In this document: positions 1 through 64,000 of the stretch, piece by piece
How positions within the stretch are numbered: position 1 is the first letter of the stretch
How the letters are laid out: each line of letters starts with the position of its first letter
The notes under the pieces: generated by a model
Seen by the model: the letters and a program-made list of their open reading frames with translations, nothing else
Databases searched by the model: none
What the model was told of the DNA's origin: nothing
Made by a program: the position numbers and the translations under genes
IMG/VR virus record: IMGVR_UViG_651703075_000001
Location: 1-64,000 of that record
Length of the DNA: 64,000 bases
Origin: a virus
Taxonomy: Duplodnaviria > Heunggongvirae > Uroviricota > Caudoviricetes
Strand: one strand, 5' to 3'

Positions 1-1
1 A

Positions 2-418
2 ATGGCTGAAGAAAACCAGCCGACTCCCAAAGAGGACGTGGTGAAGAGTGTTGACAAGGCCGAGCGCCGGGCACTCTTTGTCGTCCTGGCTCCGGATGAG
101 GTGGACCTTCACGGGGACATCTACTCCGCAGTCGAGGTGGAGAAGGCATGCATTCAGTTCAACCGGCACTGCATGAAAGCCAACCTGTTCCACGCCGTCG
201 AGACCGAGGCTGCCCAGATCGAGCAAAGCTTCATCAACCTGGCCGACTTCGACACCGACGATGGACGGACCATTACCAAAGGGACTTGGTGTACTTGGAT
301 GCACTTCCCGGAAGGTGATGCGCTGGCAGATGACCTGTGGGCAGGGGTGCTGGATGGATCGTTCAACGGCGTCAGTATCGGCGCCCGAGCAACTGTAGAG
401 GACCTCACCGATGAGTGA
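2..418 (+). CDS. prohead protease, XkdF-like (C-terminal part; gene starts upstream of window)
   Basis: ORF open to window edge; motifs D-x-HGD-x-YS-x-E-x-EKA, GTW, DDLW-x-V-x-DG-x-F-x-GVSIG resemble XkdF-type phage serine protease; directly precedes scaffold and capsid genes. Confidence 0.5.
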   Translation: MAEENQPTPKEDVVKSVDKAERRALFVVLAPDEVDLHGDIYSAVEVEKACIQFNRHCMKANLFHAVETEAAQIEQSFINLADFDTDDGRTITKGTWCTWMHFPEGDALADDLWAGVLDGSFNGVSIGARATVEDLTDE

Positions 419-1298
419 TCGAAAAGCCAAACGCCGGCTGACCGACATCTCTTTTGACCATGAAGGCGCTCATCTGGCGCTGGTCCATAAGGGACAAGGT
501 GGCCCTGCGAATGGGTATACGACCCTGGTAACCAAGGCACTTGACGCGGGAATCCCGCAAGACGTGCTGAAAGCCACCAAGGTCAAAGTGGAGCTGGAGT
601 TCCCGGAGTTCCTCCGGAAGTTCTTCAACATGTACTACAGCGATGCAGAGATGTTGTCTGCTGCCCTGGGGTACGGCACCACTGAAGGGAAAGATTGGCA
701 GATGGACGGAGAGTCGTACCAAGAGTACATCGAACGCCGCGTAGGTGGCATCGAGATTCTGAAGTCCCTGTACAAGAGCGAGGACCCCGTTGCCGGCTTG
801 AATAAGCTTGACGACGCGGCAATCGTCAGCATCGCGAAAGCTCGTGACCTGCTGGAACCCCATATGGCCACCGCTTCTGGGGCCGACCACACCAACAAAG
901 AGGAAAGCCCTGTGAGTCAAGAACTCATCGACAAAGCTGTACAGGCAGCCGAAGCAAAGCTGCAAGATGAACTCAAGAAGCAAGCCGACCTGCTGAAGGC
1001 TGCTACCGAACAAATCGCCGCCATGGAAGCCATCCAGAAGGCCGCTAAGGTAGAAGCTCGTAAGGCCGCTGTAGCCGGTTCCGGTGCTGACGCTGAAGCT
1101 CAGGTTGAGCTGATGAAAGCCATGGAAAGCCTGAGCGATGAAAGCTTCGCTGTCGTTCTCAAGCACATCACCAAAGCAAAAGAAGTTCCGGCTGGTCTGG
1201 ACCGTGAAGTCGGTCTGAGCGGTGCATCTGACGCTGAAAACGCTAGCCAGGTAGAGACCCTCAAGGCTCTGATGCTGGCCAAGTACACCAAGCAATAA
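411..1298 (+). CDS. capsid scaffolding protein
   Basis: 295 aa, Ala/Lys/Glu-rich predicted helical coiled-coil protein, overlaps protease stop, located before major capsid gene. Confidence 0.5.
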   Translation: MSDRKAKRRLTDISFDHEGAHLALVHKGQGGPANGYTTLVTKALDAGIPQDVLKATKVKVELEFPEFLRKFFNMYYSDAEMLSAALGYGTTEGKDWQMDGESYQEYIERRVGGIEILKSLYKSEDPVAGLNKLDDAAIVSIAKARDLLEPHMATASGADHTNKEESPVSQELIDKAVQAAEAKLQDELKKQADLLKAATEQIAAMEAIQKAAKVEARKAAVAGSGADAEAQVELMKAMESLSDESFAVVLKHITKAKEVPAGLDREVGLSGASDAENASQVETLKALMLAKYTKQ

Positions 1299-1314
1299 GG
1301 TATAGGAGCCCATC

Positions 1315-1689
1315 ATGCCCGTTATCGCTACCGACCATCAGCGCCTGAGCAACTGGCTCAAGTACGAATACGACCCGGCCTCCGGCGTAACCCGCGAAGT
1401 CATGCCGAAAACCTGGCTGGACCCGGCTGTGAAAGAGACCGGCTCGGTTCTGGACGCTGACGGCAAGCTGGTCACCAAGGCGACCGCTGCCAACGCTGCC
1501 TACATCCTGATCGATTGCGAGCACCGCGCCGCTGCTGACCAGTTTACTCAGGTCCTGCTTCTGGCACGTGGCTACGCCAAGATCGCCGACGAGGGTGTGA
1601 TCTTTGCGGACGATGTAGAAGCCGCAGACAAAGAAACCGCTTTCGCAGAACTGGCGAAGAAGAACATCTTCGCTGTACACCAGGTATAA
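1315..1689 (+). CDS. hypothetical head-module protein
   Basis: 124 aa ORF with RBS aggagcc upstream, between scaffold and capsid genes. Confidence 0.45.
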   Translation: MPVIATDHQRLSNWLKYEYDPASGVTREVMPKTWLDPAVKETGSVLDADGKLVTKATAANAAYILIDCEHRAAADQFTQVLLLARGYAKIADEGVIFADDVEAADKETAFAELAKKNIFAVHQV

Positions 1690-1699
1690 GGAAGGAACC

Positions 1700-2755
1700 A
1701 TGCGACCGATTCCCTCGCTTCAGAACAACTTCGAATACACCGACCTGACCGAGCCGATGATCCTGATCCCGAACGTGTGGGGTCTGACCCAACAGCTCGG
1801 CATCTTCGGTGTTGACCGCACCACCCAAGAGTCTGTGACTCTGGAAGAAATCACCAAGTCGTTCGGCCTGATGGAAGATATCCATCGTGGCGCTCGCCAC
1901 CAGGTTGGTCGTGACTATGATCGTCAAATGCGCACCTTCGCGGTTCCGCACTTCACCTACGACGATTACATCACCCCGCGTGACATCCAGGGCAAGCGTG
2001 CCTACGGCAAGCAAGAGCTGGAAACCCTGGACCAGGTTCGTATGCGCAAGCTGGAGCGTCTGCGTGGCACTCACGCCGCTACCATGGAGTTTGCTCGTAT
2101 GCACACCCTGGTTACCGGCAAGCCCTACACCCCCAACAACACCGTTGGTGGTGCTACCGGTTACGACTGGTACCAAGAGTTCGGTAAGACCCGTTTCGAA
2201 GTCAACTTCGAGCTGGACACCCCGACCACCAACATCCTGGAGAAGAGCGAGCTGGTTTACGCTCACATGCAGGACGAGGCCTACACTGGCGGCGTAGTTG
2301 GCGATGTTATCGCTATCTGCTCTCCGGAGTTCTTCAGCAAGCTGATCAGCCACCCGACCGTGGTTGAGGCGTACAAATACTACGCCAGCCAGCCGCAGAT
2401 TCTCCGTGAACGCCTGCGTGCCCGTGGCTTCGACGCCCGTTACCGTGAGTTCTACTTCGGCAACGTGCTGTACATCGAGTACCGTGGTGGCTTCCAAGGC
2501 CGTCCGGGTGGCGAGAAGCGCCGTTACGTTCCGGCTGGTGAAGCTGTCTTCATCCCCGGTAGCGGCACCGAAGACCTGTTCAAGACCTTCTTCGCTCCGG
2601 CGAGCAAGTTCGAACACGTCAACACCCCCGGCGAAGAAAGCTACGCGTTCGAGTACGTGGACCCGAAAGGTGAGTTCCTGGAGATTAACTCCGAGACCAA
2701 CTTCATCAACGTCCTGATGTACCCGCAACTGGTCGTGAAAGGCAAAGCGGCCTAA
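1700..2755 (+). CDS. major capsid protein
   Basis: 351 aa, RBS aaggaagga, position after scaffold, followed by strong terminator (highly expressed unit); size and order typical of XkdG-like capsid. Confidence 0.55.
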   Translation: MRPIPSLQNNFEYTDLTEPMILIPNVWGLTQQLGIFGVDRTTQESVTLEEITKSFGLMEDIHRGARHQVGRDYDRQMRTFAVPHFTYDDYITPRDIQGKRAYGKQELETLDQVRMRKLERLRGTHAATMEFARMHTLVTGKPYTPNNTVGGATGYDWYQEFGKTRFEVNFELDTPTTNILEKSELVYAHMQDEAYTGGVVGDVIAICSPEFFSKLISHPTVVEAYKYYASQPQILRERLRARGFDARYREFYFGNVLYIEYRGGFQGRPGGEKRRYVPAGEAVFIPGSGTEDLFKTFFAPASKFEHVNTPGEESYAFEYVDPKGEFLEINSETNFINVLMYPQLVVKGKAA

Positions 2756-2757
2756 GA

Positions 2758-2787
2758 AAACGGGGGCCTTCGGGCCCCCTTTTTTGG
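2758..2787 (+). terminator. rho-independent terminator (GGGGGCCTTCGGGCCCCC + T7)
   Basis: perfect GC hairpin with UUCG loop followed by TTTTTT. Confidence 0.75.
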
Positions 2788-2808
2788 TCCCGAGAAAAGG
2801 AGTAGGAT

Positions 2809-3294
2809 ATGCCCTACACAGGCGATCCGAAGAACAATGTGGTCGATCAGCTCCGCCTGATGGTGGGGGATATCTGGGACGACATTGAAATCTTGACGGA
2901 CGAAGATTACCAATATTTTATCGACATGTACAATGGCAATATCCGCAGGGCTTTCCTGGACGTTGTACGGTCAATCCTCTTCAAGCTGGCACGTTACGTC
3001 AGGGAACGGACTGGTGATATTGAGGTCTACGGAAGTGACTGGTGGAAGGCCTATAGGCAAACTCTCCAGGATATCTTGAAGGACCCGAACCTGACAACCG
3101 TGATTGCTCTGCCCTACGTTGGAGGTGTGTCAGCCAAAGACATGGCCATGAACAATGCCAACCCAGACAACGTGGCACGGAAGATTTTCATTGGATTCAA
3201 TCGTGATTTGCGGCTTTACGAGCAGCAGAACGTAGGGTACAACGACATGCCGAGAATCGGGAAGGCCCTAGATGCCCAGCCGAATCTCTGCTGA
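2809..3294 (+). CDS. hypothetical head-tail connector/neck protein
   Basis: 161 aa ORF with RBS aaaggag; position between capsid and sheath. Confidence 0.4.
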   Translation: MPYTGDPKNNVVDQLRLMVGDIWDDIEILTDEDYQYFIDMYNGNIRRAFLDVVRSILFKLARYVRERTGDIEVYGSDWWKAYRQTLQDILKDPNLTTVIALPYVGGVSAKDMAMNNANPDNVARKIFIGFNRDLRLYEQQNVGYNDMPRIGKALDAQPNLC

Positions 3295-3739
3295 CTTTCG
3301 GAAGCTAGACGCTCTGATTGCCCGGATGGAGGCCTTGGACGGTCTGACGCTGGAAGGAGGCTTCTTCCCTGAAGACCGGTACGGTCCAGAGAATGGTAAC
3401 CTCCCAGTCGCCCAGGTGGCAGCCTACAACGTTTTCGGCACGGAAACCAACCCGGAACGAGACTTCATGACTCCCAGCTTTAGTGACTGGGCCACGGTGA
3501 ACTACTACCGGAAAGCCATGAAGCAGGTGGTAGAGGCTACCATTCGAGATGGGCGGACCCAGAAGGGGCAGCTCAACAAGATGGGCCGAACCATGGTGGA
3601 GATTATCCAGGTCAACATTGACGACTTCCCAGGCCATAACAGCGCTCGCTGGGCCCAGGTGAAAGGCTTTGACGACCCCCTGACCCATACGGGCAAGATG
3701 CAGGATAGCGTCAAGTACAAGATCGTGAGGAGGAAGTGA
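3272..3739 (+). CDS. hypothetical head-tail joining protein
   Basis: 155 aa ORF overlapping upstream gene; neck module position. Confidence 0.4.
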   Translation: MPSRISADFRKLDALIARMEALDGLTLEGGFFPEDRYGPENGNLPVAQVAAYNVFGTETNPERDFMTPSFSDWATVNYYRKAMKQVVEATIRDGRTQKGQLNKMGRTMVEIIQVNIDDFPGHNSARWAQVKGFDDPLTHTGKMQDSVKYKIVRRK

Positions 3740-4110
3740 TGCTCACGCCACCCATGCTAAGCACTCACTTCGTCAAGAACGAGGTGATTCGCCGGCCCAG
3801 GAAGCGCCTGGTCCGAGGACGGCCTGTTCAAGACCCTCCGGAGATTTACATTGTCGAGGGAAGCTTCCAGCCTGTGCTGAAAAGCACGGACACGATGCAA
3901 CTCCCCGAGGGTGAACGGACCAAGAAGGCTTTGAAGGTTTATACCAGGAACCACACCACCCTGCGAGAAGCCAACGAGGCTGAGGATGGCTGGGATGCGG
4001 ACCAGTTCTGGTGGAAGGGCGAGCTGTACGAAGTCGTGAAGACCGCTTCCTACGACATGAGGGTCCTGGATCACGTCAAAGCCATGTGTGTTCGTGTGGA
4101 GGGTACCTGA
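3736..4110 (+). CDS. hypothetical neck/tail completion protein
   Basis: 124 aa, ATGA start-stop overlap with upstream gene. Confidence 0.4.
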   Translation: MMLTPPMLSTHFVKNEVIRRPRKRLVRGRPVQDPPEIYIVEGSFQPVLKSTDTMQLPEGERTKKALKVYTRNHTTLREANEAEDGWDADQFWWKGELYEVVKTASYDMRVLDHVKAMCVRVEGT

Positions 4111-4730
4111 TGGCCCTGACCATGGACGAGCTGAGGGCGAAATACCCCGGCATAGAGGACATTTACACCCAGTTGGAAGATGCCCTCTACAACGTGGCTG
4201 AGGCTGCTTTGGGGGATTTCCCTCTGGTGCTAAGCTACTGTGATAACCAACAGACCCAGACGCCTGCACTGTACATCGAGCCGATGGACATCAAATCGGT
4301 ATTCACCGAGCAGGTAGCAGGCACTCTGGAGATTGACCCAACAGACCCAGAGAGGGCTGTGCAAGAGGTCACCAAGTGGTACACCCTTAAAGCCCGTTTT
4401 ACAGGCCTGGGGAGTCCACACAACCACGCCATGGCAGCGGCAGCAGTCCAGCATTTGGAATTCTTCCTCAGCACTGAGGAGGGTTACCAGGCTTTGGAAT
4501 CCAACGGGTTTTCAAAGAATGGGGCCAATCCAATTCGTCGGATCAGGGATCAACGTCCCAATGAGCTGTACCAGCATTTCCGGTACGATGTTCATTTGTC
4601 CTACGCCATAACACGGAAAGAAGAGGTGACCTGGATCGAAGCTTTGGAGCTGGACGCGGTTTACACCAACGCCGGACGAGAGCCTGACCACGTTATCAAG
4701 AACCATATCTCACTCAACGAGGAACCCTGA
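4110..4730 (+). CDS. hypothetical tail terminator/neck protein
   Basis: 206 aa from internal ATG overlapping upstream stop (tgATG); track ORF 4011 has implausible N-extension. Confidence 0.4.
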   Translation: MALTMDELRAKYPGIEDIYTQLEDALYNVAEAALGDFPLVLSYCDNQQTQTPALYIEPMDIKSVFTEQVAGTLEIDPTDPERAVQEVTKWYTLKARFTGLGSPHNHAMAAAAVQHLEFFLSTEEGYQALESNGFSKNGANPIRRIRDQRPNELYQHFRYDVHLSYAITRKEEVTWIEALELDAVYTNAGREPDHVIKNHISLNEEP

Positions 4731-4732
4731 AG

Positions 4733-6055
4733 ATGACCCGTCTTACCGACATCATCCAGATCACCATTGATCGGCAAACGCAGCCGGTAGCCACCACTGC
4801 GTTCAACGTGCCGATGTTCCTGGCTACCCACTCCAACTTCTCCGAGCGGGCGCGGGAATATGCATCGACGGAAGCTGTCATGGCAGACTTCCCGAACAAT
4901 AGCTCCGTAATGCAGGCAGCTCGTATGGCCTTCGCACAGAACCCGCGCCCCAACCGCCTGGTTGTTGGTCGCCGCAACGTGCCAGGCGCCACTGTCTCCA
5001 TTGTAGAGGTTGCACCGCAGACCACCTACACCATGACCCTGAACGGTATTCCGGTGAGCTACCTGTCGAAACCGGAACCTGTGGATGAAGATGACGATCC
5101 GGCAGACACGGCAGTAACCATCTGCGCAGGCCTGGTAGCAGCTTTCAACGTCAGCCCGGTCGTTGGCATCACTCTGACCGACAATACCGACGGTACCATC
5201 ACCGTTCGCAGCTCCAGCACCTCCTGGTCGCTGACTACCTCGGCAAACCTGTCGAAGTCGAACATGCCGTCCACCGAGGGCTGGGGTGCCGCTATCCTGG
5301 CAGTAAGCGCTGCGAACAGCAAGTGGTACGGTGCTACCATCGAATCTCACGTCCCGGCAGATGTCCTGGAAGTGGCTGCTACCATCGAGTCGATGAGTGC
5401 GAAGAAAATCTTCGGTACCTCTACCAGCTCCGTGGCTGTGAAGAACGCCACTGCTGGCAACATCCTGGAGACCCTGAACAAGGCTGGCTACCATCGCACC
5501 TTCCTGCTCTGGAATGGTCGAGCTGACCAGGACTTCCCGGAACTGGGCTGGATGTCGAGCCAACTGCAAGAGCAGCCGGGCAGCAACACCTGGAGCTTCA
5601 AGGGCATCGCTGGAGCTACCTACGATGAGCTGGACGACCAAGAGTCGGCAAACATCCACGACCACAAAGGTAACACCTATGAGTTCGTCGGGGATGCCAA
5701 CAGCACCACGTTCGGTAGCATGGTGTCTGGCGAGTGGATCGATACCATGGTAGGCATTGACTGGTTCGAAGCCCGCCTCCGGGAGCGCCTGTGGTTCCGT
5801 CAGCGGAACAGCAAGAAAATCCCGTACACCAAGCAGGGTACCACCATCCTCGAAACGGATGTTCGAGCACAGCTCCAAGAGGGCATTCGAGTTCAACTGT
5901 TCACCGACACCCCGGCTCCCCGGGTCCGTGTACGGGACGCAAACAGCATGTCTCCGAATGATCGGGCTCGCCGGTTCTATGACGGTATCGAGTTCGAAGC
6001 TCAGCTCGCTGGTGCCATCCACATCATCGGTATCCGTGGCGTAGTCACGGCATAA
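4733..6055 (+). CDS. tail sheath-like protein (DUF3383-type)
   Basis: 440 aa, RBS, immediately followed by three tube-like paralogs; order sheath-tube-chaperone-tape measure. Confidence 0.5.
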   Translation: MTRLTDIIQITIDRQTQPVATTAFNVPMFLATHSNFSERAREYASTEAVMADFPNNSSVMQAARMAFAQNPRPNRLVVGRRNVPGATVSIVEVAPQTTYTMTLNGIPVSYLSKPEPVDEDDDPADTAVTICAGLVAAFNVSPVVGITLTDNTDGTITVRSSSTSWSLTTSANLSKSNMPSTEGWGAAILAVSAANSKWYGATIESHVPADVLEVAATIESMSAKKIFGTSTSSVAVKNATAGNILETLNKAGYHRTFLLWNGRADQDFPELGWMSSQLQEQPGSNTWSFKGIAGATYDELDDQESANIHDHKGNTYEFVGDANSTTFGSMVSGEWIDTMVGIDWFEARLRERLWFRQRNSKKIPYTKQGTTILETDVRAQLQEGIRVQLFTDTPAPRVRVRDANSMSPNDRARRFYDGIEFEAQLAGAIHIIGIRGVVTA

Positions 6056-6065
6056 GGAGTAGACA

Positions 6066-6587
6066 ATGGCAGGCCGTACTTCCACTTACGCCCCTAACCA
6101 GGTTACTATCGTAATCAACCACGCGGCTTCGGGTATCAGCCACACCCTGACCGGCTTCAGCGAAGACAGCATTGTCTCCGTTGAACGCCTGGTGGACACG
6201 TTCACTGAGTATGTTGGTGCTGATGACACTCACACCCGAGTGTTCAACGCCAACTCTGGTGCCCGGGCTACCGTAAGCCTGGCCCAGACCTCGGAGTCGA
6301 ACGATGTCCTGACCTTCCTTCACGAGTTTGACCGTGAAGCGATGTCCGCAGACGGTATGTTCGAGATGCTGATCAAGGACAACTCGGGCCGCTCCCTGTA
6401 CTTTTCGGACGAGGCGTACATTGCAGTGATCCCGCAGGGCGGTTTCAGCAACCAGATGAACACCCGTGATTGGGTCATTTCCATGACCAACACCACGTTC
6501 CAACATGGCGGCAACCAGAAGGTGAGCCCCGCTACCGCAGACACCCTGACGGCTCTTGGTGTGAACCTCGACGCCCGCTGGCTGTAA
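6066..6587 (+). CDS. tail tube protein paralog 1
   Basis: 173 aa; shares TYAP-x-V-x-I-x-I and LAQTS-x-NDVL motifs with the next two genes. Confidence 0.5.
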   Translation: MAGRTSTYAPNQVTIVINHAASGISHTLTGFSEDSIVSVERLVDTFTEYVGADDTHTRVFNANSGARATVSLAQTSESNDVLTFLHEFDREAMSADGMFEMLIKDNSGRSLYFSDEAYIAVIPQGGFSNQMNTRDWVISMTNTTFQHGGNQKVSPATADTLTALGVNLDARWL

Positions 6588-6595
6588 GCGACAAC

Positions 6596-6626
6596 CTGGC
6601 CGCCCCTCGTGGGCGGCCTTTTTTGT
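6596..6626 (+). terminator. rho-independent terminator
   Basis: GGCCGCCCCTCGTGGGCGGCC hairpin + TTTTTT. Confidence 0.7.
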
Positions 6627-6639
6627 ACCTGGAGGAAAT

Positions 6640-7143
6640 ATGAACACCTTGACTTACTCTCCAAGAGAGGTTACGATCCTGATCGCCGGAGCCCATGAAG
6701 TGACCGGATACGCGGAGGGGGAGTTCGTCACGATCCAGAAAGAGGTTCAAGCGACCCAGACTCAGCGAGCTATGGATGGATCAGTGGCCCGCCTCTACAC
6801 TAAGGATGACGGCTACCGGATGACCCTCACCTTGGCACAGTCCTCACCTACAAACGACTTCTTGGGCGCCGTTTACAACCTGGACGCAGCTACCCGCAAG
6901 GGGAAGTTCCCGCTAGTGGTGAAAGATACCCTGGGAAATACGAACTTCTTCGCAGGAACTGCCTGGATTGAGACCCCTCCGACCGTAGGGTTTGGGGGTA
7001 CTCTTCGAGAAAACGTGTGGCGATTCGCTTGCTACGACGCCACCCTCCGGATCGGTGGGAACAGCGACCTTACTGACTTCGAGAACTACCTGAGTCAGGG
7101 CGCAGCCATCCTTCCAATCCTTCGACAGTACGGACTTATCTGA
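6640..7143 (+). CDS. tail tube protein paralog 2
   Basis: 167 aa; TYSPREVTILI and LAQSSPTNDFL motifs paralogous to 6066 and 7143 genes. Confidence 0.5.
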   Translation: MNTLTYSPREVTILIAGAHEVTGYAEGEFVTIQKEVQATQTQRAMDGSVARLYTKDDGYRMTLTLAQSSPTNDFLGAVYNLDAATRKGKFPLVVKDTLGNTNFFAGTAWIETPPTVGFGGTLRENVWRFACYDATLRIGGNSDLTDFENYLSQGAAILPILRQYGLI

Positions 7144-7646
7144 TGACAAAGCGTGTGTTGACTTACGCCCCCGAGGATGTTAGACTGATAATCTCGGAGT
7201 TTGAATGCGTAGGTGTAGTCTCGGTTGAGGTTGTCTGGGACATGGAGGTCTACCGTAAAGTGGTGGGCATCCGGGGTCAGGTGACCCGAGTTCGAAACCT
7301 CAACCAGTCTGCACGTATGCGAGTAGAGCTTCTTCAGACCTCGGACACAAACGATGTCTTGTTCGACATCCTGACACAGGACCGCGTTAACCAGTCCGGC
7401 AGGCTAGACCTGGCCCTGGCTGACAACAACGGTGATACCATCATCTACACCAACAATGCCTGGATTTCAGGCCATCCCCAGACCCGTAGGAGCCTGGGGT
7501 TTGACAACCCTGTGTGGACGATTGAGATTGCCCGAGTAACGGACCGTGATCTGTCTGGTTCGAACAACCCCCTAGACTTCTTCAGCTTCGACGGGCTGAA
7601 GACGGCTGCGGGTAATGCAATCAACTCGGTCTTAGACCAATTCTAA
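7143..7646 (+). CDS. tail tube protein paralog 3
   Basis: 167 aa; TYAPEDVRLII and LLQTSDTNDVL motifs; ATGA overlap with upstream paralog. Confidence 0.5.
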   Translation: MTKRVLTYAPEDVRLIISEFECVGVVSVEVVWDMEVYRKVVGIRGQVTRVRNLNQSARMRVELLQTSDTNDVLFDILTQDRVNQSGRLDLALADNNGDTIIYTNNAWISGHPQTRRSLGFDNPVWTIEIARVTDRDLSGSNNPLDFFSFDGLKTAAGNAINSVLDQF

Positions 7647-7659
7647 AAGGAGAGCCCAA

Positions 7660-8046
7660 ATGGCACGCAAGCAACATTCCATTGAAATCAACGGTGACCG
7701 TTTCCTGATCACCTCCATGCCGGCCACCACTGGCCTGTCTCATCTGAAGATGCTCACCAAGCTTCTCGGCCCGGCTCTTGCAGAGGCAGGCGCCGGCTCG
7801 AAGGAGGGTGCAGGTTCGCTGGACATCGCCACCCTGGTCAGCAAGGTGGTTGAGCGGATCGACGAGGTTGAGGTGGAAAAGATGATCATCGGCATGATGA
7901 CCAGTGTGTCCAAGAACAACATGGAAATCAACTTCAACGAGGAGTTCTCGGCTGACTTTGGCAAGCTGTTCCAGTTGGTGACTGAGGTAGTGAAGCTGAA
8001 CTTCGGCTCGGTTTTTCAAGCACTCGGTTTCGACGGTCAACAGTAA
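7660..8046 (+). CDS. tail assembly chaperone (gpG-like)
   Basis: 128 aa ORF immediately upstream of tape measure; T5 run at 8012-8016 near its end with open -1 frame continuing to 8288. Confidence 0.45.
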   Translation: MARKQHSIEINGDRFLITSMPATTGLSHLKMLTKLLGPALAEAGAGSKEGAGSLDIATLVSKVVERIDEVEVEKMIIGMMTSVSKNNMEINFNEEFSADFGKLFQLVTEVVKLNFGSVFQALGFDGQQ

Positions 8047-8288
8047 GTGGGGAGGGGGGTGACCAGATGGTACACCCCCGCCTAAAGCGGCTCATGAAGG
8101 AGTTCCAAAAGGACTACGAGGTCTATCAGGTGTTGACGCACTCTCTGCGCCTGGCGAGCCTTCACGAGCTGCAAACGCTGTACGATACCGAGGATTTATA
8201 TGACCTCCTAGAGTACCAGGCAGCTCACGACGAAGCCGCAGACATCGCCCGAGAAATCGCCAAGCTGAGGCAACAAGATGGCAACTGA
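8016..8288 (+). CDS. -1 frame extension of tail assembly chaperone (gpGT-like); may also initiate independently at ATG 8067
   Basis: frame 0 open with no stop from 8016 through 8288, ends inside tape measure start; classic G/GT arrangement. Confidence 0.35.
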   Translation, partial: SSTRFRRSTVSGEGGDQMVHPRLKRLMKEFQKDYEVYQVLTHSLRLASLHELQTLYDTEDLYDLLEYQAAHDEAADIAREIAKLRQQDGN

Positions 8289-10614
8289 AGAGATTACAAA
8301 GCTCGTCGGGACGATCCAGTGGAGGGCGGATAACCGCCCCCTGCTGACGTTCAAGAAGAACCTGGAACAGGTCAGAGACCGCCTCAACGAAGTGGCTGGC
8401 CTGGCCAACAAGAAAGTGACGATGAGGGTTGACCTTGATGGTCGAAGCCTGGCAGCCAAGATCAAAATGGCTACCAATGCCCAGATTCGTCTCAAGAATG
8501 TGGACATCGCCCAGGACACGCTGGGAACGATGGTCAAGAAGCTCAGTGAGCGACTGGCAAACACTCCAGTCACGCTGAGCAATGTCCGTTTCAACATCAA
8601 GGATATCGCCCAACAGAAGCGATTCCTTCGCACGTTTATGCAAGGCTTGGCTCTGGAAATTCCCGTCTCGATTCGAGCGAGGAAGGCAGAGCAAGCCCTG
8701 TTGGCATGGAAGCGGCAGACTGAGCAACGCTTCACGCTTCACCTGAACGCCGACATCAGTCAATCCAAGTTCTACCGAAATGCTCGTCGGACCATCGACG
8801 CAGTGATTCAGCGGCTAGGCACTATCACTCTGCGGACGCCCAATATCAGGCTGTCGGTTGACAGGGCTCACCTCCGGCAAGAGATTGCGGATGTCCTGGC
8901 CCAGATTCGCCGAGAGGCTAGAATTAGAATCGATTTGCAAGGCCATGTCAACCAGGTAAGGGGCAGGAATGCCCATGCTGTGGGAGGTATGGCTGGTGCT
9001 GGTGCAGGGGCTGCTGTAGCCCATTGGGGACGAGGCTTTATCCCCGGCCTGGGGGGCGCGTTTGCCATCTCCCAGATGAACCAGATGGGTCAGCAAATGA
9101 TCGCCCAGCAGAACGCCATGGCTGCGGTAGGTGGTAGCCAGGAAGCTGGTCAAGCCACTATGGCACAGTTCAAGCAGATGGCCAACGAGGTCGGCTTCGA
9201 CTGGCGAGCTGTTGCACCTTCCTACACCAAGATGCTGGCCTCTGGACAGGGCGCCGGAATGGACAAAGATGTTGTTGACAGCATCTTCCGTTCCATGACA
9301 GAGTATGGTACAGTAATGGGCTTGGATACCGAGTCCATGAAAGGTTCTTTGCGCGCCGTCGAACAGATGATGAACAAAGAACAGGTGATGTCTGAGGAAC
9401 TGAAGCTTCAGTTGGGTGAACGGTTCCCGGCAGCTATGAGCCTTATGGCCCAGGCTGTTTCTGCGAAGGAAGGCAGGGAGATCAGCACCAAGGAACTTGG
9501 TGATATGATGGCGAAGGGGTTGGTCCGAACGGACGTGCTTCCCGAGTTCGCTCGTATCATTGCCGAGAAGGCCCGAGAAGGCGGTGCGTTGTCCAGGGCG
9601 CAGAACTCCACTGCTGCCCAACAGCAGCGCTTTAACAACGCCTGGTCGGACGCTGTGGGGCTGATCTACAACAACGGCATGGGCCAGGGCATGGCCAACC
9701 TGTTCAAGGAGATGGCTCGGACGCTGAATGATAACGAGGAGGCTGTAAAAGGCCTGGGTGCTGCGATGGAGTGGCTCCTTTCCCCGTTTGAGGCAGCCGC
9801 TATCTTGATTCGTCAGATGCTGCAACAACTACCCGACCTGGCCAGCAAGCTGGGACTGACATCTGGACAGTTGATGGCTTTGGCTGGAGCTATCGGCCTT
9901 GCGCTATTCCCGTTGGGGCAGATTGCCTTGGCTATTGGCGGCCTGTTCCTGGTGGTCGAGGATTTCGTCGGCTTCCTGCAAGGGAAGGATAGCGTAATTG
10001 GCGACTTCTTCAACCAACTGACGCCAGAGCAGCAAGCTGTGTGGCTGAAGATCGGTGGGGCAGTAGTCCAGACAGCAGAGGCGGTTGGTCGCCTGGCTGA
10101 AGCCATGGGAGAGCTGCTGGGAGGGTTCGCTGAGGGTGGTATGTTCTCCACTGCGCTGGACTTCTTCACGTCGAAGATTCTGGCCGTGCTGACAGTCATC
10201 ACCAAGCTGGTTCAGGCTGCTGAAGCCCTGAAGAATAAGGATTTTGGCAAGGCTGCGAAGCTTGCTGGAGACGCCGGGGCCGTAGCGCTGTCGAACAGCC
10301 CGGTAACCATGCTCCTCCGTGATGACCTCCGGCAGGACCTTGAGGCCCGAGCCCGACGTGCTCAGAATGACATGGGGCGGAACATAGATGAAGACGTTGT
10401 TCGCCGAGTCCCTGAGTACCTCAAAGCGGAGAACGGGGTGGGTGGTATGCCCAGTGTAGGGCAGATTACCCTGAACATCCCCATCCAGATTGAGAGCGCT
10501 CCTCAAATCCAGGATGAAAAGGAGTTCAGCGAGATGCTTCAAACCCGAATCATGGACAGCTTCCATGACACTCTTCGCCAGGCCATGGTGGATGCATCGG
10601 AGAACAAGAAATGA
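8278..10614 (+). CDS. tail tape measure protein
   Basis: 778 aa, helical, Ala/Gly/Met/Gln-rich with hydrophobic segment (LALAGAIGLALFPLGQIALAIGGLFLVV); follows chaperone pair. Confidence 0.75.
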   Translation: MATEEITKLVGTIQWRADNRPLLTFKKNLEQVRDRLNEVAGLANKKVTMRVDLDGRSLAAKIKMATNAQIRLKNVDIAQDTLGTMVKKLSERLANTPVTLSNVRFNIKDIAQQKRFLRTFMQGLALEIPVSIRARKAEQALLAWKRQTEQRFTLHLNADISQSKFYRNARRTIDAVIQRLGTITLRTPNIRLSVDRAHLRQEIADVLAQIRREARIRIDLQGHVNQVRGRNAHAVGGMAGAGAGAAVAHWGRGFIPGLGGAFAISQMNQMGQQMIAQQNAMAAVGGSQEAGQATMAQFKQMANEVGFDWRAVAPSYTKMLASGQGAGMDKDVVDSIFRSMTEYGTVMGLDTESMKGSLRAVEQMMNKEQVMSEELKLQLGERFPAAMSLMAQAVSAKEGREISTKELGDMMAKGLVRTDVLPEFARIIAEKAREGGALSRAQNSTAAQQQRFNNAWSDAVGLIYNNGMGQGMANLFKEMARTLNDNEEAVKGLGAAMEWLLSPFEAAAILIRQMLQQLPDLASKLGLTSGQLMALAGAIGLALFPLGQIALAIGGLFLVVEDFVGFLQGKDSVIGDFFNQLTPEQQAVWLKIGGAVVQTAEAVGRLAEAMGELLGGFAEGGMFSTALDFFTSKILAVLTVITKLVQAAEALKNKDFGKAAKLAGDAGAVALSNSPVTMLLRDDLRQDLEARARRAQNDMGRNIDEDVVRRVPEYLKAENGVGGMPSVGQITLNIPIQIESAPQIQDEKEFSEMLQTRIMDSFHDTLRQAMVDASENKK

Positions 10615-11378
10615 CGGTAGCTATTCAACGAGAGTCCGGGGATATCATCTGGTTCGATGCGATTCTGAACCTGAACATCTCCCGGGCTAACCAGGTGACT
10701 CAGCACGTGGTAGAATCGGGAGCTTCGGTTACCGACCATGTGATTGCTCAGAATCAGAAGATGACCCTTTCGGGGGTCGTCTCTGACGCTGACTTCAACC
10801 TGGACAGGCCAGTTATTACGGCTGCTGACGCACAGGCTTTCGGGATCACCCCTAAGCCTTTTGTCAATAGTACGCCAGTGACATCGGGCCCCATCATCAC
10901 CCCGGGGGCAGACACGGCCTGGACGAACTTCCTCCCGGAGACGGTCAACCAGTTCTTGGACCTGGACAGGCCCACCGTGGTGGTTCCAGCGGCTCCCAAG
11001 GAGAAGGGGGCAAACCTGATCCGAGAAGAACTGGACAGGATCACCAGGGACCGTGAGAGGATTGTCCTGCTGGACTTCGAAGGCTCTGCTGTGAGGACCA
11101 TCTTCCAGAACGTGGTGATCACCTCGATCAGCTTCAAGGAAGACCCGCAGAGCGGTGAGTCGTTGTATGTGGACCTGGCATTTGAGGTGATCAGGACAAC
11201 CACCTTCCAGACGGCAGCCATTCCTAAGAAGGTGAGCGAATCGATCAAGAACAAGGCTAGCGAGAAGCAGGCCAAGGGCAAGCAAGCCCCGAAAGATGAG
11301 AAGGTAACGGATGCAGACGGGAAGAACCCGAAAGGGGAAACCGTATTGCACAGGATGACTAACCGGGAGGTGCGATAG
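10611..11378 (+). CDS. tail/baseplate assembly protein
   Basis: 255 aa, ATGA overlap with tape measure; first gene of baseplate block. Confidence 0.45.
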   Translation: MTVAIQRESGDIIWFDAILNLNISRANQVTQHVVESGASVTDHVIAQNQKMTLSGVVSDADFNLDRPVITAADAQAFGITPKPFVNSTPVTSGPIITPGADTAWTNFLPETVNQFLDLDRPTVVVPAAPKEKGANLIREELDRITRDRERIVLLDFEGSAVRTIFQNVVITSISFKEDPQSGESLYVDLAFEVIRTTTFQTAAIPKKVSESIKNKASEKQAKGKQAPKDEKVTDADGKNPKGETVLHRMTNREVR

Positions 11379-11743
11379 TGGCTATCCGAGAGCGGGCCAG
11401 GCTGGTGGAGCTACCCACTTACCGAGACCCACAATACGCCTACCAAATGAAGCTGGGGGACCAAATTCGGTACCTCAGCTTTTCTTGGTCGGATAGGCAA
11501 CGATATTGGCACATGACCGTAGAAAACATGGACGGAGAGGTTATCATTCGGAACATGAAGTTGGTTCCGAACTACCCTCTAGGCTATGACTACGGATGGG
11601 CCAGGTACGGGCTGAACGGGTATTTTCTAGTTCTCCCCGACAACCACAAGAACGACATCTGTGAAGATATCTCTACTCTCAACGAGTTCTTCGAACTGTA
11701 CTACGTGGAGATTGAGGAATACGACGATAGCGAGGAGGTGTAA
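11378..11743 (+). CDS. hypothetical baseplate-module protein
   Basis: 121 aa, GTG/ATG overlap with upstream gene. Confidence 0.4.
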   Translation: MAIRERARLVELPTYRDPQYAYQMKLGDQIRYLSFSWSDRQRYWHMTVENMDGEVIIRNMKLVPNYPLGYDYGWARYGLNGYFLVLPDNHKNDICEDISTLNEFFELYYVEIEEYDDSEEV

Positions 11744-12625
11744 ATGGAACAGTTCGAACGGGTGTACTTGCTCACCGTTGGAGATTACCGGACAGGCAAG
11801 GGAGTCCTGATCAAGGATGTACACATGCGGTTCGACATCAGCAAGTCGGCAGACAACAAGAAGAAGTCCAACAGTGCCACGGTCGAACTGTACAACCTCT
11901 CAGCAAGCACCCGAGCAATGCTTGATACGGACTATTTGTCGGTCAAACTGGAAGTAGGGTATACGGCAGCCGGAACCCGGGTGGTACTGGAGGGCAACGT
12001 GGTTGAACGCCGGACTGCCCAGCAGGGCCCGGACATGGTGACTCAGCTCATCCTGGGTGAGGGGTACACCGACCTAAACCACATCCGGCTCAAGCAGACG
12101 ATTCCTCCGGGGCAGACTGCCAAGGATGTCATTGAAGCTGCTATGGGGCAACTGCCCGGCGTGGTACGGGGTGTTTTTTCAGGGACCAATATCAACAACC
12201 CCGTGGTGTTCGGGTACCCCATGGACGGGAGTGCAAAGGAAATCTTGAACGACATTTGCAGGGACAACAACATGGAGTGGCGGTGTGATGCAGGCGCCCT
12301 CTACGTCAACGATGTCAACGGGATTCACGACAAAAACATCAAGTCGGCCCCGGTACTGAACGAATCTACCGGACTGATCGGCATCCCCTACCGGACCTCC
12401 TCTGAAGGTAACCGGCAGAAGGGAGATAAGAGGCGGACGCAAGGTGTTCAATTCAAAGCCCTGTTGAACGCCGACTTTGCCCCTGGGCAAGTGGTTCGTA
12501 TCGAGTCAAAAGAGGTGACAGGCTGGTATCGGATCAACTCAGCCAGGTACTACGGGGGCTACGATGACCAGGAATGGTACGTTGATTGCTTCTGTGGCAT
12601 CATTATCGAGGAAGACCTCAGATGA
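11744..12625 (+). CDS. baseplate hub-like protein (Mu gp44 / XkdQ-like position)
   Basis: 293 aa, position and size in Mu/PBSX-like baseplate order. Confidence 0.4.
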   Translation: MEQFERVYLLTVGDYRTGKGVLIKDVHMRFDISKSADNKKKSNSATVELYNLSASTRAMLDTDYLSVKLEVGYTAAGTRVVLEGNVVERRTAQQGPDMVTQLILGEGYTDLNHIRLKQTIPPGQTAKDVIEAAMGQLPGVVRGVFSGTNINNPVVFGYPMDGSAKEILNDICRDNNMEWRCDAGALYVNDVNGIHDKNIKSAPVLNESTGLIGIPYRTSSEGNRQKGDKRRTQGVQFKALLNADFAPGQVVRIESKEVTGWYRINSARYYGGYDDQEWYVDCFCGIIIEEDLR

Positions 12626-13380
12626 TTGAACTAAGTTTCAGCAGCGTGGTGAACACGCTGATCGAGCAACAACTGAACAATGTGAGAACAGCTATCCCGG
12701 GAAGGGTCATCCGAGTCTACAAAGACCTTGAGACACTGATGATTGACGCTCAGCCCCTGGTTAACCGGCTCTACGATGACGGGACTTCAGAGGAGCAGCC
12801 TACCATTCTTTCTGTGCCTGTGCAAATGCCGGGAACTAGAAGGACCTTGGTCAGCTTCCCCTTGTTCCCCGGAGATGAGGTTCTACTGGTCTTCTGCGAG
12901 CGAGGCATTGATAACTTTAAAGCCGGTACCGGGAACCCCACCAAGCCCACGGGGTCTCGAACTTTCAGTGGACGTGATGCTGTGGCTATTCCTGGGGTCT
13001 TCCCCTTCGCAGTCAGCCCCAATAACCCTGCACACAGGAAGTTTCCTCACAGCACCTACGACCTGGTGGTAGCCCACAACCTGGCCACCGCAACTGAGTG
13101 CGAGGTGAGGCTGAAGGAGAATGGGAACATCGAACTCCTGACGGACCTAGACGTGAACGTCAAGGCCCGGAACATCACCTTGGAAGGGTCAGAAGGGATT
13201 ACCCTGAACACACCGGCCCTGAAAGTCCAGGCACAGAATACCACCTGGACAGGGAACATCACCCACTCTGGAAACTACACCCAGACAGGTGTATCGACAT
13301 TCAACGGCATTCCGTTCCACACCCACGTGCATGGAGGGGTTATGCCTGGCGGTGGTACTACTGCCGTCCCACAAGCGTGA
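12622..13380 (+). CDS. baseplate central spike protein (gpV-like)
   Basis: 252 aa from ATG overlapping upstream stop (ATGA); C-terminal Gly-rich GGVMPGGGTT apex-like tail. Confidence 0.45.
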   Translation: MIELSFSSVVNTLIEQQLNNVRTAIPGRVIRVYKDLETLMIDAQPLVNRLYDDGTSEEQPTILSVPVQMPGTRRTLVSFPLFPGDEVLLVFCERGIDNFKAGTGNPTKPTGSRTFSGRDAVAIPGVFPFAVSPNNPAHRKFPHSTYDLVVAHNLATATECEVRLKENGNIELLTDLDVNVKARNITLEGSEGITLNTPALKVQAQNTTWTGNITHSGNYTQTGVSTFNGIPFHTHVHGGVMPGGGTTAVPQA

Positions 13381-13386
13381 GGGATT

Positions 13387-13752
13387 ATGGACCTTCTACT
13401 GGATGAAAATAGTCACGACATCGTGTTCGTGAATGGGCAAACCCCTGTGACTCAGGGGCAAGTCCAGATTGTAGCTCAAAGGCTCAAAATCAAGCTCTGG
13501 ACGTTCCTGGGTGAGTGGTTCTTGAACCTGGACGTAGGGGTGCCCTACCGTCAAAGAATCCTCACCAAGGTGGCCCACAAGGCGACGGTGGACATCATCT
13601 TTCAACGCCTCTTGGCTGAGGACGAGGGGGTGAAGGAAATCCTGGAATACCGAAGCGAATACAACGCGCCCGCTCGGCGCTTCACCTTAGAATTCAAAGT
13701 GCGGACTTACTCCAACGAAGAAGTAGCCGTGCGACTGCCGCTGGAGGTATAA
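13387..13752 (+). CDS. baseplate wedge protein (gpW/gp25-like)
   Basis: 121 aa, size/position typical of gp25-like protein before baseplate J. Confidence 0.45.
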   Translation: MDLLLDENSHDIVFVNGQTPVTQGQVQIVAQRLKIKLWTFLGEWFLNLDVGVPYRQRILTKVAHKATVDIIFQRLLAEDEGVKEILEYRSEYNAPARRFTLEFKVRTYSNEEVAVRLPLEV

Positions 13753-15219
13753 ATGGCTGGATTGACTGACAAAGGACTGGAAATCCGGTACCTTCCTGAG
13801 GTACTGGAGCAGTACCACAACCGAGCCCAGGACATCTTCTCTGACGAAGTTGAACCTGGTGATGTAGTAGATACCAGTGAGAACTCTGCCCTGGGCCGGA
13901 TGATTGGCGTAGTAGCCCCAAGTGTGGCTGAGCTGTGGGAAGCCCTGCAAGAGGTGCATGACAGTTTCAACCCCAACGTGGCAACCGGCTACGCTCTGGA
14001 TAACGAAGTTGCTCTCTCGGGTATCATCCGATACGCTGAAGAGCCCACCAGGGCTCAAGTAGTGTTTGAGGGTAACTACAACATCGTGGTCAGCTCGGTA
14101 GGCTCTGTATCCTCCAGCGTCACCTTGAGGCAGTTCCGGGTGATTACCCCGGTATTGATGAACCTTCAACAAGCTTCAGGGGTAGCCTGGAGGGTCACGG
14201 CTGTTGAAGCTGGACACGAGTATAAGATCGGTTACTCGACGGATGGTGGCAGCAACTTTGTATATGCCACGTACACCGCGACACCCACGGACACTGCAAC
14301 GTCTATTCAGACCATGCTGGGTCAAAAGGTATCTCAGTCGTGGACCAGCTTCGAAACACAGACTGATGCCAAGAACAACTACAACTGGGCCCGTCGCAGG
14401 AATCGTCTCCAGATTGTCCACTTCGACCTGGACCCCCGCATCACCCCAATCAAGGTGGCCAAACCCGGGGTGGTAGAGGATACCCAAATGGGCCCATCGA
14501 CTCAACTTCCAGGGACGATTGACACCATCTCGGTGCCAATCCTGGGCTGGGATTCGGTGTACAACCCGACCAATGCCGTATCCGGCAGGTTCAGGGAGAC
14601 GGATGTCGAACTCCGGGAACGTTGGAGGAATTCTAAGTTCTACCAGGCCGCTGCCATCTTGGAAGCGATGCTGGATGGCATGCACCAAGTTCCTGGGGTG
14701 CGAGATGTGACCATCATTGAGAATGACACCAACAACCATGACTCGGTGCATAACGTTCCTCCCCACGCCTTCACGGTGATCACTCATGGGGGTGACGACT
14801 CTGACATCGGCAAGATGATTTGGCAGAAGAAGCCTACAGGTATCCAAGCCTTCGGGGACACGGTGGTGCAGATTGCGGACTCCCAGGGCAAGGTTCACTC
14901 CATTGGATTCCGCAGAGCCAAAGAGATTGAGGTCCAGGTCAACCTAAACATCTCTGCCATTGCAGGTCAGGTTCTTCCCGGGGATGTAAAGGAACAGGTC
15001 ACTGCTGCCATCCTGGCGTACCAAGATGGGCTGGACAAAATTGGTAAAGAGGTGGTATACTCTAGACTATACACTCCGATTAACAGCGTTCCAGGGTTCC
15101 AGGTTAACAGCTTGACCATTGGAAAGAAAGGGGGCACCCAGGCCATGGCGAACATCCCTGTAGGGTATGACGAGGTGGCTATTTTCGATGCCACCCGTAT
15201 TGCAATCACGGTGACCTGA
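13753..15219 (+). CDS. baseplate J-like protein
   Basis: 488 aa, follows gp25-like gene, precedes gpI-like and fiber genes. Confidence 0.5.
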   Translation: MAGLTDKGLEIRYLPEVLEQYHNRAQDIFSDEVEPGDVVDTSENSALGRMIGVVAPSVAELWEALQEVHDSFNPNVATGYALDNEVALSGIIRYAEEPTRAQVVFEGNYNIVVSSVGSVSSSVTLRQFRVITPVLMNLQQASGVAWRVTAVEAGHEYKIGYSTDGGSNFVYATYTATPTDTATSIQTMLGQKVSQSWTSFETQTDAKNNYNWARRRNRLQIVHFDLDPRITPIKVAKPGVVEDTQMGPSTQLPGTIDTISVPILGWDSVYNPTNAVSGRFRETDVELRERWRNSKFYQAAAILEAMLDGMHQVPGVRDVTIIENDTNNHDSVHNVPPHAFTVITHGGDDSDIGKMIWQKKPTGIQAFGDTVVQIADSQGKVHSIGFRRAKEIEVQVNLNISAIAGQVLPGDVKEQVTAAILAYQDGLDKIGKEVVYSRLYTPINSVPGFQVNSLTIGKKGGTQAMANIPVGYDEVAIFDATRIAITVT

Positions 15220-15220
15220 T

Positions 15221-15985
15221 ATGCTGGAAAAGAACCAGTTCCGGATGATTGACTTTCTGAAAGTCGCTCAAAGCCGGTACACAGAGCAATTCAAGAAGAA
15301 GCCGATCTTCGATAAGTTCGTAGAGCTGCTTCTTCAGGCTCAAATTGAACTGCAAGAGGTTATGCGCCAGGTCCAGCAAGAGCGGACCCTGGACACAGCA
15401 GTAGGGGCTCAATTGGACGTTCTGGGGGAGATTGTAGGTCTTCCCCGGAGTCTTGTCACTGCCGAGATATTCAAATTCTTCGGCTACAAAGACCGTCCTG
15501 ACAACCCAACCCCGCTACCGACCCCGGGCAACGCTGGACCTTACGGTTCCTTGAACGACCCTTCAGTCGGGGCACCTTGGTGGGGGTTGGGGCAAGCTAC
15601 TGAGATTTCCCGGGAGGCAACGGACGAAGAGTACCGCCTGATGATCAAGGCGAAGATTCTGAAGAACCGGACGCTATCTACCCCGGAGGATGTGATCGAA
15701 GCCTACAAGTTCCTGTTTGGGGCTAGCCAGATCATCATCGACGAACTGGGAAACGCCAACTGCCGTATCGGCATCGGGAAGATTCTTTCTACCGTGGAAA
15801 GAGGTTTGCTGTTCGAGCTGGGCAACGTGGCCAGCCTGTTGCCGAAGACCTTGGGTGTGAACTACACCTATTCGGAATTCTCTGCTGACCGCCCGTTTGC
15901 CACCGAAGGCTTCCAGGGAGGTTTTGGCACAGGTGACCTGAACGACCCCTCGGTAGGTGGTATTCTGTCGAACCTTCTAACGTAA
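15221..15985 (+). CDS. baseplate gpI-like protein (DUF2313-type position)
   Basis: 254 aa between baseplate J and tail fiber. Confidence 0.45.
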   Translation: MLEKNQFRMIDFLKVAQSRYTEQFKKKPIFDKFVELLLQAQIELQEVMRQVQQERTLDTAVGAQLDVLGEIVGLPRSLVTAEIFKFFGYKDRPDNPTPLPTPGNAGPYGSLNDPSVGAPWWGLGQATEISREATDEEYRLMIKAKILKNRTLSTPEDVIEAYKFLFGASQIIIDELGNANCRIGIGKILSTVERGLLFELGNVASLLPKTLGVNYTYSEFSADRPFATEGFQGGFGTGDLNDPSVGGILSNLLT

Positions 15986-15994
15986 GAGAGCAAA

Positions 15995-18016
15995 ATGGCC
16001 AATATCAACAAGATCAGTATGAACCTGATTTGGGGCGTCTCTGGTGATATCACCGCCCCAGGTCCGGAAAAGATGAACAAGGGCTGGGAGGTGGAGGTAG
16101 TCCCCCGGCAATGGTTGAACTACCTGCAAAACCGGTTGGACACCAACGTGGCCTACCTGCTCCAGAAGGGCTTGCCTGAGTGGGACAGTGAGACCGAGTA
16201 TCAGGCAAACACCTCCTATGTACAACGCAACGGTGTAGTGTACAAGGCCTCTCGGACAAATACCAACAGTGAGCCTGGCACGACTGCGGGAAACACCAAC
16301 TGGAACCGGGCTTTCCAAGAGTGGTCTCCAGCTCTGGAGTCCTTGACGGCGCTTACCCCGACTGCGTGGAGATTCCCGTTCTACAACGCTTCAGGACAAG
16401 CAACCCTGGGTGGAATCACCTCCTACACTGTAGGGCTTATGGGTCTTAGCTCCGATGTAGCCTGGCGGGCAGAGCTGAAAGCTCAAGCGAGTGCTTCCCA
16501 GCTCACGTGGCTGTCCAACCTGGCACCTGTAGCTGGAGCTATCCCGTATTTCAATACGGCTACCTCCATGGCCAACCTGGCAACGACCCCGTTTGGTCGA
16601 AACTGGATCGGCGTAGCAGATGCCGCAACGGGTAGGTCGCAGCTTCAACTCGGCAGCGCTGCTGTCATGACGGCCACGGCTATTAATCAGGCGAGCACAG
16701 TTGTTGCCAGGGATTCTACAGGAACTGCCGCCATCGGGACGGTGATTGGTAGCCTGACCGGTAATGCTTCAACTGCGACTCGACTGCAAACCGGGAGAAA
16801 CATCAACGGCGTCCTTTTTGATGGAACCCAGGATATCACTCTCCCGCCCCTGACAGCGGATTACGCAGGGATAGTGGCTCGCCTCCACATCAACGGGGCG
16901 AACATGTCAGGGACTGATAAAACAACCCAGTTGGCACTCCGAAATAAGTCCAACACGGATTGGATCAGTCTGGCTGTAATAGAAGATAACATCCTCCAGT
17001 TTGCTTTCCGAAACACTTCGAACCCCATCGTACAGGTCGGAGGAGAAGTCGTTCTCCACACAGGGAACCAGTTCTCCCTTGGACCAACCCTAAGCGATGC
17101 CCGTAGTCGTCTAGGACTTGACCGAGTGTCCCAAGGGTCGTCCGATACCGTGGTATTCGCTAGCACGTTGAATAACGGTCCGTATTTGACCGTCCAACCA
17201 ACCGCTGTTGGAGGTTTTAACGGGGGAACGCAGACTTGGATGTTCCGATTCGATGGGACTGGGACATTGACTCACGGGACGGTCCCAGTTGCAAGGGTAT
17301 CGGGGCTGGCCAACTCGGCTCAAATCCCTGCTGTAACTACCGCACAATCCAATTCTCTGGTTCAGAGGGATTCAAGCGGGAGCTTTAGTGCGGTAGGCAT
17401 CAACGCCTACGGAAGCATTATCGGGTATGGATCGAACATTTTCAGCCGCTCCTCTGGTACAGGGAATGCCCACATCGGTTTCCAGAAGTCCGATGGGAGT
17501 GAGTTGGGCCTGATTTGGGGTGCTCCGTCCAACGGGTCCATGAACTTCCGGACTCTGGGTGGATCAACAGGCATGACGCTGACAGGCCAAGATTTGACTG
17601 TAGTCGGAAGGGTCAATGCGGCTACGCTGAACGCCTCCGGGAACGCTAACGTTTCAGGCAACGTGAACGTGGGAAGTGCTACCCTCAATACGGCAGGTAA
17701 CATCACGGGTCCTGCCTACGGGGCGTACAATTCCCTGACCAACTGGGTGGATTCGGTATATGCCAAGAAGGGTGAGATTCCTAACGACATTGCCCGAGCT
17801 GGAGCAGCCTGGGACGCCGTAGGGCAGTACATCCTGGCAGGAGACCAGTCAGGCGGGTCGGGGGGCCCTGGCACCATTAGGGCAGGGAGCCAACTGAAAC
17901 CGTACTCTACCATCAGTTACACCGCAGGGGCACTTCCGGCAGCCGGGCAGTACCGTTGCATGGGAGCGTTTGCAGGGGGTGGTAACCAGATCACCCTGTG
18001 GCAACGCATTTCCTAA
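15995..18016 (+). CDS. tail fiber protein 1
   Basis: 673 aa, Gly/Ser/Thr/Asn-rich beta-type composition; N-terminus homologous to N-terminus of second fiber. Confidence 0.6.
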   Translation: MANINKISMNLIWGVSGDITAPGPEKMNKGWEVEVVPRQWLNYLQNRLDTNVAYLLQKGLPEWDSETEYQANTSYVQRNGVVYKASRTNTNSEPGTTAGNTNWNRAFQEWSPALESLTALTPTAWRFPFYNASGQATLGGITSYTVGLMGLSSDVAWRAELKAQASASQLTWLSNLAPVAGAIPYFNTATSMANLATTPFGRNWIGVADAATGRSQLQLGSAAVMTATAINQASTVVARDSTGTAAIGTVIGSLTGNASTATRLQTGRNINGVLFDGTQDITLPPLTADYAGIVARLHINGANMSGTDKTTQLALRNKSNTDWISLAVIEDNILQFAFRNTSNPIVQVGGEVVLHTGNQFSLGPTLSDARSRLGLDRVSQGSSDTVVFASTLNNGPYLTVQPTAVGGFNGGTQTWMFRFDGTGTLTHGTVPVARVSGLANSAQIPAVTTAQSNSLVQRDSSGSFSAVGINAYGSIIGYGSNIFSRSSGTGNAHIGFQKSDGSELGLIWGAPSNGSMNFRTLGGSTGMTLTGQDLTVVGRVNAATLNASGNANVSGNVNVGSATLNTAGNITGPAYGAYNSLTNWVDSVYAKKGEIPNDIARAGAAWDAVGQYILAGDQSGGSGGPGTIRAGSQLKPYSTISYTAGALPAAGQYRCMGAFAGGGNQITLWQRIS

Positions 18017-18019
18017 CCA

Positions 18020-18046
18020 ACAAGGGGCTTCGGCCCCTTACTTCTA
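18020..18046 (+). terminator. hairpin terminator/attenuator (AAGGGGCTTCGGCCCCTT)
   Basis: UUCG-loop GC hairpin directly after fiber 1 stop, weak T tract. Confidence 0.4.
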
Positions 18047-18060
18047 CCTGGAAGGTGAGG

Positions 18061-18438
18061 ATGAAATTCAGAAACGTTGTAAAGTATAAGATGGGGTATG
18101 AGTGTGAGATTAAACACCCGGAATGGGGGTGGTCACCGTACTTCGCCTGCGACTACGACGAGAATGCGAAAAAGATTTATGACGCCATTGTGTCTGCCAT
18201 TGAGGCGGGTGACATCCCAGTCCCGGAAGATGTGTCTGACCGGGATTTGGTCATTGATGCCCGTAACTGGAGAGATAATGAACTACGAGATGCAGATCGT
18301 CAAGTAGAAATGGCCATAGACGATGAAGATGCGGTCAAAGAGAAGGCCTGGCGAAAGTATCGCTCAGCTCTGAGAAAGTGGCCTGAAAAGGCGGGATTCC
18401 CTTCCGCAAAGAGCCGCCCGCGCCGCCCCAAGAATTGA
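18061..18438 (+). CDS. tail fiber assembly protein (Tfa-like)
   Basis: 125 aa from ATG with RBS aaggtgagg; C-terminal W-x-x-YR-x-ALR-x-x-P-x-x-x-GFP motif typical of Tfa chaperones. Confidence 0.5.
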   Translation: MKFRNVVKYKMGYECEIKHPEWGWSPYFACDYDENAKKIYDAIVSAIEAGDIPVPEDVSDRDLVIDARNWRDNELRDADRQVEMAIDDEDAVKEKAWRKYRSALRKWPEKAGFPSAKSRPRRPKN

Positions 18439-18447
18439 GGAAAGATT

Positions 18448-19940
18448 ATGCCGCTTCCAAAACCTGACGACCTGTCCGTGATCTGGGCATCTATTGGGCA
18501 GGCGACCAAGCCTGCTCCAAACAAGATCATGACAGGTTGGACCAACGAAATCCCTCCCTACCAGTGGCACAACTGGTATTTCCAGAGGGTAGATAAGGCC
18601 CTGGCTCACATTAACCAGCAAGGCATCGCCATGTGGGATGCTGCCACCACTTACGAAGGGGGCACCAGCCGGCCAAAGGGTCAGACGGAATGGTGTACAA
18701 GGCCAAACGGTCCAGCCGAGGTGTTGACCCAGTATCTCCGGCAAGCAACCTGGACTGGGAACCCGCATTCGAGAGGTACGGTGAGGCTGCGAAAGTAAAT
18801 TCTCAGCTTCAATCCTTGAAAAAGGATTATGAAACACTGGCCAATATCAGCAACATTGCCATGGCCAGGCAAAACCTCTCGGTATATTCCAAAGCCGAGA
18901 CGGATGTCCGATATGCCTTCAAGGCTGGGGCAGCCGGGCAGGTGTTTGCTGTAGCCCCTGCCACCGCAGGGAGCCATGCAGTACCAAGGGATCAGTTGCC
19001 ATCCTTGTACCCCCGAGCAGGCGCGGCGCCGGGTATTATCGCCCTGGCAAGCCAAGCGGAAGGATACGCAGGCACCGTTGAGAACAAGGCGATTGCACCG
19101 AGTGTCCTGAAAGCACTCACCCTGTATAAGAGCCAGAATCTGGCGGACCTCCCGGATAAGCAGCTTGCCCGGGCGAACCTGGGCCTGGCCAGCTCTGCTG
19201 TGTTGCCGGAAAACACCTGGTTGAAAACTGCTAGCAACCTGGCTGATGTCCCCAACAAAGCCGCAGCCCGTGCCAACTTGGGGATCACGTCTTCAGCGCT
19301 CCTCCCCGAGAGCACCTGGTTGAAAACTGCTAGCAACCTGGCTGATGTTCCTAACAAGCCCGCAGCACGGGCTAACCTGGAGATCACAGACACTGCTACG
19401 CTGCCGGTTGGCGACGTGATGCGTAAGAGTCAGAACCTGGCAGGGTTGACCAACGTTCCTCAAGCCCGTGCCAACTTGGGTTTGGGGACTATGGCAACTG
19501 CCAACTCGGGAGACTTCCTAACCTCGGCGAACAACCTTGGAGATGTCAGGGATGCACAAGCAGCCCGGAACAACCTGGGCTTGAAAGGATGTGCTACTCT
19601 GGACGCTCTGGGTCTACCGAACGGAGCAACTGGCCTAGACTTCCAATCGGAACAATCCTCCAGCGCATCCGGCTGGGCAGCTCTTCCGAACGGGTTGATC
19701 CTTCAGTGGGGTCAAGGCCCTGCACTGTACGATGATCGGTCTACGATTGTCCGGCTGCCACGCCAGGCTCGAATCCTGAACGTGAGCGTAACTGTGATGG
19801 GCACTTTCAACGCCTCTATCGGGCCTGGCGCCTACATGACGGACCAGTGGAGTAATACTCAGTTCCGTGTATCGTGCAACTGGGGCAACTGGGCGTATCC
19901 GTTCTGCTGGTTCGCTATCACCACCATCTACGGGATGTAG
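18448..19940 (+). pseudogene. tail fiber protein 2, reading frame interrupted at G5 run 18658-18662 (sequencing error, frameshift mutation, or recoding)
   Basis: N-terminal 70 aa in frame 1 and remaining 426 aa in frame 0 both align with fiber 1 N-terminus (IWxxxG..P.P.K...GW, then GxVYKAxR); contains NL-x-D-x-x-x-x-x-x-AR-x-NLGL fiber repeats and a 102-nt tandem duplication. Confidence 0.5.
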
Positions 19941-19941
19941 T

Positions 19942-20505
19942 ATGATCACCGACAGAGAGTATCAGCAAGCTGCTGAGATGTTGGGGGTAGATGTCCCAGC
20001 GATCAAGGCAGTGACCAAGGTGGAGGCCCCGGTAGGGGGCTTCCAGCCTACAGGAGAGCCAACGATCCTCTACGAGCGTCACCAGATGTACCGACAGCTC
20101 CAGGCCAAAGGGCTCCCAACGGAAGGTCATCCCCCAGACCTGGTAAATAAGGTAGCTGGTGGGTATGGAAAATACAGCGAGCAACACGCTAAACTGGCCC
20201 GCGCCGTAAAGATCGACAGGGACAGCGCCCTGGAGTCCTGCTCCTGGGGGATGTTCCAGATCATGGGCTACCACTGGAAGCTGATGGGGTACCCTACCCT
20301 TCAAGCTTTCGTAAACGCCATGTACGCCAGCGAAGGAGCCCAGATGGACGCCTTCTGCCGGTTCATCAAGGCACAACCCACCACGCATGCTGCCTTGAAA
20401 GCCCACGATTGGGCCAAGTTTGCCAGACTGTACAACGGTCCAGGCTACGCCAAGAACAAGTATGACGTGAAATTGGAGAAAGCATATGCTGAAGCTAGTG
20501 GCTGA
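19942..20505 (+). CDS. endolysin, N-acetylmuramidase family (DUF3380/PF11860-like)
   Basis: 187 aa; motifs GGFQPTGEP, ILYERH, WGMFQIMGYHW, EGAQMDAF, YNGPGYAKNKYD match phage muramidase endolysins. Confidence 0.65.
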   Translation: MITDREYQQAAEMLGVDVPAIKAVTKVEAPVGGFQPTGEPTILYERHQMYRQLQAKGLPTEGHPPDLVNKVAGGYGKYSEQHAKLARAVKIDRDSALESCSWGMFQIMGYHWKLMGYPTLQAFVNAMYASEGAQMDAFCRFIKAQPTTHAALKAHDWAKFARLYNGPGYAKNKYDVKLEKAYAEASG

Positions 20506-20752
20506 AAAGGCCAAGCTGCACCGTAGCAGTACAGTGGTGCTGAGCATCTTCCTCTTCATCCTCTCGATGCTGATCATCTTCGAGCCGCTGATCCCAGGGC
20601 TTGCAGGTGTTCTCGGTCCCGACCTATACCCCAAGGTCGTGGCAGGCGTCTCCATGCTGATTGCAGCAGGCCGGTACATCGTCCAAACCTCCCTCCGGGG
20701 CATGGTAGTTCAAGTATCGGATGAGATTCCCAAGGAGGAAGAGGAAAAATGA
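20486..20752 (+). CDS. holin (class II-like, two TMDs)
   Basis: 88 aa, two hydrophobic segments (VVLSIFLFILSMLIIF; VVAGVSMLIAAG), charged C-tail EEEEK, overlaps endolysin end. Confidence 0.45.
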   Translation: MLKLVAEKAKLHRSSTVVLSIFLFILSMLIIFEPLIPGLAGVLGPDLYPKVVAGVSMLIAAGRYIVQTSLRGMVVQVSDEIPKEEEEK

Positions 20753-21166
20753 AACTGATGACTGCCATGCGGATAGCGTTGGTAGTCCCTCGTTCTGGGG
20801 CTCTCCTGGCTTCTCCGGGAGAGTCATCAGAAAATCGACAGGCTGGAGCAGAGCCTGGCTTCTCTGGAGGCCAGCTACGCAGAAGCATCGGCATCGTACC
20901 GATCCTTCCGAAAGCAATGTCTGTCCGTGTTCTCAATGAACGAGGAACTGGTGATTCAAAACAAGACCCTGGAGGCCTCTGTGGGCTCCGTGGTACAACG
21001 TTTGGATCGGACCCCTACACTGACCCTACCCGAGGTGAAAGATGCGCCTACGAGCGTTCCTGGGCATGTGGCTGCTGAGCGTCTCTCTCCTGGGACTATG
21101 GAGTTGCTCAACGAAGCCTTCTGTGCCGCAGCCCCCGCAGGTCATCCTGCCTGTGCTCCCAAATGA
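20749..21166 (+). pseudogene. i-spanin (Rz)-like gene needing +1 frame change near 20786-20800
   Basis: frame 1 start MKLMTAMRIALVVP (20749) and frame 2 continuation SLVLGLSWLL + coiled coil IDRLEQSLASLEASYAEA... to stop 21166 together give TMD + periplasmic coiled coil; frame 2 has no start codon of its own. Confidence 0.35.
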
Positions 21167-21614
21167 GTGGACAACCCCCTGCGTAATCTTCCCGGTGGAA
21201 GAGGACACGGTAAAGGCCTTGGCCAAGGGGTACGTCCTGAACACTGGTGCAGCAGGTTGCGCCAACAACAAACTCCACTTCATCCAGCAGGGTACAAAGA
21301 CCTGGAGGCCCAGTATGGCAGCCGCACGCAGTAACAACGAAGACTCCCAGTGGAAGTATGTACTGGACCTGGCAGCAAAGTTCCTCCTACCCCTGCTGAT
21401 GGCATGGGCCACCTGGCAACAGACGCAGATTGGTAAGGTAGAGGATAGGCTGTATGCCCTCCAAGCTGTTGCTGTGACCGAGCAAAAACTGGTTGCCACG
21501 GAAAGCCGTATCCTGAACTACCTGGATGTTCGGCTAGGGGACCTGGACAAGAAGATGGAGGTCAATCAGAAATACTCCGAAATGATCATCCAGATGATGA
21601 AGCAGGAGCGGTAA
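21042..21614 (+). CDS. lipoprotein, o-spanin-like N-terminus fused to coiled-coil C-terminal region
   Basis: signal peptide + LGLWSC lipobox-like site, Pro-rich SVPQPPQVILPVLP, start embedded in Rz-like ORF (Rz1-like arrangement); 190 aa is long for o-spanin. Confidence 0.45.
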   Translation: MRLRAFLGMWLLSVSLLGLWSCSTKPSVPQPPQVILPVLPNEWTTPCVIFPVEEDTVKALAKGYVLNTGAAGCANNKLHFIQQGTKTWRPSMAAARSNNEDSQWKYVLDLAAKFLLPLLMAWATWQQTQIGKVEDRLYALQAVAVTEQKLVATESRILNYLDVRLGDLDKKMEVNQKYSEMIIQMMKQER

Positions 21615-21629
21615 ACGAGAGGTGTCCTC

Positions 21630-21917
21630 ATGACGAAGGCCCACGAAATCACCGTCCTGGGGATGCTCTTCGCTACACTGCTGACTCTGGTGGTCGGTTT
21701 GGGAGTTCTGGTCTACTACGCTCAACGAGTGACCAGCACCGAGTACCAGTTCGACATCATCCGGAAGGAGTACCGGCTCAGCCTGGAAGAGATGCGGCGA
21801 GACTTCGATATCCGAACAAACAGACTGCAAGAGCAAATCAATGCCATGCAGTATACCACGTCTAAGCAGATGCGGCTGCTTCAAGAAGAGCAGGACAACC
21901 TCAAGCGGAAAAGATGA
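21630..21917 (+). CDS. membrane coiled-coil protein (i-spanin-like / lysis-associated)
   Basis: 95 aa, N-terminal TMD ITVLGMLFATLLTLVVGLGVLVYY followed by charged coiled coil; last gene before terminator. Confidence 0.45.
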   Translation: MTKAHEITVLGMLFATLLTLVVGLGVLVYYAQRVTSTEYQFDIIRKEYRLSLEEMRRDFDIRTNRLQEQINAMQYTTSKQMRLLQEEQDNLKRKR

Positions 21918-21950
21918 GCCCCACTGGCCACAAGCTGGTGGGGCTTTTTC
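21917..21950 (+). terminator. rho-independent terminator
   Basis: GCCCCACTGGCCACAAGCTGGTGGGGC hairpin + TTTTT. Confidence 0.7.
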
Positions 21951-21968
21951 ACGCCCGGAGAAAAGTAG

Positions 21969-21997
21969 TTGACATCCCCCACAACACCCTATACAGT
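21969..21997 (+). promoter_or_regulatory. sigma70-like promoter TTGACA-N17-TACAGTGGCC
   Basis: same extended consensus as early promoter family; sits right after terminator and before 22026 gene. Confidence 0.55.
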
Positions 21998-22025
21998 GGC
22001 CGCATCAACAACTTGAGGAGGTTCC

Positions 22026-22445
22026 ATGGATAAGGTTTCCATCGACGCAACATTTGACATTGAATCGGTGATCACCGAGCCGGATGGGATAGTATACTCG
22101 GACTACCACAAAGGAACTCCCTTAGGAGTAACCGCCACTCTCCGTGTGAACATGCCCAAACGGGACTCCCGCAGGGTGTGGAAGACTCTCTTGGCCATGG
22201 ATTTCTCGGCCCTGGAGCAGCGTGTATTGGCAGCCATGCTGACTTCTGGAGGGTTGGTTATGCTTCTAGAGGATGGTAAGCTGTACGATCAGAACGGCGC
22301 CCAGATAGAGCACCCCCGTGATAAGCTCGTGGTGATCTTCGATGAGTGGGACAAGCTTTCCAAAAATCAGCGCCACCTTCGCGCCAAGAAGCACCGTACA
22401 GCCCCCAAGAACCCTCAACTGCGAAAGAATCACTGGAACCGTTGA
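22026..22445 (+). CDS. hypothetical protein
   Basis: 139 aa, RBS gaggagg. Confidence 0.5.
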   Translation: MDKVSIDATFDIESVITEPDGIVYSDYHKGTPLGVTATLRVNMPKRDSRRVWKTLLAMDFSALEQRVLAAMLTSGGLVMLLEDGKLYDQNGAQIEHPRDKLVVIFDEWDKLSKNQRHLRAKKHRTAPKNPQLRKNHWNR

Positions 22446-22468
22446 CACAGGAATATAAAGGAGGAACA

Positions 22469-22678
22469 ATGAAGAACAGTACAGCAGCCCTCGGACTGGC
22501 ATGTGCGCTGGCAACAATGCTCACCCTGCCATCCCCGTACCCTGCTACGCTGAACAGCCGGTGGGAGGTTGAAGTCCCGGCCCAGGAGGAATCGACCGAC
22601 AAGAAGAAGGCCAAGAAAAAGAAACTGAAGGCCCTTCAAGCTGAAGCTGTTAAGTCGCGTAAGGGAGGTAAGAAGTGA
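22469..22678 (+). CDS. small secreted basic protein
   Basis: 69 aa from ATG with RBS aaggagga; N-terminal signal-like LGLACALATMLTL; Lys-rich tail. Confidence 0.45.
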   Translation: MKNSTAALGLACALATMLTLPSPYPATLNSRWEVEVPAQEESTDKKKAKKKKLKALQAEAVKSRKGGKK

Positions 22679-23052
22679 CTAAACCGCTCGATCCGCCTCC
22701 GACAGTGGAGTATGTTCGAACGACTCGGAAGGACCCTCCACCGCCTCCTCCAGGCCCTGCTGTGAGGTGGGTGAAAGAAGGGACGACTTTGGATGAACTA
22801 GCGAGGGATTTGAAATTGCAACATATGAAAGCATGGTTTGTCGTGGTTTTAGCAGTTATCCTGGCACTCACCATGATGTTTTCCTTCCTGGGCATGATGC
22901 AGCGCTTGGAAGAGAACCAAGTGAAGCTCGAATCTGAGCGGGTGCAAGCCGTGAAAGAGGCAATCACCAAATGCGAGGCGGGAGCTGGAGTGTTGGAAGT
23001 GACTCTGAAAGGAGACCGGCTGACTTCCTACACTTGCAAGTTCTCGAAGTAG
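22675..23052 (+). CDS. membrane protein
   Basis: 125 aa, central TMD WFVVVLAVILALTMMFSFLGMM, ATGA overlap upstream. Confidence 0.45.
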   Translation: MTKPLDPPPTVEYVRTTRKDPPPPPPGPAVRWVKEGTTLDELARDLKLQHMKAWFVVVLAVILALTMMFSFLGMMQRLEENQVKLESERVQAVKEAITKCEAGAGVLEVTLKGDRLTSYTCKFSK

Positions 23053-23057
23053 CTGTT

Positions 23058-23279
23058 ATGATTCCAGACCTCAAGGAGGCTTACCAGAAAGCCTCCAAGA
23101 GGACTAAGCTGTTGATACTGGCTGCCCTGGTTAGCCAAGCAGCGATAGCCCTCTACGAACAAGATAGAAGGTCTTTAAAAGACCCCCACCTGTCCAGGAT
23201 GTGTTTCGTACAACAAGGGGTTTTTGAAGTTACCCGAACAGGCCCTATCACCCGAATCTATTGCAAGAAAGGAGAGTAA
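23058..23279 (+). CDS. hypothetical protein
   Basis: 73 aa from internal ATG of track ORF 22971. Confidence 0.35.
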   Translation: MIPDLKEAYQKASKRTKLLILAALVSQAAIALYEQDRRSLKDPHLSRMCFVQQGVFEVTRTGPITRIYCKKGE

Positions 23280-23281
23280 AG

Positions 23282-23482
23282 ATGGTAATTTTCACTAAAG
23301 AACGGAACAACTTGGCCAACAGTGAGACGATCGCTATCAACGCCAAACACGTCACTGCTCTGGAAATCCCCGCGTCGAAGGAGGAAATCCGGGTAGGCCT
23401 CACAAGCGGGGTTATTATCCTGGACTTCCTCACCGCCCAGGATGCCAAACAAGCCTTCGAAACTCTGACTTTCGCCTGCTAA
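23282..23482 (+). CDS. hypothetical protein
   Basis: 66 aa, strong RBS aaaggagag. Confidence 0.45.
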   Translation: MVIFTKERNNLANSETIAINAKHVTALEIPASKEEIRVGLTSGVIILDFLTAQDAKQAFETLTFAC

Positions 23483-23492
23483 GGAGGTACCA

Positions 23493-23759
23493 ATGGAACT
23501 CGACATCCGCCAACCCAACCCTCCCTTCGATACCATCCGGATTGCGGATATCAGCGACGATATGAGCAATGTGTGCCTGATCACGTGCAAAGAGGCCCCT
23601 CCCGGAGCTGTGCGCTTGGTGTACCCGGACGAAGGCCAGGCTACATTTGGAATGCCAGGAGATATCGTGCAACAAGAGCTTCTGGTGGAGGACAAGATGC
23701 ACGCCAACTTCCTTATCATGGCGCTGGAGAAGGCTATCGAGTTGGGGTGGCTGAAATGA
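23493..23759 (+). CDS. hypothetical protein
   Basis: 88 aa, RBS aaggaggtacc. Confidence 0.5.
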   Translation: MELDIRQPNPPFDTIRIADISDDMSNVCLITCKEAPPGAVRLVYPDEGQATFGMPGDIVQQELLVEDKMHANFLIMALEKAIELGWLK

Positions 23760-24124
23760 TGGGACTGCCGATCTACCTGAGCGTTAGCGTCTACCACTTG
23801 GCAGGCCTTATCGCAGTCGCCTGCCTGGTCTACTGGGGTATCATCAAGATGACCCGGAGCGAGGTTGAACGAGGAAACATGACCAAGCCGCAAGCGTCCT
23901 GGTGGCGTAAGTGGTACCCCGTGTGGGCTATCGTCTGCATCTCGGTCTCGTGCCTGGGCTTCGGCTACAAGGTGGAAGAGATTCGCCCGGTGGGCACGTT
24001 CCAATCCCATCCCACAACTGTTGACACAGGGGAGAAGAAGGAGTATCGTGCATACCGTGAAAAGGCAGAAGAGCGGTTCAACAAGACCCTCGAAGCCATC
24101 GAAACGAAAAACAACCTGAAGTAA
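23756..24124 (+). CDS. membrane protein, two TMDs (possible partner of SPFH protein)
   Basis: 122 aa from ATG overlapping upstream stop; TMDs LSVSVYHLAGLIAVACLVYWGII and VWAIVCISVSCLGFG; directly upstream of SPFH gene. Confidence 0.45.
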   Translation: MMGLPIYLSVSVYHLAGLIAVACLVYWGIIKMTRSEVERGNMTKPQASWWRKWYPVWAIVCISVSCLGFGYKVEEIRPVGTFQSHPTTVDTGEKKEYRAYREKAEERFNKTLEAIETKNNLK

Positions 24125-24133
24125 GGAGGAAAG

Positions 24134-24985
24134 ATGTTCAAGAACCTGATGCGTGGCGTCGCCATTGTCCTGGCCCTGGCCCTGGTTGCAGGCTGCTCTG
24201 ATGTGGTACCGCCTGCCATGAAAGGCAAGCACCTCAGCGGTAGTGGCTACAGCACCAACGTCCTCGAACCTGGCCGTCACTGGCGCGCCCCGTGGACTCG
24301 TATCGTGATGCTGGATGTCTCCACCCAGACCGTCGCCGAGCCCCTGAAAGTGAAGATGGCCGACAATCTGGACCTGACGTTCGTGGTACGCTTCCGTACT
24401 CGAATCGCAGGCACCGAGCGAACCATCAATGCCATGTTCAACGATATCCGGGTGGAGAATGACCGAGTAACTCTCCAGCAGGTGTATGGTGTCTACGGTA
24501 AGGATGTGGTACAACGTGTCAGCCGCTCGGTCCTGGGCAAGTACCGCACCCAGGATGTGGCAGCCAACTTCGACAAGATCAACCAAGCCCTACACTCCCA
24601 ACTGGTAGCAGCAATGGAGGGTAGCCCTTTGGAGGTGAGCAACATCACCCTGGCTGACCTGCAATACCCGGAAGTGATTACGAAGGCTATCGAAGCTCAG
24701 AACGAGCGAGAGCTGGCTATCAAGACCGCCGAGAACGAACAGGCTATCGAGATGGTCAAGCGTGAGAACGCCCTGAAACTGGCCGAGGCGGATCGTGAAA
24801 TCGAACTGACCAAAGCACGTACTCTGGCTGACCAGAACGAAATCACGAACCGTGGCCTGTCGGAGCGGCTGCTCCAGTACAAGGCGCTGGAAGTCCAGAT
24901 GGAAATGACCAAGAATTCCTCTGCGGTGTTCGTACCCTACGAGGCTCTGACCAGCCCCGGCTTCCAGAACCGCGTCTACAAGTGA
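24134..24985 (+). CDS. SPFH/band-7 (stomatin/prohibitin/HflK-C-like) domain lipoprotein
   Basis: 283 aa; signal peptide + LVAGC lipobox; L-x-PG-x-H-x-x-x-P...V-x-VD-x-x-x-Q core and C-terminal Ala/Glu-rich coiled coil AIEAQNERELAIKTAENEQAIEMVKRENALKLAEADREIELTKA typical of SPFH proteins. Confidence 0.6.
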   Translation: MFKNLMRGVAIVLALALVAGCSDVVPPAMKGKHLSGSGYSTNVLEPGRHWRAPWTRIVMLDVSTQTVAEPLKVKMADNLDLTFVVRFRTRIAGTERTINAMFNDIRVENDRVTLQQVYGVYGKDVVQRVSRSVLGKYRTQDVAANFDKINQALHSQLVAAMEGSPLEVSNITLADLQYPEVITKAIEAQNERELAIKTAENEQAIEMVKRENALKLAEADREIELTKARTLADQNEITNRGLSERLLQYKALEVQMEMTKNSSAVFVPYEALTSPGFQNRVYK

Positions 24986-24989
24986 CCAA

Positions 24990-25021
24990 CAGGGGCCAGC
25001 CAGGCTGGCCCCATTTCTTTT
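24990..25021 (+). terminator. rho-independent terminator
   Basis: GGGGCCAGCCAGGCTGGCCCC hairpin + ATTTCTTTT. Confidence 0.65.
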
Positions 25022-25033
25022 GAAGGAGGATGC

Positions 25034-25354
25034 ATGGAACATAAAGCGTTGGAAGGTGTTAAACACAGAACGTGGGAAGTGGTGGATAGCGAGTTTGACG
25101 GAGTTTACATCCGAGAAGCCCTCCCTAAAGTGAGGGGTGGATACCTGATCGAGTACGTGATTGCCTCTGATGTTAAGGAAGAGCATGTTGCTACCCTGTG
25201 TGCTGCCCGGGAGCTGAAAGCGGAGCTGGAGCGCCTGTGCCGGATGAGTGAGTCCAGCTTTATCCTCTTGGGCTGGGAAGAAAAGGACATTGAAAGCGTC
25301 CTCGCTCCCGCAAAAGCAGCCCTGGCCTTGGCCAACAAAAACTGGGAGAAGTGA
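25034..25354 (+). CDS. hypothetical protein
   Basis: 106 aa, RBS gaaggagga. Confidence 0.5.
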   Translation: MEHKALEGVKHRTWEVVDSEFDGVYIREALPKVRGGYLIEYVIASDVKEEHVATLCAARELKAELERLCRMSESSFILLGWEEKDIESVLAPAKAALALANKNWEK

Positions 25355-25355
25355 G

Positions 25356-25727
25356 ATGGACGTGATGGACGACGATTTTGAGTTCCCTGATATCCTGCCG
25401 GAGTGGGCTGAAGAGTTTCATCCCTCGGAAGGAAAGCACCAGATAGGGGCGCAGTTGGCGACTAAGGATGGACGAGTAACTGGGAATGGGGTGATATTCT
25501 GTGCTGTGCCGTGGAAATTCTACCCTAAGCTTGACCTGTTCCTTGTGGTGACGGATGCAGGAAACGTTCTCAAGTTGACCGAGTACGAGTTGAACAGCCT
25601 CTTCCACTGGCCACAATATATTGCCGACCTCAACCAACCGACTCCGGCTGAGGTGATGTATACGGTAAAGACAGGACCAATTGGGGACCTTATTCAAGAC
25701 TTCAAGGAGGAAAACGGACATGCGTAA
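25356..25727 (+). CDS. hypothetical protein
   Basis: 123 aa from ATG with RBS gggaga just after upstream stop. Confidence 0.45.
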   Translation: MDVMDDDFEFPDILPEWAEEFHPSEGKHQIGAQLATKDGRVTGNGVIFCAVPWKFYPKLDLFLVVTDAGNVLKLTEYELNSLFHWPQYIADLNQPTPAEVMYTVKTGPIGDLIQDFKEENGHA

Positions 25728-26940
25728 ACTATCTTCAATTCGTCAAGTGTCAGGTATCGAACCCATCGAGGGTGCAGACCGGATCGAGAAGGCCTTCTTC
25801 GGGGGCTGGACCACCATCGTTCCAAAAGGTGTGCTGTCCCCCGGCGACCTGGCAGTCTACTTCGAGATTGACAGCCTGCTGCCTGTGGCAGACCCAGCAT
25901 TCTCTCACCTCACCAAGAACCTGGTGAAGGTTACCCGGAAGAAAGAGTCCTGTTCCCTGGGGATGGGTTGCGAGGTGGTGGGAGCCTGTTATGCCTCGTC
26001 GCAAGGTTGCCCTAGTGAGTGCGGTGGCGAAGAGGAGGTGGTATACTCTCGCCTGCGGACTATGAAAATGCGAGGTGTAACCTCCCAGGGTTTGGCCCTT
26101 CCTCTACGAGCCTTCCCAGGCCGCCTGGCACAGTTGGAAGCTGGCATCCTTCGCCGGCTACAGAAAGCACCCGTGCAAGAGGTGTTGGACGACCTGAATG
26201 AGAAGATGCCGCTGGATGAAATGCTCGGCGTGCTGAAGTACGAGAAACCTGAAGAGGTGGAGGCAGGGAATAGTAATGTCTCCCGCGTCAGCACGTTCCC
26301 CTCATACATCCCGAAGACGGACCAGGAAAGGGTCCAGAACATCCCGCTGGAGAAGGTCATTGCAGATGGACCATATCAGGTAACCATCAAGATGGATGGC
26401 TCCAGTTGCACCGTATGGGTGAATGAAGAGGGTGTGGGCATGGCCAGCCGAAATCAAACACTCGTGGAGCCCACCTGGACGAATTTCCCCAGCTTCGAGG
26501 ATTGCAATCACTTTGGGCAGGCCGTCCTGGACCAGGACATCCCGCGCAAGTTGGCAGAGTTCTATGAACTCAGCAAACAGCCGTTCGCAATTCAAGGCGA
26601 GGTGTGTGGCCCGGCTATTCAGGGCAACAAGGAGAAACTGGAGAAACCTACCTTCTTCTTGTTCAGTGTCTTCAACATCAAGGAGGGTGCCTACGAGTCC
26701 CCAGAGTATTGCAGGATGCTGGCGGAAACTCTCGATATTAAGCATGTGCCTGTGCTCTCGACTCAGCATGTGTTTGAAGATGTCACTTATGCCGACATCC
26801 TTGCCATGGCTGAAGGTAAGAGCTATAATCCTGCCACCAACAGGGAAGGCCTTGTTTTCACAGCGGTAGACAAGAACCGCTACGGTCACTACCCCCATTT
26901 CAAAGCTATCAGCCAATCTTGGCTGGCGAAACACGAGTAA
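25720..26940 (+). CDS. ATP-dependent RNA ligase (Rnl5/DraRnl-like: N-terminal OB-like region + nucleotidyltransferase)
   Basis: 406 aa, RBS aaggagga; motif I TIKMDGSS (KxDG), motif IV EGLVF, motif V HFKAIS; Cys-rich insert CSLGMGCEVVGACYASSQGCPSECGG. Confidence 0.55.
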   Translation: MRKLSSIRQVSGIEPIEGADRIEKAFFGGWTTIVPKGVLSPGDLAVYFEIDSLLPVADPAFSHLTKNLVKVTRKKESCSLGMGCEVVGACYASSQGCPSECGGEEEVVYSRLRTMKMRGVTSQGLALPLRAFPGRLAQLEAGILRRLQKAPVQEVLDDLNEKMPLDEMLGVLKYEKPEEVEAGNSNVSRVSTFPSYIPKTDQERVQNIPLEKVIADGPYQVTIKMDGSSCTVWVNEEGVGMASRNQTLVEPTWTNFPSFEDCNHFGQAVLDQDIPRKLAEFYELSKQPFAIQGEVCGPAIQGNKEKLEKPTFFLFSVFNIKEGAYESPEYCRMLAETLDIKHVPVLSTQHVFEDVTYADILAMAEGKSYNPATNREGLVFTAVDKNRYGHYPHFKAISQSWLAKHE

Positions 26941-26949
26941 GGAGAGTCC

Positions 26950-27135
26950 ATGCAGTCGCAGTTCCAAAACATCCTGAAATCCCTGGAAATCGCTCGTCAG
27001 ATTCGGGATGACGAAGAGTTCGCCCGGCTGGTTGAGCTGGGCATGGTTCAGGCGGACATCATGAATGAGTCGTTCTACTGGGTTGACATGCAGGGCCGTT
27101 TCAGGCAGTATACTCCTCACGGCTTCGAACACTGA
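26950..27135 (+). CDS. hypothetical protein
   Basis: 61 aa, RBS aaggagag. Confidence 0.4.
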   Translation: MQSQFQNILKSLEIARQIRDDEEFARLVELGMVQADIMNESFYWVDMQGRFRQYTPHGFEH

Positions 27136-27175
27136 TCAACATGGCCCGGCTAGTCCGGGCCTTACAGGAGGAAAC

Positions 27176-27571
27176 ATGAGCGAAATCAACTTTTATCCCG
27201 TATCTGCTGAGAATATTTACCCCGGCCTGACCCAGGCGGCAAAGATCGTCCTGCTGATGGTTCTGCCTGAGCTTCGAGGAATCATCTGCCCAGACACAGG
27301 TGAACGTCTGCGGGAGGGCTTGGGAATGCATGGTATCCTGGAGTGCGTATGGGAAAGCCGCCACAAGGTTCATGCCATGGACCAGTGGGCCAACTTCATG
27401 CAAGGGTACAAGTCCGAAATGCCGGGCTCCAGCGACATGTATGACCAAATTCAACGAGTGTTGCCTTCCCGGAACATGCTGAAACAAATGATCTTACCGT
27501 ACCTGGAGGCTTGCAAACGTCAAACCCGCGAAGAGCGTATCGCACAGGAGAAGTACCATGAGCAAATTTGA
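27176..27571 (+). CDS. hypothetical protein
   Basis: 131 aa from ATG with RBS caggagga. Confidence 0.45.
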   Translation: MSEINFYPVSAENIYPGLTQAAKIVLLMVLPELRGIICPDTGERLREGLGMHGILECVWESRHKVHAMDQWANFMQGYKSEMPGSSDMYDQIQRVLPSRNMLKQMILPYLEACKRQTREERIAQEKYHEQI

Positions 27572-28094
27572 AACTCTTGACCTGGTGTGCATTCATCCGG
27601 ACCCGGAAGTGTCTGGGAGCAAGGGAACTCTATTCGGAGACTTCCGGGAAAAAGGCGCCATAGGCATCGTGTTCTACGTCCCCCATGGGATAAGCACAAC
27701 GGGCAACGTGAAGGCCCTTGGGAATGAAAAAGGATACGGGGTCGTCTGGCATGTGGAAGGGCGCCTACGCGTTATGTACGGAGTGCCAGAAACTGACCTG
27801 GTACGCTACAAAGGCCTTCGCCAGGAAGATGAGTTCCCGTGGGCTGAACTACCTCTTCCTGGGGAGGTCATCTACTTCCGAGAGGAGGGGTACGTGAACG
27901 GGGTAGGCGGTACTGCAAAGAAAGCCCCGTATGACACCATTTCAACTGGAGCCGTGTATGGCTACTCCTCAGACCTGAAGCTTCTGCTGGTATCGGTACT
28001 CCCGCACGGAGATGAGGAGGAGGTTCCGGTAGAGAACGTGGTGGGCCTGAAGCTGGGGATCACAGACCGTATGATAGAGGAGGGCTACCTCTAA
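27558..28094 (+). CDS. hypothetical protein
   Basis: 178 aa, overlaps upstream gene end. Confidence 0.45.
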   Translation: MSKFETLDLVCIHPDPEVSGSKGTLFGDFREKGAIGIVFYVPHGISTTGNVKALGNEKGYGVVWHVEGRLRVMYGVPETDLVRYKGLRQEDEFPWAELPLPGEVIYFREEGYVNGVGGTAKKAPYDTISTGAVYGYSSDLKLLLVSVLPHGDEEEVPVENVVGLKLGITDRMIEEGYL

Positions 28095-28360
28095 TGGCAA
28101 AGCTGAAGCTAGATGGGAACATCCTCACCGTGATGGAACTGACGGCAGGTCAGGCCGTCAAGAAGGTGAAGCAACGCATTCGGATGGATGTTGACTTTAC
28201 CCAGGTAACTGTGGTACAGTCTGGTCCTGGAGTATTCCAAGTCTCTTACCCTCTGAACAAGGGTGAGCGTGGAAGCTACAAGCACCTCTATGACAAGCAG
28301 GAGAAGGAGCGTAAGGCGAACAACCCGCCTCCCGAGCCACCACCCCTCCTGCTGGCGTAA
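28094..28360 (+). CDS. hypothetical protein
   Basis: 88 aa, TAATG overlap. Confidence 0.45.
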   Translation: MAKLKLDGNILTVMELTAGQAVKKVKQRIRMDVDFTQVTVVQSGPGVFQVSYPLNKGERGSYKHLYDKQEKERKANNPPPEPPPLLLA

Positions 28361-28363
28361 CCC

Positions 28364-28390
28364 TCAGGGCCCTCCGTGGGCCCTTTTTAT
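28364..28390 (+). terminator. rho-independent terminator (GGGCCCTCCGTGGGCCC + TTTTT)
   Basis: GC hairpin plus T tract. Confidence 0.7.
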
Positions 28391-28407
28391 TGCAGAAGGA
28401 GTAGGAA

Positions 28408-30360
28408 GTGCTGATTGGGAAGTTCGCCTGTGTCCTGCCAGGATGTGATAGCAGCGACGCTATGGCGGTCTACGAGGACGAGCCGGGGGTCTTCGGTGGA
28501 CGCTGTTTCAGTTGTGATCGGATGGTTTCGAACAACACCCTGGCAAGGTCTCCCCTGGGGGAAGAGTTGGGAGCAGTGATCATCAAAGGTGATCGACGTG
28601 CCCAGGCCCAGAGGAGGAAAGAGGAGAAAGAAGTGAGAGAGATTCAACGCAAGCCCGTCATCACTGCCGAAGACCGGGAGAAAATCCAAGGCAACGGCGG
28701 GGCTGACACGACCCTGTTCCGGGGCATAGCCCGGCAGACCAACGAGAAGTACGGGTGTATCACACACTACGCAGACAACGAGCCTGTGGTGCGATATTAT
28801 CCGATCCATGACCACGGTGAGCTGGTAGGATACAAGGTTCGTCAGGTTCCCAAGTCCTTCTATGCCATCGGTCGGAACGACAAACACTGCGAGCTTTATG
28901 GTCAACACCTGTTCCCTGCCGGAGGCAAATACCTCCTCATTGTAGGCGGAGAGGAGGATGCTCATGCAGCTTACCAGATGCTCCGAGTTGATCAGCTCCA
29001 GCGCTGGAAGAAGAAGAACCCTTACGCGGACATCGCAGATGCACCGTTGCCGTATCCAGTCGTAAGTCCGACTGTGGGTGAAACCTCGGCAGCCAGCCAG
29101 TTGGCTGCCAACTATGAGTACATCAACTCTTTCGACGAAATCATCCTCATGTTCGACGCGGATGAGAAGGGAGAGCAGGGTGCTCAGGCGGCGCTGGAAG
29201 TGCTGCCCATGGGGAAGGTACGGATTGCCAACCTCCCAGGGAAGGACCCCAACAAGATGTTGGAGGACAAGCAGGCCAAGGCGTTCATCAATGCCTTCTT
29301 CGACGCCCGCAAGGCATCCCCAGCAGGCATTGTGGGGTCGGGGCAGATTCGAGAGGCTATGCTGAACAAGGCAATGGCGCCTAAGCTGCCTCTGCCTTCG
29401 TTCCTGTACGAGCTGTCCAGGAAAACCGCTGGAGGGTTCCCGCTGAACTCCATCGTCAACCTGATCGCCGGTTCTGGCATCGGTAAGACCACCTGGGTCA
29501 ACGAATTGGTGTACCATTGGATTTTCAACAGTCCGTACAAGATGGGCATCGTTACCCTGGAGGCCGACATCGCAGAGTACGGGGGCTACCTGCTGTCCCG
29601 GCACCTGGGCCAGAAGCTGGCCTTGATTGAGGACCCTCAGGAGTACCTGGCAACAATCGAATCTGACAGGGTAGAGCAGGCGAGTAACGAGCTGTTCCTC
29701 AATGCCGACGGGTCTGACCGGTTCCTGCTGGTGGATGATCGGGGGGACCACGATGCGATCAAGCAGAAGATTGAGCAGATGATCATTTCGGGGGGCATCC
29801 AGGTGATCGTCCTTGACCCAATGTCAGACCTGATTGACGGGATGGACACAGGTGAACAGGCGTTGTTCATGAAGTGGCAGAAGCAGATGGTGAAGGCTTA
29901 CGACGTAATCTTCATCAACGTCAACCACACCCGTAAGGGCAAGGACAACAAGACTGCTGCAAGCCGGGGCGCTGAGCTGAGCGAGGAAGACATCATTGGC
30001 TCCTCGACCATCTACAAGTCGGGCAACATCAACATCACCCTGGTGCGCAACAAGCACGCGGAGGACGATTTGGAACGGAACACCACCCTGGTGACCCTTA
30101 CCAAATGCCGCCACACAGGGTACACCGGACCAGCGGGTAGGGTCCTGTACAACATCAAGACACACACTTTGATTTCCCTGACGGACTTCCTCAACCAGCA
30201 GGTGGAGGAGTACAACCAGGAACACGGAGAGTCTGAAGGGTTAGAGCAATACCCTGAAGCAGAGTGTGTCGAGCAAGTTCATTCGCCGGAAGATGTGGCT
30301 CCCGTCTACCCTCAGTTGGACGGCCCACCGCCGACCGGGGACGATGATATTCCGTTCTGA
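28408..30360 (+). CDS. bifunctional DNA primase-helicase (T7 gp4-like)
   Basis: 650 aa; N-terminal Zn ribbon C-x2-C...C-x2-C, TOPRIM-like acidic core, Walker A GSGIGKTTW, DnaB-family helicase region; C-terminus ends DDDIPF. Confidence 0.8.
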   Translation: MLIGKFACVLPGCDSSDAMAVYEDEPGVFGGRCFSCDRMVSNNTLARSPLGEELGAVIIKGDRRAQAQRRKEEKEVREIQRKPVITAEDREKIQGNGGADTTLFRGIARQTNEKYGCITHYADNEPVVRYYPIHDHGELVGYKVRQVPKSFYAIGRNDKHCELYGQHLFPAGGKYLLIVGGEEDAHAAYQMLRVDQLQRWKKKNPYADIADAPLPYPVVSPTVGETSAASQLAANYEYINSFDEIILMFDADEKGEQGAQAALEVLPMGKVRIANLPGKDPNKMLEDKQAKAFINAFFDARKASPAGIVGSGQIREAMLNKAMAPKLPLPSFLYELSRKTAGGFPLNSIVNLIAGSGIGKTTWVNELVYHWIFNSPYKMGIVTLEADIAEYGGYLLSRHLGQKLALIEDPQEYLATIESDRVEQASNELFLNADGSDRFLLVDDRGDHDAIKQKIEQMIISGGIQVIVLDPMSDLIDGMDTGEQALFMKWQKQMVKAYDVIFINVNHTRKGKDNKTAASRGAELSEEDIIGSSTIYKSGNINITLVRNKHAEDDLERNTTLVTLTKCRHTGYTGPAGRVLYNIKTHTLISLTDFLNQQVEEYNQEHGESEGLEQYPEAECVEQVHSPEDVAPVYPQLDGPPPTGDDDIPF

Positions 30361-30380
30361 CGGATGAAAGGAGGAGTAAC

Positions 30381-33038
30381 GTGGAAGAGGTACAGAAACG
30401 CCGGGTAGTATTCGATATCGAGGCTACCGGGCTGATCGGGGAGGGGACGGTGGATTACACCGCCTCACCCTGGCGCCTGAAAGAGGATTTCAAGCTACAC
30501 TGTGCTGTAGCTCGGGACATTGACACCGACGAGGTGTTCAAGTGGGGTCCTGACGAGGTGATGGACTTCGCCAAATGGCTGGGTGAAGAGTGCTCGGTCG
30601 TAATTGGCCACAACATTATCAACTACGACTTGCTGGCTCTGAAGCTGACATGCGGGCTGGAGTACACCATCGGGTGGGGAGAGACCAAGGACACCATCAA
30701 CGGTAACCCCGTCAAGATCGTGGACACCCTGGTAATCTCCAAAGCCCTTAACCCTGACCGTCGCCCTGGCCACGGCATTGGGGCTTGGGGTGACAAGCTG
30801 GGCCTGGCCAAGATCGATTGGCGTGCGAAGGCTGTCGAACTGGGATTGATTACCGAGAACGCCCCTCGTGGTGCAGAGTTCAAGACGTATCACCCGGAGA
30901 TGCTGGAGTACAACGTCCGAGACGTGGATGTCAACCTGCTGGTCTACAAAGCTCTGATGGCAGAGTGGGGTGCATGGAACTGGGCTCCGGCAGTCCAGAC
31001 CGAAAGCTACGTGGCTTGGGTGGTGACCCGTCAAAGTCACAGGGGGTTCTTCTTCGACGAGCGCCTGGCCCAGGCCAACGTCCGGGAGCTGGATCAACTG
31101 ATGGAGGAGTGTCGTGCCATTGTTGAACCGATCCTTCCCCCGAAGAAGCCGACCAAGACGGAAGCTGCCAAGTATTGCTTCCCGAAGACCCAGGAGAAGA
31201 AGATCAAGGGCGGTCTGGGACTCTCCAGCAACATGGAGAAGTTCCTGGAGAAGATGGGCGGTAAGCACCTTCCACGTTCGGGGCCGGATGCTCCCAACTA
31301 CGTGGAAATCAACGGCAGGACGTATGGCCTACCGTTCGATCATACGGTAAGCTTGCTTACCGAGGTGCCTGCCAAGATCAGCGATACAACCCACATCAAG
31401 GGTTGGCTGGTGGACATGGGATGGGACCCGACTTCGTGGAAGGAGCGTGATCTTTCGTCGGATCAGAAGACGAAGGCCCAGCTACCTTTCGAGAAGTTCG
31501 AAAAGGTGGTTACCTCGTACATCGAGCAAACCTATGCAAGCCCGTTCAAGAAGTACCGCCTGGAGCACCTGAAAGAGAAGCTGCGTGCTAAGTGGTCCCT
31601 GGCCTTCATGATGGACAACCCAGATATCGTTCTGGAGTACATCCTGGAGCGAGGCAATGATCGTCAGTTGAAGGTGTGGACCAACCCGGAGTTCACCGTA
31701 GGTCAGGACAAGGACCTCTGTCCCGCCCTGGAACGAATCTCCGAGAAGTTCCCTCACGTTCGGCACGTGACCAACTACCTGACGTATCGCCATCGGCGGA
31801 ACTCGATCCTAGGTGGTGGGTATGACCCGGACGACCTGGACGAAGACGGCATGCCTGTCAAGGGGTACATGGCCTACCAGCGTGAAGATGGTCGGATTGC
31901 AACTCCGGCAGACAGTTGTGGTGCTGGTACCAGCCGGTTCAAACACAAGCAGGTGGCCAACATTCCTCGTGTGACCTCGCTGTACGGGGTACCGATGCGA
32001 AACCTGTTCGGCGTGGACACCAACAAGTGTTGGCAGATTGGCTACGACTTTGACTCCCTGGAAGCGAAGATCGAAGCCCACTACTGCCTGAGCACGGCAA
32101 TGCGTCTCAGCCCTGCTGCGGCACAGAAGCTCAAGATCAAGTTTGGGTCCAACTTCGCCAAGTACCGGGAAGCGTGCATCCAGGCAGCGCAAGAGTATGC
32201 GGTAGCGCTTGTGGCTGAGAAGCCCAACGATATTCACACGGTGACGGCGGCGAAGATTTCCACCATCATCGGAGGAGACTTCAGTCGTACCAATGCCAAG
32301 TCGGTCAAGTATGGCTGCTCCTACGGGGCTCAGGTGGCACGTGTAGCGAAGATCGTCGGCTGCTCTATGCAGGAGGCCCAGGCCATCTTCGACGCCTTCT
32401 GGGAGGCTGCTAGCCCCCTTGCGCTGCTGAAGACGGTTCTCACCGACTTCTGGAAGGAGAAGGGGAACAAGAAGTTCATCGTTGGGATCGATGGCCGCCA
32501 GATTCCTACCCGTTCGGAGCATGCTCTGGTCAACAGCCTGTTCCAATCGGCAGGTGTTATCTGCGCCAAGGTGGCGATGATCATGCACGACCAGAAGCTG
32601 ATGGCTGAAGGTCTGCTGGTAGACTTCTGGAAGGACGACTGGAAGAACAAGTCGTACTGCCAGCAGCTCATTGCTTACCACGATGAGAGCCAGTTGGAAG
32701 TGACCAAGGATTTGGTCAAGTTCAAGATGTTCTCCAAGGAAGCCTTGGGCTGGCAAGAGATGCAGCACGAGGACCCAGAGGAGCAGAAGAAGCTTCAGAA
32801 GAAGGAAGACGCTCGATGCAAGGCCCTGGTCCAGAAGTGGAAGGACGAGATGGAAGAGTCCTCGGGTCAAATCTGGAGCGACATCGGAGAGTCCCCGAAG
32901 GGTGGTTGGTTCGTAGGCTACAGTCGAGCAGGGGAGACGGCTATCGAGGCTGTCAAAGCTGCTGGTGAACACTTCAAGCTGCGAGTAGACCTGTCCGCAG
33001 GGTACATGTTGGGAACTACGTGGGGCACCTGCCACTAA
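30381..33038 (+). CDS. DNA polymerase, family A (T7 gp5-like) with 3'-5' exonuclease domain
   Basis: 885 aa; Exo I VVFDIEATG, Exo II/III motifs, pol motif A DYDSLEAKI, motif B KxxxxxxxYG (KSVKYGCSYG), motif C YHDESQ. Confidence 0.85.
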   Translation: MEEVQKRRVVFDIEATGLIGEGTVDYTASPWRLKEDFKLHCAVARDIDTDEVFKWGPDEVMDFAKWLGEECSVVIGHNIINYDLLALKLTCGLEYTIGWGETKDTINGNPVKIVDTLVISKALNPDRRPGHGIGAWGDKLGLAKIDWRAKAVELGLITENAPRGAEFKTYHPEMLEYNVRDVDVNLLVYKALMAEWGAWNWAPAVQTESYVAWVVTRQSHRGFFFDERLAQANVRELDQLMEECRAIVEPILPPKKPTKTEAAKYCFPKTQEKKIKGGLGLSSNMEKFLEKMGGKHLPRSGPDAPNYVEINGRTYGLPFDHTVSLLTEVPAKISDTTHIKGWLVDMGWDPTSWKERDLSSDQKTKAQLPFEKFEKVVTSYIEQTYASPFKKYRLEHLKEKLRAKWSLAFMMDNPDIVLEYILERGNDRQLKVWTNPEFTVGQDKDLCPALERISEKFPHVRHVTNYLTYRHRRNSILGGGYDPDDLDEDGMPVKGYMAYQREDGRIATPADSCGAGTSRFKHKQVANIPRVTSLYGVPMRNLFGVDTNKCWQIGYDFDSLEAKIEAHYCLSTAMRLSPAAAQKLKIKFGSNFAKYREACIQAAQEYAVALVAEKPNDIHTVTAAKISTIIGGDFSRTNAKSVKYGCSYGAQVARVAKIVGCSMQEAQAIFDAFWEAASPLALLKTVLTDFWKEKGNKKFIVGIDGRQIPTRSEHALVNSLFQSAGVICAKVAMIMHDQKLMAEGLLVDFWKDDWKNKSYCQQLIAYHDESQLEVTKDLVKFKMFSKEALGWQEMQHEDPEEQKKLQKKEDARCKALVQKWKDEMEESSGQIWSDIGESPKGGWFVGYSRAGETAIEAVKAAGEHFKLRVDLSAGYMLGTTWGTCH

Positions 33039-33054
33039 GGTGCCTGGAGGAAAT

Positions 33055-33261
33055 ATGAGCAAGAAAGGTAATACCGAACCGACAGGGATGGCGATCCTGG
33101 ATTACGTGAACATGCGTCACCAGGAATTGGAAGACTTCCTCCTCTACTGGGTAGAGAACCATGCCAAGGGGAAGAACTTTCCTTTGGAGATGCCCAACGA
33201 TGCGGAGTGGTTTGAGCATGAGCTGGCCTACCTGACGGTGGAAGGTATCCGAGAGGCTTGA
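33055..33261 (+). CDS. hypothetical protein
   Basis: 68 aa from ATG with RBS ctggagga. Confidence 0.4.
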   Translation: MSKKGNTEPTGMAILDYVNMRHQELEDFLLYWVENHAKGKNFPLEMPNDAEWFEHELAYLTVEGIREA

Positions 33262-33286
33262 CATTGCCTCTGGATTGTGCTTCAAT
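33258..33286 (+). promoter_or_regulatory. promoter-like element TTGACA-N17-TTCAATAG
   Basis: one of two copies of identical architecture in the 33.26-33.4 kb intergenic region. Confidence 0.4.
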
Positions 33287-33354
33287 AGGCTCCTCGCTGC
33301 AACAATGCGCGGGGAGCTAGCAACCTGAAGTATGTGAGTTTTTGATAAAAGTCC

Positions 33355-33383
33355 TTGACTTTCAATAGCTTATATGCTTCAAT
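33355..33383 (+). promoter_or_regulatory. promoter-like element TTGACT-N17-TTCAATAG
   Basis: second copy; the TTCAATAG octamer occurs three times within 100 nt. Confidence 0.4.
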
Positions 33384-33407
33384 AGCGTTCCAAATGAGGA
33401 GGACATC

Positions 33408-33593
33408 ATGTCTATTCAAGTAGAGGAGACCACCGAATATGTGGTCTGCAACAAGTACAACCTGACCAGCCGGTCCTACGCCTTCAGCCTCCGGGAAGAC
33501 GCCCGGAAGATGAAAGCTCAACTGGGTGGCAAGCAGCTAGGGTGGATCATCGAGCGAATTACTCGCAAGATTGTCACCGAAGAAGTTCGCTAA
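33408..33593 (+). CDS. hypothetical protein
   Basis: 61 aa, strong RBS tgaggagga. Confidence 0.45.
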   Translation: MSIQVEETTEYVVCNKYNLTSRSYAFSLREDARKMKAQLGGKQLGWIIERITRKIVTEEVR

Positions 33594-33660
33594 CAAGCGA
33601 CAAACCCCCCGATTAGGGGCAACTACCGCCCGATAGGGTAATTGATAGGAGAAGTAAAAC

Positions 33661-34554
33661 ATGGCACTGCGTCCCAAAAGCACTGGCAACACCGGCACCC
33701 CGCGTGAGTTCGTCAACCTCCCCGAGCCGACCCCGGGCAACCACGAAGCCCGCGTCTCGCTGATCGTCTACCTGGGCGAGCAAAACCGGGAAGACTTCGT
33801 TGATGATAACGGTGAGAGCAAAGCTCAGAAGCCTGTGGATCAGGTGGCAGTATTCGCCGACCTGGTGGAAGAAGTAGTGGACTACGGTGGTGACATCGGT
33901 GAGCAACAGTACCGCCTGATGCTGAACAAGTCCTTCCGTGGTGAAGTGAGTGGTATCACCCTCCAGGCGACCCCGCCGCGTGACGGCGAAGGCCGTATCG
34001 TAGAAGGTGGCATCTGGACCTACCACCCGAACAGCCCGCTGACCAAGCTGGCGAAAGCAATGCAACCGGGTGCAGCAACCGCGATCCTGGACGGTACCGA
34101 CCTGGATATCGAGCCGCTGCTCAACCAGCCGTTCATGTGCACTGTGAACGTCAAGAAGACCCCGGCGAAGAACGACAAGAAGGACAAAGACGGCAACCCG
34201 CTCGTCTACACCAACGTCAGCTTCGGTGGCGCGACCCAGGTACCGGCCAAGATGATGCGTGCAGGTGTAGCTGAGCTGCGTCAGAAGCCGCTCCTGATCG
34301 ACTTCGACAACGTGACTATCGAGACCGCCCGCCTGCTCCGTCGCGATGTGATCCGCAAGATTCAGCAGGCTAACAACCTGGCTGGCACCCGCATGGAAGC
34401 CGTTCTCCGTGAACTGGCCAAGGAACGCGGCGACAAGGCACCGGAAGCCAAAGAAGCTCCCGCACCGCGCCCCGTAGCAACCCAGCAGAGCGCTCCCCCG
34501 GCTCAGGGTCCTGCTTCGGACGTGGACAGCTTCGACGACGATATTCCGTTCTAA
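33661..34554 (+). CDS. ssDNA-binding protein candidate (gp2.5-like role) with bacterial SSB-type C-terminal tail DDDIPF
   Basis: 297 aa, RBS gataggag; acidic/Pro-rich linker then terminal DVDSFDDDIPF identical to E. coli SSB tip; located in replication module. Confidence 0.5.
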   Translation: MALRPKSTGNTGTPREFVNLPEPTPGNHEARVSLIVYLGEQNREDFVDDNGESKAQKPVDQVAVFADLVEEVVDYGGDIGEQQYRLMLNKSFRGEVSGITLQATPPRDGEGRIVEGGIWTYHPNSPLTKLAKAMQPGAATAILDGTDLDIEPLLNQPFMCTVNVKKTPAKNDKKDKDGNPLVYTNVSFGGATQVPAKMMRAGVAELRQKPLLIDFDNVTIETARLLRRDVIRKIQQANNLAGTRMEAVLRELAKERGDKAPEAKEAPAPRPVATQQSAPPAQGPASDVDSFDDDIPF

Positions 34555-34561
34555 GACGGAA

Positions 34562-34592
34562 CCCTCAGGGCCCTTCGGGGCCCTTTCTTTTA
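34562..34592 (+). terminator. rho-independent terminator (GGGCCCTTCGGGGCCC + TTTCTTTT)
   Basis: UUCG-loop GC hairpin + T tract. Confidence 0.7.
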
Positions 34593-34606
34593 CTCCAAAG
34601 GAGGAG

Positions 34607-34807
34607 ATGAGAATGGAAGATTACGTGGTGATCAAGTGCCGCGTTAACACTGGTTTCGCAGGCGGTGTTCATGAAGATGAAGAGCACATGCCACGAGACG
34701 AGTGGGAAGAGATGTCAGAGAAAGAGAGGGAGCGGTTCCTGGAGGGGTTCGCCCAGGACATGGTAAGCAACTACATTGATGCCCACGCTTGGGTGGAGGA
34801 AGAGTAA
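34607..34807 (+). CDS. hypothetical acidic protein
   Basis: 66 aa, RBS aaaggaggag. Confidence 0.45.
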   Translation: MRMEDYVVIKCRVNTGFAGGVHEDEEHMPRDEWEEMSEKERERFLEGFAQDMVSNYIDAHAWVEEE

Positions 34808-35083
34808 ATGGCACAGAGCAACACCCTGGTCCTGAATGACATGCACAACGTCTACGTCCTGCGACTGCCGAGCGTCTACTTTGGCAAGGACATCCCGGAA
34901 ACCATGAAAGAGGACTTCAAGCACTGGAAAGGGCAGCTCCATGCCATTGCCCAGGGCACCCAGAATTCGCTGATGCTTCCCAGCACCACTGATCCGGAGT
35001 CCCGCCAACCCTTGTTCGACTTCCAAATCCTGCCACGGAAGACTGAACAGGCTGCCCCAAGCACCATCACTATTCAAAACTGA
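34808..35083 (+). CDS. hypothetical protein
   Basis: 91 aa, TAAATG overlap. Confidence 0.45.
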   Translation: MAQSNTLVLNDMHNVYVLRLPSVYFGKDIPETMKEDFKHWKGQLHAIAQGTQNSLMLPSTTDPESRQPLFDFQILPRKTEQAAPSTITIQN

Positions 35084-35094
35084 AGGAGAGAGAA

Positions 35095-35361
35095 ATGGAA
35101 AACTACAACGACGAGCGTGAAGGTCAAATGACCGAGAAGGAACTGTTCGACCGCCTGGTGACTCTGCACCGTGAAAAGCTGACCAACGCAGACGACCGTT
35201 CGCAGCTCAAGAAGGATGCCAAGGAGCACGGCCTGGACAAGGACCGTATCAAGCTGATCGACAAGGCAGCAGCCCACGACGCGAAGCGCGACTTCGAGGA
35301 GAAAGACTATGAATTCTCCCAGCTTCGTCAGGTTTACGAGGAACTTTCGGAGGACGCATAA
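35095..35361 (+). CDS. hypothetical charged helical protein
   Basis: 88 aa, RBS gaaggagag. Confidence 0.45.
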   Translation: MENYNDEREGQMTEKELFDRLVTLHREKLTNADDRSQLKKDAKEHGLDKDRIKLIDKAAAHDAKRDFEEKDYEFSQLRQVYEELSEDA

Positions 35362-36449
35362 TGTCCCAACCGGCAGATACAATTGCCGTAATCGACGGTG
35401 ACGAGTGGGCCTTTAAGGCCTGCTCTGCCGCAGAGGGGCGTGCTATCATAGCGAAGCACATCCCCAGCGGTAGGGAGAAGGAATTCAACCATCGCACGGA
35501 ATTCCGAGACTTCCTGAAGACCCAGCACGGTGGGAAGTTCACTGAGGATCAGTTCGAAATTCGGGATGTCCAGTACCCTGAACCCATCGAGAACGTCCTG
35601 TTCACCCTCAAGCAGATGATTGCCGGGGTGTGTGCTGAGGTGAATGCCACGGGCTACCAGGTTCTGATTTCGGGCCCGGACAACTTCCGACTCGATATCG
35701 ACCTTCCCAAGCGCTACCGTACCCCTCCAAACAAGCGAGCGCCGAACGGCACTGAGAAGGCGGGACGCTACAAAGAGTCCCGAGGGGATTCCCTCCGTCC
35801 GGTACACCTGAGCGACGCCAAGAAGTACCTGATCAAAAAGCACGGGGCACTGACCACTTATCGCTGTGAGGCCGACGATGCTCTGGCAACCCGAGGGTAC
35901 GCCGGGCGTATTGCCGAGCTGAAGGGTGCTGCTCAGTGGATCATCCCCTGCACACAGGACAAGGATGCGATGGGTGTGGAGAGTCGTCTCTACAACCCCA
36001 ACAAGCCTGGCCTGGGCATCATGGATAACAGGGGGTTTGGCCAGCTCGTCGAGATGGGTAAGGATATCAAGGGGCATGGTCGGATGTGGCTGTACTTCCA
36101 GATTCTCCTGGGCGACAGTACGGACAACTACAACCCTCGTGACATTCTGGAGTGGGCCACCTACCAGGCCGGAGGAACTCCTAAACCCTTCGGAGAGAAG
36201 AAGGTCTACTCTATCCTGAAGGACTGCCAGGACGACCGGGATGCCTGGAAGGCAATGTACGATCAATACAAGCTCTGGTATCCGGAGGAAGTGGAGTACG
36301 TGAGCTGGACCGACGAGGTTATGCGAAAGGACGCCATTGACATCATGCAGATGTACGTGGACTGCGCCCACATGCAGCGTTGGGAAAACGACCGAATCAA
36401 TGTCCGGCAGACGCTGGAGAAAATGGGAGTGATAGAATGCAGCAAGTAA
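35361..36449 (+). CDS. 5'-3' exonuclease / flap endonuclease (T7 gp6-like, PIN-FEN fold)
   Basis: 362 aa; N-terminal IAVIDGDEWAFKA resembles FEN motif; CEADDALATRG acidic motif; overlaps upstream stop. Confidence 0.6.
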   Translation: MSQPADTIAVIDGDEWAFKACSAAEGRAIIAKHIPSGREKEFNHRTEFRDFLKTQHGGKFTEDQFEIRDVQYPEPIENVLFTLKQMIAGVCAEVNATGYQVLISGPDNFRLDIDLPKRYRTPPNKRAPNGTEKAGRYKESRGDSLRPVHLSDAKKYLIKKHGALTTYRCEADDALATRGYAGRIAELKGAAQWIIPCTQDKDAMGVESRLYNPNKPGLGIMDNRGFGQLVEMGKDIKGHGRMWLYFQILLGDSTDNYNPRDILEWATYQAGGTPKPFGEKKVYSILKDCQDDRDAWKAMYDQYKLWYPEEVEYVSWTDEVMRKDAIDIMQMYVDCAHMQRWENDRINVRQTLEKMGVIECSK

Positions 36450-36598
36450 GTCTTACAGATTGGCTGGAAGAGTTGGACCTGGTTCTCGAAAGTCGCGGCC
36501 TGCCGTCAGCCCATGCGTACTTCCTGGAAGGCCTGTACGGGGACTACTACGACCAAGGCCTGACTCCCGAGGAGGCAGTCGAAGAGGAGTTCGGCTGA
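36437..36598 (+). CDS. hypothetical small protein
   Basis: 53 aa from ATG with RBS gggagtga; overlaps exonuclease end by 13 nt. Confidence 0.35.
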   Translation: MQQVSLTDWLEELDLVLESRGLPSAHAYFLEGLYGDYYDQGLTPEEAVEEEFG

Positions 36599-36771
36599 TG
36601 GAGACGGTCACCGAGAAAGGCAAGTTGTGGGGGTGGTTCCCCCACCTGTACTTCGTTCGGGCGGGTGTCATCTGTGTGATCCAACTAGGACCCCTGAAGC
36701 TGTCCAAGGTGGGGGCTATCTACGGCATGGGCCTGTTCAACCGGCTGTTGTTCCAGTGGGGTGGGAGATGA
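36598..36771 (+). CDS. hypothetical small hydrophobic protein
   Basis: 57 aa, ATGA overlap, hydrophobic core LYFVRAGVICVIQLGPL. Confidence 0.35.
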   Translation: METVTEKGKLWGWFPHLYFVRAGVICVIQLGPLKLSKVGAIYGMGLFNRLLFQWGGR

Positions 36772-37331
36772 GTGTTCGTCGCCGACCCTGGGAAGAGCTT
36801 CCAGAGGTTTGGAAGACTGAGGCTTCATTCCTGTCCTGGCTGCGAGGAGGTATCCGTCGCGCCATGTGGATGAGGCACCCGGTCAAGCTGGAGTTCATCA
36901 AGAACAACTCTGTGGAGATGGTGAACACCAACCCACGAAGCATGAAGCGGTTCCCAACCGTAAAAGGCGCTCAGTGCTCCAAATGTGGGGAGGTGAAGCG
37001 TGCAGCGGACATGGAAGTCGATCACCGGACAGGGGAGTTCAGCCTTCGATCTATTGAGGACCTACAAAGGTTCATCGAAGGAGTGGTGCTGGTAGGTATG
37101 GACGACCTGGCATGGCTTTGTAAGCCGTGCCATGAAATCAAGACTCACATGGAGCGGCAAGGTTTCCATACCTGGGGAGAAGCCCGAGCTGACAAGGAAG
37201 CCATCGCCATTGGCAAGAAAGGCGTGAGTGTTGTCAAGGCATGGCTGAAAGAGCGAGGGGTAGAGCCTGGCACCACAACAGCTAAGCGTCGGGATCAAAT
37301 CTTCGCTATCCTGAAGGAGGAGTACAAGTGA
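36768..37331 (+). CDS. HNH endonuclease
   Basis: 187 aa; C-x2-C (CSKCG) ... EVDHRTGEF ... C-x2-CH (CKPCHEIKTH) HNH-type metal-binding motif. Confidence 0.55.
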   Translation: MSVRRRPWEELPEVWKTEASFLSWLRGGIRRAMWMRHPVKLEFIKNNSVEMVNTNPRSMKRFPTVKGAQCSKCGEVKRAADMEVDHRTGEFSLRSIEDLQRFIEGVVLVGMDDLAWLCKPCHEIKTHMERQGFHTWGEARADKEAIAIGKKGVSVVKAWLKERGVEPGTTTAKRRDQIFAILKEEYK

Positions 37332-37543
37332 CCCAACGATGCATGTTCCGGCAGGATGATTCCTGCCACTGGTACCTGGTCCCGGAAGCAGAGTGCAGGC
37401 GGTTCGATGAGCTGTGTGCCCTGATCACCGGAGAATTAGAGCCGGACTCGGAAGAGTGGTTTGACGCCATCTGCGAGTTCGACAACAGCTATGGCCACCT
37501 ACGTTGTGGTCACCCGTCCAATTACGTCATCACGGCGCACTAA
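37328..37543 (+). CDS. hypothetical protein
   Basis: 71 aa, GTGA overlap. Confidence 0.4.
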   Translation: MTQRCMFRQDDSCHWYLVPEAECRRFDELCALITGELEPDSEEWFDAICEFDNSYGHLRCGHPSNYVITAH

Positions 37544-37552
37544 GGAGATTTC

Positions 37553-38470
37553 ATGAAACCGTGGCACAATACCGCTCTAGAACTGGCAGCAGCCGGGAAG
37601 TCCTGGCGTCAGATTGCCGTGGAGCTGGGCATGGCCAAGTCCACTGTGAGCGACTTCCTACGAACTCAGAAGATCAACGAGAACAAGCCGATGCCCAAAG
37701 TGCTGATCCTCGACATCGAGACGGCTCCGGCTATCGGCTATTACTGGAGCCGCTGGAAGACTACGGTGGGCCAGAACCAGGTGTTGCAAGAGGGTTATTT
37801 GCTCACCTTCTCGGCCAAGTGGCTGGGCAGCGATGATATCCTGGAGTGCAAGCTTCCGGATTTCGACCTCTACAACACCGAGCCGAAGAATGACCGAGAG
37901 CTTCTCAAGGTCCTGGCAGGCCTGCTGGACGAGGCAGATTTCGTGGTGGCGCACAATGGCCGCAAGTTCGACCTGCCGACGATCAATGCTCACCTGGTGA
38001 AGCACGACATCTTGCCTCCCAGCCCGTACAAGATCATCGACACGTGCGACATTGCCAAGAAGGTGTTCAAATTCCCGAGCAACTCCCTGAAGTCCCTGGC
38101 GATTTTCCTGAAGTGTCAGCACGATAAGCTTGATACTGGCGGTTTCGAGCTGTGGGCGAGAGTCATGGATGGAGACCCCGAGGCTTGGGACCACATGATG
38201 GAGTACAACGTCTTCGACGTGATTGTCCTGGAGGAGGTTTACTTGAAGCTGCGTGCGTGGTATAATACCCACCCGTCGCTCTCTGCGTTGATCCCTCAGA
38301 AGGTCACTCCCCATTGCCCTGTGTGCTGCTCGGACGACTTGCGTCCAACGGGCAAACTGTACTACACCGCAGTGTCGGCCTTCGAGGTTCTCCGCTGCCA
38401 TAGTTGTGGGAAGCACTCCCGCACTCGTCAGAATGTCTTGGACCGGGAACACCTGGTAGTCGGCATCTGA
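37553..38470 (+). CDS. DEDD-family 3'-5' exonuclease (DnaQ/RNase T-like) with N-terminal HTH and C-terminal Zn ribbon
   Basis: 305 aa; HTH-like WRQIAVELGMAKSTVSDFLRTQ; Exo I ILDIETAP, Exo II VAHNGRKFDLP, Exo III YNVFDVIVLEEVY; C-terminal CPVCC...CHSCG. Confidence 0.55.
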   Translation: MKPWHNTALELAAAGKSWRQIAVELGMAKSTVSDFLRTQKINENKPMPKVLILDIETAPAIGYYWSRWKTTVGQNQVLQEGYLLTFSAKWLGSDDILECKLPDFDLYNTEPKNDRELLKVLAGLLDEADFVVAHNGRKFDLPTINAHLVKHDILPPSPYKIIDTCDIAKKVFKFPSNSLKSLAIFLKCQHDKLDTGGFELWARVMDGDPEAWDHMMEYNVFDVIVLEEVYLKLRAWYNTHPSLSALIPQKVTPHCPVCCSDDLRPTGKLYYTAVSAFEVLRCHSCGKHSRTRQNVLDREHLVVGI

Positions 38471-38473
38471 CTC

Positions 38474-38502
38474 AAAGCCCACCTTCGGGTGGGCTCTTTC
38501 AT
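38474..38502 (+). terminator. rho-independent terminator (AGCCCACCTTCGGGTGGGCT + CTTTCAT)
   Basis: GC hairpin with TTCG loop. Confidence 0.6.
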
Positions 38503-38523
38503 ATCTACAAGGAGAATTCACGC

Positions 38524-38748
38524 ATGATCATGAGCGATCTGCTCGACGCCCCAGAGAAGCCCGAAACCACCGAGATGGAAGTGTCCATCGATCAGGAGCT
38601 GGGGGCTGACCTGCTGATGTGGTTGGAAAAGAACTACCCCGACACCCCGATGATCACTGTGTATGTCACTCTGCTGGCTGCCACGCAGATGATTGCCGAA
38701 ACTATGAAGGTGGCCTCCACCTCCCTGGACGAAGGAGTCAAGCTGTGA
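38524..38748 (+). CDS. hypothetical protein
   Basis: 74 aa from ATG with RBS aaggagaa. Confidence 0.45.
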   Translation: MIMSDLLDAPEKPETTEMEVSIDQELGADLLMWLEKNYPDTPMITVYVTLLAATQMIAETMKVASTSLDEGVKL

Positions 38749-39158
38749 AACTGGGACCCTCTGTAATGATCACTGCCAGCGAGTATGTCGCTTCCAAAGA
38801 AGCGGCAGAGATGTTCAAAACTATAGGAAGCCCGCCTGGATGGGTAAACCCTGTAGCCCCTACCGAAGAGGAGGGGGAACACACGGGAGGTTCTTCCAGC
38901 TACTACCAGGTAGAGGTCCGAAACCCCACCTCTGGCGGGGAGCCCTACATAGGGGAGTGCAACGATTTTATCGAAGCACTGGGCATGACCTTCGCCGAAG
39001 CGAACGTGTTCAAGGCAATCTGGCGAAAAGCAGCCGAGCGCACCTTGGGTAAGAAAAAGAAGGGCAACAACGCTGTCTATGACGCCGAGAAGATGGTATT
39101 CTTCTCTCAGCGGGAGCTGATTCAGACCCGTGCCAAAGAAGAAACGAAGAAGGAGTAA
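38745..39158 (+). CDS. hypothetical protein
   Basis: 137 aa from GTG overlapping upstream stop (GTGA) with RBS aaggag; alternative ATG at 38766. Confidence 0.45.
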   Translation: MKLGPSVMITASEYVASKEAAEMFKTIGSPPGWVNPVAPTEEEGEHTGGSSSYYQVEVRNPTSGGEPYIGECNDFIEALGMTFAEANVFKAIWRKAAERTLGKKKKGNNAVYDAEKMVFFSQRELIQTRAKEETKKE

Positions 39159-39161
39159 CCA

Positions 39162-40061
39162 ATGAAAGCGAGCGTGATCGCCAAAAGCATTTCCTACCCA
39201 GGTACATCACAGTTCCCGGTAACAATCACCACCTTCGAGCTGGAGTATCCCCGGTTCATCCACGCCGAGCTGATGACGCACCACGCTCTCTTCAAGAACT
39301 GTGCCTCCAGCCGGGCTATCCCAACCAAGAAGCTCATTGAGCAGGTGCGGAATAACCCAGCTATGCCAGTCCATTGGGGTGCTAACCAGGCCGGCATGCA
39401 AGCTCACAAGGAGCTGTCGAAGCCTCTTCAGGTGGCAGCCAAGTATCTCTGGATCAAAGCTGCCAAGGCCGCCGCTGGGATGGCCCTGGCCATGCACAAG
39501 GTTGGACTGCACAAGCAGATTGTCAACCGGGTGCTTGAGCCTTTCCAGATGATGAAGACGGTAGTGACCGCTACCGAGTGGGAGAACTTCTACTGGCTCC
39601 GTGATCACGAAGACGCCCAGCCGGAGTTCCAGCACCTGGCTCGAATGATGAAGGAGGCCACTGCCGGGGTGGCCCCTGAATTACTGGTCCCTGGTCAATG
39701 GCACGTTCCCTATGTGAAAACAGAGTTCATCCCGGGCATGGGCCGGCAATACTTCGATGAGAACGGGGAGATCATCTCTGTAGAGCAAGCGTTGAAGCTT
39801 TCTGCAAGCTGCTGTGCTCAGACCAGCTACCGGGCCACTGACAAGAGCCAGGACAAGGCTGAAGTGGTCTTCGGCAAGCTGATCAATAGCGAGCCAGTTC
39901 ACGCCAGTCCTACCGAGCACCAGGCCACCCCCATGCATATAGCAGGTGGCTGGGAGAAGGGTGTGACTCACCAGGACCGTGATGGTTGTTACTGGTCCTC
40001 CGGCCTGCGAGGTTGGATTCAGCATCGTCAACTAATTCCGAACAATTGCAAGAAGGGGTAA
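39162..40061 (+). CDS. ThyX-like (flavin-dependent thymidylate synthase fold) protein with divergent active-site motif
   Basis: 299 aa; ELMTHHALFKNCASSRA in place of canonical RHR-x7-S-x-RY, and FYWLRDHEDAQPEFQ resembling the ThyX LR-x-x-x-HAQ-x-EIR motif. Confidence 0.4.
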   Translation: MKASVIAKSISYPGTSQFPVTITTFELEYPRFIHAELMTHHALFKNCASSRAIPTKKLIEQVRNNPAMPVHWGANQAGMQAHKELSKPLQVAAKYLWIKAAKAAAGMALAMHKVGLHKQIVNRVLEPFQMMKTVVTATEWENFYWLRDHEDAQPEFQHLARMMKEATAGVAPELLVPGQWHVPYVKTEFIPGMGRQYFDENGEIISVEQALKLSASCCAQTSYRATDKSQDKAEVVFGKLINSEPVHASPTEHQATPMHIAGGWEKGVTHQDRDGCYWSSGLRGWIQHRQLIPNNCKKG

Positions 40062-40064
40062 ACT

Positions 40065-40439
40065 GTGAGTCAAGGTAAGGTCGAGTTTTCGCTGTCCGTG
40101 TCGGACCTGCGACTGGTAACTGGTTTCAAAGAGGCGTTCGCTGCTTACCAGGCAGGTAACCCCAAGGTCTTGGCAGCCCTGCTGTACCGCAACGGCATGG
40201 ACACCACACAACCCTACGAAGTGGTTCACCGGGAACACCGGAACCTCCGTGGGCAACATATCTCCGGCGAACGTTTCGAAGGCTATGAGCGACTGGACGA
40301 GAGCTGGATCAAGAAGGGGGCACCGAGCGAGGAGGCAATCATCGCCTCTGCCAAGGACGGTAGCCTCCGTGACGAGCTGATCCACATGGGTCGGCGACTA
40401 AACCCTGCACAGGCTATGGTGGATTTCCTGAATGAGTGA
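40065..40439 (+). CDS. hypothetical protein
   Basis: 124 aa, GTG start per ORF track, overlaps NrdA start. Confidence 0.4.
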   Translation: MSQGKVEFSLSVSDLRLVTGFKEAFAAYQAGNPKVLAALLYRNGMDTTQPYEVVHREHRNLRGQHISGERFEGYERLDESWIKKGAPSEEAIIASAKDGSLRDELIHMGRRLNPAQAMVDFLNE

Positions 40440-42288
40440 GAGTGTTCAGCCGTATAACGGCATTCTGATTGATTATTCCCTGGACCGGACGATCCCGGAA
40501 CAAGGATTGGCGATGCTCACCTCGGACGGCTTCTACAAGAAGGAACACGAGACATCGCCTCAACAAACGCTGTCACGAGCAGCGGTGAGCTATTGCTTCG
40601 GTGACTACGATTTTGCTCAGCGGATGTATGGTTATTTCAGCCGGCAGTGGGCAGTGCCTGCAAGCCCGGTACAAACCAACGCCCTGGACATCGAGTGGCC
40701 CAATTTCACCGAAGAGCAGTTTGACGAAGCAGGGGACTGGCTTCAAGAAAACATCGATACCACCGGGATGCCCATCAGTTGCTTCCTATCGATGATCGCG
40801 GACAGCCGTAAAGGCCTCACAACGGCCTCTGGTGAAGCGAAAGAGTTGAGCATGGCTGGTGGTGGGGTAGGCGTCTACGCAGGCATCAGGGCCCCGGATG
40901 AGCTGTCTACGGGCGTCATTGAGCACGCTGGGGACTACGATGTCATGTGCCGGGCTTACCGTCAGACCCGTACTCGTCGTGGCAGCATGGCCATGTACTT
41001 GGACGTGGCTCACCCCGAGTTCCCTGTGTTCCTCCAAATGCGGAACCCGGTAGGCGGTGACCCGAAGCTGAAGCGCTTCAACCTGAACAACGGTGCTAAC
41101 ATCCCGGACGCCTTCATGGAGGCGGTCATCAAGGGTGAGGATTGGGAGTTCGTTGATCCCAAACACGGTAAGACTGGACGTAAGGTTCCGGCACGTGAGC
41201 TATGGGAAGAGATGCTTCAGGTTCGTAAGGACACGGGCGAGCCGTTCATGTTGTTCGTGGACACGGTGAACCGTAACCTACCGGAATGCATCACTCATCC
41301 GCTGTACCGGGTACGACAGAGCAACCTGTGCTCCGAAATCACCCTGTACACCAGCTTCAAGCGTACTGCGGTGTGCTGCCTGTCGAGTGTTAACCTGGGC
41401 ACCTACGATGAGTGGAAGGACGACCCCCTGTTTATCGCAGACATGGTTCGGTTCCTGGACAACGTGCTGGAGTTCTTCATCCGCCTGGCACCTCCGAGCA
41501 TGCACCGGGCCGTACACTCCGCCTCCAAGGAGCGTGCAATCGGCTTGGGAACCATGGGCTTCCATACTCTGCTACAACAGCGTATGATCCCGTTCGAATC
41601 TGGTGGCATGGGTGGCATGCAGCAGCTCAACTACCAGGTTTACAAGCAAATCAAGGAGCAGGCCGTACAGGCCAGCTTGGAGCTGGGACGCTCCCGTGGG
41701 GAGGCTCCGGACTGCCAGGGAAGCGGGCGTCGGAATAGCCATTTGCTGGCGATTGCTCCGAATGCCAACAGCTCCAGCCTGGTCAACGTATCTCCGTCCA
41801 CTGAACCCTGGGCAGGCAACTGCTTCAACGCTCAAGGCCGGGCGGGGAGCTTCCTGATCAAAAACGAATACCTCCGGCGAGAGCTGGAAAAAGTCGGCCT
41901 GGACACCAAGGAAACCTGGCGTTCGATCAACGATGCTGAAGGTTCTTGCCAGCACATCGAAGGTTTGAGCGACGAGGTGAAAGCGGTGTTCAAGACGATC
42001 CGGGAGATTAGCCCAATGTGGTTGATTGAGGCAGCAGCAGGGCGTCAACCCTTCATCTGCCAGTCTCAGTCGGTCAACTTGTACGTTCACCCGGACATCA
42101 CGCTGCAAGAGATGTCGGACATCCACATCTATGCGTGGCACAAGGGGCTGAAGAGCCTCTACTACTGCCGCTCCAAGGCGGCGAAGAGCATGAAGGTTGG
42201 TACCGGGGGCGCTGAGCCTCTGAATGCCCTCCCAGTGCGATACACAATCTCCCTGGACGAGGACACTTGCCTGTCCTGCCAAGGGTAA
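40432..42288 (+). CDS. nrdA: ribonucleotide reductase large (catalytic) subunit
   Basis: 618 aa; catalytic SNLCSEITL motif; C-terminal redox Cys pair CLSCQG. Confidence 0.7.
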   Translation: MSESVQPYNGILIDYSLDRTIPEQGLAMLTSDGFYKKEHETSPQQTLSRAAVSYCFGDYDFAQRMYGYFSRQWAVPASPVQTNALDIEWPNFTEEQFDEAGDWLQENIDTTGMPISCFLSMIADSRKGLTTASGEAKELSMAGGGVGVYAGIRAPDELSTGVIEHAGDYDVMCRAYRQTRTRRGSMAMYLDVAHPEFPVFLQMRNPVGGDPKLKRFNLNNGANIPDAFMEAVIKGEDWEFVDPKHGKTGRKVPARELWEEMLQVRKDTGEPFMLFVDTVNRNLPECITHPLYRVRQSNLCSEITLYTSFKRTAVCCLSSVNLGTYDEWKDDPLFIADMVRFLDNVLEFFIRLAPPSMHRAVHSASKERAIGLGTMGFHTLLQQRMIPFESGGMGGMQQLNYQVYKQIKEQAVQASLELGRSRGEAPDCQGSGRRNSHLLAIAPNANSSSLVNVSPSTEPWAGNCFNAQGRAGSFLIKNEYLRRELEKVGLDTKETWRSINDAEGSCQHIEGLSDEVKAVFKTIREISPMWLIEAAAGRQPFICQSQSVNLYVHPDITLQEMSDIHIYAWHKGLKSLYYCRSKAAKSMKVGTGGAEPLNALPVRYTISLDEDTCLSCQG

Positions 42289-42297
42289 GGAGCACAC

Positions 42298-42663
42298 ATG
42301 GCGTTAACCGTGGAAAACTGTCTGGCGTTGCAGTACAAGTACGTCAACTTCAGTTATCCGATCACGATGAACGAAGACATGATGTTCGTGGTGCCAATTC
42401 CACCATACAACACCTACTTCCTCATCGACGCAATGGACCATTCCTCCACTCACGGAGGTTCCCAACTCAAGCTGCTGATTGCGGGCTGGTTCCTGTTCCC
42501 GCCCACCGCCAGCTATGAGTGGAACATCATGGGCGTTGCGGAGGCTGAAAAAAACGAGCTGTTCATCCCCCATGAGGTGGAAGAGGCAGACATCATCCTC
42601 AACCCGATGCAACCCCCGCCAGAAGGCCAGATGTGGCCGCATGAAATCTGGACTGGGCAGTAA
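42298..42663 (+). CDS. hypothetical protein
   Basis: 121 aa, RBS aaggagcacac, between RNR subunit genes. Confidence 0.45.
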   Translation: MALTVENCLALQYKYVNFSYPITMNEDMMFVVPIPPYNTYFLIDAMDHSSTHGGSQLKLLIAGWFLFPPTASYEWNIMGVAEAEKNELFIPHEVEEADIILNPMQPPPEGQMWPHEIWTGQ

Positions 42664-42667
42664 AACA

Positions 42668-42692
42668 GAGGGGCCTTCGGGCCCCTTCTTTG
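42668..42692 (+). terminator. hairpin terminator (GGGGCCTTCGGGCCCC + TTCTTT)
   Basis: UUCG-loop GC hairpin shared with other terminators here. Confidence 0.55.
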
Positions 42693-42704
42693 AAAGGAGA
42701 GATT

Positions 42705-43724
42705 GTGAGCGTATTTGTTGAAAGCACCAGTTACCGTCCCTTTGTTTACCCTTGGGCAGTCGAGGCAGCTCGGGTCCATGCCATCGATATGCATTGGGAT
42801 GTTCACCAGGCAGACCTGACAGACGACAAGCAGCAGTATTTCAGCACCTCAGGGCTCGGGACCAACCAGGTTCCCCACGAGAACCACAAGTGGCTGCTGG
42901 ACAAAACCCTGTCCATGTTCACCGAGATGGACCGGACAGTCGGCGAGGGCTACACCAAGCTCCTCCCGTACATCAAGAACAATGAGATTCGAAACTGGCT
43001 CATTACTGCCGCCTCCCGTGAGGTGGTTCACCAGCGAGCTTATGCCCTGGCAGCCGAGGAGTTCGGGTTCACCGATGGCGATTGGAAAGCTTTTGCCTCC
43101 TACAAGGAGATGCGAGACAAACTGGAGGTGATGGGAGAGAATCGGATAGACGCAAGCTGGTCCGAGCCCCTCCAGGCCGCTTGCATCCTGGCCCAACTTC
43201 TGACCGGCGAAGGTGTAGGCCTGTTCGGTGCGTTCACTGTGCTGCTGAACATGAAGCGTTGCGGCAAGCTGATCGGGTTCAACGACATCAACCAGTGGAG
43301 CCTGGCGGATGAGACCGACCACGTGGAGAAGAATATCCGCGTCCTGAAAGCCATGCGTAAGGACCTTACCCCGGAAGAGAATGCGATCCTGGACCAGGAA
43401 ATCCGATACCTGATCGAAGACTATCGGGAAGCCGAGGTCAAGTATCTGGTCCTGGCTTTCGAGAAGGGCCCTCAGCATGACCTGACCTTCGAGCAGACTG
43501 TCGAGTACATCGACTACCTGTGCCGCCTGAGGCTCTTCGAATGCGAGCTTCTCAAGGAGCACCAGGTGGGTGAGAACCCGTTGCCCTGGATGGAATGGAT
43601 GATCAACGCCGCCCGACACGACAACTTCTTCGAGAAGAAGGTGACGGACTATAGCCACTCCAAGCTGAGCGGTGATGTGGATTACTCCAAGTACAATTTC
43701 ATGTTGACTAGCCGAGCTGGTTGA
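42705..43724 (+). CDS. nrdB: ribonucleotide reductase small subunit-like (ferritin-like di-iron)
   Basis: 339 aa from GTG with RBS aaaggagag; E-x-x-H motifs (SREVVHQRAY, ADETDHV). Confidence 0.55.
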   Translation: MSVFVESTSYRPFVYPWAVEAARVHAIDMHWDVHQADLTDDKQQYFSTSGLGTNQVPHENHKWLLDKTLSMFTEMDRTVGEGYTKLLPYIKNNEIRNWLITAASREVVHQRAYALAAEEFGFTDGDWKAFASYKEMRDKLEVMGENRIDASWSEPLQAACILAQLLTGEGVGLFGAFTVLLNMKRCGKLIGFNDINQWSLADETDHVEKNIRVLKAMRKDLTPEENAILDQEIRYLIEDYREAEVKYLVLAFEKGPQHDLTFEQTVEYIDYLCRLRLFECELLKEHQVGENPLPWMEWMINAARHDNFFEKKVTDYSHSKLSGDVDYSKYNFMLTSRAG

Positions 43725-43731
43725 CCTATCA

Positions 43732-43769
43732 TAGCCCCCATGAGCTGAAGAGCCGTGGGGGCTTTTTCG
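43732..43769 (+). terminator. rho-independent terminator
   Basis: AGCCCCCATGAGCTGAAGAGCCGTGGGGGCT hairpin + TTTTT. Confidence 0.7.
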
Positions 43770-43784
43770 TACCTGGAGGATTTT

Positions 43785-44267
43785 ATGGCATCTCTTTTCA
43801 TTCTTCGAATCGAAACCGTGTGTGGCAAGGGTATGTATGCCGACGCACTGAGCAGCAAGGTGCAATCCAAGACCCTGGAGGGCCTGGGATACCCTCGGTG
43901 GCAGGCTACTGGCCTCTATATCGATCTTTGCATGTGCTTAGACAAGGAGAAGGAACTTCATCCAGTCCCCGAGGAAGACATCCCCGGGTGGGAAGACCTT
44001 GCCAAGAATGAAAAAGAGATGCTCACTTACTATTTCGGCTTCAGTTCCTGGGAGCAAGCACGAGAGTGGGTAGGCTTGCGTGCTTTCAACGAGATGGGTA
44101 TGCTAGGGGCCAACCTTTGCATTTACGAAATGAAAGAGGAAGATGTCCTGCTGGGAGGGAAACAGGCCGCCTTCAAAATGGGCAACGCTCTCCGGGTATT
44201 GAAGATGCCCATTAACAAGGACATGCAAGATTTGATATGGGAGGAGATTGAAGGGTATGACGACTAA
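43785..44267 (+). CDS. hypothetical protein
   Basis: 160 aa from ATG with RBS ctggagga. Confidence 0.45.
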   Translation: MASLFILRIETVCGKGMYADALSSKVQSKTLEGLGYPRWQATGLYIDLCMCLDKEKELHPVPEEDIPGWEDLAKNEKEMLTYYFGFSSWEQAREWVGLRAFNEMGMLGANLCIYEMKEEDVLLGGKQAAFKMGNALRVLKMPINKDMQDLIWEEIEGYDD

Positions 44268-44520
44268 GCTGCTACGTTTCCAGGCAGAGAGCCCTAAAGG
44301 GGAGAAGATCACATTTTCCTTGAACTGGTGGACAGACGGGAGTACAATCTGGTATCGTATCCAGGCGGATCGGGGAGCTTCCCGGGCTTACACCGACATC
44401 CCTTGCCAGCAGGAGGCCATGAAGGACCTCATGGAGGCTCGGGAGGTGTGGATCAGGGAAGGGTTCCTAGACAAGTTCACCTCATTTACAACGAAAGGAG
44501 GAGTTGGATTCCATGAGTAA
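44257..44520 (+). CDS. hypothetical protein
   Basis: 87 aa. Confidence 0.4.
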   Translation: MTTKLLRFQAESPKGEKITFSLNWWTDGSTIWYRIQADRGASRAYTDIPCQQEAMKDLMEAREVWIREGFLDKFTSFTTKGGVGFHE

Positions 44521-44743
44521 AGAAATCGAAGCGTTTGACGTGGCAGGCCGCCGACTGCATGTGGGCGACCAGGTGGCTATCGCCAGCACCGCAGGGAAGG
44601 CTACTGAGATGGTAGTCACCACTGTGGAAGCTGTCCGGGCGAAGACGGTAATCCTGAAACATCCGACTGCCTGGGGTGCTCAAACCTCTCGGCGTCACTC
44701 GGCTGTGTGCAAGATTCCCGAAATGAATGGAAAGGAGGTGTAA
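44513..44743 (+). CDS. hypothetical protein
   Basis: 76 aa, RBS aaaggaggag. Confidence 0.4.
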   Translation: MSKEIEAFDVAGRRLHVGDQVAIASTAGKATEMVVTTVEAVRAKTVILKHPTAWGAQTSRRHSAVCKIPEMNGKEV

Positions 44744-44744
44744 A

Positions 44745-44978
44745 GTGAACAAGACTATTCGTGCTCAGCTCAACAACCACTACGACCGGCAGGGGCTGAC
44801 GGGCAATCATCGCCGTCTGGCGATGAAGGCTGACCTCCGGCTGGTCAGGGAGCGAACTGACCAGGACATGGCGGAGTGGTTGCAGACGGAAGAAGGCATG
44901 TTCGTGGGTTTGAAGAGCGCCTTTGTGTGGAGTAACACCCCGGAAGGCCATGACTTCTGGCTGGATAAGAACGGCTAA
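44745..44978 (+). CDS. hypothetical protein
   Basis: 77 aa from GTG with RBS aaaggaggtg. Confidence 0.4.
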   Translation: MNKTIRAQLNNHYDRQGLTGNHRRLAMKADLRLVRERTDQDMAEWLQTEEGMFVGLKSAFVWSNTPEGHDFWLDKNG

Positions 44979-44983
44979 AGCTG

Positions 44984-45012
44984 TTGACATTGCTTACAGG
45001 GGCAGGCATACT
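44984..45012 (+). promoter_or_regulatory. sigma70-like promoter TTGACA-N17-CATACT
   Basis: canonical -35 and 17-nt spacer, upstream of 45039 gene. Confidence 0.5.
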
Positions 45013-45038
45013 GTCCCTATTTCAACCGGGAGGTAAAG

Positions 45039-45593
45039 ATGAACGATCAAAACTACGATTTTCATGCAGAGGGGAAATTCCCCGCCCATTGCGACGAACG
45101 GGCTGAACGCTTCTTCTCTCTGGTTTTCGTAGGGAAGAGCGTCAAGGGTGCGGATAAGTACGGCTACACCTACAGTTGGAACTCCCGCCACGCCGACCTT
45201 CAACCTACTTCCACCCTTCAACAGCGCGGGGCCCACTCCTGCTCCTTCTGTGGTCGTGCTGCTCTACCTGTCCAGAACAGAGGGGATCGATTTGCAGGGT
45301 ACGACTACTCCGTCGAGGGGTACACCTGCATCTGCTCCGGCGCCATGGACGAGCTTGACTGGATTGTTCAGGCCCAGAGGATGAAGAAACGTCACCAGGA
45401 GGAAGTGGAAGAGATGTTGCTTCAACGTCCGGTACCTCCAAAAGATGTCCGCCAGGAGCTGACAAAAAATCGTCTGATGAGGTTGCTTTCTGACGTGGAG
45501 AATAGTAACCTTGTCTCCGCAATGAGGCTCCTGGAGATAACCTCCAACCGCCCCTCAGTATGGAACGAAAGCTATGAACACTTGGGCAGCTAA
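45039..45593 (+). CDS. hypothetical protein (Cys-containing)
   Basis: 184 aa, RBS gggaggtaaag. Confidence 0.5.
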   Translation: MNDQNYDFHAEGKFPAHCDERAERFFSLVFVGKSVKGADKYGYTYSWNSRHADLQPTSTLQQRGAHSCSFCGRAALPVQNRGDRFAGYDYSVEGYTCICSGAMDELDWIVQAQRMKKRHQEEVEEMLLQRPVPPKDVRQELTKNRLMRLLSDVENSNLVSAMRLLEITSNRPSVWNESYEHLGS

Positions 45594-45606
45594 ACGCCAG
45601 GAAGAG

Positions 45607-45747
45607 ATGGTAGCCTGCGGGTACTCTTTCAAAAAGCACGAAGATGGGTATTGGGAGTGCCGGGACGAAGAGGGCACCCTCATCGAGACTCACCGCCAAC
45701 TGGGCAAACTGATTTCACTGATGGCCAGCTCCCTGGGCATCGATTAG
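45607..45747 (+). CDS. hypothetical small protein
   Basis: 46 aa, fills the gap between genes, RBS aggaag. Confidence 0.3.
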   Translation: MVACGYSFKKHEDGYWECRDEEGTLIETHRQLGKLISLMASSLGID

Positions 45748-45756
45748 GAGGATTCC

Positions 45757-46077
45757 ATGCAAGACCTGTATAGCCAACACCGTGCCGCTGTCAAGAAACT
45801 CCTCCAAGAGGGGCGAAAGCTGAAGGCGACCTACGTCATGACCCTCTACATGGAGGGTTCCAGCCCGAAGGATGAAGACCCTATGGTAGCCCACCTCACG
45901 TTGGGTAAAACCTATGATGTTATCACAGACGGCCTGTACAAGGATGGTTCCTTCTACGTGGTGGACGATGAGGGCTGGGATCACCTGTTTACCCTGGATA
46001 TCCTGCCCGAAGAAGATGGATGCCCACGGTTCGATGTGTTCGATCACTTTGTGTTTAATGTGGAGGGTCCTCTCTGA
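45757..46077 (+). CDS. hypothetical protein
   Basis: 106 aa, RBS ttaggagga. Confidence 0.5.
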   Translation: MQDLYSQHRAAVKKLLQEGRKLKATYVMTLYMEGSSPKDEDPMVAHLTLGKTYDVITDGLYKDGSFYVVDDEGWDHLFTLDILPEEDGCPRFDVFDHFVFNVEGPL

Positions 46078-46244
46078 TGTACGAGATTCAGTTGATCAAC
46101 GACTGCAACGGTTGCACTGCTACTCTACAGGTTGCCGATGAAGAGGCAGCTCTGGATTTGATGGAGGAGATGGAGTATGCCTGGACCCGCTATGGCAGTG
46201 ATTGGATGCCGTCTTGGTTAGGGTTTAATCCGAAACTCTCTTGA
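46077..46244 (+). CDS. hypothetical small acidic protein
   Basis: 55 aa, TGATG overlap, stop overlaps the -35 of next promoter. Confidence 0.35.
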   Translation: MYEIQLINDCNGCTATLQVADEEAALDLMEEMEYAWTRYGSDWMPSWLGFNPKLS

Positions 46245-46269
46245 CAACACCGGAGGGCTCTTATACACT
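46241..46269 (+). promoter_or_regulatory. sigma70-like promoter TTGACA-N17-TACACT
   Basis: consensus -35, 17-nt spacer, upstream of 46297 gene. Confidence 0.5.
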
Positions 46270-46296
46270 GAGCCCTCAACCACCTTTGGAGGATTT

Positions 46297-46794
46297 ATGA
46301 ACACTGCTCAAACCATCGCAGACATCCTGATTCACCTCGCTGACCGTCTGTACACTCAGAAGGGTCGATGCCTCATCGACGGGCGCTGCAACTATGTAGA
46401 TGGCCAGGGAAATCACTGTGCTGTTGGGCACCTCCTAAGCTCCCAGTCGTGGGAGTTCGCTTCCAAGTGCCACGGCGGCGTGCCATCCCTGGAGAACGAC
46501 TGGGCGCGGCGTAAAGATGGAAGTGTGGAGACTCTCTATGACGAGAAGTTCTTCATCGCAGACATCGGTGTTCGCCGCCGTCTGTTGGACTCTTTGCAGT
46601 TCTACCATGATGAGCCGTCTATGTACTGGACAGTGGCTAAAAGCCCGTCATTCTCAAAGGTAAGCCTCCTGTTGTCTATGGTGGATTTCCTGAACACTCA
46701 AGGCCTGGACTTTGTTGAGCGCCCCCAATCTAGTGTTAAGGGTTTCTGGTCGGAAGCTAAAGGAATTCTTCGCAATCGGGGGTACCACGTATGA
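46297..46794 (+). CDS. hypothetical protein
   Basis: 165 aa, RBS tttggagga. Confidence 0.5.
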   Translation: MNTAQTIADILIHLADRLYTQKGRCLIDGRCNYVDGQGNHCAVGHLLSSQSWEFASKCHGGVPSLENDWARRKDGSVETLYDEKFFIADIGVRRRLLDSLQFYHDEPSMYWTVAKSPSFSKVSLLLSMVDFLNTQGLDFVERPQSSVKGFWSEAKGILRNRGYHV

Positions 46795-47270
46795 ACAAGG
46801 CTCTCCTTCTGAAAGACCAGTTGGCAGCAGCCCTACGATGTGAAGACCATACCCTGCAAGGTGTTGTCAGTTCTATCGTGTTCGGCCCTACCCAGGGGCT
46901 TGATCATAACGGTATTGCGATCCGTGGGCCGGGGCTTCTAAGTGATCACCGGGAACTGGTACAGCGAGCCGACAGGGTATGGATGAACATCGCCTACCGT
47001 CGAGAAGGTTTGCTAGTCAACATGAATGGCTTTACCCGGTCTGTGGTAGATGTGTTTATTCTCAAAGACAGGTATCACGGGCTGACAGGGTTGAGGTCCG
47101 TGGGTGTGGGTGAGGGATGGGCAAATGCCCTGGCCATCGACTGTGCCCTGCTGAAGAAGCAGTTCGAAGTTATTGTCGAAATCCCTTACCAGTACGAGGG
47201 GTGGGCAACCGACCTGGTACGGGCAGGTGAGATTCCTGAAGGTGTGACCATCATGTCCTCGGGGGTGTAG
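46791..47270 (+). CDS. hypothetical protein
   Basis: 159 aa, ATGA overlap. Confidence 0.5.
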   Translation: MNKALLLKDQLAAALRCEDHTLQGVVSSIVFGPTQGLDHNGIAIRGPGLLSDHRELVQRADRVWMNIAYRREGLLVNMNGFTRSVVDVFILKDRYHGLTGLRSVGVGEGWANALAIDCALLKKQFEVIVEIPYQYEGWATDLVRAGEIPEGVTIMSSGV

Positions 47271-47345
47271 ATATTTGAGGGGCTGGGGATATTTGCTCTA
47301 GATATTTGGGTGGCCCCCTATTTCGAGCTAGATATTTGAAGGGGC
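47268..47345 (+). repeat. direct repeats CTAGATATTTG(A/G)(A/G)GGG x3 (plus partial GATATTTG copy), ~30-nt period
   Basis: copies at ~47268, 47298, 47328 in intergenic DNA. Confidence 0.7.
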
Positions 47346-47440
47346 CTCCCAGCCTCGCTATCACATTTTAAGCCGGCCCCTGACTCACGGCCTAGGTTAG
47401 GGGAGAAATCGTCTCCTAGGCCCATCAGAGGAGCTTACAA

Positions 47441-47653
47441 GTGCATATCAACATCACGCTTACAGTCGGTCCTGAGATTCGTTGTAAGAAGTGCGACTCC
47501 CCCACCCCTGCCCGGGATATCGTAGAAGGCCTCTGCCCTTCCTGCCGGACACTCAAGGCCTGGGAGGCGCTTGGGCAGGCTGCTCAAGAGCTGTGGGCTT
47601 CCACTTTCAAGAGCGTCAAGATCGATTCCGTTCGGCTTGAGCAAGGTACCTGA
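47441..47653 (+). CDS. small Zn-ribbon protein (candidate DNA-binding regulator)
   Basis: 70 aa from GTG with RBS gaggag; CKKC...CPSC; flanked on both sides by direct-repeat arrays. Confidence 0.4.
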   Translation: MHINITLTVGPEIRCKKCDSPTPARDIVEGLCPSCRTLKAWEALGQAAQELWASTFKSVKIDSVRLEQGT

Positions 47654-47730
47654 CAGATTTTCACAGCCGGGCGTAAGGTACTCGACAGATTTTCACCGAG
47701 CGCCCAAGGTACTCGACAGATTTTTACAGA
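47644..47730 (+). repeat. direct repeats AAGGTACYYGACAGATTTT(T)YACMG x3, 31-nt period
   Basis: three 24-nt copies starting at ~47644, 47675, 47706. Confidence 0.75.
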
Positions 47731-47790
47731 GACAGGTATCAAAAGAACTGTCAAGTTTCCCTCCCCAGGCGGCCCGACCCCTCGGCCTCT

Positions 47791-47830
47791 TGTAGCACGT
47801 CAACTCCCCGCTGTAGCACGTCACTTCCCC
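47791..47830 (+). repeat. direct repeat TGTAGCACGTCA(A/C)(C/T)TCCCC x2
   Basis: two 19-nt copies 21 nt apart in the same non-coding region. Confidence 0.65.
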
Positions 47831-48098
47831 GGTAAGTAGCTCCCTATCTATCCCTCCCTCACCGAAACTACCTTTCACATGCAATCTCCATGCCAACCTT
47901 GAAAAGCGCGCAGGGGCGGTGTTTGTCTCCGGCGCCCGGCCCCTCCGGCCTGCTTTCCCGCATGCCTCCAGAATGCCAGGATGAGCCTGGAGTGTCAAGC
48001 CTTGTGCCAGGATTTTTCATCGCCGACCTGGCATGTTCCTTGCTACGCTTGCGCGTTCCTCTACCTGGCGTTGCCAGAGCAATTTCTTAAAAAGGGGG

Positions 48099-48126
48099 TT
48101 GACTTCTAACCGTGCCACCGTAGAAT
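48099..48126 (+). promoter_or_regulatory. early promoter TTGACT-N16-TAGAATGACC
   Basis: member of the TAGAATGGCC promoter family with conserved CAAGCAAGGCAAAC leader. Confidence 0.55.
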
Positions 48127-48165
48127 GACCCTCAAGCAAGGCAAACAACCTGTAGGAAGGTAACC

Positions 48166-48435
48166 ATGCAAAAAGCTCTCTGCAATCAACGTGACCTGTA
48201 CGCTGCCTATAACCGTGGTGAGTATGACCGCGTGGCCGTAGACCTGAATCGGTACTTCCCCATTGAGCGGGATAATCAGTGGGAAGATGGAGATGCGAAC
48301 CTGCGTCGTCGCACCTATCTGGTGAAGCACTCGAAGGGCGTGGCCAGGTGGCACACTCTCTATCGTAATGGTCAGGTTCACGGCGTCGGCGTTATCTTCG
48401 ACGTAAAGCCGGACGAACCCTTCCGAACTGCCTGA
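48166..48435 (+). CDS. hypothetical protein
   Basis: 89 aa, RBS ggaaggtaacc. Confidence 0.45.
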   Translation: MQKALCNQRDLYAAYNRGEYDRVAVDLNRYFPIERDNQWEDGDANLRRRTYLVKHSKGVARWHTLYRNGQVHGVGVIFDVKPDEPFRTA

Positions 48436-48446
48436 GGAGAGACAAG

Positions 48447-48680
48447 ATGCCTGTCAAAATAGGGGATATAGTAGCCATCCGGGGCGACCTTCGGAAAAAG
48501 CTCGACGGAACGTGTCAGTACCTGCCCGAACAGTTGGTAGGTGGTAAGTTCCTCAAGCATGCCGGCACGGGAGAAATATGGACTGGCCGAGTGAGTAAGA
48601 TACGAGGTGATATGGCCAAGGTGGGAGGTGCATGGCGCGGGATCGAATTCTATGTTCCGGTTGACGAAATAAACGCTTGA
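48447..48680 (+). CDS. hypothetical protein
   Basis: 77 aa, RBS tgaggagag. Confidence 0.45.
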   Translation: MPVKIGDIVAIRGDLRKKLDGTCQYLPEQLVGGKFLKHAGTGEIWTGRVSKIRGDMAKVGGAWRGIEFYVPVDEINA

Positions 48681-48706
48681 CAACCTGATGCACTAGCAGC
48701 ACAATA
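48677..48706 (+). promoter_or_regulatory. promoter TTGACA-N17-CACAAT
   Basis: -35 overlaps stop of upstream gene. Confidence 0.45.
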
Positions 48707-48738
48707 GCACCCACAAACCCCGACAGAGGTAACACACG

Positions 48739-48942
48739 ATGCAAATTCATTTCTCCTCCCGTACCGCAGCCCGTGCTTTCGTGAAGGGCTCTTCCGTTCC
48801 TCGCCAGGTAACCGATAACGGCGCGGAAGCTTCCCGCCGCTGGGGAGTCAAGCTGAATATCTCCCCCAGCGTCCGAGTGCTGGGCTGCGAATACCTCGCC
48901 TTTGGCAAGGCTGGCAATGCGGTGCCTGTATACGTCAAGTAA
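48739..48942 (+). CDS. hypothetical protein
   Basis: 67 aa. Confidence 0.4.
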   Translation: MQIHFSSRTAARAFVKGSSVPRQVTDNGAEASRRWGVKLNISPSVRVLGCEYLAFGKAGNAVPVYVK

Positions 48943-49017
48943 CAGCAGAGTGCTTTTAGGGCTGCCCCTGGACGCCGGGGGCAGCTTGCCTAAATCCACT
49001 CCGTAGGAGATAACACG

Positions 49018-49566
49018 ATGAACACTGTTCAAAAAACCGTCCTGGCTTTCGTTCTGACCACTCCCCTGTCCCTGGCTGCTGGCGCCATGATCGGCAAGGC
49101 CGTTGCCCTCCCTCCCGCACTGAAAGCTCAAGCTGTCAGCCTGGAGATGGCGCATGCCAAGGACCTGGCAGACAATTACGTTCCCAAAATGAACATCATC
49201 CATACCGCTACAGGTGCTATCGAGCTGGGCCAGGTGTACGGGGACCGCCTGGCGGGCGAGGTTAAAATGATCGTTAAGGGCAAAGTGCTGGCCAGTACGC
49301 ACATTAACGGTCGCAGCGTTCAGCAAGCCCTGGAGGAGGCAGCAGGTGGCACTATCGAAGATCGCGTGCTGAATAAGGATGTCACTTTCCGAATCACCAT
49401 GGATCGCCTGTACCAGTCCGAAAACTTCCCGCAGTTCACAGTAGTGATGCTGAACTCCTCTGTCTATGGCAAAGACGGTGACAGCCTAACCGCACTGGCT
49501 GCCCGCCTGGAAAAACAGCGCCTGGCCACGGTGAAGTTGTTCGAAGAAACCCGAATCCTGAAATAA
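49018..49566 (+). CDS. secreted/periplasmic protein
   Basis: 182 aa; N-terminal signal peptide KTVLAFVLTTPLSLAAGAMIG. Confidence 0.5.
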   Translation: MNTVQKTVLAFVLTTPLSLAAGAMIGKAVALPPALKAQAVSLEMAHAKDLADNYVPKMNIIHTATGAIELGQVYGDRLAGEVKMIVKGKVLASTHINGRSVQQALEEAAGGTIEDRVLNKDVTFRITMDRLYQSENFPQFTVVMLNSSVYGKDGDSLTALAARLEKQRLATVKLFEETRILK

Positions 49567-49570
49567 AGTG

Positions 49571-49598
49571 TTGACACGGCATCTCGTGTCTGTAGAAT
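49571..49598 (+). promoter_or_regulatory. early promoter TTGACA-N16-TAGAATAGGC
   Basis: family consensus. Confidence 0.55.
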
Positions 49599-49646
49599 AG
49601 GCATCACAGAGGGGGACGGTCCCCCTCCTCCTAAAAGGATATCAGC

Positions 49647-50045
49647 ATGACCACTCTCGACCCTAAAGAACTGGCACGTCAAGGCATGATCAAGGAAGCT
49701 GTTCAAGCTTTCAAAGATATGGGCGTAGATTCTCCCTGGAATGCCGAGAATGTGGCAACATTCCGAAACTACGATGTCACCCTGGGCGAGGTGGACTTGT
49801 CCGAAGAGGAGTTCGTGGAAGAGTTGGATTCCATCCACGAAGGGGTTAAGATAGCCAACATCTCTTTCTCTGCCGGCCAAGTGCTGCTAAAAATGGACCC
49901 CATAGCTTTCCGTTGCGCATGCGGGGAGTATGAGTCTCAATTGACCGAGGAGTTGGAGGAGGCGCTGCGAGTCGAAGACGACGATTGTATCGAATTCTTC
50001 ATCGACCCCATCGATTGGGAAGCGGTTGAAGAAGAGGAAGAATAA
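49647..50045 (+). CDS. highly acidic protein (candidate DNA mimic / anti-restriction-like)
   Basis: 132 aa, Asp/Glu-rich throughout, C-terminal EEEEE. Confidence 0.45.
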   Translation: MTTLDPKELARQGMIKEAVQAFKDMGVDSPWNAENVATFRNYDVTLGEVDLSEEEFVEELDSIHEGVKIANISFSAGQVLLKMDPIAFRCACGEYESQLTEELEEALRVEDDDCIEFFIDPIDWEAVEEEEE

Positions 50046-50048
50046 GGG

Positions 50049-50077
50049 TTGACAAGGGGCCAGGAAACTCATAAACT
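50049..50077 (+). promoter_or_regulatory. promoter TTGACA-N17-TAAACT
   Basis: consensus -35, 17-nt spacer. Confidence 0.45.
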
Positions 50078-50111
50078 GGCCCCAACACCAACGCACTGAG
50101 GGTAACACAAC

Positions 50112-50501
50112 ATGGTCAAGTTCGAAGAGATTGCACAACGTTTCAAGAATTCCCAACGCCGCTGGGACAAGCCAGGCGTCATGGCTGCCATGCAAGAGGC
50201 TGTCAATAACGCTCCCGTCAAGGTAGTGGTAGAGTCCACCAGCAAGGCGCTCAAGCCCGACACCCCTACCGTTCGGATCATCGTCCGGGAGTGGATCAAA
50301 GCTCGGCTCGGCGAGGAGTTCACAGTGTACGATATCATCCCCTACGTCCACCACCTGGCCACCCCTAGTGATGTGAACAACGCCCTCAAGCACTGGAAAC
50401 TGCAAGGCGTGCAAATCCCGACCATTCGCCAGCAGCAGAGGGAAGCGGGGAAAGCTGGCCGCCCGATCAATGTGTATCGTTGCGATGAGTTCGCAGCCTA
50501 A
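50112..50501 (+). CDS. hypothetical protein
   Basis: 129 aa, RBS gagggtaacac. Confidence 0.5.
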   Translation: MVKFEEIAQRFKNSQRRWDKPGVMAAMQEAVNNAPVKVVVESTSKALKPDTPTVRIIVREWIKARLGEEFTVYDIIPYVHHLATPSDVNNALKHWKLQGVQIPTIRQQQREAGKAGRPINVYRCDEFAA

Positions 50502-50525
50502 CCTTTCACTCTGAGGAGATATATC

Positions 50526-50639
50526 ATGCGTACTGACAAATCCGGCGCCCGTTCCGAACGTAAAGAAGCCATCAAGGCGAGCCGTGAGCTTCGCAACCTG
50601 CGAAAGAACAAGCGTAACCAGTGGGTCAGCAAGGACTAA
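50526..50639 (+). CDS. hypothetical small basic protein
   Basis: 37 aa, Arg/Lys-rich, RBS tgaggagat. Confidence 0.3.
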   Translation: MRTDKSGARSERKEAIKASRELRNLRKNKRNQWVSKD

Positions 50640-50663
50640 CCTGGCGCCTGGGGCGCCTTCCCT

Positions 50664-50690
50664 AAACCCTGGACATTCTCCAGGGTTTAC
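50664..50690 (+). terminator. hairpin (AAACCCTGGA-CATTC-TCCAGGGTTT)
   Basis: 10-bp perfect stem; weak T tract. Confidence 0.3.
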
Positions 50691-50739
50691 GAAAGATGCT
50701 CTAGATGTTACCCTGCAACCCCACATTTGAGGTTTAATC

Positions 50740-50874
50740 ATGGTCATTGAATGTCATCCTGGACCCGTAGAGTATTGCTTTTCCCTGGCGCTGTGCCTGG
50801 CTAAGGCGGGGGTTAAAGTGAAACTGTTCCGAACCGGTAAAGAGTGGGGAGTGATTCCGTGCCGAGACGTTTAA
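50740..50874 (+). CDS. hypothetical small protein
   Basis: 44 aa, RBS tgagg. Confidence 0.25.
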   Translation: MVIECHPGPVEYCFSLALCLAKAGVKVKLFRTGKEWGVIPCRDV

Positions 50875-51251
50875 GAGCCATTCCGACCTGGGTATCTGGG
50901 GGAGATGAAGAAGACACCCCGCGCAAGCCTGTCCTTTCCGTGATAGACCGGGCTTGCCCTATTCAGCGGAAGTTAAATGCCCTGGACCGAGATTGCGAGG
51001 AGTTACGGCGCAAGCAAGACACCCTAGAGCCTGCCACTTTTGACCAACTGGCCAATAGCCTGGAAGAGCGCCGGCAAGCCTTGTGGAAGGCCTTCGAATC
51101 CAAGTATGGCGCAGAGCCTGAGGGGGACAGCCACGACACTATCAAGGCTTTGGCCGATGCCAGTATCCAGCCTGCGCAACATGTGGACATCGGGGCACTG
51201 CTGTTGCTAGGACTGGTGGCGTTACTCTTCGCCGCGTGGCTGTTCAAATAA
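50859..51251 (+). CDS. tail-anchored membrane protein
   Basis: 130 aa from GTG; C-terminal TMD IGALLLLGLVALLFAAWLF. Confidence 0.4.
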   Translation: MPRRLRAIPTWVSGGDEEDTPRKPVLSVIDRACPIQRKLNALDRDCEELRRKQDTLEPATFDQLANSLEERRQALWKAFESKYGAEPEGDSHDTIKALADASIQPAQHVDIGALLLLGLVALLFAAWLFK

Positions 51252-51266
51252 AAGATCAAAAAGGGC

Positions 51267-51295
51267 TTGACGTGCGCAACGGGTGGCCCTAGTAT
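51267..51295 (+). promoter_or_regulatory. promoter TTGACG-N17-TAGTAT
   Basis: good -10, 17-nt spacer. Confidence 0.5.
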
Positions 51296-51339
51296 CTCTC
51301 TCAGAAACACAACCCCTTACTTACAAGGTAGATCGAAAC

Positions 51340-51603
51340 ATGAACACCAATGCAAACCCCGCGCAAACCCTTACTCCCGCCGACGCTTTGGAAGCGGTGG
51401 AACTTCTGATGATCCTGGGAATCGAGGCGTACCAGTCCGGTGCATGGTTGAATGAAAGTGATTCAACTGTTCAGGTTACTGACAGCGCTATTGCGTTGTG
51501 GAGCAGCACTCTTAACCGCTACAAGCTGCTGGACCTGGCACGGACGTTTGCTGAAGAAGCCAGCTTGTTAGAACTTCAAATCAAAGCCCGGGAGGTTTGC
51601 TAA
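51340..51603 (+). CDS. hypothetical protein
   Basis: 87 aa from ATG with RBS aaggtag; track ORF start lies inside promoter. Confidence 0.45.
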   Translation: MNTNANPAQTLTPADALEAVELLMILGIEAYQSGAWLNESDSTVQVTDSAIALWSSTLNRYKLLDLARTFAEEASLLELQIKAREVC

Positions 51604-51839
51604 TGATCAGTCTCGTTCTCACTCTCTGCACTGCCCTGGCATGTGATGATTATGTGATCGCGCAAGACAGCGATGCTGACATCATCAATCACACCCTGTA
51701 CGTTGAATCTGAAGAGTTAGGCGATGCCTGGGTGGCCCCTAACGCCAACGACCGCATTGGCCGCTACCTGGCACGGTTCAACATCTCCACTCCCCCGGCT
51801 ATGGTAGTGGACTACGACTACACTGTGGAGGGTAACTGA
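51603..51839 (+). CDS. small secreted/lipoprotein-like protein
   Basis: 78 aa, RBS ggagg, N-terminal ISLVLTLCTALAC signal with Cys. Confidence 0.45.
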   Translation: MISLVLTLCTALACDDYVIAQDSDADIINHTLYVESEELGDAWVAPNANDRIGRYLARFNISTPPAMVVDYDYTVEGN

Positions 51840-51840
51840 A

Positions 51841-52119
51841 ATGCATTGGAACATTCTCGACGATGTACGCGCCAGCCTGGCAATGGTTTTCCTGTTCGAA
51901 GCGGTCCATGATGTGGCTGCCTGGACCCTGCTAGGCCATAAGCATGGCTTTGCCATTGAAGACGTGGCCGCCCTGTCCGCCGAGTTCTACCTACCTCTGA
52001 CGGAAGTATTCCAAGCCCTGGAGGAAGCATCTGGCGATGTGGAAGAGGTAAGGGAAACCCTGCAACAGGCCGCCGCAAGTCGATTAGTCGATGACTCCCT
52101 GGACTACTACAGTCGCTAA
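51841..52119 (+). CDS. hypothetical acidic protein
   Basis: 92 aa, RBS ggagggtaac. Confidence 0.45.
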   Translation: MHWNILDDVRASLAMVFLFEAVHDVAAWTLLGHKHGFAIEDVAALSAEFYLPLTEVFQALEEASGDVEEVRETLQQAAASRLVDDSLDYYSR

Positions 52120-52122
52120 CAC

Positions 52123-52151
52123 CAGCCCCGCTCATGCGGGGCTTTTGTTTG
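52123..52151 (+). terminator. rho-independent terminator (AGCCCCGCTCATGCGGGGCT + TTTGTTT)
   Basis: GC hairpin + T tract. Confidence 0.7.
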
Positions 52152-52165
52152 CCTGAAATAAAGTG

Positions 52166-52193
52166 TTGACACTATAGGCCCTTCCTGTAGAAT
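52166..52193 (+). promoter_or_regulatory. early promoter TTGACA-N16-TAGAATGGCC
   Basis: family consensus. Confidence 0.6.
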
Positions 52194-52242
52194 GGCCGCC
52201 ATACACAAGGAAAATGTTCCACAACATCCTCTGGAGATAATC

Positions 52243-52479
52243 ATGCGTTCGATCAAATCCCTCGCACGAGAAGCCTACAAAAACCGCTATGCGTTTGCAC
52301 GTGTAACCGTTGCCCGTGATGGAAATATGCTCGGGCATTGGGCTGAGGAGGGTTTTGACCCGGTGAAGCTGGGGAACATCCACGATTGTTCCACCACGGT
52401 GAATCCGAGAAAGACTGGCGTTTGCTTCCGAAACCGTGACTTTCTGGTATTCACTTTCGGGATGGAGGTCCTTAAATAA
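52243..52479 (+). CDS. hypothetical protein
   Basis: 78 aa from ATG with RBS ctggag; track ORF start is inside promoter -10. Confidence 0.45.
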   Translation: MRSIKSLAREAYKNRYAFARVTVARDGNMLGHWAEEGFDPVKLGNIHDCSTTVNPRKTGVCFRNRDFLVFTFGMEVLK

Positions 52480-52557
52480 CCGCTCGCAAATCTCCTTTAC
52501 CAGCCCGGCTGTGCCGGGCTTCACAGTAAAACCGCAGGCAGAGCAGAATCCCGGGGC

Positions 52558-52585
52558 TTGACACCAGCGATAGCCCCGGTAGAAT
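52558..52585 (+). promoter_or_regulatory. early promoter TTGACA-N16-TAGAATAGCC
   Basis: family consensus with CATCAAGCAAGACAAAC leader. Confidence 0.6.
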
Positions 52586-52623
52586 AGCCATCAAGCAAGA
52601 CAAACTCACCTGGAGAAAGCAAA

Positions 52624-53115
52624 ATGACTGGTAGCAACCCTAACATCGACCCGAACACTGTGGCCCTGTTCACTGAGATACGTTTCTACATGGCGCGCGC
52701 CTTCTTTGCCCATGCATTCGCAGATCAAGCTGAAGACGCCGGACAGCCCTTGCAAGGGGAGATTCTCGACCAATTGCCGCAGGGTTGGAGCGCGGATTGG
52801 GCACCCTTCCATGCGGCGGACACTCTTATTGCACAACTGGTCACAGGCGTGAAGGCTGGGTACCGTTCTGAAAAAGTTCAGAAAGCCACCCCTGTAGAGA
52901 TCATCGGTGCCCTGTTCAAGGCTTGCAAGAGTCGTCATGGTGGGCGCGCCTATGACCGTGAAGCGACCGCCGAGAACTTCGGGCATTACCTGGCAATGGG
53001 CGCCATGGGAACGGGGGTAGGTATGGAGTGCTTCGGCCCGGACGTGGCAAAGTATTTCGAAGGGCTGCCCTATGTAGAGTTCGGCTCGCACAGCCTGAGC
53101 AAAGATTATTTCTGA
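52624..53115 (+). CDS. hypothetical protein
   Basis: 163 aa, RBS ctggagaaag. Confidence 0.5.
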   Translation: MTGSNPNIDPNTVALFTEIRFYMARAFFAHAFADQAEDAGQPLQGEILDQLPQGWSADWAPFHAADTLIAQLVTGVKAGYRSEKVQKATPVEIIGALFKACKSRHGGRAYDREATAENFGHYLAMGAMGTGVGMECFGPDVAKYFEGLPYVEFGSHSLSKDYF

Positions 53116-53125
53116 GGAGAACACT

Positions 53126-53485
53126 GTGGCAACTCACAAGGCAATTCGTGACATCCTGTCTGCTGCAACCGCCCTGGCATTTGCCGAGGTTGAACGCCTG
53201 GCGCGGGAAGTGTTCCGGGAAGACCCCAACTGTATGAATTTCTGCATGTCTATGGGTAGTGCATCCTTCTATCGGGAGTGGATCGATTGTAACGATCCGG
53301 ACGGGGATTGGCCCATGAACGAGTACCTGAGAGCCGAGGAAGTTTATGAAATGTCAGGCAGCCAGGCCGCCAAACACCTCGACAGCCTCCTGACAGAGTT
53401 CGGGGAGGCGCTTCGTCTAACTGGCCACCCTCTGAAGTTGACCCGGATGACTGAAGACAGTATCCTTCGACAAACGGACTGGTAA
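53126..53485 (+). CDS. hypothetical protein
   Basis: 119 aa, RBS tgaggagaac. Confidence 0.45.
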   Translation: MATHKAIRDILSAATALAFAEVERLAREVFREDPNCMNFCMSMGSASFYREWIDCNDPDGDWPMNEYLRAEEVYEMSGSQAAKHLDSLLTEFGEALRLTGHPLKLTRMTEDSILRQTDW

Positions 53486-53510
53486 CCACCTACATCGGGA
53501 GTCTCCCTCA

Positions 53511-53978
53511 ATGAAGCAAGTGTCCCCCAAATTCATCATTCACGATTCGCACCTCTACCGTGCTGCCATCCTGCCCAAGGTGGAAAAGGACTCTTTGGGC
53601 AACTGGTACACTGCCCGATATGTCTGGACTAAGGCAGGGATTCCTCTTGCCAGGTTGATCGCGGGAGAAGATCAAAACCCCCTGGAAAGCTTCCTGCTGG
53701 CAGAGGGCGCTGTTATGGACCTTGGCCAGGCCGAGGAGACGACTGTGGAGCCTGCTACTCCCTGGATTGTCTTTGTAGGTGATGATCCGGTAGCAGCCTG
53801 CACTACCAACGCCAGGGCGCATCTCCACATCGCGGAGCAATGGCTAAACGGAAACTCTACCGCCAAGGTGATGCATTGGGATGAAGTCAATCCGGATGTG
53901 CTGGCGCCTATCCTGCGTAAACTGGCTAATCGCGGCATCTACCTGGCGACGGACGGTCAGAACATCGTGACCGTATAA
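53511..53978 (+). CDS. hypothetical protein
   Basis: 155 aa. Confidence 0.45.
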   Translation: MKQVSPKFIIHDSHLYRAAILPKVEKDSLGNWYTARYVWTKAGIPLARLIAGEDQNPLESFLLAEGAVMDLGQAEETTVEPATPWIVFVGDDPVAACTTNARAHLHIAEQWLNGNSTAKVMHWDEVNPDVLAPILRKLANRGIYLATDGQNIVTV

Positions 53979-53980
53979 AG

Positions 53981-54009
53981 TTGACAAGACCCTTTTGGGT
54001 TTGTAAGAT
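53981..54009 (+). promoter_or_regulatory. promoter TTGACA-N17-TAAGAT
   Basis: consensus -35, 17-nt spacer. Confidence 0.5.
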
Positions 54010-54061
54010 GCGTGTCAAAGGGAAGGCATAAAGCCTTCCCGCTTCAGGAAGGTGAACAGGA

Positions 54062-54307
54062 ATGAACATCATTGACCGGACCCAAGGCCACGAGAGTCCC
54101 AATCACTGCTATATCGTCACTGGCAGCATTGGGCCGGAGTTCGAACCCCTTCTTTTCACGTCTAAGAGTCTTGCTGTTCAATACGCCAAGCAAATCATCA
54201 AGCACGGAAAAGCGCACGACGTTTTCCCACCCTTTACGCCTGTTATCGAGACCCGCCACAAGGTGGATATGCACCGGTTCACCGTCCACGACAAAATCCC
54301 TGAATAA
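54062..54307 (+). CDS. hypothetical protein
   Basis: 81 aa, RBS ggaaggtgaac. Confidence 0.45.
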   Translation: MNIIDRTQGHESPNHCYIVTGSIGPEFEPLLFTSKSLAVQYAKQIIKHGKAHDVFPPFTPVIETRHKVDMHRFTVHDKIPE

Positions 54308-54311
54308 AAGC

Positions 54312-54339
54312 TTGACTTCCCTCCCGCTTCCCGTAGAAT
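54312..54339 (+). promoter_or_regulatory. early promoter TTGACT-N16-TAGAATAGGC
   Basis: family consensus. Confidence 0.55.
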
Positions 54340-54373
54340 AGGCTTCAAAGGGCAAGGGCCCTCTTTCATAAAG

Positions 54374-54916
54374 GTGACACAAATGAAAAATATCGAACTG
54401 AACATCGGCGGCAAAGACTTCACTTTCAAGGTGGAGGTGGTGAGAGATGATGAGCATGGGGCGCCTTGGGAAGAGCAAGATGGGCATGGCCCTGTGAGCG
54501 ATTGGACCTGTCGAGATAAGCGCCCTGGCGAGTTAGTCTTGAACAGTGACGGAGCCAGGAAGCGTTTCTATGACTTCTCCGAGGCCTGCCGGATTGCCCT
54601 CCGTGATGGTTGGGATTCTTATCCTCACAACCTCTTTGGCGAGCAATCCAAACGCCAGCAAGCTGCAAAGGCCGCCCGTGCCGACTTCGAAAATCTTCGT
54701 GCATGGTGCCAGGATGAATGGTATTGGGTCGGCGTTATTGTCACCCTGCTGGACGAAGAGGGGAATAAAACGGACATCATCGACTCTTTGTGGGGAATGG
54801 CCAGTAACGACGAAGACGGCATATCCCATGAGGCTGGAATCCTCGCCGATGACCTGGCAAGAGGCTATGGCGTCCGCTGGGGCGAGACAGCAAAAACTAC
54901 TTACGAATTCTTCTAA
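54374..54916 (+). CDS. hypothetical protein
   Basis: 180 aa, RBS aaaggtgacac. Confidence 0.5.
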   Translation: MTQMKNIELNIGGKDFTFKVEVVRDDEHGAPWEEQDGHGPVSDWTCRDKRPGELVLNSDGARKRFYDFSEACRIALRDGWDSYPHNLFGEQSKRQQAAKAARADFENLRAWCQDEWYWVGVIVTLLDEEGNKTDIIDSLWGMASNDEDGISHEAGILADDLARGYGVRWGETAKTTYEFF

Positions 54917-54922
54917 AATCGC

Positions 54923-54950
54923 TTGACAGCTTAGGCCATTCGAGTAGAAT
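54923..54950 (+). promoter_or_regulatory. early promoter TTGACA-N16-TAGAATGGCC
   Basis: family consensus with CAAGCAAGACAAAC leader. Confidence 0.6.
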
Positions 54951-54999
54951 GGCCCCAAGCAAGACAAACCACCAACAGGCAAACCCAAGGAACTAAATC

Positions 55000-55506
55000 A
55001 TGACTACTGAAAACCTTACCTCTCAAGAGATCGAAACTTCTGTTGACGAATTCCTGAAGTCAATCGACGTTACCCTGGCCACCGTGCATCGCGGCGAGCG
55101 CAAGGAGGGGGATTGGGTGCATGACCTGTGGAGTGTAAGCTTCATCCATGAGCATGGCGTTCTCGATACTGAATTCCGCACTGGCATCGGGCACCGCAAA
55201 GCCACGATTCCCATGCCTGTTGACATCCGCCGTCTGGCTCCGAACATCCTGGCACGGGTGGAGTGGGAAAAACGTCACATCAAGCCTGTAGCTCCTAAGG
55301 CCGCCTGTATCCTGTCCAGTTTGGTTCGAGATTGTGATGTCGGTGGTTCCACCTTCGAGGAGTTCTGCGGCGACTTCGGTTATGACAAAGATAGCCGGAA
55401 AGCCCTGGACACTTACATGGCATGTCAAGAGATTACATCCAAGCTTCGCCGATTCTTCTCTCAGGAAGAGGTCGAAACCATCCGTAGTCTGGTAGAGCAT
55501 TACTGA
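55000..55506 (+). CDS. hypothetical protein
   Basis: 168 aa, RBS caaggaac. Confidence 0.5.
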   Translation: MTTENLTSQEIETSVDEFLKSIDVTLATVHRGERKEGDWVHDLWSVSFIHEHGVLDTEFRTGIGHRKATIPMPVDIRRLAPNILARVEWEKRHIKPVAPKAACILSSLVRDCDVGGSTFEEFCGDFGYDKDSRKALDTYMACQEITSKLRRFFSQEEVETIRSLVEHY

Positions 55507-55628
55507 TGCTTCGCGTGTGCTACAAGTGTCTACATGTTGGGTATCCTGTTAGAACCCTAAGCCGGAAAACCAAGGTCTGGTACCTAGGCTGCCCCCTCTG
55601 CCGTTCTGGAGTCTTCTTTTCCTGAACC

Positions 55629-55657
55629 CAAGCCCCCAATCCGGGGGCTTTCTTTTT
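55629..55657 (+). terminator. rho-independent terminator (AGCCCCCAATCCGGGGGCT + TTCTTTTTT)
   Basis: GC hairpin + long T tract. Confidence 0.75.
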
Positions 55658-55668
55658 TCCTAAAGGGC

Positions 55669-55696
55669 TTGACCTGGCCCCCTCTTCCTGTAGAAT
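55669..55696 (+). promoter_or_regulatory. early promoter TTGACC-N16-TAGAATGCGC
   Basis: family consensus. Confidence 0.55.
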
Positions 55697-55716
55697 GCGC
55701 ATCAAAGGGAAGCACA

Positions 55717-55956
55717 ATGCTCCCCAGGCATGAGACAAGACCCATGAGCCAGATCAAGATTCAAGAGTACATTATCGCAGAGGTCAAGGTTAACCATTGT
55801 GCCCACCTGCGCAAGGGCCAGACCATCCAAGCCCGCGATGCTAGTAGCAGTGAAAAGTGGATTGCATTCATGGTGGAACGTGGGTATAGTGCCTCTGAAG
55901 CCGCTATCCTGTTCAAAGATGCACATGATGTGGCAATGCTCGAACTGGCAGCCTAA
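55717..55956 (+). CDS. hypothetical protein
   Basis: 79 aa from ATG with RBS aaggga (alt ATG 55744). Confidence 0.4.
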   Translation: MLPRHETRPMSQIKIQEYIIAEVKVNHCAHLRKGQTIQARDASSSEKWIAFMVERGYSASEAAILFKDAHDVAMLELAA

Positions 55957-55981
55957 CACTCGACCTTAATAGGAGTTACCA

Positions 55982-56371
55982 ATGTCTAATGTGACCGTTT
56001 GGACCGAAGAATTTGAAAAAGCGGCAGCGGCTGAGGGCTGGCTTATCTCTAGTACGTTCTCTGAATCAAGCCCCTACGAAGTGCAGGCGATAGATAACCC
56101 GGAAGCCTACAGCATGGATAAGGGGGTCCCCTGCCCTCCTCGTTTGTCGGGTGACCGTGCCGCATGGGCGTTGTTCCTCTCTGGCAAAGAACCCCATCAC
56201 AGTGCGGCCCGCAGCTTCATATCCCAGCACTCCCCTGTAGAATGGAGGCTGATACTGGAAAGCGTCTGCAAAGACTGTCAAGGGCTGGGCCGGGGAGGCC
56301 CTAACACCACGGACGGAGGGGAGCACGACGATTGCTGTTCCTGCTCTGGCACAGGTAGCTCCATTCTCTGA
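55982..56371 (+). CDS. hypothetical protein with DnaJ-type zinc-finger repeats (CxxCxGxG)
   Basis: 129 aa; CKDCQGLG and CCSCSGTG motifs near C-terminus. Confidence 0.45.
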   Translation: MSNVTVWTEEFEKAAAAEGWLISSTFSESSPYEVQAIDNPEAYSMDKGVPCPPRLSGDRAAWALFLSGKEPHHSAARSFISQHSPVEWRLILESVCKDCQGLGRGGPNTTDGGEHDDCCSCSGTGSSIL

Positions 56372-56378
56372 AAAACAT

Positions 56379-56408
56379 CTTGACGGGGGTCCCTGGCTTC
56401 GGCATAAT
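56379..56408 (+). promoter_or_regulatory. promoter TTGACG-N18-CATAATGACC
   Basis: family-like -10 and CAAGCAAACAAAC leader; spacer contains inverted repeat GGGGGTC/GACCCCC. Confidence 0.5.
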
Positions 56409-56443
56409 GACCCCCGTCAAGCAAACAAACCCCGGAGATTCCC

Positions 56444-56959
56444 ATGAACACCTTCGCATACGCCCACTACGTCGCCCGCATGGACAAGGCCTCGGGTTCG
56501 AGCCTTCCCTACTCCACCCTGTTCCGCATTGCCCTTCGTAACGCCTACCGCAAGCCTGGCGTCCGCCAATATGATTACACTGCCCTCGCCGAGGATGTCA
56601 AAGGCCTCGAACTGGCCCAAAAGCGCACCCGTGCTGAAAAGGCTGTCGTGATGGCTGCGGTAATGCGAGGGATTCGCATGGGCTTCACCGTGAGCGTGAA
56701 AGACGGCAGCGATGGCGAATGGGTGGTTCGTCAGTCTACCGATGTCAAGGAAATTTCCGACAGCCTGCAATCCACCTGTGACGATGTTATCCGATTCCGC
56801 AAAGGGTCTGGCCCTGAGAACGTTGTCGGCTCCCTGTGGGCAATCTACGGCAACAGCGCTGGCGAAGTGATCGCGGATTGGTCGGACAATGACACCATGG
56901 CTATGGTGATGGCTCCCGCAGAACGCAAGATGGAAAAATACGCTGAGATGGGGATTTAA
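56444..56959 (+). CDS. hypothetical protein
   Basis: 171 aa, RBS ccggag. Confidence 0.5.
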   Translation: MNTFAYAHYVARMDKASGSSLPYSTLFRIALRNAYRKPGVRQYDYTALAEDVKGLELAQKRTRAEKAVVMAAVMRGIRMGFTVSVKDGSDGEWVVRQSTDVKEISDSLQSTCDDVIRFRKGSGPENVVGSLWAIYGNSAGEVIADWSDNDTMAMVMAPAERKMEKYAEMGI

Positions 56960-57028
56960 TGCTTTACGGGGCCCGGCAAGGGCCCCATAATGCACCCATG
57001 CCAAACAACAGCCCTGGAGGGCAATACA

Positions 57029-57211
57029 ATGAAAACTGGATACCTGAAGAAGGACAGTCAAGAACGTTTCAACCTGAAACGGGCGTGGACAGTGAATGCA
57101 TGGCGCATCGTGGACGCCCTGGGCCGCGACATGGTTCAGCCCTGGGCAAACACAAAGACCGAGGCGCGCCAGACCGCAAAAGCTCTTGGCATCAAGCTTA
57201 TCGAGGTATAA
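57029..57211 (+). CDS. hypothetical small protein
   Basis: 60 aa from ATG with RBS ctggaggg. Confidence 0.4.
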   Translation: MKTGYLKKDSQERFNLKRAWTVNAWRIVDALGRDMVQPWANTKTEARQTAKALGIKLIEV

Positions 57212-57255
57212 TCCTCCAGCGGTAATCGCCAAGGGACGCCAAACAGGAGAAGAAA

Positions 57256-57543
57256 ATGAAGAGCAAGTATGGAAAAAACATCGCTGCGGAATATAACCTT
57301 TCCTGCCGAGTTCGCCGGATTACTTTTGAAAGCGCCCGGCGCCACCCTGACAGTCGCATTGTGAAGCTCGCAGCATCCTACGCCTGTGCTGCCTATGGCC
57401 GTCCTTACAAGGACTGTATCGGTGCCTACAAGGCCGCCAAGCGGCGAGAGAAGGCAATGCGAAACCCCGCCACATGGAAGCTCAACCGGGAAGCTAAGCG
57501 GGCCGTGCAGTGGCTACAAGCTGCCATGAACAAACGCAAATAA
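57256..57543 (+). CDS. hypothetical basic protein
   Basis: 95 aa, RBS caggagaag, Lys/Arg-rich. Confidence 0.45.
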   Translation: MKSKYGKNIAAEYNLSCRVRRITFESARRHPDSRIVKLAASYACAAYGRPYKDCIGAYKAAKRREKAMRNPATWKLNREAKRAVQWLQAAMNKRK

Positions 57544-57548
57544 AGTTG

Positions 57549-57576
57549 TTGACAGCTTAGGCCATTCCTGTAGAAT
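57549..57576 (+). promoter_or_regulatory. early promoter TTGACA-N16-TAGAATGGCC
   Basis: near-identical to 54923 promoter including AGCTTAGGCCATTC spacer. Confidence 0.6.
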
Positions 57577-57626
57577 GGCCATCAAGCAAAGGGAATCACC
57601 CTGAGCAACTGAATAGGTAAAAGACG

Positions 57627-57821
57627 ATGCAAGCAACCTACCAAGCCCTGAAAACTCTGCGCGATGCTTGTGAAGCTGTCAAGGATGAAAAAGGCACCAT
57701 CAACGGAAACAAATTGAATGCACTGCGTAACAAGGCTGTCAAGGAAATGCAAGCTGGTGGTGAAACCTACTCTGACGCCATTAGCATGGCTCACGACTTG
57801 ATTAAGAAGTATCGCAAGTAA
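57627..57821 (+). CDS. hypothetical protein
   Basis: 64 aa, RBS ggtaaaag. Confidence 0.45.
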   Translation: MQATYQALKTLRDACEAVKDEKGTINGNKLNALRNKAVKEMQAGGETYSDAISMAHDLIKKYRK

Positions 57822-57871
57822 CCGTAACCCCGGTTCGCCGGGTCATCACAGAGCATGACCGAGGAGACAAC

Positions 57872-58009
57872 ATGAATAACTCGCCTGTAGTTGTATGTCT
57901 TAAGTGCGGAGCCGTAAATGGCGGACAGAGCAAGCACAATGTTGTAGTAGCTCTGGGTAAGAAGTGGTGCGGACACTGTGGGTCTAATCTCGCAACCCTT
58001 CGTCGCTAA
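57872..58009 (+). CDS. small Zn-ribbon protein
   Basis: 45 aa, RBS gaggag, CLKC...CGHC; preceded by conserved hairpin leader. Confidence 0.3.
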   Translation: MNNSPVVVCLKCGAVNGGQSKHNVVVALGKKWCGHCGSNLATLRR

Positions 58010-58053
58010 CCCAGCCCAGCCCCGGTTCCCCGGGGCATCACCGAGGAAAGATC

Positions 58054-58215
58054 ATGAACGCCACCCTGGCACGTCTTCAGAACGAACGCTGTGCAACTCT
58101 TCGATTGATGCTGCTCCCGGAGCATCGTGGGTACAAGTTCACTGGCCACCCCTGGGCCGAGCGAATTCGCAATCTCCACGATGAAGCCCGGTGCATCCGC
58201 AGCCATCACAACTAA
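58054..58215 (+). CDS. hypothetical small protein
   Basis: 53 aa, RBS gaggaaag; preceded by second copy of the conserved hairpin leader. Confidence 0.3.
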   Translation: MNATLARLQNERCATLRLMLLPEHRGYKFTGHPWAERIRNLHDEARCIRSHHN

Positions 58216-58223
58216 CCCCCTTC

Positions 58224-58250
58224 CCAGCCCGGCACAGCCGGGCTTTCTCT
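58224..58250 (+). terminator. rho-independent terminator (AGCCCGGCACAGCCGGGCT + TTCTCT)
   Basis: GC hairpin + pyrimidine tract. Confidence 0.55.
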
Positions 58251-58263
58251 CATAGGAGGAACC

Positions 58264-58482
58264 ATGAAAGTTCAGATCGGTCAGCATACCCTGGAAGTCG
58301 TAGCTCCCGCCCATAATGTCCCCAAGAGCGACGGGTGTTGCAGTGTGCTTTTGAACGGGACACTTCTCTACGTTGGTTTCAACCCTCGTGACGCTTGGGG
58401 GCTGTTCGAAGACCTGGAGAAAGCCCTACTCAGCGTCGAAGCTCAGTCGGTAGAGTCTGAGGAGGCCTTGCATGACTGGTAA
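58264..58482 (+). CDS. hypothetical protein
   Basis: 72 aa, strong RBS taggagga. Confidence 0.5.
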   Translation: MKVQIGQHTLEVVAPAHNVPKSDGCCSVLLNGTLLYVGFNPRDAWGLFEDLEKALLSVEAQSVESEEALHDW

Positions 58483-58696
58483 CGCCCTGGGGCATTCTCC
58501 ATTCATCCCCTATGCCTCAGTGCCAGGACCTATGTTTGAATTCGAGTGGTTCGACGTAGGGAATGCCGTCATAGAGCTAGAGCCAGGATGGCTAGTAGGG
58601 GTAGGGTTTGGAGTGGATAGCTTGTTTGTACTCACCTGGGTTGAAGGGGAACCATTCGCCGAGCGGCGACCCTGGACCCCTAACCTCAGGTCATAG
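58472..58696 (+). CDS. hypothetical protein
   Basis: 74 aa, ATGA overlap. Confidence 0.4.
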   Translation: MTGNALGHSPFIPYASVPGPMFEFEWFDVGNAVIELEPGWLVGVGFGVDSLFVLTWVEGEPFAERRPWTPNLRS

Positions 58697-59976
58697 ATTC
58701 TCTGCCAGGTGGTCACAAGTTTCTATTCGGTCGCCATAATAATGACCCTGGGGAGGGTCCTACGGACCGTCACGATAACAGGGGAATTATGGCCATGTTA
58801 ACAGGGCCTATAGGCTTCGTAGAAGCCAGTTTAGCTTAGGCAGTACCCTAGTATAGGAAAGGCCTTGAAAAGGCCGTATGCGCGCCCCCAGGGGGCCTAT
58901 CGGGGAGGGAGTGGGCAAGTGCCCCCTCCCCGTGTCTAAGCCTTATCAACTGGACTCTTCGAGTCCATTCCAACAGGCTTCTACGAAGCCATATAATCAC
59001 CAGTCATAATACCAATCATGCGCAGAGCATCCGGGTAGGATGATCAAGCCATTGGTCTCTCCTCTCTGTCAAGAATTCTGTAACAATCACTAGGTCACGT
59101 CGTGACCCATTGTGTAACAGTCGGCAGACTGTCATTCGGGCAGGGGCATTTGCCCCCTTCCTGCCCTCCTAAACTAGCTGGCTTCGACGAAGCCTTCCCA
59201 TGCCACCAACCCAATTATGTAACAGCCTGGCCATGGTCATGGCCCATTGTGTAACGGCATTGCATGCCAGGATCACCAGACAGCCCCAGCCAGTCCAATT
59301 GTGTAACCATTCCCCATCCCAGCAGCAGAATATCCCCAGCCAGGAAGCCCATGACCCTCCCCATTGCATCCTAGGTGCTCAGCCCCTGGAATACGTCGAT
59401 TGTGTAACCCATGACCACCCATGCCCTAGTAGGCCTCTTCGAGGCGAGCTAATGCCGGCGTCTCTCTACCCTCACGGGAAGAGTTCCCCCTTTATTATGG
59501 CGACCGAATAGAGAATGCCCGGTTCATGCGGCCTGTAGGCCATTACAATGGCCAGCCCGGGTAAGGATTGCATTACACAATAGGCTTACCCTCACCCCTG
59601 AATTGACAGGCCTCGAAGAGGCTAGCCAGGCTCAGACAGACAGCTTGAGTTACACAATTCCCCCTCACATATTGCCCCACTCCCCATGCCACACCCCTGA
59701 CATTCAACCCCACGCCCCAGCCTCAGCAGATACATTTGCTTCGACGAAGCCTGGATATTTCCAGATCATGACGGCGCCTCATGGCCACCCTCGGGTCTTG
59801 TTAAATACCCCGGCTGCCTATCTGGAATTTCAGAATCATGATGCCCCTCCCCAGTCACACCCCCAGGCCCGTTCCCCAGGATTCCCCCAGATATATTTCC
59901 CAGGCTGGTGCCCAGGAAGGGTGCCCCCATGTACCCCTGAAATTTTGGCGGGGGTGGGTTTCTGAATTGAAAAATG
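58697..59976. repeat. 1.3 kb non-coding hub with dispersed ATTGTGTAAC repeats (both orientations) and GGCTTCG-N-CGAAGCC / GGTCACG-N-CGTGACC palindromes
   Basis: no ORF with RBS on either strand; at least 5 forward and 2 reverse copies of (A)ATTGTGTAAC; several 7-bp-arm palindromes. Confidence 0.6.
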
Positions 59977-60006
59977 TTGACAGGCCCCTGCCGGGGCTTC
60001 ACAATG
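59977..60006 (+). promoter_or_regulatory. promoter TTGACA-N17-CACAATGGCC driving the paralog array
   Basis: family-type extended -10 (AATGGCC); track ORF 59974 ATG lies inside it. Confidence 0.55.
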
Positions 60007-60039
60007 GCCCCATATTCGCTGCCAGAGAGGAGGCACCCC

Positions 60040-60471
60040 ATGGTTTTGTTTATGTATGATGTTGACCCCGGCTCCCTGCCTGTAGGCTGCTACGGGGCTT
60101 TCCTGAAGACTCCCCACGCCATCCGTGTTGCCCTGTGTGAGCTGGCTAGCTGGGCTAAGGAAGGATGTCCCCAGCATCCCGTGTTTGAAAGACAGAAACG
60201 AATCTGCAACAACGTGGGGAAGTACCTTCTTACCCATGGCAACTACACTCACCTGGCGATGGTGAACTGGAAGCTGGAATACCTTATGTCCTGGGCTGGG
60301 TTTTCCAGAGGGCACCCCCTTCCCTTCGAGCTAGGGGGTAAGCGGGATGAGAAGGGAGAGTATTACGAGAACCCCAACAGGTTGCATTTCCTGGACATGG
60401 TGGTTATGATGTCCAAGATGTATTACAACGATGAGATGAAGCGTTTGGAAGGAGGGAAGAATGATGTGTGA
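60040..60471 (+). CDS. paralog-family protein 1 (W..G.P / R.C.N / AG / YPFE / Y.NP.R..F family)
   Basis: 143 aa from ATG with RBS gagaggagg; motifs SWAKEGCP, RICNN, LPFELGG, YYENPNRLHFL. Confidence 0.5.
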   Translation: MVLFMYDVDPGSLPVGCYGAFLKTPHAIRVALCELASWAKEGCPQHPVFERQKRICNNVGKYLLTHGNYTHLAMVNWKLEYLMSWAGFSRGHPLPFELGGKRDEKGEYYENPNRLHFLDMVVMMSKMYYNDEMKRLEGGKNDV

Positions 60472-60802
60472 GAATGTGCGTTTTGTACTGGCTGTGAAGC
60501 TCCTCCACCCAAAGGTGAAGGCAGGGTTGGCCAGGATGGTCAAGTGGTACAAGGAAGGTATGCCTGGTGACCGCACCTTTTCCAAGTACACCCGGCTATG
60601 CTCCAACATCTTTCTTGAGACAGGTGTTGCGTATGCCCTGGTTGATCTGTTCACAGCTTACGGGCTGTCCTTCACCTCCTCGTACCCCTTCGAGGGTGGT
60701 CAGCGGATAGAGGTCCCTGAGGACATCTACAAGAACCCTCTCCGGGTCAAGTTCCTGCTGGATGTTGGTGCTGTGTTGAAGGAGGAAGGATATGATTGCT
60801 GA
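60461..60802 (+). CDS. paralog-family protein 2
   Basis: 113 aa; WYKEGMP, RLCSN, YPFEGG, IYKNPLRVKFL. Confidence 0.5.
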   Translation: MMCENVRFVLAVKLLHPKVKAGLARMVKWYKEGMPGDRTFSKYTRLCSNIFLETGVAYALVDLFTAYGLSFTSSYPFEGGQRIEVPEDIYKNPLRVKFLLDVGAVLKEEGYDC

Positions 60803-61166
60803 TCTGACATATGCTGAACGTGTTGCTGATTTGAAGTGGGCCTGGGACAGGACTGATAAGGGTCTCCAGGAGGTGCTGAGGGAGTTCGTAGCCTGGTACA
60901 CGGACGGGTGCAGGAATAGTGACCGATTCACCCGCTACTGGCGTATCTGCACCAACGTGAATAACCACTGGGATAGTGGGCCCTATGATGACTTCGAAAT
61001 GGGCAACCTGTTCATCGCTGCCGGGTACCACTACGTCTGCTTCCCGTTTGAGCAAGGGGAGCGCCTGGATACCTCGGACAACATCTACGATAACCCTCAC
61101 CGCAGGGAGTTCCTGGACCTGCTCCATGAGGTGATCCAGCAGGAGGCCCAGAATGAAGCTGTCTAA
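60792..61166 (+). CDS. paralog-family protein 3
   Basis: 124 aa; WYTDGC, RICTN, AAGY, FPFEQG, IYDNPHRREFL. Confidence 0.5.
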   Translation: MIADLTYAERVADLKWAWDRTDKGLQEVLREFVAWYTDGCRNSDRFTRYWRICTNVNNHWDSGPYDDFEMGNLFIAAGYHYVCFPFEQGERLDTSDNIYDNPHRREFLDLLHEVIQQEAQNEAV

Positions 61167-61515
61167 GCAGTTCGTTGCCACCCTGATGGGTGTGCCCATG
61201 CCTGTGAAAGAAGCCCTCTTCGAGCTTGGCAAGTGGAAGCAGGAGGGGTTTCCTGATGGCCATAAGGTGTTCAAGAAGACGTACCGGCTGTGCGATAACC
61301 TGGTAGGTTTCCTGGAGTATCGGTCTCTGGACCAATCCCTCCTTGCACCATGGTGGTCCTACACGTCAGCGTTGTTCCTGGCTGCGGGGTACCCGGGAGG
61401 GTCGTATCCCTTTGAGAATGGAGAATACCTTGACTGGGCGGATGAGCTGTACGATAATCCGAAGCGTCTGAAATTCATCGACATGTGTTGGGAGGTTTTG
61501 AATGGAAATGGGTGA
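61153..61515 (+). CDS. paralog-family protein 4
   Basis: 120 aa; WKQEGFP, RLCDN, AAGY, YPFENG, LYDNPKRLKFI. Confidence 0.5.
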   Translation: MKLSKQFVATLMGVPMPVKEALFELGKWKQEGFPDGHKVFKKTYRLCDNLVGFLEYRSLDQSLLAPWWSYTSALFLAAGYPGGSYPFENGEYLDWADELYDNPKRLKFIDMCWEVLNGNG

Positions 61516-61843
61516 TTATGTGTGGAAAGAGCTTGCACCAGAAGTGAAAGAGGGGCTGTTGGCCCTGGTGAAATGGAAGGATGAAGGCTTCTCCGAGCAT
61601 CCTTGCTTTGACCGAAGGGTCCGTCTGTGTAAGAATTTGGCCTCTTTCTTGGAGGCTAAAGGTATGCGTCGGGTAGAATCTATGGTACTGGTAATCAACT
61701 CCATGTCAGGTTTATTTCTCGCTGAAGGTTTTAAAAAAGGGGCGTACCCTTTCGAGAAGGGGAAGGGAGACCTTCAGCCCATGATCTACACTAACCCCCA
61801 TCGTCTCGAATTCATTGAAACTTGCAGGAGGAAACTGGCATGA
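61502..61843 (+). CDS. paralog-family protein 5
   Basis: 113 aa; WKDEGF, RLCKN, AEGF, YPFEKG, IYTNPHRLEFI. Confidence 0.5.
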   Translation: MEMGDYVWKELAPEVKEGLLALVKWKDEGFSEHPCFDRRVRLCKNLASFLEAKGMRRVESMVLVINSMSGLFLAEGFKKGAYPFEKGKGDLQPMIYTNPHRLEFIETCRRKLA

Positions 61844-62742
61844 CCCTAGACCTAAACAGAGCACCTGCTTCGGCTACCCACTACTCCGTTCGGACGGACT
61901 CTCCCTTTACAACCTTCTGGAGAAAGGAAGGTGATCTGTTTACCCGTATATGGGTAGCTGATGCAGAGGGTTTACGTCTCCCAGAAGGGCGTACTCCCAC
62001 CCCTTACGAGAAAGATGTTGCGAGTGTTTATGCCAAGCCCTTACCATCCCCTCCTCAGGGTGTAGTGGATAATCCTGTCGTGGCTTCATACCGGGAAGCG
62101 TTCAGCCCCGCCCCTCAGGTTGAGTCGGGAGAAACCCGGGCACGTGGGAAAGTGGACTATAGCAGTCTGGACAGCTACATATGGAGCCAGGCCCCCCTTC
62201 AGGCCAACTTCTTCTCCCTGGGGCTGAACGGGGAGTTGAACTGCTGGCTGCGCGTTGAAGAAGACAAGATCGTAACGGTTTGGACGGAGCAGGGTACGGT
62301 GTATAACTATCGATCATCCGACCGACAACCTTCGGTACCTGGTCCGAGATTCCCCCGCCCCCAGAAGAAGGAAGAGGCCTCCCCTCAAGAGTGGGACGGT
62401 GAAGGACTCCCTCCTGTCGGCTGCACCGTCCAACTGGTGGACATCTCTTCTCCTGTGAGCCCGCCTTTCGATGAGTGGTTGCTTGGGGACTACCTGGAGG
62501 TGATCGCCCACAAGGAGGTTTGTGGAACCGTTCGTCCTGTCGTGTGGAATGACAGGAAGCAGACGGGATCGTCCATCCTTCCAAGGCTGATTAGCCCTGT
62601 GTCCCAAGAGACTCTGGCTGCCGAGAAGGAACGCCAGCAAGGTATCCAGGAAATGGTCTCTTTGGTGAGCAGCATGGACCTTGCCCGTGCCCTGGAAGTG
62701 CTGTATGATGCAGGCTATCGTAAACAGGAGGACACCGAATGA
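61840..62742 (+). CDS. hypothetical protein (Pro-rich, not family member) embedded in paralog array
   Basis: 300 aa from ATG overlapping upstream stop with RBS ggagga; lacks YPFE/NP-R motifs. Confidence 0.45.
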   Translation: MTLDLNRAPASATHYSVRTDSPFTTFWRKEGDLFTRIWVADAEGLRLPEGRTPTPYEKDVASVYAKPLPSPPQGVVDNPVVASYREAFSPAPQVESGETRARGKVDYSSLDSYIWSQAPLQANFFSLGLNGELNCWLRVEEDKIVTVWTEQGTVYNYRSSDRQPSVPGPRFPRPQKKEEASPQEWDGEGLPPVGCTVQLVDISSPVSPPFDEWLLGDYLEVIAHKEVCGTVRPVVWNDRKQTGSSILPRLISPVSQETLAAEKERQQGIQEMVSLVSSMDLARALEVLYDAGYRKQEDTE

Positions 62743-63092
62743 ACACCCATGAACGACTGCTACGTGCTGTGCAAGCTCTGCCTCGGGACCTGATCCCGTC
62801 CCTGCATGACCTGGTGGCCTGGTACCACTCAGGCTGCCCGGATGGGTCCCCGTTTAACACCTCCCGTAGGATATGCGGGAACGTATACCGACACCTCATC
62901 TGCAAAAGAGGGGTGAGTCCTGAAAGGGCCTGTGATCTGGAGGACTGCCTGTACTCTCTTTACGAGGCCTTCCTGGATGTTGACCTCAGCGACGAGGGGT
63001 TCCCATTCGACGACGAAGCGACAATCTACAAGAACCACTACGACAACCCGCTCCGCATGGCCTTCCTCAAGTGTCTGTCGGAGGTGCTGTGA
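62739..63092 (+). CDS. paralog-family protein 6
   Basis: 117 aa; WYHSGCP, RICGN, FPFDDE, YDNPLRMAFL. Confidence 0.5.
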   Translation: MNTHERLLRAVQALPRDLIPSLHDLVAWYHSGCPDGSPFNTSRRICGNVYRHLICKRGVSPERACDLEDCLYSLYEAFLDVDLSDEGFPFDDEATIYKNHYDNPLRMAFLKCLSEVL

Positions 63093-63772
63093 TGCGACTC
63101 AAGAGGATTGAACATATAAACTTCGAGAAGTTCTCCTGGCAGACTCAGGTTGCCTTGAAGGAGCTGGCTCGTTGGGTGTTTAAGGACATGGGTCCGTGGA
63201 CTGAGGGTAAGACCCATCCAGCCTTCTACCGGGGGTATCGTGTCTGCACCAACCTCCGCTTGTGGGAGTTGCATTACGGGTGGGGGGATAAGCATGGTCG
63301 GACGATCCAGACAGAGTTATCCGAAGAGTTCGTTCGTGTTGGCCTGGACAGGGACCTCCCCTTCGAAGGCCGTCTCTCGGATGACGGGATATTCGTTCTG
63401 GACGAAGATGCTGTCGAAGAACTCTACGACAACCCCCTTCGTCAGCGGTTCCTCCGACTAGCCCTGGAGAAGCTTTCAGCGCCCAAGGTGGAGGTCAGTG
63501 AGATGGTGGAAGACGCGCTCACAGCCGTGGCCCGCTGGGCTATTTTGAAGGAGTCCTTCTCCTGCTTCGAACCTCGGTTCCGAATCTGCTGGAACGTGGA
63601 GAACTACCTTACCTGGTTAGGGAAGAGCGAGGTAGAGGTCGCCAAAGCTTATCAGGAGTTGTCCAAAGTCTTCGGCGTCATGTACCCCTTTGAAAGTGAG
63701 GAAGGGTTTGACACAGAGGAAGAGATTTGGAAGAATGATCGCCGACTCTCTTTCCTGGCTCAATTTATCTGA
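63092..63772 (+). CDS. paralog-family protein 7 (tandem double domain)
   Basis: 226 aa from ATG overlapping upstream stop; domain 1 RVCTN...LPFEGR...LYDNPLRQRFL; domain 2 RICWN...YPFESEEG...IWKNDRRLSFL. Confidence 0.5.
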   Translation: MRLKRIEHINFEKFSWQTQVALKELARWVFKDMGPWTEGKTHPAFYRGYRVCTNLRLWELHYGWGDKHGRTIQTELSEEFVRVGLDRDLPFEGRLSDDGIFVLDEDAVEELYDNPLRQRFLRLALEKLSAPKVEVSEMVEDALTAVARWAILKESFSCFEPRFRICWNVENYLTWLGKSEVEVAKAYQELSKVFGVMYPFESEEGFDTEEEIWKNDRRLSFLAQFI

Positions 63773-63781
63773 GGAGGTGAT

Positions 63782-64000
63782 ATGCGTGATGTGACCTGCT
63801 TTACTCAAAAGGAAGCCCACCTCTACGGTGGACGGTTGGGGATTCAAGACCTCCAATTGTACCTCCAAGGTCAAGGGATGAGCGCTGACGAGGCATCCCG
63901 TAAGGTTCGATTCCTCGTCTCCAGCTCTGGTGTGTCCTTGCACCACTCCACGGTTCGAGCCATTGCAGGCTACTGCTGGAGTGCGGGGTTCACTTTCGTG
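63782..64000 (+). CDS. hypothetical protein (3' end beyond window)
   Basis: open frame from ATG with RBS gaggaggtg to window edge. Confidence 0.35.
   Translation, partial: MRDVTCFTQKEAHLYGGRLGIQDLQLYLQGQGMSADEASRKVRFLVSSSGVSLHHSTVRAIAGYCWSAGFTFV

What the first reader, a model, noticed from the sequence alone, without database searches (positions are those of the whole stretch)
20749..21917. Atypical spanin region with a frame-interrupted Rz-like gene, a long Rz1-like lipoprotein and a third TM coiled-coil gene
After the holin, frame 1 gives a plausible TMD start (MKLMTAMRIALVVP) that degenerates into low-complexity sequence. Frame 2 (20786-21166) encodes a clean hydrophobic stretch plus coiled coil (SLVLGLSWLL-RESHQKIDRLEQSLASLEASYAEA...) but has no start codon. 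A +1 change near 20786-20800 would yield a classic i-spanin. A lipoprotein gene (lipobox-like LGLWSC, Pro-rich) starts embedded at 21042 as an Rz1 would, but runs 190 aa with its own C-terminal amphipathic and coiled-coil region. A third TMD plus coiled-coil protein (21630-21917) follows. This is either a sequencing or frameshift defect in Rz, or an unusual three-part envelope-disruption system.
Basis: partly seen in the sequence, partly recalled or inferred. Interest (0 to 1): 0.55.

Follow-up and report, generated by a model that had tools for sequence, protein, structure and literature searches.

The report
Ordinary spanin genes broken by indels
The odd-looking lysis genes are an ordinary two-gene outer-membrane disruption (spanin) pair of Pseudomonas phage KPP10 that looks broken and fused only because this one database record carries two single-base insertion/deletion differences, most likely sequencing errors, that none of the 14 related sequences read at these sites shares.

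Summary
The window is bases 1-64000 of Pseudomonas phage KPP10 (Nankokuvirus). Frame 1 (20749-21078) starts like a membrane anchor and then degenerates. Frame 2 (20786-21166) holds the rest of an Rz-type i-spanin but has no start codon. A 190-aa lipoprotein ORF starts at 21042.

Both anomalies come from two 1-nt differences found only in KPP10: an extra C at 20786-88 (CCC instead of CC) and a missing T after 21290. Thirteen related phage genomes and one IMG/VR contig all lack both changes. They all encode:
- an intact 138-aa Rz;
- a 97-aa Rz1 (lipobox LWSC), overlapping Rz in the +1 frame;
- a separate 99-aa gene;
- the 95-aa gene.

The spanin pair of the close relative PAK_P5 is already catalogued as an 'overlapped' pair in Kongari et al. 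2018. That paper lists KPP10 as 'spanin-less'.

A third KPP10-only frameshift, at 18670, splits the tail-fibre gene. These three are the only KPP10-private isolated frameshifts in the 88-kb genome, and all lie within 2.6 kb. This points to a stretch of poor sequence rather than biology.

There is no three-part or unimolecular spanin system. The one open point is the two conserved small membrane/coiled-coil genes that follow Rz1 in five phage groups; their function is unknown.

The parts
19942..20505 (+). Endolysin (soluble N-acetylmuramidase), first gene of the lysis cassette
   Evidence: Pfam PF11860 Muramidase, 201.7 bits, E = 1.5e-59. phrog_2860 endolysin, E = 2e-90. Annotated as endolysin in RefSeq.
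20486..20752 (+). Holin-like 88-aa protein with two hydrophobic segments and an acidic C-terminal tail
   Evidence: Weak match to phrog_1356 holin, E = 9.8e-5; Pfam DUF7940 is below its cut-off. Hydrophobic segments at residues ~13-45 and 50-67. Identical in all 14 genomes. The homologous position is annotated as holin in Zigelbrucke and phiPsa374.
20749..21166 (+). i-spanin (Rz-like) gene, interrupted in this record by one extra C. Frame 1 covers 20749-20787 and frame 2 covers 20789-21166. It is 417 nt / 138 aa in all relatives.
   Evidence: Alignments. The PAK_P3 orthologue matches phrog_4349 'Rz-like spanin' full length at E = 3e-53. The repaired protein has an N-terminal membrane segment (Kyte-Doolittle 2.28), a perfect heptad pattern at residues 28-56, and Cys 57, 125 and 135. 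The PAK_P5 orthologue is listed as an overlapped i-spanin in SpaninDB.
20786..20788 (+). KPP10-private +1 insertion (CCC where all relatives have CC), inside the Rz membrane segment
   Evidence: All 13 relatives and one IMG/VR contig have CC. The resulting 109-aa ORF28 product exists on one contig only among ~15 billion proteins.
21042..21334 (+). o-spanin (Rz1/LysC-like lipoprotein) gene, overlapping Rz by ~125 nt in the +1 frame. It is 97 aa in relatives: a 21-aa signal peptide, lipobox LWSC, and a 76-aa mature protein. In this record its last 14 codons are out of frame.
   Evidence: Pfam PF23793 LysC, 47.7 bits against a cut-off of 27. phrog_456 covers residues 10-94. The PAK_P5 orthologue is in SpaninDB as a 97/76-aa overlapped o-spanin in the +1 frame. 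Translations. The C-terminal W...Y motif is conserved in PAK_P1 and Pyxpy02 and lost in KPP10.
21290..21291 (+). KPP10-private -1 deletion: the T of the conserved Trp codon TGG is missing between these two bases. This fuses Rz1 to the next gene.
   Evidence: All 13 relatives and the IMG/VR contig have CAGCAGTGGTAC where KPP10 has CAGCAGGGTAC. The 190-aa product is seen on one contig only.
21315..21614 (+). Separate 99-aa gene ('gpA', phrog_4172, function unknown): one moderately hydrophobic segment plus a heptad-patterned helix. It has its own GGAGG ribosome-binding site and ATG. In this record it is hidden inside the 190-aa ORF29.
   Evidence: phrog_4172, E = 7e-44. It is a separate 300-nt gene in all relatives. 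Homologues sit at the same position in Pakpuna-, Otago- and Flaumdravirus and in Pyxpy02.
21630..21917 (+). 95-aa gene ('gpB', phrog_3899, function unknown): a strongly hydrophobic N-terminal membrane segment plus a heptad-patterned helix. It is the last gene of the late/lysis transcription unit.
   Evidence: phrog_3899, E = 6e-40. Kyte-Doolittle 2.58. The protein is identical in 12 of the 13 relatives; PAK_P5 differs only in having a GTG start codon. The family has ~157 clusters, the longest contigs ~90-100 kb, and the named members are all Pseudomonas phages. Synteny shown.
21916..21946 (+). Rho-independent terminator that closes the cassette
   Evidence: 13-bp hairpin followed by UUUUU, free energy -24.5 kcal/mol, z = -4.6. 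The sequence is identical to the PAK_P3 site annotated as 'Rho-Independent Terminator (RNA-Seq)'.
18670..18671 (+). Third KPP10-private -1 deletion, splitting the tail-fibre gene into ORFs 18448-18798 and 18633-19940. This is context for judging the quality of the record.
   Evidence: All 12 relatives covering the site have an extra T. The tail fibre is 497 aa in relatives, against an annotated 416 aa in KPP10 seen on one contig only.

Best explanation
The region is the standard lysis cassette of Nankokuvirus phages. In order it holds a soluble muramidase endolysin, a two-segment holin-like protein, an 'overlapped' two-component spanin pair, two small conserved membrane/coiled-coil genes of unknown function, and a terminator. 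The spanin pair consists of Rz, a 138-aa inner-membrane-anchored coiled-coil protein, and Rz1, a 97-aa outer-membrane lipoprotein whose gene starts inside Rz in the +1 frame and runs past its end.

In the KPP10 record two private single-base differences distort this layout. An extra C at 20786-88 shifts Rz out of frame after codon 13. A missing T at 21290/91 shifts the last 14 codons of Rz1 into the frame of the next gene, producing an apparent 190-aa lipoprotein. These differences are most likely sequencing or assembly errors in a locally poor stretch of the 2009-2011 record (inferred, not shown).

The real phage would then lyse as other spanin-bearing phages do; this mechanism is inferred from established work on lambda, P2 and T4 spanins. 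The holin permeabilises the inner membrane and the endolysin degrades the cell wall. Rz-Rz1 complexes, joined through their C-termini across the periplasm, then fuse the inner and outer membranes.
For: The window is identical to KPP10 AB472900.2 with the same numbering.

- **Pairwise comparison.** Alignment with PAK_P3 shows exactly two indels in 900 bp.
- **Wider comparison.** Thirteen Nankokuvirus genomes from France, China, Thailand, India, Cote d'Ivoire and other sources (several records give no country), plus one IMG/VR contig, all carry CC and the T. All 13 genomes encode intact products of 138, 97, 99 and 95 aa. No other record among 41 is 100% identical over 20740-21340. The two closest (G1, PH826) differ there only by these two indels.
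- **Family matches.** Repaired Rz matches phrog_4349 end to end at 3e-53. Rz1 matches Pfam LysC above threshold. The 190-aa ORF matches two unrelated families side by side. The 109-aa ORF28 matches nothing and has no membrane segment.
- **Conserved residue destroyed.** The deleted T destroys a Trp codon conserved in Rz1 of three genera.
- **No independent sighting.** The KPP10-type products occur on a single contig among ~15 billion proteins. The intact Rz variants occur on 3-21 contigs, including independent Logan assemblies.
- **Clustering.** A third private frameshift splits the tail-fibre gene. A genome-wide census found that the only isolated non-3n indels separating KPP10 from both closest relatives lie at 18018-21290. 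One of these (18018) is polymorphic among relatives, so three private frameshifts fall within 2.6 kb of an 88.3-kb genome.
- **Literature.** Kongari et al. 2018 (PMC6139136) catalogue the PAK_P5 orthologues as an overlapped +1 spanin pair. They list KPP10 as 'spanin-less' and name sequencing error as the first reason for such cases.
Against: - No reads or chromatograms are available, so error and real mutation cannot be told apart directly.
- Spanin-null phages are viable in the laboratory, so a real Rz defect in the sequenced stock would not be lethal.
- Only one of the three indels (CC to CCC) is a homopolymer-length change, the classic error type.
- The record is already a revised version (.2), yet it still carries these differences.
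- The original KPP10 genome paper could not be read, so the sequencing method is unknown to me.
Confidence: 0.8

Rival explanations
1. The indels are real mutations in the sequenced KPP10 stock. KPP10 would then be a natural or laboratory spanin-null phage with Rz truncated after 13 residues and Rz1 fused to the next protein. It would lyse through holin and endolysin plus shear forces alone.
For: Kongari et al. list ~13% of phages as having no recognisable spanin, and spanin mutants of lambda plaque normally without added divalent cations (PMC6139136, and established knowledge). The sequence as deposited is internally consistent.
Against: This requires three independent private frameshifts within 2.6 kb, with no others anywhere in 88 kb. 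One of them cuts the N-terminal ~75 residues off a tail-fibre protein that is 497 aa in every relative, which an infectious therapeutic phage is unlikely to tolerate. There is no independent sighting of any KPP10-type product. Relatives of the same ICTV species (VL12) are intact.
Confidence: 0.15
2. This is an unusual envelope-disruption system. The 190-aa lipoprotein, with its internal hydrophobic segment, would act like a unimolecular spanin, or would work with the 95-aa protein as a three-part system.
For: The fusion ORF superficially combines an N-terminal lipobox with a later hydrophobic segment, as the u-spanin T1 gp11 does.
Against: The ORF is a side-by-side chimera of two families that are separate genes in 13 of 13 relatives and in four other phage groups. 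The hydrophobic segment is followed by ~67 further residues rather than sitting at the C-terminus. The fusion removes the conserved Rz1 C-terminal W...Y motif. The product is unique to one record.
Confidence: 0.02
3. Programmed +1 ribosomal frameshifting or transcriptional slippage at GTC-CCT-CGT joins frame 1 to frame 2 to make full-length Rz.
For: The shift needed is exactly +1, at a short C run, and it would restore the protein.
Against: No relative has the extra base, so there is no conserved recoding site. The P-site codon GUC cannot re-pair in the +1 frame (UCC). A CCC run is far too short for transcriptional slippage. A second, opposite-sign shift at a non-slippery site (CAG-GGT) would also be needed for Rz1.
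Confidence: 0.01

Closest known systems
Rz/Rz1 of Pseudomonas phages PAK_P5 and PAK_P3 (Nankokuvirus). The PAK_P5 pair is in SpaninDB of Kongari et al. 2018 as 'overlapped', +1 frame, 138-aa i-spanin and 97-aa o-spanin.
   Same: After the two 1-nt repairs, Rz differs by 2 residues (A108T, A136T) and Rz1 is identical. Start codons, ribosome-binding sites, 124-125-nt overlap, lipobox LWSC and cysteine positions are the same.
   Different: Only the two private indels in the KPP10 record. Several RefSeq relatives annotate Rz1 with a downstream start (46, 60 or 70 aa) that lacks the lipobox.
Phage P2 LysB/LysC, the prototype overlapped two-component spanin (Pfam PF23793 LysC)
   Same: The o-spanin gene starts inside the i-spanin gene in the +1 frame and extends beyond it. 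Rz1 matches the LysC Pfam model above its cut-off. The i-spanin has an N-terminal membrane anchor and a coiled coil.
   Different: Low sequence identity. The Nankokuvirus Rz matches its own PHROG (4349) and only weakly matches the broader Rz PHROGs 214 and 739.
Phage lambda Rz/Rz1, the best-studied spanin complex
   Same: Two-component design: a type II inner-membrane protein with a periplasmic coiled coil, a Pro-rich outer-membrane lipoprotein, and periplasmic cysteines in both. It sits last in a holin-endolysin cassette.
   Different: In lambda Rz1 is fully embedded in Rz; here it overlaps and runs past the end. Gene order here is endolysin then holin. No sequence-level match to lambda Rz was sought or found.
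Escherichia phage ADB-2 'missing' u-spanin, the example in Kongari et al. 2018 of a spanin hidden by a sequencing error
   Same: A clear spanin homologue sits in a lysis cassette, but its reading frame or signal is lost in one record. That phage too is listed as spanin-less.
   Different: That case is a unimolecular spanin lacking its lipoprotein signal. Here a two-component pair carries two frameshifts.

Membership tests
Two-component spanin, i-spanin (Rz/LysB type) | Intact ORF with its own start codon encoding the whole protein | tested here: not met
   As deposited, the gene is split between frames 1 and 2 by an extra C at 20786-88. The feature is met in all 13 relatives, and in KPP10 after a 1-nt repair.
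Two-component spanin, i-spanin (Rz/LysB type) | N-terminal transmembrane anchor followed by a periplasmic domain with coiled-coil helices | tested here: met
   The repaired protein has a Kyte-Doolittle mean of 2.28 over residues 1-25 and a perfect a/d heptad pattern at residues 28-56. Kongari's table gives a coiled coil at 21-60 for PAK_P5. Topology (N-terminus inside) was not tested.
Two-component spanin, i-spanin (Rz/LysB type) | Sequence membership in an Rz family | tested here: met
   phrog_4349 'Rz-like spanin', E = 3e-53, residues 1-138 against profile positions 1-142 of 142. Weak matches to phrog_214 and phrog_739. No Pfam Rz family match.
Two-component spanin, o-spanin (Rz1/LysC type) | Signal peptide ending in a lipobox with the lipidated Cys, and no Asp at position +2 | tested here: met
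   MRLRAFLGMWLLSVSLLGLWS|C22-S-T-K. LWSC deviates from the strict [LVI][ASTVI][GAS]C consensus at position -2 (Trp). Kongari et al. accept it for PAK_P5 and experimentally validated the similar AWAC lipobox. Lipidation itself was not tested.
Two-component spanin, o-spanin (Rz1/LysC type) | Small Pro-rich mature protein that matches the LysC/Rz1 family over its length, including the C-terminus | tested here: inconclusive
   Relatives score 47.7 bits on PF23793 (cut-off 27) over residues 18-87, with a 76-aa mature protein. In KPP10 as deposited, residues 1-83 match (39.6 bits) but the conserved C-terminal W...Y motif is replaced by out-of-frame sequence and a 99-aa fusion.
Two-component spanin (pair) | The o-spanin gene is embedded in, overlapping or adjacent to the i-spanin gene within a lysis cassette | tested here: met
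   Rz1 starts at 21042 inside Rz (which ends at 21166), in the +1 frame, directly after the endolysin and holin genes.
Two-component spanin (pair) | Function: required for outer-membrane disruption; complements lambda Rz/Rz1 mutants | not testable with these tools
   I found no experimental data for any Nankokuvirus spanin.
Unimolecular spanin (T1 gp11 type) | A single protein with an N-terminal lipoprotein signal and a transmembrane segment at the extreme C-terminus | tested here: not met
   In the 190-aa ORF the hydrophobic segment lies at ~106-123 and is followed by ~67 residues. The ORF is a chimera of phrog_5388/LysC and phrog_4172. It is absent from all relatives.
Programmed ribosomal frameshift site | A slippery sequence conserved among relatives that all need the shift to make the product | tested here: not met
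   All 13 relatives encode Rz in a single frame with no extra base. GUC-CCU allows no +1 re-pairing, as read directly from the sequence.

The most novel reading that the evidence does not exclude
The two small single-pass membrane/coiled-coil proteins at 21315-21614 (phrog_4172) and 21630-21917 (phrog_3899) are uncharacterised lysis factors. They might be holin regulators or spanin accessories, which would make this a six-gene lysis module. In Nankoku-, Pakpuna-, Otago- and Flaumdravirus and in Pyxpy02 they lie downstream of Rz1, directly in four of these and after an inserted endonuclease gene in Pyxpy02. A terminator is annotated just after them in the two records that annotate terminators. 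A much less likely variant (about 2%) is that KPP10 really carries the frameshifts and its Rz1-gpA fusion works as a makeshift unimolecular spanin.
Probability: 0.3. Interest if true: 0.4.

Novelty: already known. Interest (0 to 1): 0.1.

Why it matters
Biologically it matters little, because the spanin pair is conventional and already catalogued for sister phages. The practical value is curatorial.

- KPP10 is the type phage of Nankokuvirus and a phage-therapy model. Its reference record (NC_015272.2) carries three frame-breaking single-base differences, in the tail fibre, Rz and Rz1.
- These differences generate four misleading proteins in NCBI and UniProt: ORF25, ORF28, ORF29 and probably ORF31.
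- They probably explain why KPP10 was counted among 'spanin-less' phages in the reference survey of spanins.
- Correcting the record removes a false example from the debate over whether phages of Gram-negative hosts can do without spanins.
- Two conserved, unstudied membrane proteins sit at the end of the lysis operon in five phage groups and are cheap to test.

Tried and rejected
- **Programmed frameshift or transcriptional slippage.** Rejected: there is no slippery site and no conservation.
- **Unimolecular-spanin reading of the 190-aa ORF.** Rejected: it is a two-family chimera unique to one record.
- **The two downstream genes as paralogues of Rz or of each other.** BLASTP found no alignment, and hhalign gave probabilities of 2-15%.
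- **Using protein accession series to argue that this region was specifically revised in version 2 of the record.** Dropped: revised accessions (BAK789xx) are spread across the genome.
- **Single-sequence search of the 5.8-billion-protein set with the 95-aa protein.** It returned only itself. The three-genus profile reached 157 clusters but gave no informative names or Pfam domains.
- **Literature search for the sequencing method or for any remark on KPP10 frameshifts.** The KPP10 genome paper is not held. Henry et al. 2015 and Chevallereau et al. 2016 contain none of the terms I searched (frameshift, sequencing error, endolysin, holin, truncated and similar), and Essoh et al. 2015 never mentions frameshifts.
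- **The simple terminator scan.** It missed the post-cassette terminator. Folding confirmed the hairpin.
- **Topology of the two unknown proteins from flanking charges.** Ambiguous by eye and not pursued.
Full report
**Identity of the window.** A megablast of 19900-22100 hits Pseudomonas phage KPP10 (AB472900.2 / NC_015272.2) at 100% identity with identical coordinates. Forty other records of the same genus (Nankokuvirus) match at 95-99.8%. In KPP10 the region is annotated as:
- ORF26 endolysin (19942-20505);
- ORF27 (20486-20752);
- ORF28 (20749-21078);
- ORF29 (21042-21614);
- ORF30 (21630-21917);
- ORF31 (21914-22033).

**The observation.**
- Frame 1 from the ATG at 20749 reads MKLMTAMRIALVVP and then non-hydrophobic sequence to 21078. 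This 109-aa product has no membrane-grade hydrophobic stretch (maximum Kyte-Doolittle 1.40) and matches no PHROG or Pfam family.
- Frame 2 opens after the TAG at 20783-85 and reads SLVLGLSWLLRESHQKIDRLEQ... to 21166, with no canonical start before 20927.
- A 190-aa ORF with a lipoprotein-type signal (…LGLWS|C) starts at 21042.
- A 95-aa ORF with one strong hydrophobic segment follows at 21630.

**What causes it.** Pairwise alignment with PAK_P3 shows just two indels in 900 bp. KPP10 has GTAGTCCCTCG where PAK_P3 has GTAGTCCTCG (an extra C at 20786-88). KPP10 has CAGCAGGGTAC where PAK_P3 has CAGCAGTGGTAC (a T missing after 21290).

I fetched the region from 13 relatives: G1, PH826, CHA_P1, PS24, VL12, Epa18, Epa24, PAK_P5, PAK_P3, LSL4, Ab03, Ab17 and NCVTCBPA170. 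An exact-pattern scan of IMG/VR added one contig. All 14 have CC and the T.

Across 41 database records, none except KPP10's own two entries is 100% identical over 20740-21340. The two closest (G1, PH826; 99.7%) differ there only by these two indels.

In all 13 genomes the region encodes four intact genes:
- Rz, 138 aa;
- Rz1, 97 aa, from the ATG equivalent to KPP10 21042;
- a separate 99-aa gene (KPP10 21315-21614);
- the 95-aa gene.

**What the genes are.**
- *Rz.* The single-frame Rz matches phrog_4349 'Rz-like spanin' end to end (E = 3e-53) and weakly matches two broader Rz PHROGs. It has an N-terminal membrane segment, a perfect heptad stretch at residues 28-56, and three cysteines. An alignment with the Pakpunavirus and Pyxpy02 orthologues keeps all three cysteines and the C-terminal RLSP..M.LL..AFC motif.
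- *Rz1.* The 97-aa Rz1 matches Pfam PF23793 'Rz1-like lysis system protein LysC' above its cut-off (47.7 against 27 bits). It matches phrog_456 over residues 10-94, which supports the long form with the signal peptide.
- *The 190-aa ORF.* KPP10's 190-aa ORF matches LysC/phrog_5388 in residues 19-87 and an unrelated family, phrog_4172, in residues 95-190. It is therefore a chimera of two genes. The missing T lies in a Trp codon that is conserved in Rz1 of PAK_P1 (Pakpunavirus) and Pyxpy02. KPP10's reading diverges from all three exactly there.

**Already known.** Kongari et al. 2018 (PMC6139136) list the PAK_P5 orthologues in their spanin database. The entry gives architecture 'ovl', frame +1, i-spanin 23660-24076 (138 aa) and o-spanin 23952-24245 (97 aa, 76 mature). 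This is exactly the structure reconstructed here.

The same paper lists KPP10 among Pseudomonas phages in which no spanin could be found. It names sequencing error as the first explanation for such cases. RefSeq annotates 'Rz-like spanin' twice in PAK_P3, PAK_P5, CHA_P1, PS24, G1, Ab03 and LSL4.

**Error or real mutation?** No reads are available, so this step is inferred. Four observations favour error.
1. A third KPP10-only single-base deletion at 18670 splits the tail-fibre gene, which is a single 497-aa ORF in all 12 relatives that cover it. An infectious phage is unlikely to tolerate this.
2. A census of the whole 88,322-bp genome against the two closest relatives found four isolated non-3n indels separating KPP10 from both, at 18018, 18670, 20787 and 21290. 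The one at 18018 is intergenic and polymorphic among relatives. The three private frameshifts therefore all fall within 2.6 kb, or 3% of the genome. By my own estimate the chance of that under a uniform distribution is roughly 0.003. This suggests a locally poor stretch of sequence.
3. The KPP10-type products (109 aa, 190 aa and the 416-aa tail fibre) each occur on one contig only among ~15 billion proteins. The intact Rz variants occur on 3-21 contigs, including independent Logan assemblies.
4. Three conserved genes would each have to be hit independently.

Against error: spanin-null phages are viable in the laboratory, only one indel is a homopolymer-length change, and the record has already been revised once. 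I put error at about 0.8 and real mutation at about 0.15.

**Alternatives excluded.**
- *Programmed frameshifting.* No relative needs it, GUC-CCU offers no +1 re-pairing, and a second shift of opposite sign would be required.
- *A unimolecular-spanin-like role for the 190-aa ORF.* It is a chimera, its hydrophobic segment is not C-terminal, it lacks the conserved Rz1 C-terminus, and it is unique to one record.

**The 'third' gene.** There are really two such genes, and both are genuine and conserved.
- tblastn finds the 99-aa protein in 96 phage records and the 95-aa protein in 167. All are Pseudomonas phages except one Pectobacterium phage.
- The gene order tail fibre - endolysin - holin - Rz - Rz1 - gpA - gpB recurs in Zigelbrucke (Pakpunavirus), where the last two are annotated 'putative lysis module protein'. 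It also recurs in Pyxpy02, phiPsa374 (Otagovirus) and KIL1 (Flaumdravirus). The KIL1 record annotates a terminator right after gpB.
- In PAK_P3 an RNA-seq-supported terminator lies immediately after the 95-aa gene. The identical hairpin is present in KPP10 at 21916-21946 (-24.5 kcal/mol, z = -4.6).
- A three-genus profile search found ~157 protein clusters. The longest contigs are ~90-100 kb, the named members are all Pseudomonas phages, and none carries a Pfam domain or an informative name.
- The two proteins are not detectably related to each other or to Rz.

Their position suggests a role in lysis, but there is no evidence for spanin activity. This is the only open question left in the region.

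**Verdict.** The 'three-part system' alternative is not supported. What is there is a conventional, already catalogued overlapped Rz/Rz1 pair, disguised by two record-specific single-base indels. Interest is low.

Noticed in passing
window 18448-19940 (indel at 18670/71): The KPP10 tail-fibre gene is split by a private 1-nt deletion (GCC-GGCC where relatives have GCCTGGCC). The annotated ORF25 (18690-19940, 416 aa) lacks ~80 N-terminal residues present in the 497-aa protein of all relatives.
   Followed up: yes
window 21914-22033 (KPP10 ORF31): This annotated 39-aa ORF spans the terminator hairpin (21916-21946) and a strong sigma-70-like promoter (TTGACA-17-TACAGT, 21969-21997). Both are annotated from RNA-seq or prediction in PAK_P3. 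It is probably not a gene.
   Followed up: partly
window 21315-21614 and 21630-21917: Two small membrane/coiled-coil genes (phrog_4172, phrog_3899) of unknown function follow Rz1 at the end of the rightward late gene block in five groups of ~85-100-kb Pseudomonas myoviruses (directly in four; after an inserted endonuclease gene in Pyxpy02). Some annotators call them 'putative lysis module protein' or 'Lysis protein' without evidence.
   Followed up: partly
window ~21634-21781, minus strand: The PAK_P3 record annotates an RNA-seq-derived antisense RNA (as14) opposite the 5' half of the 95-aa gene. Over the PAK_P3 locus 3235-3382 the region is near-identical in KPP10.
   Followed up: no
L002 2723-2935; L008 3213-3395; L014 3255-3395 (relatives): Rz1 is annotated with downstream starts in GenBank and RefSeq relatives (70, 60 or 46 aa), which removes the signal peptide and lipobox. 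[quoted passage not shown] PH826, VL12 and Epa24 do not annotate Rz1 at all.
   Followed up: yes
window 18012-18025: The A-run length (AA against AAA) just upstream of the tail-fibre assembly gene is polymorphic among Nankokuviruses. KPP10 shares AA with VL12, Epa18 and NCVTCBPA170. It is intergenic, so it is not a KPP10-specific defect.
   Followed up: yes
window 19214-19312: Phage G1 has a 99-bp in-frame deletion relative to KPP10 within the repetitive (…ARANLG…) part of the tail-fibre gene. This is repeat-number variation in a probable receptor-binding fibre.
   Followed up: no
protein clusters (not in the window): Fragments of Nankokuvirus Rz and Rz1 are filed in NCBI as partial 'Staphylococcus aureus' proteins (WP_217468804.1, WP_217468832.1) on 320-349-bp contigs. 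An 88,329-bp Nankokuvirus-sized contig sits in a 'Pseudomonas aeruginosa' assembly with a split tail fibre. These are likely contamination or phage carry-over.
   Followed up: no
L020 1604-1885 (Pyxpy02); L022 ~1960-2110 (phiPsa374): Unannotated Rz1 genes in other genera. Pyxpy02 has a 93-aa ORF with lipobox LCAC overlapping its Rz, and an HNH-type endonuclease gene is inserted between Rz1 and the two downstream genes.
   Followed up: partly

What the first reader, a model, noticed from the sequence alone, without database searches (positions are those of the whole stretch)
23756..24985. Phage-encoded SPFH/band-7 lipoprotein with an upstream two-TMD partner
A 283-aa protein with lipoprotein signal (LVAGC), SPFH core and an HflK/C-like coiled coil is encoded after a 122-aa two-TMD protein whose start overlaps the preceding gene, followed by a terminator. 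SPFH proteins organise membrane microdomains and regulate membrane proteases (the HflK/C-FtsH paradigm). A phage copy is uncommon and could modulate host membrane proteases, act in superinfection exclusion, or counteract membrane-associated defense.
Basis: partly seen in the sequence, partly recalled or inferred. Interest (0 to 1): 0.6.

Follow-up and report, generated by a model that had tools for sequence, protein, structure and literature searches.

The report
Phage periplasmic SPFH lipoprotein with hairpin partner
Pseudomonas phage KPP10 carries a small, mobile two-gene cassette, a lipid-anchored periplasmic SPFH ("band 7") scaffold protein and a dedicated two-helix membrane partner, that recurs in many large lytic phages and a few bacteria, is switched on early by the host polymerase, and has never been studied functionally.

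Summary
The window is Pseudomonas phage KPP10, and the two genes are ORF37 (23756-24124) and ORF38 (24134-24985), equivalent to PAK_P3 gp40 and gp41.

**ORF38.** It is a genuine SPFH protein: Pfam Band_7 E=1.5e-19, and a predicted fold matching full-length prohibitin, HflK/C, stomatin and QmcA. It has a canonical lipobox (VAGC, Cys21). It belongs to a small, distinct subfamily of about 400 clusters among 1.84 billion, in which about 90% of members carry a lipobox.

**ORF37.** It is not NfeD. It is a divergent member of a family of two-transmembrane "hairpin plus periplasmic tail" proteins. A protein of this architecture lies immediately next to the SPFH gene in every lineage examined. It is upstream in the KPP10 clade. 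It is downstream in distant phage clades and in bacterial chromosomes.

**Expression.** ORF38 has its own early-type sigma-70-like promoter inside ORF37, a strong ribosome-binding site and a strong terminator. PAK_P3 RNA-seq shows gp41 abundant at 3.5 and 13 min, with gp40 4-24-fold lower per nucleotide.

**Distribution.** The sister genus (PAK_P1) lacks the cassette.

**Function.** Function is untested. The best inference is a periplasm-facing cage with a membrane partner that maintains or remodels the envelope. HflK/C membership is not met. It is a new variant of a known kind, of moderate interest.

The parts
23756..24124 (+). ORF37 (KPP10_gp037; PAK_P3 gp40): 122-aa inner-membrane hairpin partner. 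It has two transmembrane segments (about aa 6-30 and 54-70), a K/R-rich loop between them, and a 52-aa tail inferred to be periplasmic, ending in a helix (aa 95-121).
   Evidence: - ORF and ATGA overlap with ORF36.
- phrog_13586, no Pfam or NfeD hit.
- A profile of partner ORFs from other phages hits it end-to-end at 29.9 bits; 0 of 1000 segment-preserving shuffles exceed 13.8 bits.
- Charge distribution.
- AF2 secondary structure.
24021..24049 (+). Sigma-70-like promoter TTGACA-17-TATCGT inside the 3' end of ORF37, about 85 nt upstream of the ORF38 start. It belongs to the phage's early-promoter class.
   Evidence: - Promoter scan.
- The pattern TTGACA-N16-18-TANNNT occurs 10 times in the window, all on the + strand, against 0.85 expected. 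Eight lie at 46-58 kb, which appears to correspond to PAK_P3's early gene block (inferred from collinearity, not mapped here). One corresponds to PAK_P3 promoter_02.
- Both hexamers are conserved in PAK_P3 and Epa18, with one spacer substitution.
- PAK_P3 RNA-seq read density steps up between gp40 and gp41.
24123..24129 (+). Shine-Dalgarno sequence AAGGAGG, 4 nt before the ORF38 ATG. It overlaps the ORF37 stop codon TAA (24122-24124).
   Evidence: Read directly from the sequence.
24134..24985 (+). ORF38 (KPP10_gp038; PAK_P3 gp41): 283-aa SPFH/band-7 lipoprotein precursor.
   Evidence: - Pfam Band_7 E=1.5e-19.
- phrog_200 E=5.8e-61.
- AF2 pLDDT 84.
- Foldseek top matches PHB1/2, HflK/C, stomatin, QmcA.
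- 9 synonymous against 2 non-synonymous codon differences versus PAK_P3.
24134..24196 (+). Type II (lipoprotein) signal peptide, aa 1-20, plus the lipobox V-A-G-C. The acylated Cys21 codon is at 24194-24196.
   Evidence: - Sequence.
- Cys21 is invariant in 34 close and 12 broad homologues.
- 112 of 124 full-length subfamily representatives carry a lipobox-like motif.
24194..24664 (+). SPFH alpha/beta domain, aa 21-177. It starts directly after the lipidated Cys, with no tether.
   Evidence: AF2 secondary structure with strands from residue 21; Pfam match aa 37-202.
24671..24913 (+). Coiled-coil region: CC1 helix aa 180-241 (62 residues) and CC2 helix aa 244-260. These are the wall and the roof of SPFH cages.
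   Evidence: AF2 model; Foldseek alignment to cage-forming SPFH proteins; the published CC1-length regression gives about 21 subunits.
24923..24943 (+). Conserved C-terminal motif A-V-F-V-P-Y-E (aa 264-270). It sits at the position of the cap-forming beta-strand in prohibitin and erlin cages.
   Evidence: P268 is invariant and F266, Y269 and E270 are at least 90% conserved in the family. The analogy to the beta9 layer comes from PMC12624060.
24992..25022 (+). Intrinsic terminator: stem-loop GGGGCCAGC-CAG-GCTGGCCCC followed by ATTTCTTTT.
   Evidence: - Terminator scan.
- Free energy -20.3 kcal/mol, z = -2.9.
- Identical in PAK_P3.
- gp42 read density is about 4-fold lower than gp41.

Best explanation
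ORF37 and ORF38 form a self-contained, horizontally mobile two-gene envelope cassette.

**Shown**
- ORF38 is a full-length SPFH protein with a lipoprotein signal. Its SPFH domain begins immediately after the lipidated cysteine.
- ORF37 is a member of the partner family that always accompanies this SPFH subfamily.
- ORF38 has its own early-type sigma-70-like promoter, a strong ribosome-binding site and a terminator.
- In PAK_P3 the orthologue is transcribed by 3.5 min and stays on.

**Inferred**
1. After export and lipidation, about 20-24 copies of ORF38 assemble into a prohibitin/HflK/C-like dome. The dome sits flat on the periplasmic leaflet, most likely of the inner membrane.
2. ORF37 inserts as an N-out/C-out hairpin. 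Its conserved juxtamembrane motif and C-terminal helix bind the SPFH ring. It supplies the transmembrane 'fence' or a regulatory element that a lipid-anchored SPFH lacks. This is a periplasmic, non-homologous analogue of the NfeD partner in QmcA-YbbJ.
3. The phage uses this bacterial-type module as an auxiliary envelope-maintenance device. It corrals or stabilises inner-membrane proteins and lipids, keeping the envelope intact and energised from early infection until programmed lysis, while host gene expression collapses.
For: **SPFH identity and full cage architecture**
- Pfam Band_7, AF2 model and Foldseek matches.
- CC1 of 62 aa gives about 21 subunits by the published regression.
- Conserved cap-strand motif.

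**Lipoprotein anchor**
- Cys21 is invariant.
- 112 of 124 subfamily representatives carry a lipobox.
- Every host genus in the tally is, to my knowledge, Gram-negative.
- Distant clades carry a conserved CxxxC pair, which fits an oxidising periplasm.
- A few members replace the lipobox with an uncleaved N-terminal transmembrane helix, which fits an inner-membrane site.

**Partnership**
- A 97-138-aa protein with two transmembrane segments and a tail is adjacent in each of these groups:
  - about 25 loci of the close clade, where it lies upstream and often overlaps by 4 nt;
  - five distant phage lineages, where it lies downstream;
  - the Methylotuvimicrobium chromosome and a Phycisphaeraceae MAG.
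- ORF37 matches the partner profile at 29.9 bits, against a shuffle maximum of 13.8.
- In 25 partners the N-terminus has 0-1 K/R and the inter-helix loop has 2-7 K/R. This puts the tail in the periplasm.

**Own transcription unit and early onset**
- Promoter and terminator.
- PAK_P3 S5 Table: gp41 baseMean 25,101, log2FC -0.51 (not significant); gp40 1,721; gp42 2,457.

**Accessory and mobile**
- Only ORF37/38 are shared between lineages.
- The cassette is absent from the first 50 kb of Pakpunavirus PAK_P1, including the syntenic region. There the ORF36 homologue directly precedes the RNA ligase.

**Cellular counterpart**
- The bacterial locus has no phage genes nearby.
Against: - No experiment addresses function, localisation, lipidation or oligomerisation.
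- Position +2 after the Cys is S/G/T/N and almost never Asp. By the E. coli sorting rule this predicts outer-membrane targeting, so the inner-membrane placement is uncertain.
- gp40 mRNA is 4-24-fold rarer per nucleotide than gp41 mRNA. This argues against a strict 1:1 structural partner in Nankokuvirus.
- No complex prediction was possible with the tools available.
- The ORF37 model is of low confidence (pLDDT 66).
- The 'envelope maintenance' role rests on analogy with cellular SPFH proteins and on timing. It has no direct evidence.
Confidence: 0.5

Rival explanations
1. Superinfection exclusion. The early-made periplasmic cage, together with its partner, blocks DNA entry or envelope penetration by secondary phages. 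It would do so by enclosing or masking an inner-membrane or periplasmic entry factor. The functional analogy is to the early T4 Imm/Sp proteins or the T5 Llp lipoprotein.
For: - ORF38 has an early host-type promoter and is abundant by 3.5 min.
- It is an accessory, mobile, moron-like cassette.
- It is an envelope lipoprotein.
- In Vi01-like phage PhiSH19 an SPFH gene lies one gene away from an annotated superinfection-exclusion gene.
Against: - There is no homology to any known exclusion protein.
- The same module occurs in bacterial chromosomes without phage context, which suggests a housekeeping envelope activity.
- Among named records it is seen in large, mostly lytic phage genomes.
- No experimental data exist.
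Confidence: 0.18
2. Protease control on the HflK/C-FtsH paradigm. The cage captures or shields a host membrane protease (FtsH, or an HtpX/M48-type enzyme) or its substrates. This would change the turnover of membrane or phage proteins.
For: - Like HflK/C, the SPFH domain faces the periplasm, and the fold matches HflK/C and prohibitin, both of which partner AAA proteases.
- In Methylotuvimicrobium an M48 peptidase gene lies about 1.4 kb upstream of the module.
Against: - ORF38 is not an HflK/C member. It has no transmembrane anchor, it is a single gene rather than a paralogue pair, and it has no HflK/HflC NCBIfam hit.
- HflK contacts FtsH partly through membrane and cytoplasmic segments that ORF38 lacks (my knowledge of the published structures).
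- The M48 neighbour is separated from the module by another gene and a 600-nt gap, and was seen in only one genome.
Confidence: 0.15
3. Outer-membrane or trans-envelope device. ORF38 is sorted by Lol to the inner leaflet of the outer membrane. It either acts there, affecting outer-membrane stability or vesiculation, or it meets the periplasmic tail of the inner-membrane protein ORF37 to bridge the two membranes.
For: - Asp is almost never at +2 (2 of 112), and G/T/S dominate.
- A prophage-island SPFH protein of Pasteurella is recovered in outer-membrane vesicles.
Against: - The partner's most conserved motif lies right at the membrane surface after the second transmembrane segment. This fits contact with an SPFH ring on the same, inner membrane.
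- Some subfamily members use an uncleaved transmembrane anchor, which can only be in the inner membrane.
- Sorting rules differ in Pseudomonas (my knowledge), so the +2 residue is weak evidence.
- The phage already has Rz-like spanins.
Confidence: 0.1
4. Lysis-timing control. ORF37 acts as a holin or antiholin-like membrane protein, and ORF38 modulates hole formation.
For: - The cassette lies about 3 kb downstream of the endolysin/holin/spanin block, within a run of small membrane proteins.
- ORF37 is small and has two transmembrane segments.
Against: - A separate lysis cassette ends with an RNA-seq-supported terminator before this region.
- gp40 and gp41 are not late genes (log2FC 0.07 and -0.51, against +3 to +6 for the lysis genes).
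- The inferred N-out/C-out topology with a long periplasmic tail is unlike class II holins.
- The module occurs far from lysis genes in other phages and in bacteria.
Confidence: 0.05

Closest known systems
Annotated phage 'SPFH domain / band 7' lipoproteins (PHROG phrog_200), for example PAK_P3 gp41, Erwinia phage RisingSun gp131, Klebsiella phage Miami gp157 and Pseudomonas phage pf16 gp165
   Same: Same protein family. Identity is 99% to PAK_P3 gp41 and 57-64% to the jumbo-phage and pf16 proteins, counted from the lipidated Cys onward. They share the same upstream hairpin partner gene.
   Different: Nothing is known about their function. The partner gene is annotated only as hypothetical, and I found no description of the two-gene module.
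E. coli QmcA-YbbJ (SPFH-NfeD operon; PDB 8z5g)
   Same: An SPFH cage protein is encoded next to a small multi-spanning membrane partner. Foldseek matches QmcA at E=5e-11. The published complex has 26 heterodimers.
   Different: QmcA faces the cytoplasm and has a transmembrane anchor. YbbJ has an NfeD OB-fold domain. Here the SPFH is a periplasmic lipoprotein, and the partner has no NfeD domain by Pfam or by predicted structure.
HflK/C-FtsH complex (PDB 7vhq, 7wi3, 9cz2)
   Same: A periplasm-facing SPFH dome on the inner membrane, with the same SPFH-CC1-CC2-C-terminal layout.
   Different: HflK/C is a heteromer of two paralogues with N-terminal transmembrane helices. ORF38 is a single lipoprotein. 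It has no HflK/HflC NCBIfam hit, sequence similarity is too weak for phmmer against the PDB, and there is no evidence of an FtsH link.
Prohibitin PHB1/PHB2 (PDB 8rrh, 9o9z)
   Same: Prohibitin is the best sequence match (PHB2, E=6e-4) and the best fold match (E=2e-14). The CC1 length predicts a similarly compact assembly of about 22 subunits.
   Different: Prohibitin is a mitochondrial hetero-oligomer with a transmembrane anchor. Identity is only 14-16%.
Early phage envelope and exclusion proteins (T5 Llp lipoprotein, T4 Imm/Sp)
   Same: They are made early and act in the envelope of the infected cell, and Llp is a lipoprotein (my knowledge).
   Different: There is no sequence or fold relationship. 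Those proteins are small and do not form cages. The resemblance is only in timing and compartment.
Pasteurella multocida PM0222 (prophage-island 'HflK/C-like' SPFH protein)
   Same: It is an SPFH protein carried on a phage-derived element. It is found in outer-membrane vesicles and signals through TLR1/2.
   Different: The role studied is in host inflammation, not phage biology.

Membership tests
SPFH / Band 7 superfamily (Pfam PF01145) | Sequence match to the Band_7 profile above the curated cut-off | tested here: met
   71.2 bits against a cut-off of 23.6, E=1.5e-19, aa 37-202.
SPFH / Band 7 superfamily (Pfam PF01145) | SPFH alpha/beta domain followed by the CC1 and CC2 helices and a C-terminal cap element | tested here: met
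   AF2 model pLDDT 84. Foldseek aligns about 275 of 283 residues to PHB1/2, HflK/C, stomatin, QmcA and erlin.
SPFH / Band 7 superfamily (Pfam PF01145) | Assembly into a large ring or cage on a membrane | not testable with these tools
   Only a monomer could be modelled. The CC1-length regression suggests about 21 subunits.
Bacterial lipoprotein (Lgt/LspA/Lnt substrate) | Signal peptide ending in the lipobox [LVI][ASTVI][GAS]C | tested here: met
   MFKNLMRGVAIVLALALVAGC. The Cys is invariant in the family, and 112 of 124 representatives carry a lipobox-like motif.
Bacterial lipoprotein (Lgt/LspA/Lnt substrate) | Actual acylation, and the membrane of residence | not testable with these tools
   Requires globomycin or palmitate labelling and membrane fractionation. 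The +2 residue is Ser.
HflK/HflC | N-terminal transmembrane anchor (type II membrane protein) | tested here: not met
   ORF38 has a cleavable lipoprotein signal instead.
HflK/HflC | Two paralogous subunits encoded together | tested here: not met
   Related Nankokuvirus genomes have a single SPFH locus (1 place per record). The adjacent gene is a 122-aa hairpin protein, not an SPFH protein.
HflK/HflC | Match to the HflK/HflC equivalog models | tested here: not met
   No such NCBIfam hit at E<=0.1.
HflK/HflC | Physical complex with FtsH | not testable with these tools
   Requires pull-down or cryo-EM.
SPFH-NfeD operon | SPFH gene adjacent to a small membrane-protein gene | tested here: met
   ORF37 ends 9 nt before ORF38. 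This adjacency is conserved across lineages.
SPFH-NfeD operon | Partner carries the NfeD C-terminal OB-fold domain (PF01957) | tested here: not met
   No NfeD hit at E<=1 for ORF37 or five other partners. AF2 shows a transmembrane hairpin, a disordered linker and one helix. A canonical NfeD-stomatin pair (L040) looks different.
Phage hairpin-partner family (this work; ORF37 is phrog_13586, and other partners were not scanned against PHROGs) | Two transmembrane segments, a K/R-rich loop, a 43-70-aa hydrophilic tail, and a gene adjacent to an SPFH lipoprotein gene | tested here: met
   Profile hit of 29.9 bits, against a shuffle maximum of 13.8. Charge and topology table for 25 members.
Holin (for ORF37) | Late expression within the lysis cassette, with a cytoplasmic charged C-terminus | tested here: not met
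   PAK_P3 gp40 log2FC is 0.07. The gene lies outside the terminated lysis operon. The tail is inferred to be periplasmic.
Known anti-phage defence proteins (PADLOC) | Match to a defence-system profile | tested here: not met
   No hits for ORF36-39 at E<=0.1.
Moron-like autonomous cassette | Own promoter and terminator, with variable presence among related phages | tested here: met
   Promoter at 24021-24049 and terminator at 24992-25012. RNA-seq read density steps up and then down around gp41. The cassette is absent from the first 50 kb of PAK_P1, including the syntenic region. KPP10 is, to my knowledge, a lytic phage, so 'moron' is used loosely.

The most novel reading that the evidence does not exclude
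The cassette encodes a previously unrecognised class of periplasmic SPFH nanocage: lipid-anchored, with a non-NfeD hairpin partner. Large lytic phages exchange it horizontally. They deploy it within minutes of infection to enclose and neutralise a specific host envelope machine. The target could be a protease, a secondary-phage DNA-entry route, or a membrane-acting abortive-infection effector. That would make it a new mechanism of envelope takeover or exclusion, and a minimal two-component model for how SPFH cages select clients.
Probability: 0.15. Interest if true: 0.8.

Novelty: new variant of a known kind. Interest (0 to 1): 0.5.

Why it matters
- **Open question in SPFH biology.** SPFH cages (prohibitin, stomatin, flotillin, HflK/C, QmcA) have recently been solved structurally, but what they do to the membrane patch they enclose is still largely open.
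- **What is new here.** This cassette is a compact, two-gene, periplasm-facing version with a lipid anchor and a partner unrelated to NfeD.
- **Why it is likely adaptive.** It has spread among unrelated large phages of Gram-negative bacteria and is expressed from the first minutes of infection, so it presumably pays its way.
- **Why it is testable.** It sits in PAK_P3/KPP10-type therapeutic phages, for which transcriptomics already exists. Deletion, ectopic expression and cryo-EM are all straightforward. These experiments could show what a phage gains from an SPFH scaffold and how the partner shapes cage function.
- **Practical relevance.** If the role is exclusion or envelope protection, it also bears on the design of phage cocktails.

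Tried and rejected
- **NfeD identity of ORF37.** Rejected. No PF01957 hit for ORF37 or five other partners, and no OB-fold in the model.
- **HflK/C membership.** Rejected.
- **Defence-system protein.** No PADLOC hit.
- **ORF37 as an orphan restricted to Nankokuvirus.**
  - tblastn found it only in 40 Nankokuvirus records.
  - The 5.8-billion-protein search found one further cluster.
  - A profile built from neighbours of ORF38 homologues overturned this.
- **A third conserved gene in the module.** None was found; only an RNA ligase recurs nearby in some lineages.
- **Virion component.** RisingSun gp131 was detected by a single 95%-confidence peptide in a virion preparation. I judged this too weak, and expression in PAK_P3 is not late.
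- **Close-clade copies in bacterial genomes.** None in 185,579 species representatives.
  - A distant-clade alignment (A4) then found cellular loci.
- **Locus-tag search of the PAK_P3 supplement.** It found nothing because the table uses X815_ names. Reading the table directly worked.
- **The ONT-cappable-seq paper.** It has no held supplement, so the transcription start site could not be read.
- **The PAK_P3/PAK_P4 comparison paper.** It does not mention these genes.
- **Literature searches for a functional study of phage SPFH proteins.** None found.
Full report
**Identity of the locus**

The window is Pseudomonas phage KPP10 (genus Nankokuvirus). Window 23200-25400 is 100% identical to AB472900/NC_015272 at the same coordinates, and 40 related phage records match at 90-100%. 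The two genes are KPP10 ORF37 (23756-24124) and ORF38 (24134-24985). RefSeq calls ORF38 'lipoprotein', and other records of the genus call it 'SPFH domain / band 7 family protein'. In PAK_P3, the best-studied relative, they are gp40 and gp41.

**Check of the observation**

- ORF37 starts with an ATGA overlap on the stop of ORF36 and has two hydrophobic segments.
- ORF38 starts MFKNLMRGVAIVLALALVAGC, a textbook lipoprotein signal.
- ORF38 matches Pfam Band_7 at E=1.5e-19, 71 bits against a 23.6-bit cut-off.
- ORF38 is followed by a 9-bp, GC-rich hairpin plus a T-run, with a free energy of -20.3 kcal/mol.

An AlphaFold2 model built on 34 homologues (pLDDT 84) has these elements:
- the SPFH sheet begins at residue 21, directly after the cysteine;
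- a 62-residue helix (180-241) follows;
- then comes a second helix (244-260);
- the C-terminal motif AVFVPYE is conserved.

Foldseek aligns about 275 of 283 residues to prohibitin, HflK/C, stomatin, QmcA, erlin and flotillin chains, with a best E of 2e-14. ORF38 therefore has the complete architecture of a cage-forming SPFH protein. A published regression of subunit number on CC1 length (y = 0.1782x + 10.22; PMC12624060) would give about 21 subunits. That figure is an extrapolation.

**What kind of SPFH protein it is**

It is not a mainstream SPFH protein.
- phmmer against all PDB chains gives only weak hits (PHB2 at E=6e-4).
- No HflK/HflC model of NCBIfam matches.
- An exhaustive phmmer scan of 1.84 billion cluster representatives finds only 407 relatives at E<=1e-3, 201 at E<=1e-10 and 48 at E<=1e-30.

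This is a small, separate subfamily. Among the 124 full-length representatives in the top 150, 112 have a lipobox-like motif. Several of the rest have near-lipobox variants or an uncleaved N-terminal transmembrane helix. The lipidated Cys is invariant in both the close and the broad alignments. Distant members also carry a conserved CxxxC pair. All of this fits a periplasmic location.

Among phages, tblastn finds the protein in 141 of 50,697 records:
- the 40 Nankokuvirus records;
- 57-64% identical copies, counted from the Cys onward, in 235-310-kb jumbo phages of Pseudomonas, Erwinia, Klebsiella and Stenotrophomonas, and in Pseudomonas putida phage pf16;
- about 25% identical copies in Schizotequatrovirus phages of Vibrio, Demerecviridae or similar 112-125-kb phages of Aeromonas and Vibrio, and phages of Alteromonas, Acidovorax, Variovorax and Xanthomonas.

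It matches phrog_200, labelled 'lipoprotein', at E=5.8e-61.

**The partner**

By BLAST, ORF37 looks like a Nankokuvirus orphan. However, four distant phages each have a 102-116-aa ORF with two transmembrane segments and a hydrophilic tail directly before the SPFH gene, usually overlapping it by 4 nt. These are RisingSun, Miami, pf16 and BRkr.

I extended this to 23 IMG/VR loci. The same kind of ORF is upstream in every locus of the clade with at least 53% identity. Three apparent exceptions were artefacts of my ORF picker and were resolved by tblastn.

These partners share three motifs:
- an N-terminal Y-L-x-W/S-S motif;
- a juxtamembrane motif after the second transmembrane segment (F-[DN]-[VI]-G-x-R-Q-x-x-L-x-R-x-x-F-D);
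- a C-terminal helix.

A profile built from them without ORF37 aligns ORF37 end-to-end at 29.9 bits. None of 1000 shuffles that preserve the transmembrane and tail segments exceeded 13.8 bits. ORF37 is therefore a divergent member of the family.

In the distant SPFH clades the partner is still adjacent but lies downstream. This holds for Aeromonas AhP_Mru1, Vibrio 1.081.O, Alteromonas PT11-V22 and two IMG/VR contigs.

Across 25 partners the N-terminus carries 0-1 Lys/Arg and the loop between the helices carries 2-7. By the positive-inside rule the protein is N-out/C-out, which places its 43-70-residue tail in the periplasm with the SPFH lipoprotein.

None of six partners hits NfeD or any other Pfam family. 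The ORF37 model is a helical hairpin, a disordered linker (70-94) and one helix (95-121). The pair is thus analogous to the SPFH-NfeD operons, not homologous to them.

**Expression**

A sigma-70-like promoter, TTGACA-17-TATCGT, lies at 24021-24049, inside the end of ORF37.
- The pattern TTGACA-N16-18-TANNNT occurs ten times in the window, always on the coding strand, against 0.85 expected.
- Eight copies lie at 46-58 kb. By collinearity this appears to correspond to the PAK_P3 early block. I did not map it.
- One copy corresponds to PAK_P3 'promoter_02'.
- The tenth is this one.
- Both promoter hexamers, the AAGGAGG ribosome-binding site and the terminator are unchanged in PAK_P3; the spacer differs by one base.

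The PAK_P3 RNA-seq table (PMC4933390, S5 Table) gives the following.

| Gene | Reads at 3.5 min (three replicates) | Reads at 13 min (three replicates) | log2FC | baseMean |
|---|---|---|---|---|
| gp40 | 1,701 / 868 / 890 | 2,756 / 353 / 2,641 | 0.07 (not significant) | 1,721 |
| gp41 | 65,120 / 7,411 / 49,091 | 39,467 / 2,818 / 57,968 | -0.51 (not significant) | 25,101 |
| gp42 | not compared | not compared | 0.03 (not significant) | 2,457 |

Three points follow.
- Per nucleotide, gp41 is 4-24-fold above gp40 and about 4-fold above gp42.
- gp41 is comparable to the weaker bona fide early genes.
- ORF38 is thus largely its own transcription unit. It appears to be read by the host polymerase from the start of infection and stays on, while the partner transcript is much rarer.

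**Mobility and origin**

BLASTP of all neighbouring ORFs shows that only the SPFH gene is shared between lineages. The partner is shared too, but only at profile level. An RNA ligase recurs nearby in some lineages.

Pakpunavirus PAK_P1 has the same endolysin/holin/spanin block and the RNA ligase, but no ORF37 or ORF38. There the homologue of ORF36 (pairwise E=4e-8) sits directly next to the RNA ligase. ORF37-ORF40 are therefore an indel block between the two genera.

The close clade was not found in 185,579 representative bacterial and archaeal genomes. The distant clade was found:
- in the Methylotuvimicrobium buryatense 5G chromosome, as an SPFH lipoprotein plus a downstream hairpin protein, flanked by VWA, M48-peptidase, PP2C and kinase-like genes with no phage genes;
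- on a 619-kb Phycisphaeraceae contig.

Phages seem to have borrowed a rare bacterial envelope module.

**Mechanism**

The following are shown:
- an SPFH protein with a lipoprotein signal;
- a conserved, co-located hairpin partner;
- autonomous and early expression;
- an accessory distribution.

The following are inferred:
- ORF38 is exported, lipidated and assembled into a dome of about 20-24 subunits lying flat on a periplasmic leaflet;
- ORF37 binds the dome through its membrane-proximal motif and C-terminal helix, and provides the transmembrane element that a lipid-anchored SPFH lacks.

I favour the inner membrane for two reasons. The partner's conserved motif sits at the inner-membrane surface, and some family members use a transmembrane anchor. 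However, Asp is nearly absent at +2, which by the E. coli rule points to the outer membrane. This is unresolved.

For the biological role I commit, at modest confidence, to auxiliary envelope maintenance during infection. This means stabilising or compartmentalising inner-membrane components while host expression collapses. The reasons are:
- the module has a cellular counterpart;
- it is on from the start of infection;
- it is dispensable at the genus level.

Superinfection exclusion and protease control are live rivals. Lysis timing is unlikely.

**Comparison with what is known**

ORF38 works like the cage-forming SPFH proteins and is a member of the SPFH superfamily. It is not HflK/C, and the pair is not an SPFH-NfeD operon in the strict sense.

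I found no functional study of any phage SPFH protein. A 2026 paper on a Schitoviridae phage states that the reason for the gene's presence 'remains unclear'.

**Verdict**

The finding is real and correctly described. The SPFH lipoprotein is already annotated, so the bare observation is not new.

Four things go beyond what I found in the annotations and papers searched:
- the conserved non-NfeD partner;
- the delineation of a small lipoprotein-SPFH subfamily;
- the early autonomous transcription unit;
- the link to cellular loci.

I rate the finding a new variant of a known kind, with interest 0.5.

Noticed in passing
window 20749-21614: KPP10 differs from PAK_P3 in the lysis cassette by two single-base indels: an extra C at 20787 and a missing T near 21290. 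As a result, KPP10 ORF28 and ORF29 do not correspond to PAK_P3 gp30/gp31/gp32 (Rz-like spanins). These are probably sequencing errors, or else real frameshifts. The ORF29 N-terminus, MRLRAFLGMWLLSVSLLGLWSC, looks like an o-spanin lipoprotein signal embedded in the i-spanin gene, and PAK_P3 annotates a later start.
   Followed up: partly
window 23058-23279 (+): There is an unannotated ORF in the KPP10 record between ORF34 and ORF35. It corresponds to PAK_P3 gp37, one of five genes in the 'structural' half that are over-expressed early.
   Followed up: partly
window 21969, 24021, 46241, 49571, 50049, 52166, 52558, 53981, 54923, 57549 (+): TTGACA-N16-18-TANNNT occurs 10 times, all on the + strand, against 0.85 expected. 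Eight copies lie at 46-58 kb, apparently the early region. The two outliers precede ORF32 (PAK_P3 promoter_02) and ORF38.
   Followed up: partly
window 23493-23759 (ORF36) and 25720-26940 (ORF41 RNA ligase); L041 26743-28150: In Pakpunavirus PAK_P1 the ORF36 homologue (gp39c, pairwise E=4e-8) lies directly next to the RNA ligase. ORF37-ORF40 therefore form an indel block between the two genera.
   Followed up: yes
window 25720-26940; L005 752-1831; L020/L021 1021-2103; L031 702-1613: An RNA ligase gene lies within two genes of the SPFH module in KPP10, in pf16-like phages and in the T5-like Aeromonas phage AhP_Mru1. This may be coincidence, or it may be a larger block that travels together.
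   Followed up: no
L027, L029, L031, L033, L037 (SPFH proteins, about aa 50-60): Distant-clade SPFH lipoproteins share a conserved Cys pair, R-L-[DEP]-x-C-[WI]-x-Y-C-D-K-L, which is absent from the KPP10 clade. It is plausibly a periplasmic disulfide.
   Followed up: no
L012-L014, L028, about 2880-2935: In D6-like jumbo phages a GC-rich hairpin, AGCCCGATAAGTCGGGCT, sits between the partner gene and the SPFH gene, where other lineages have a 4-nt overlap. It may be an attenuator or a processing site.
   Followed up: no
L037 1872-2609: In Methylotuvimicrobium buryatense an M48-family peptidase gene (HEMGH motif) and a PP2C phosphatase gene lie just upstream of the cellular SPFH-lipoprotein/hairpin pair. 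This is a possible link to envelope proteolysis, but it was seen in only one genome.
   Followed up: partly
window about 28228-28389: According to PMC10914365, a short RNA species upstream of the PAK_P3 primase/helicase gene (PAK_P3 31147-31308) is conserved in KPP10. By the 2919-nt offset it would fall just before ORF46.
   Followed up: no
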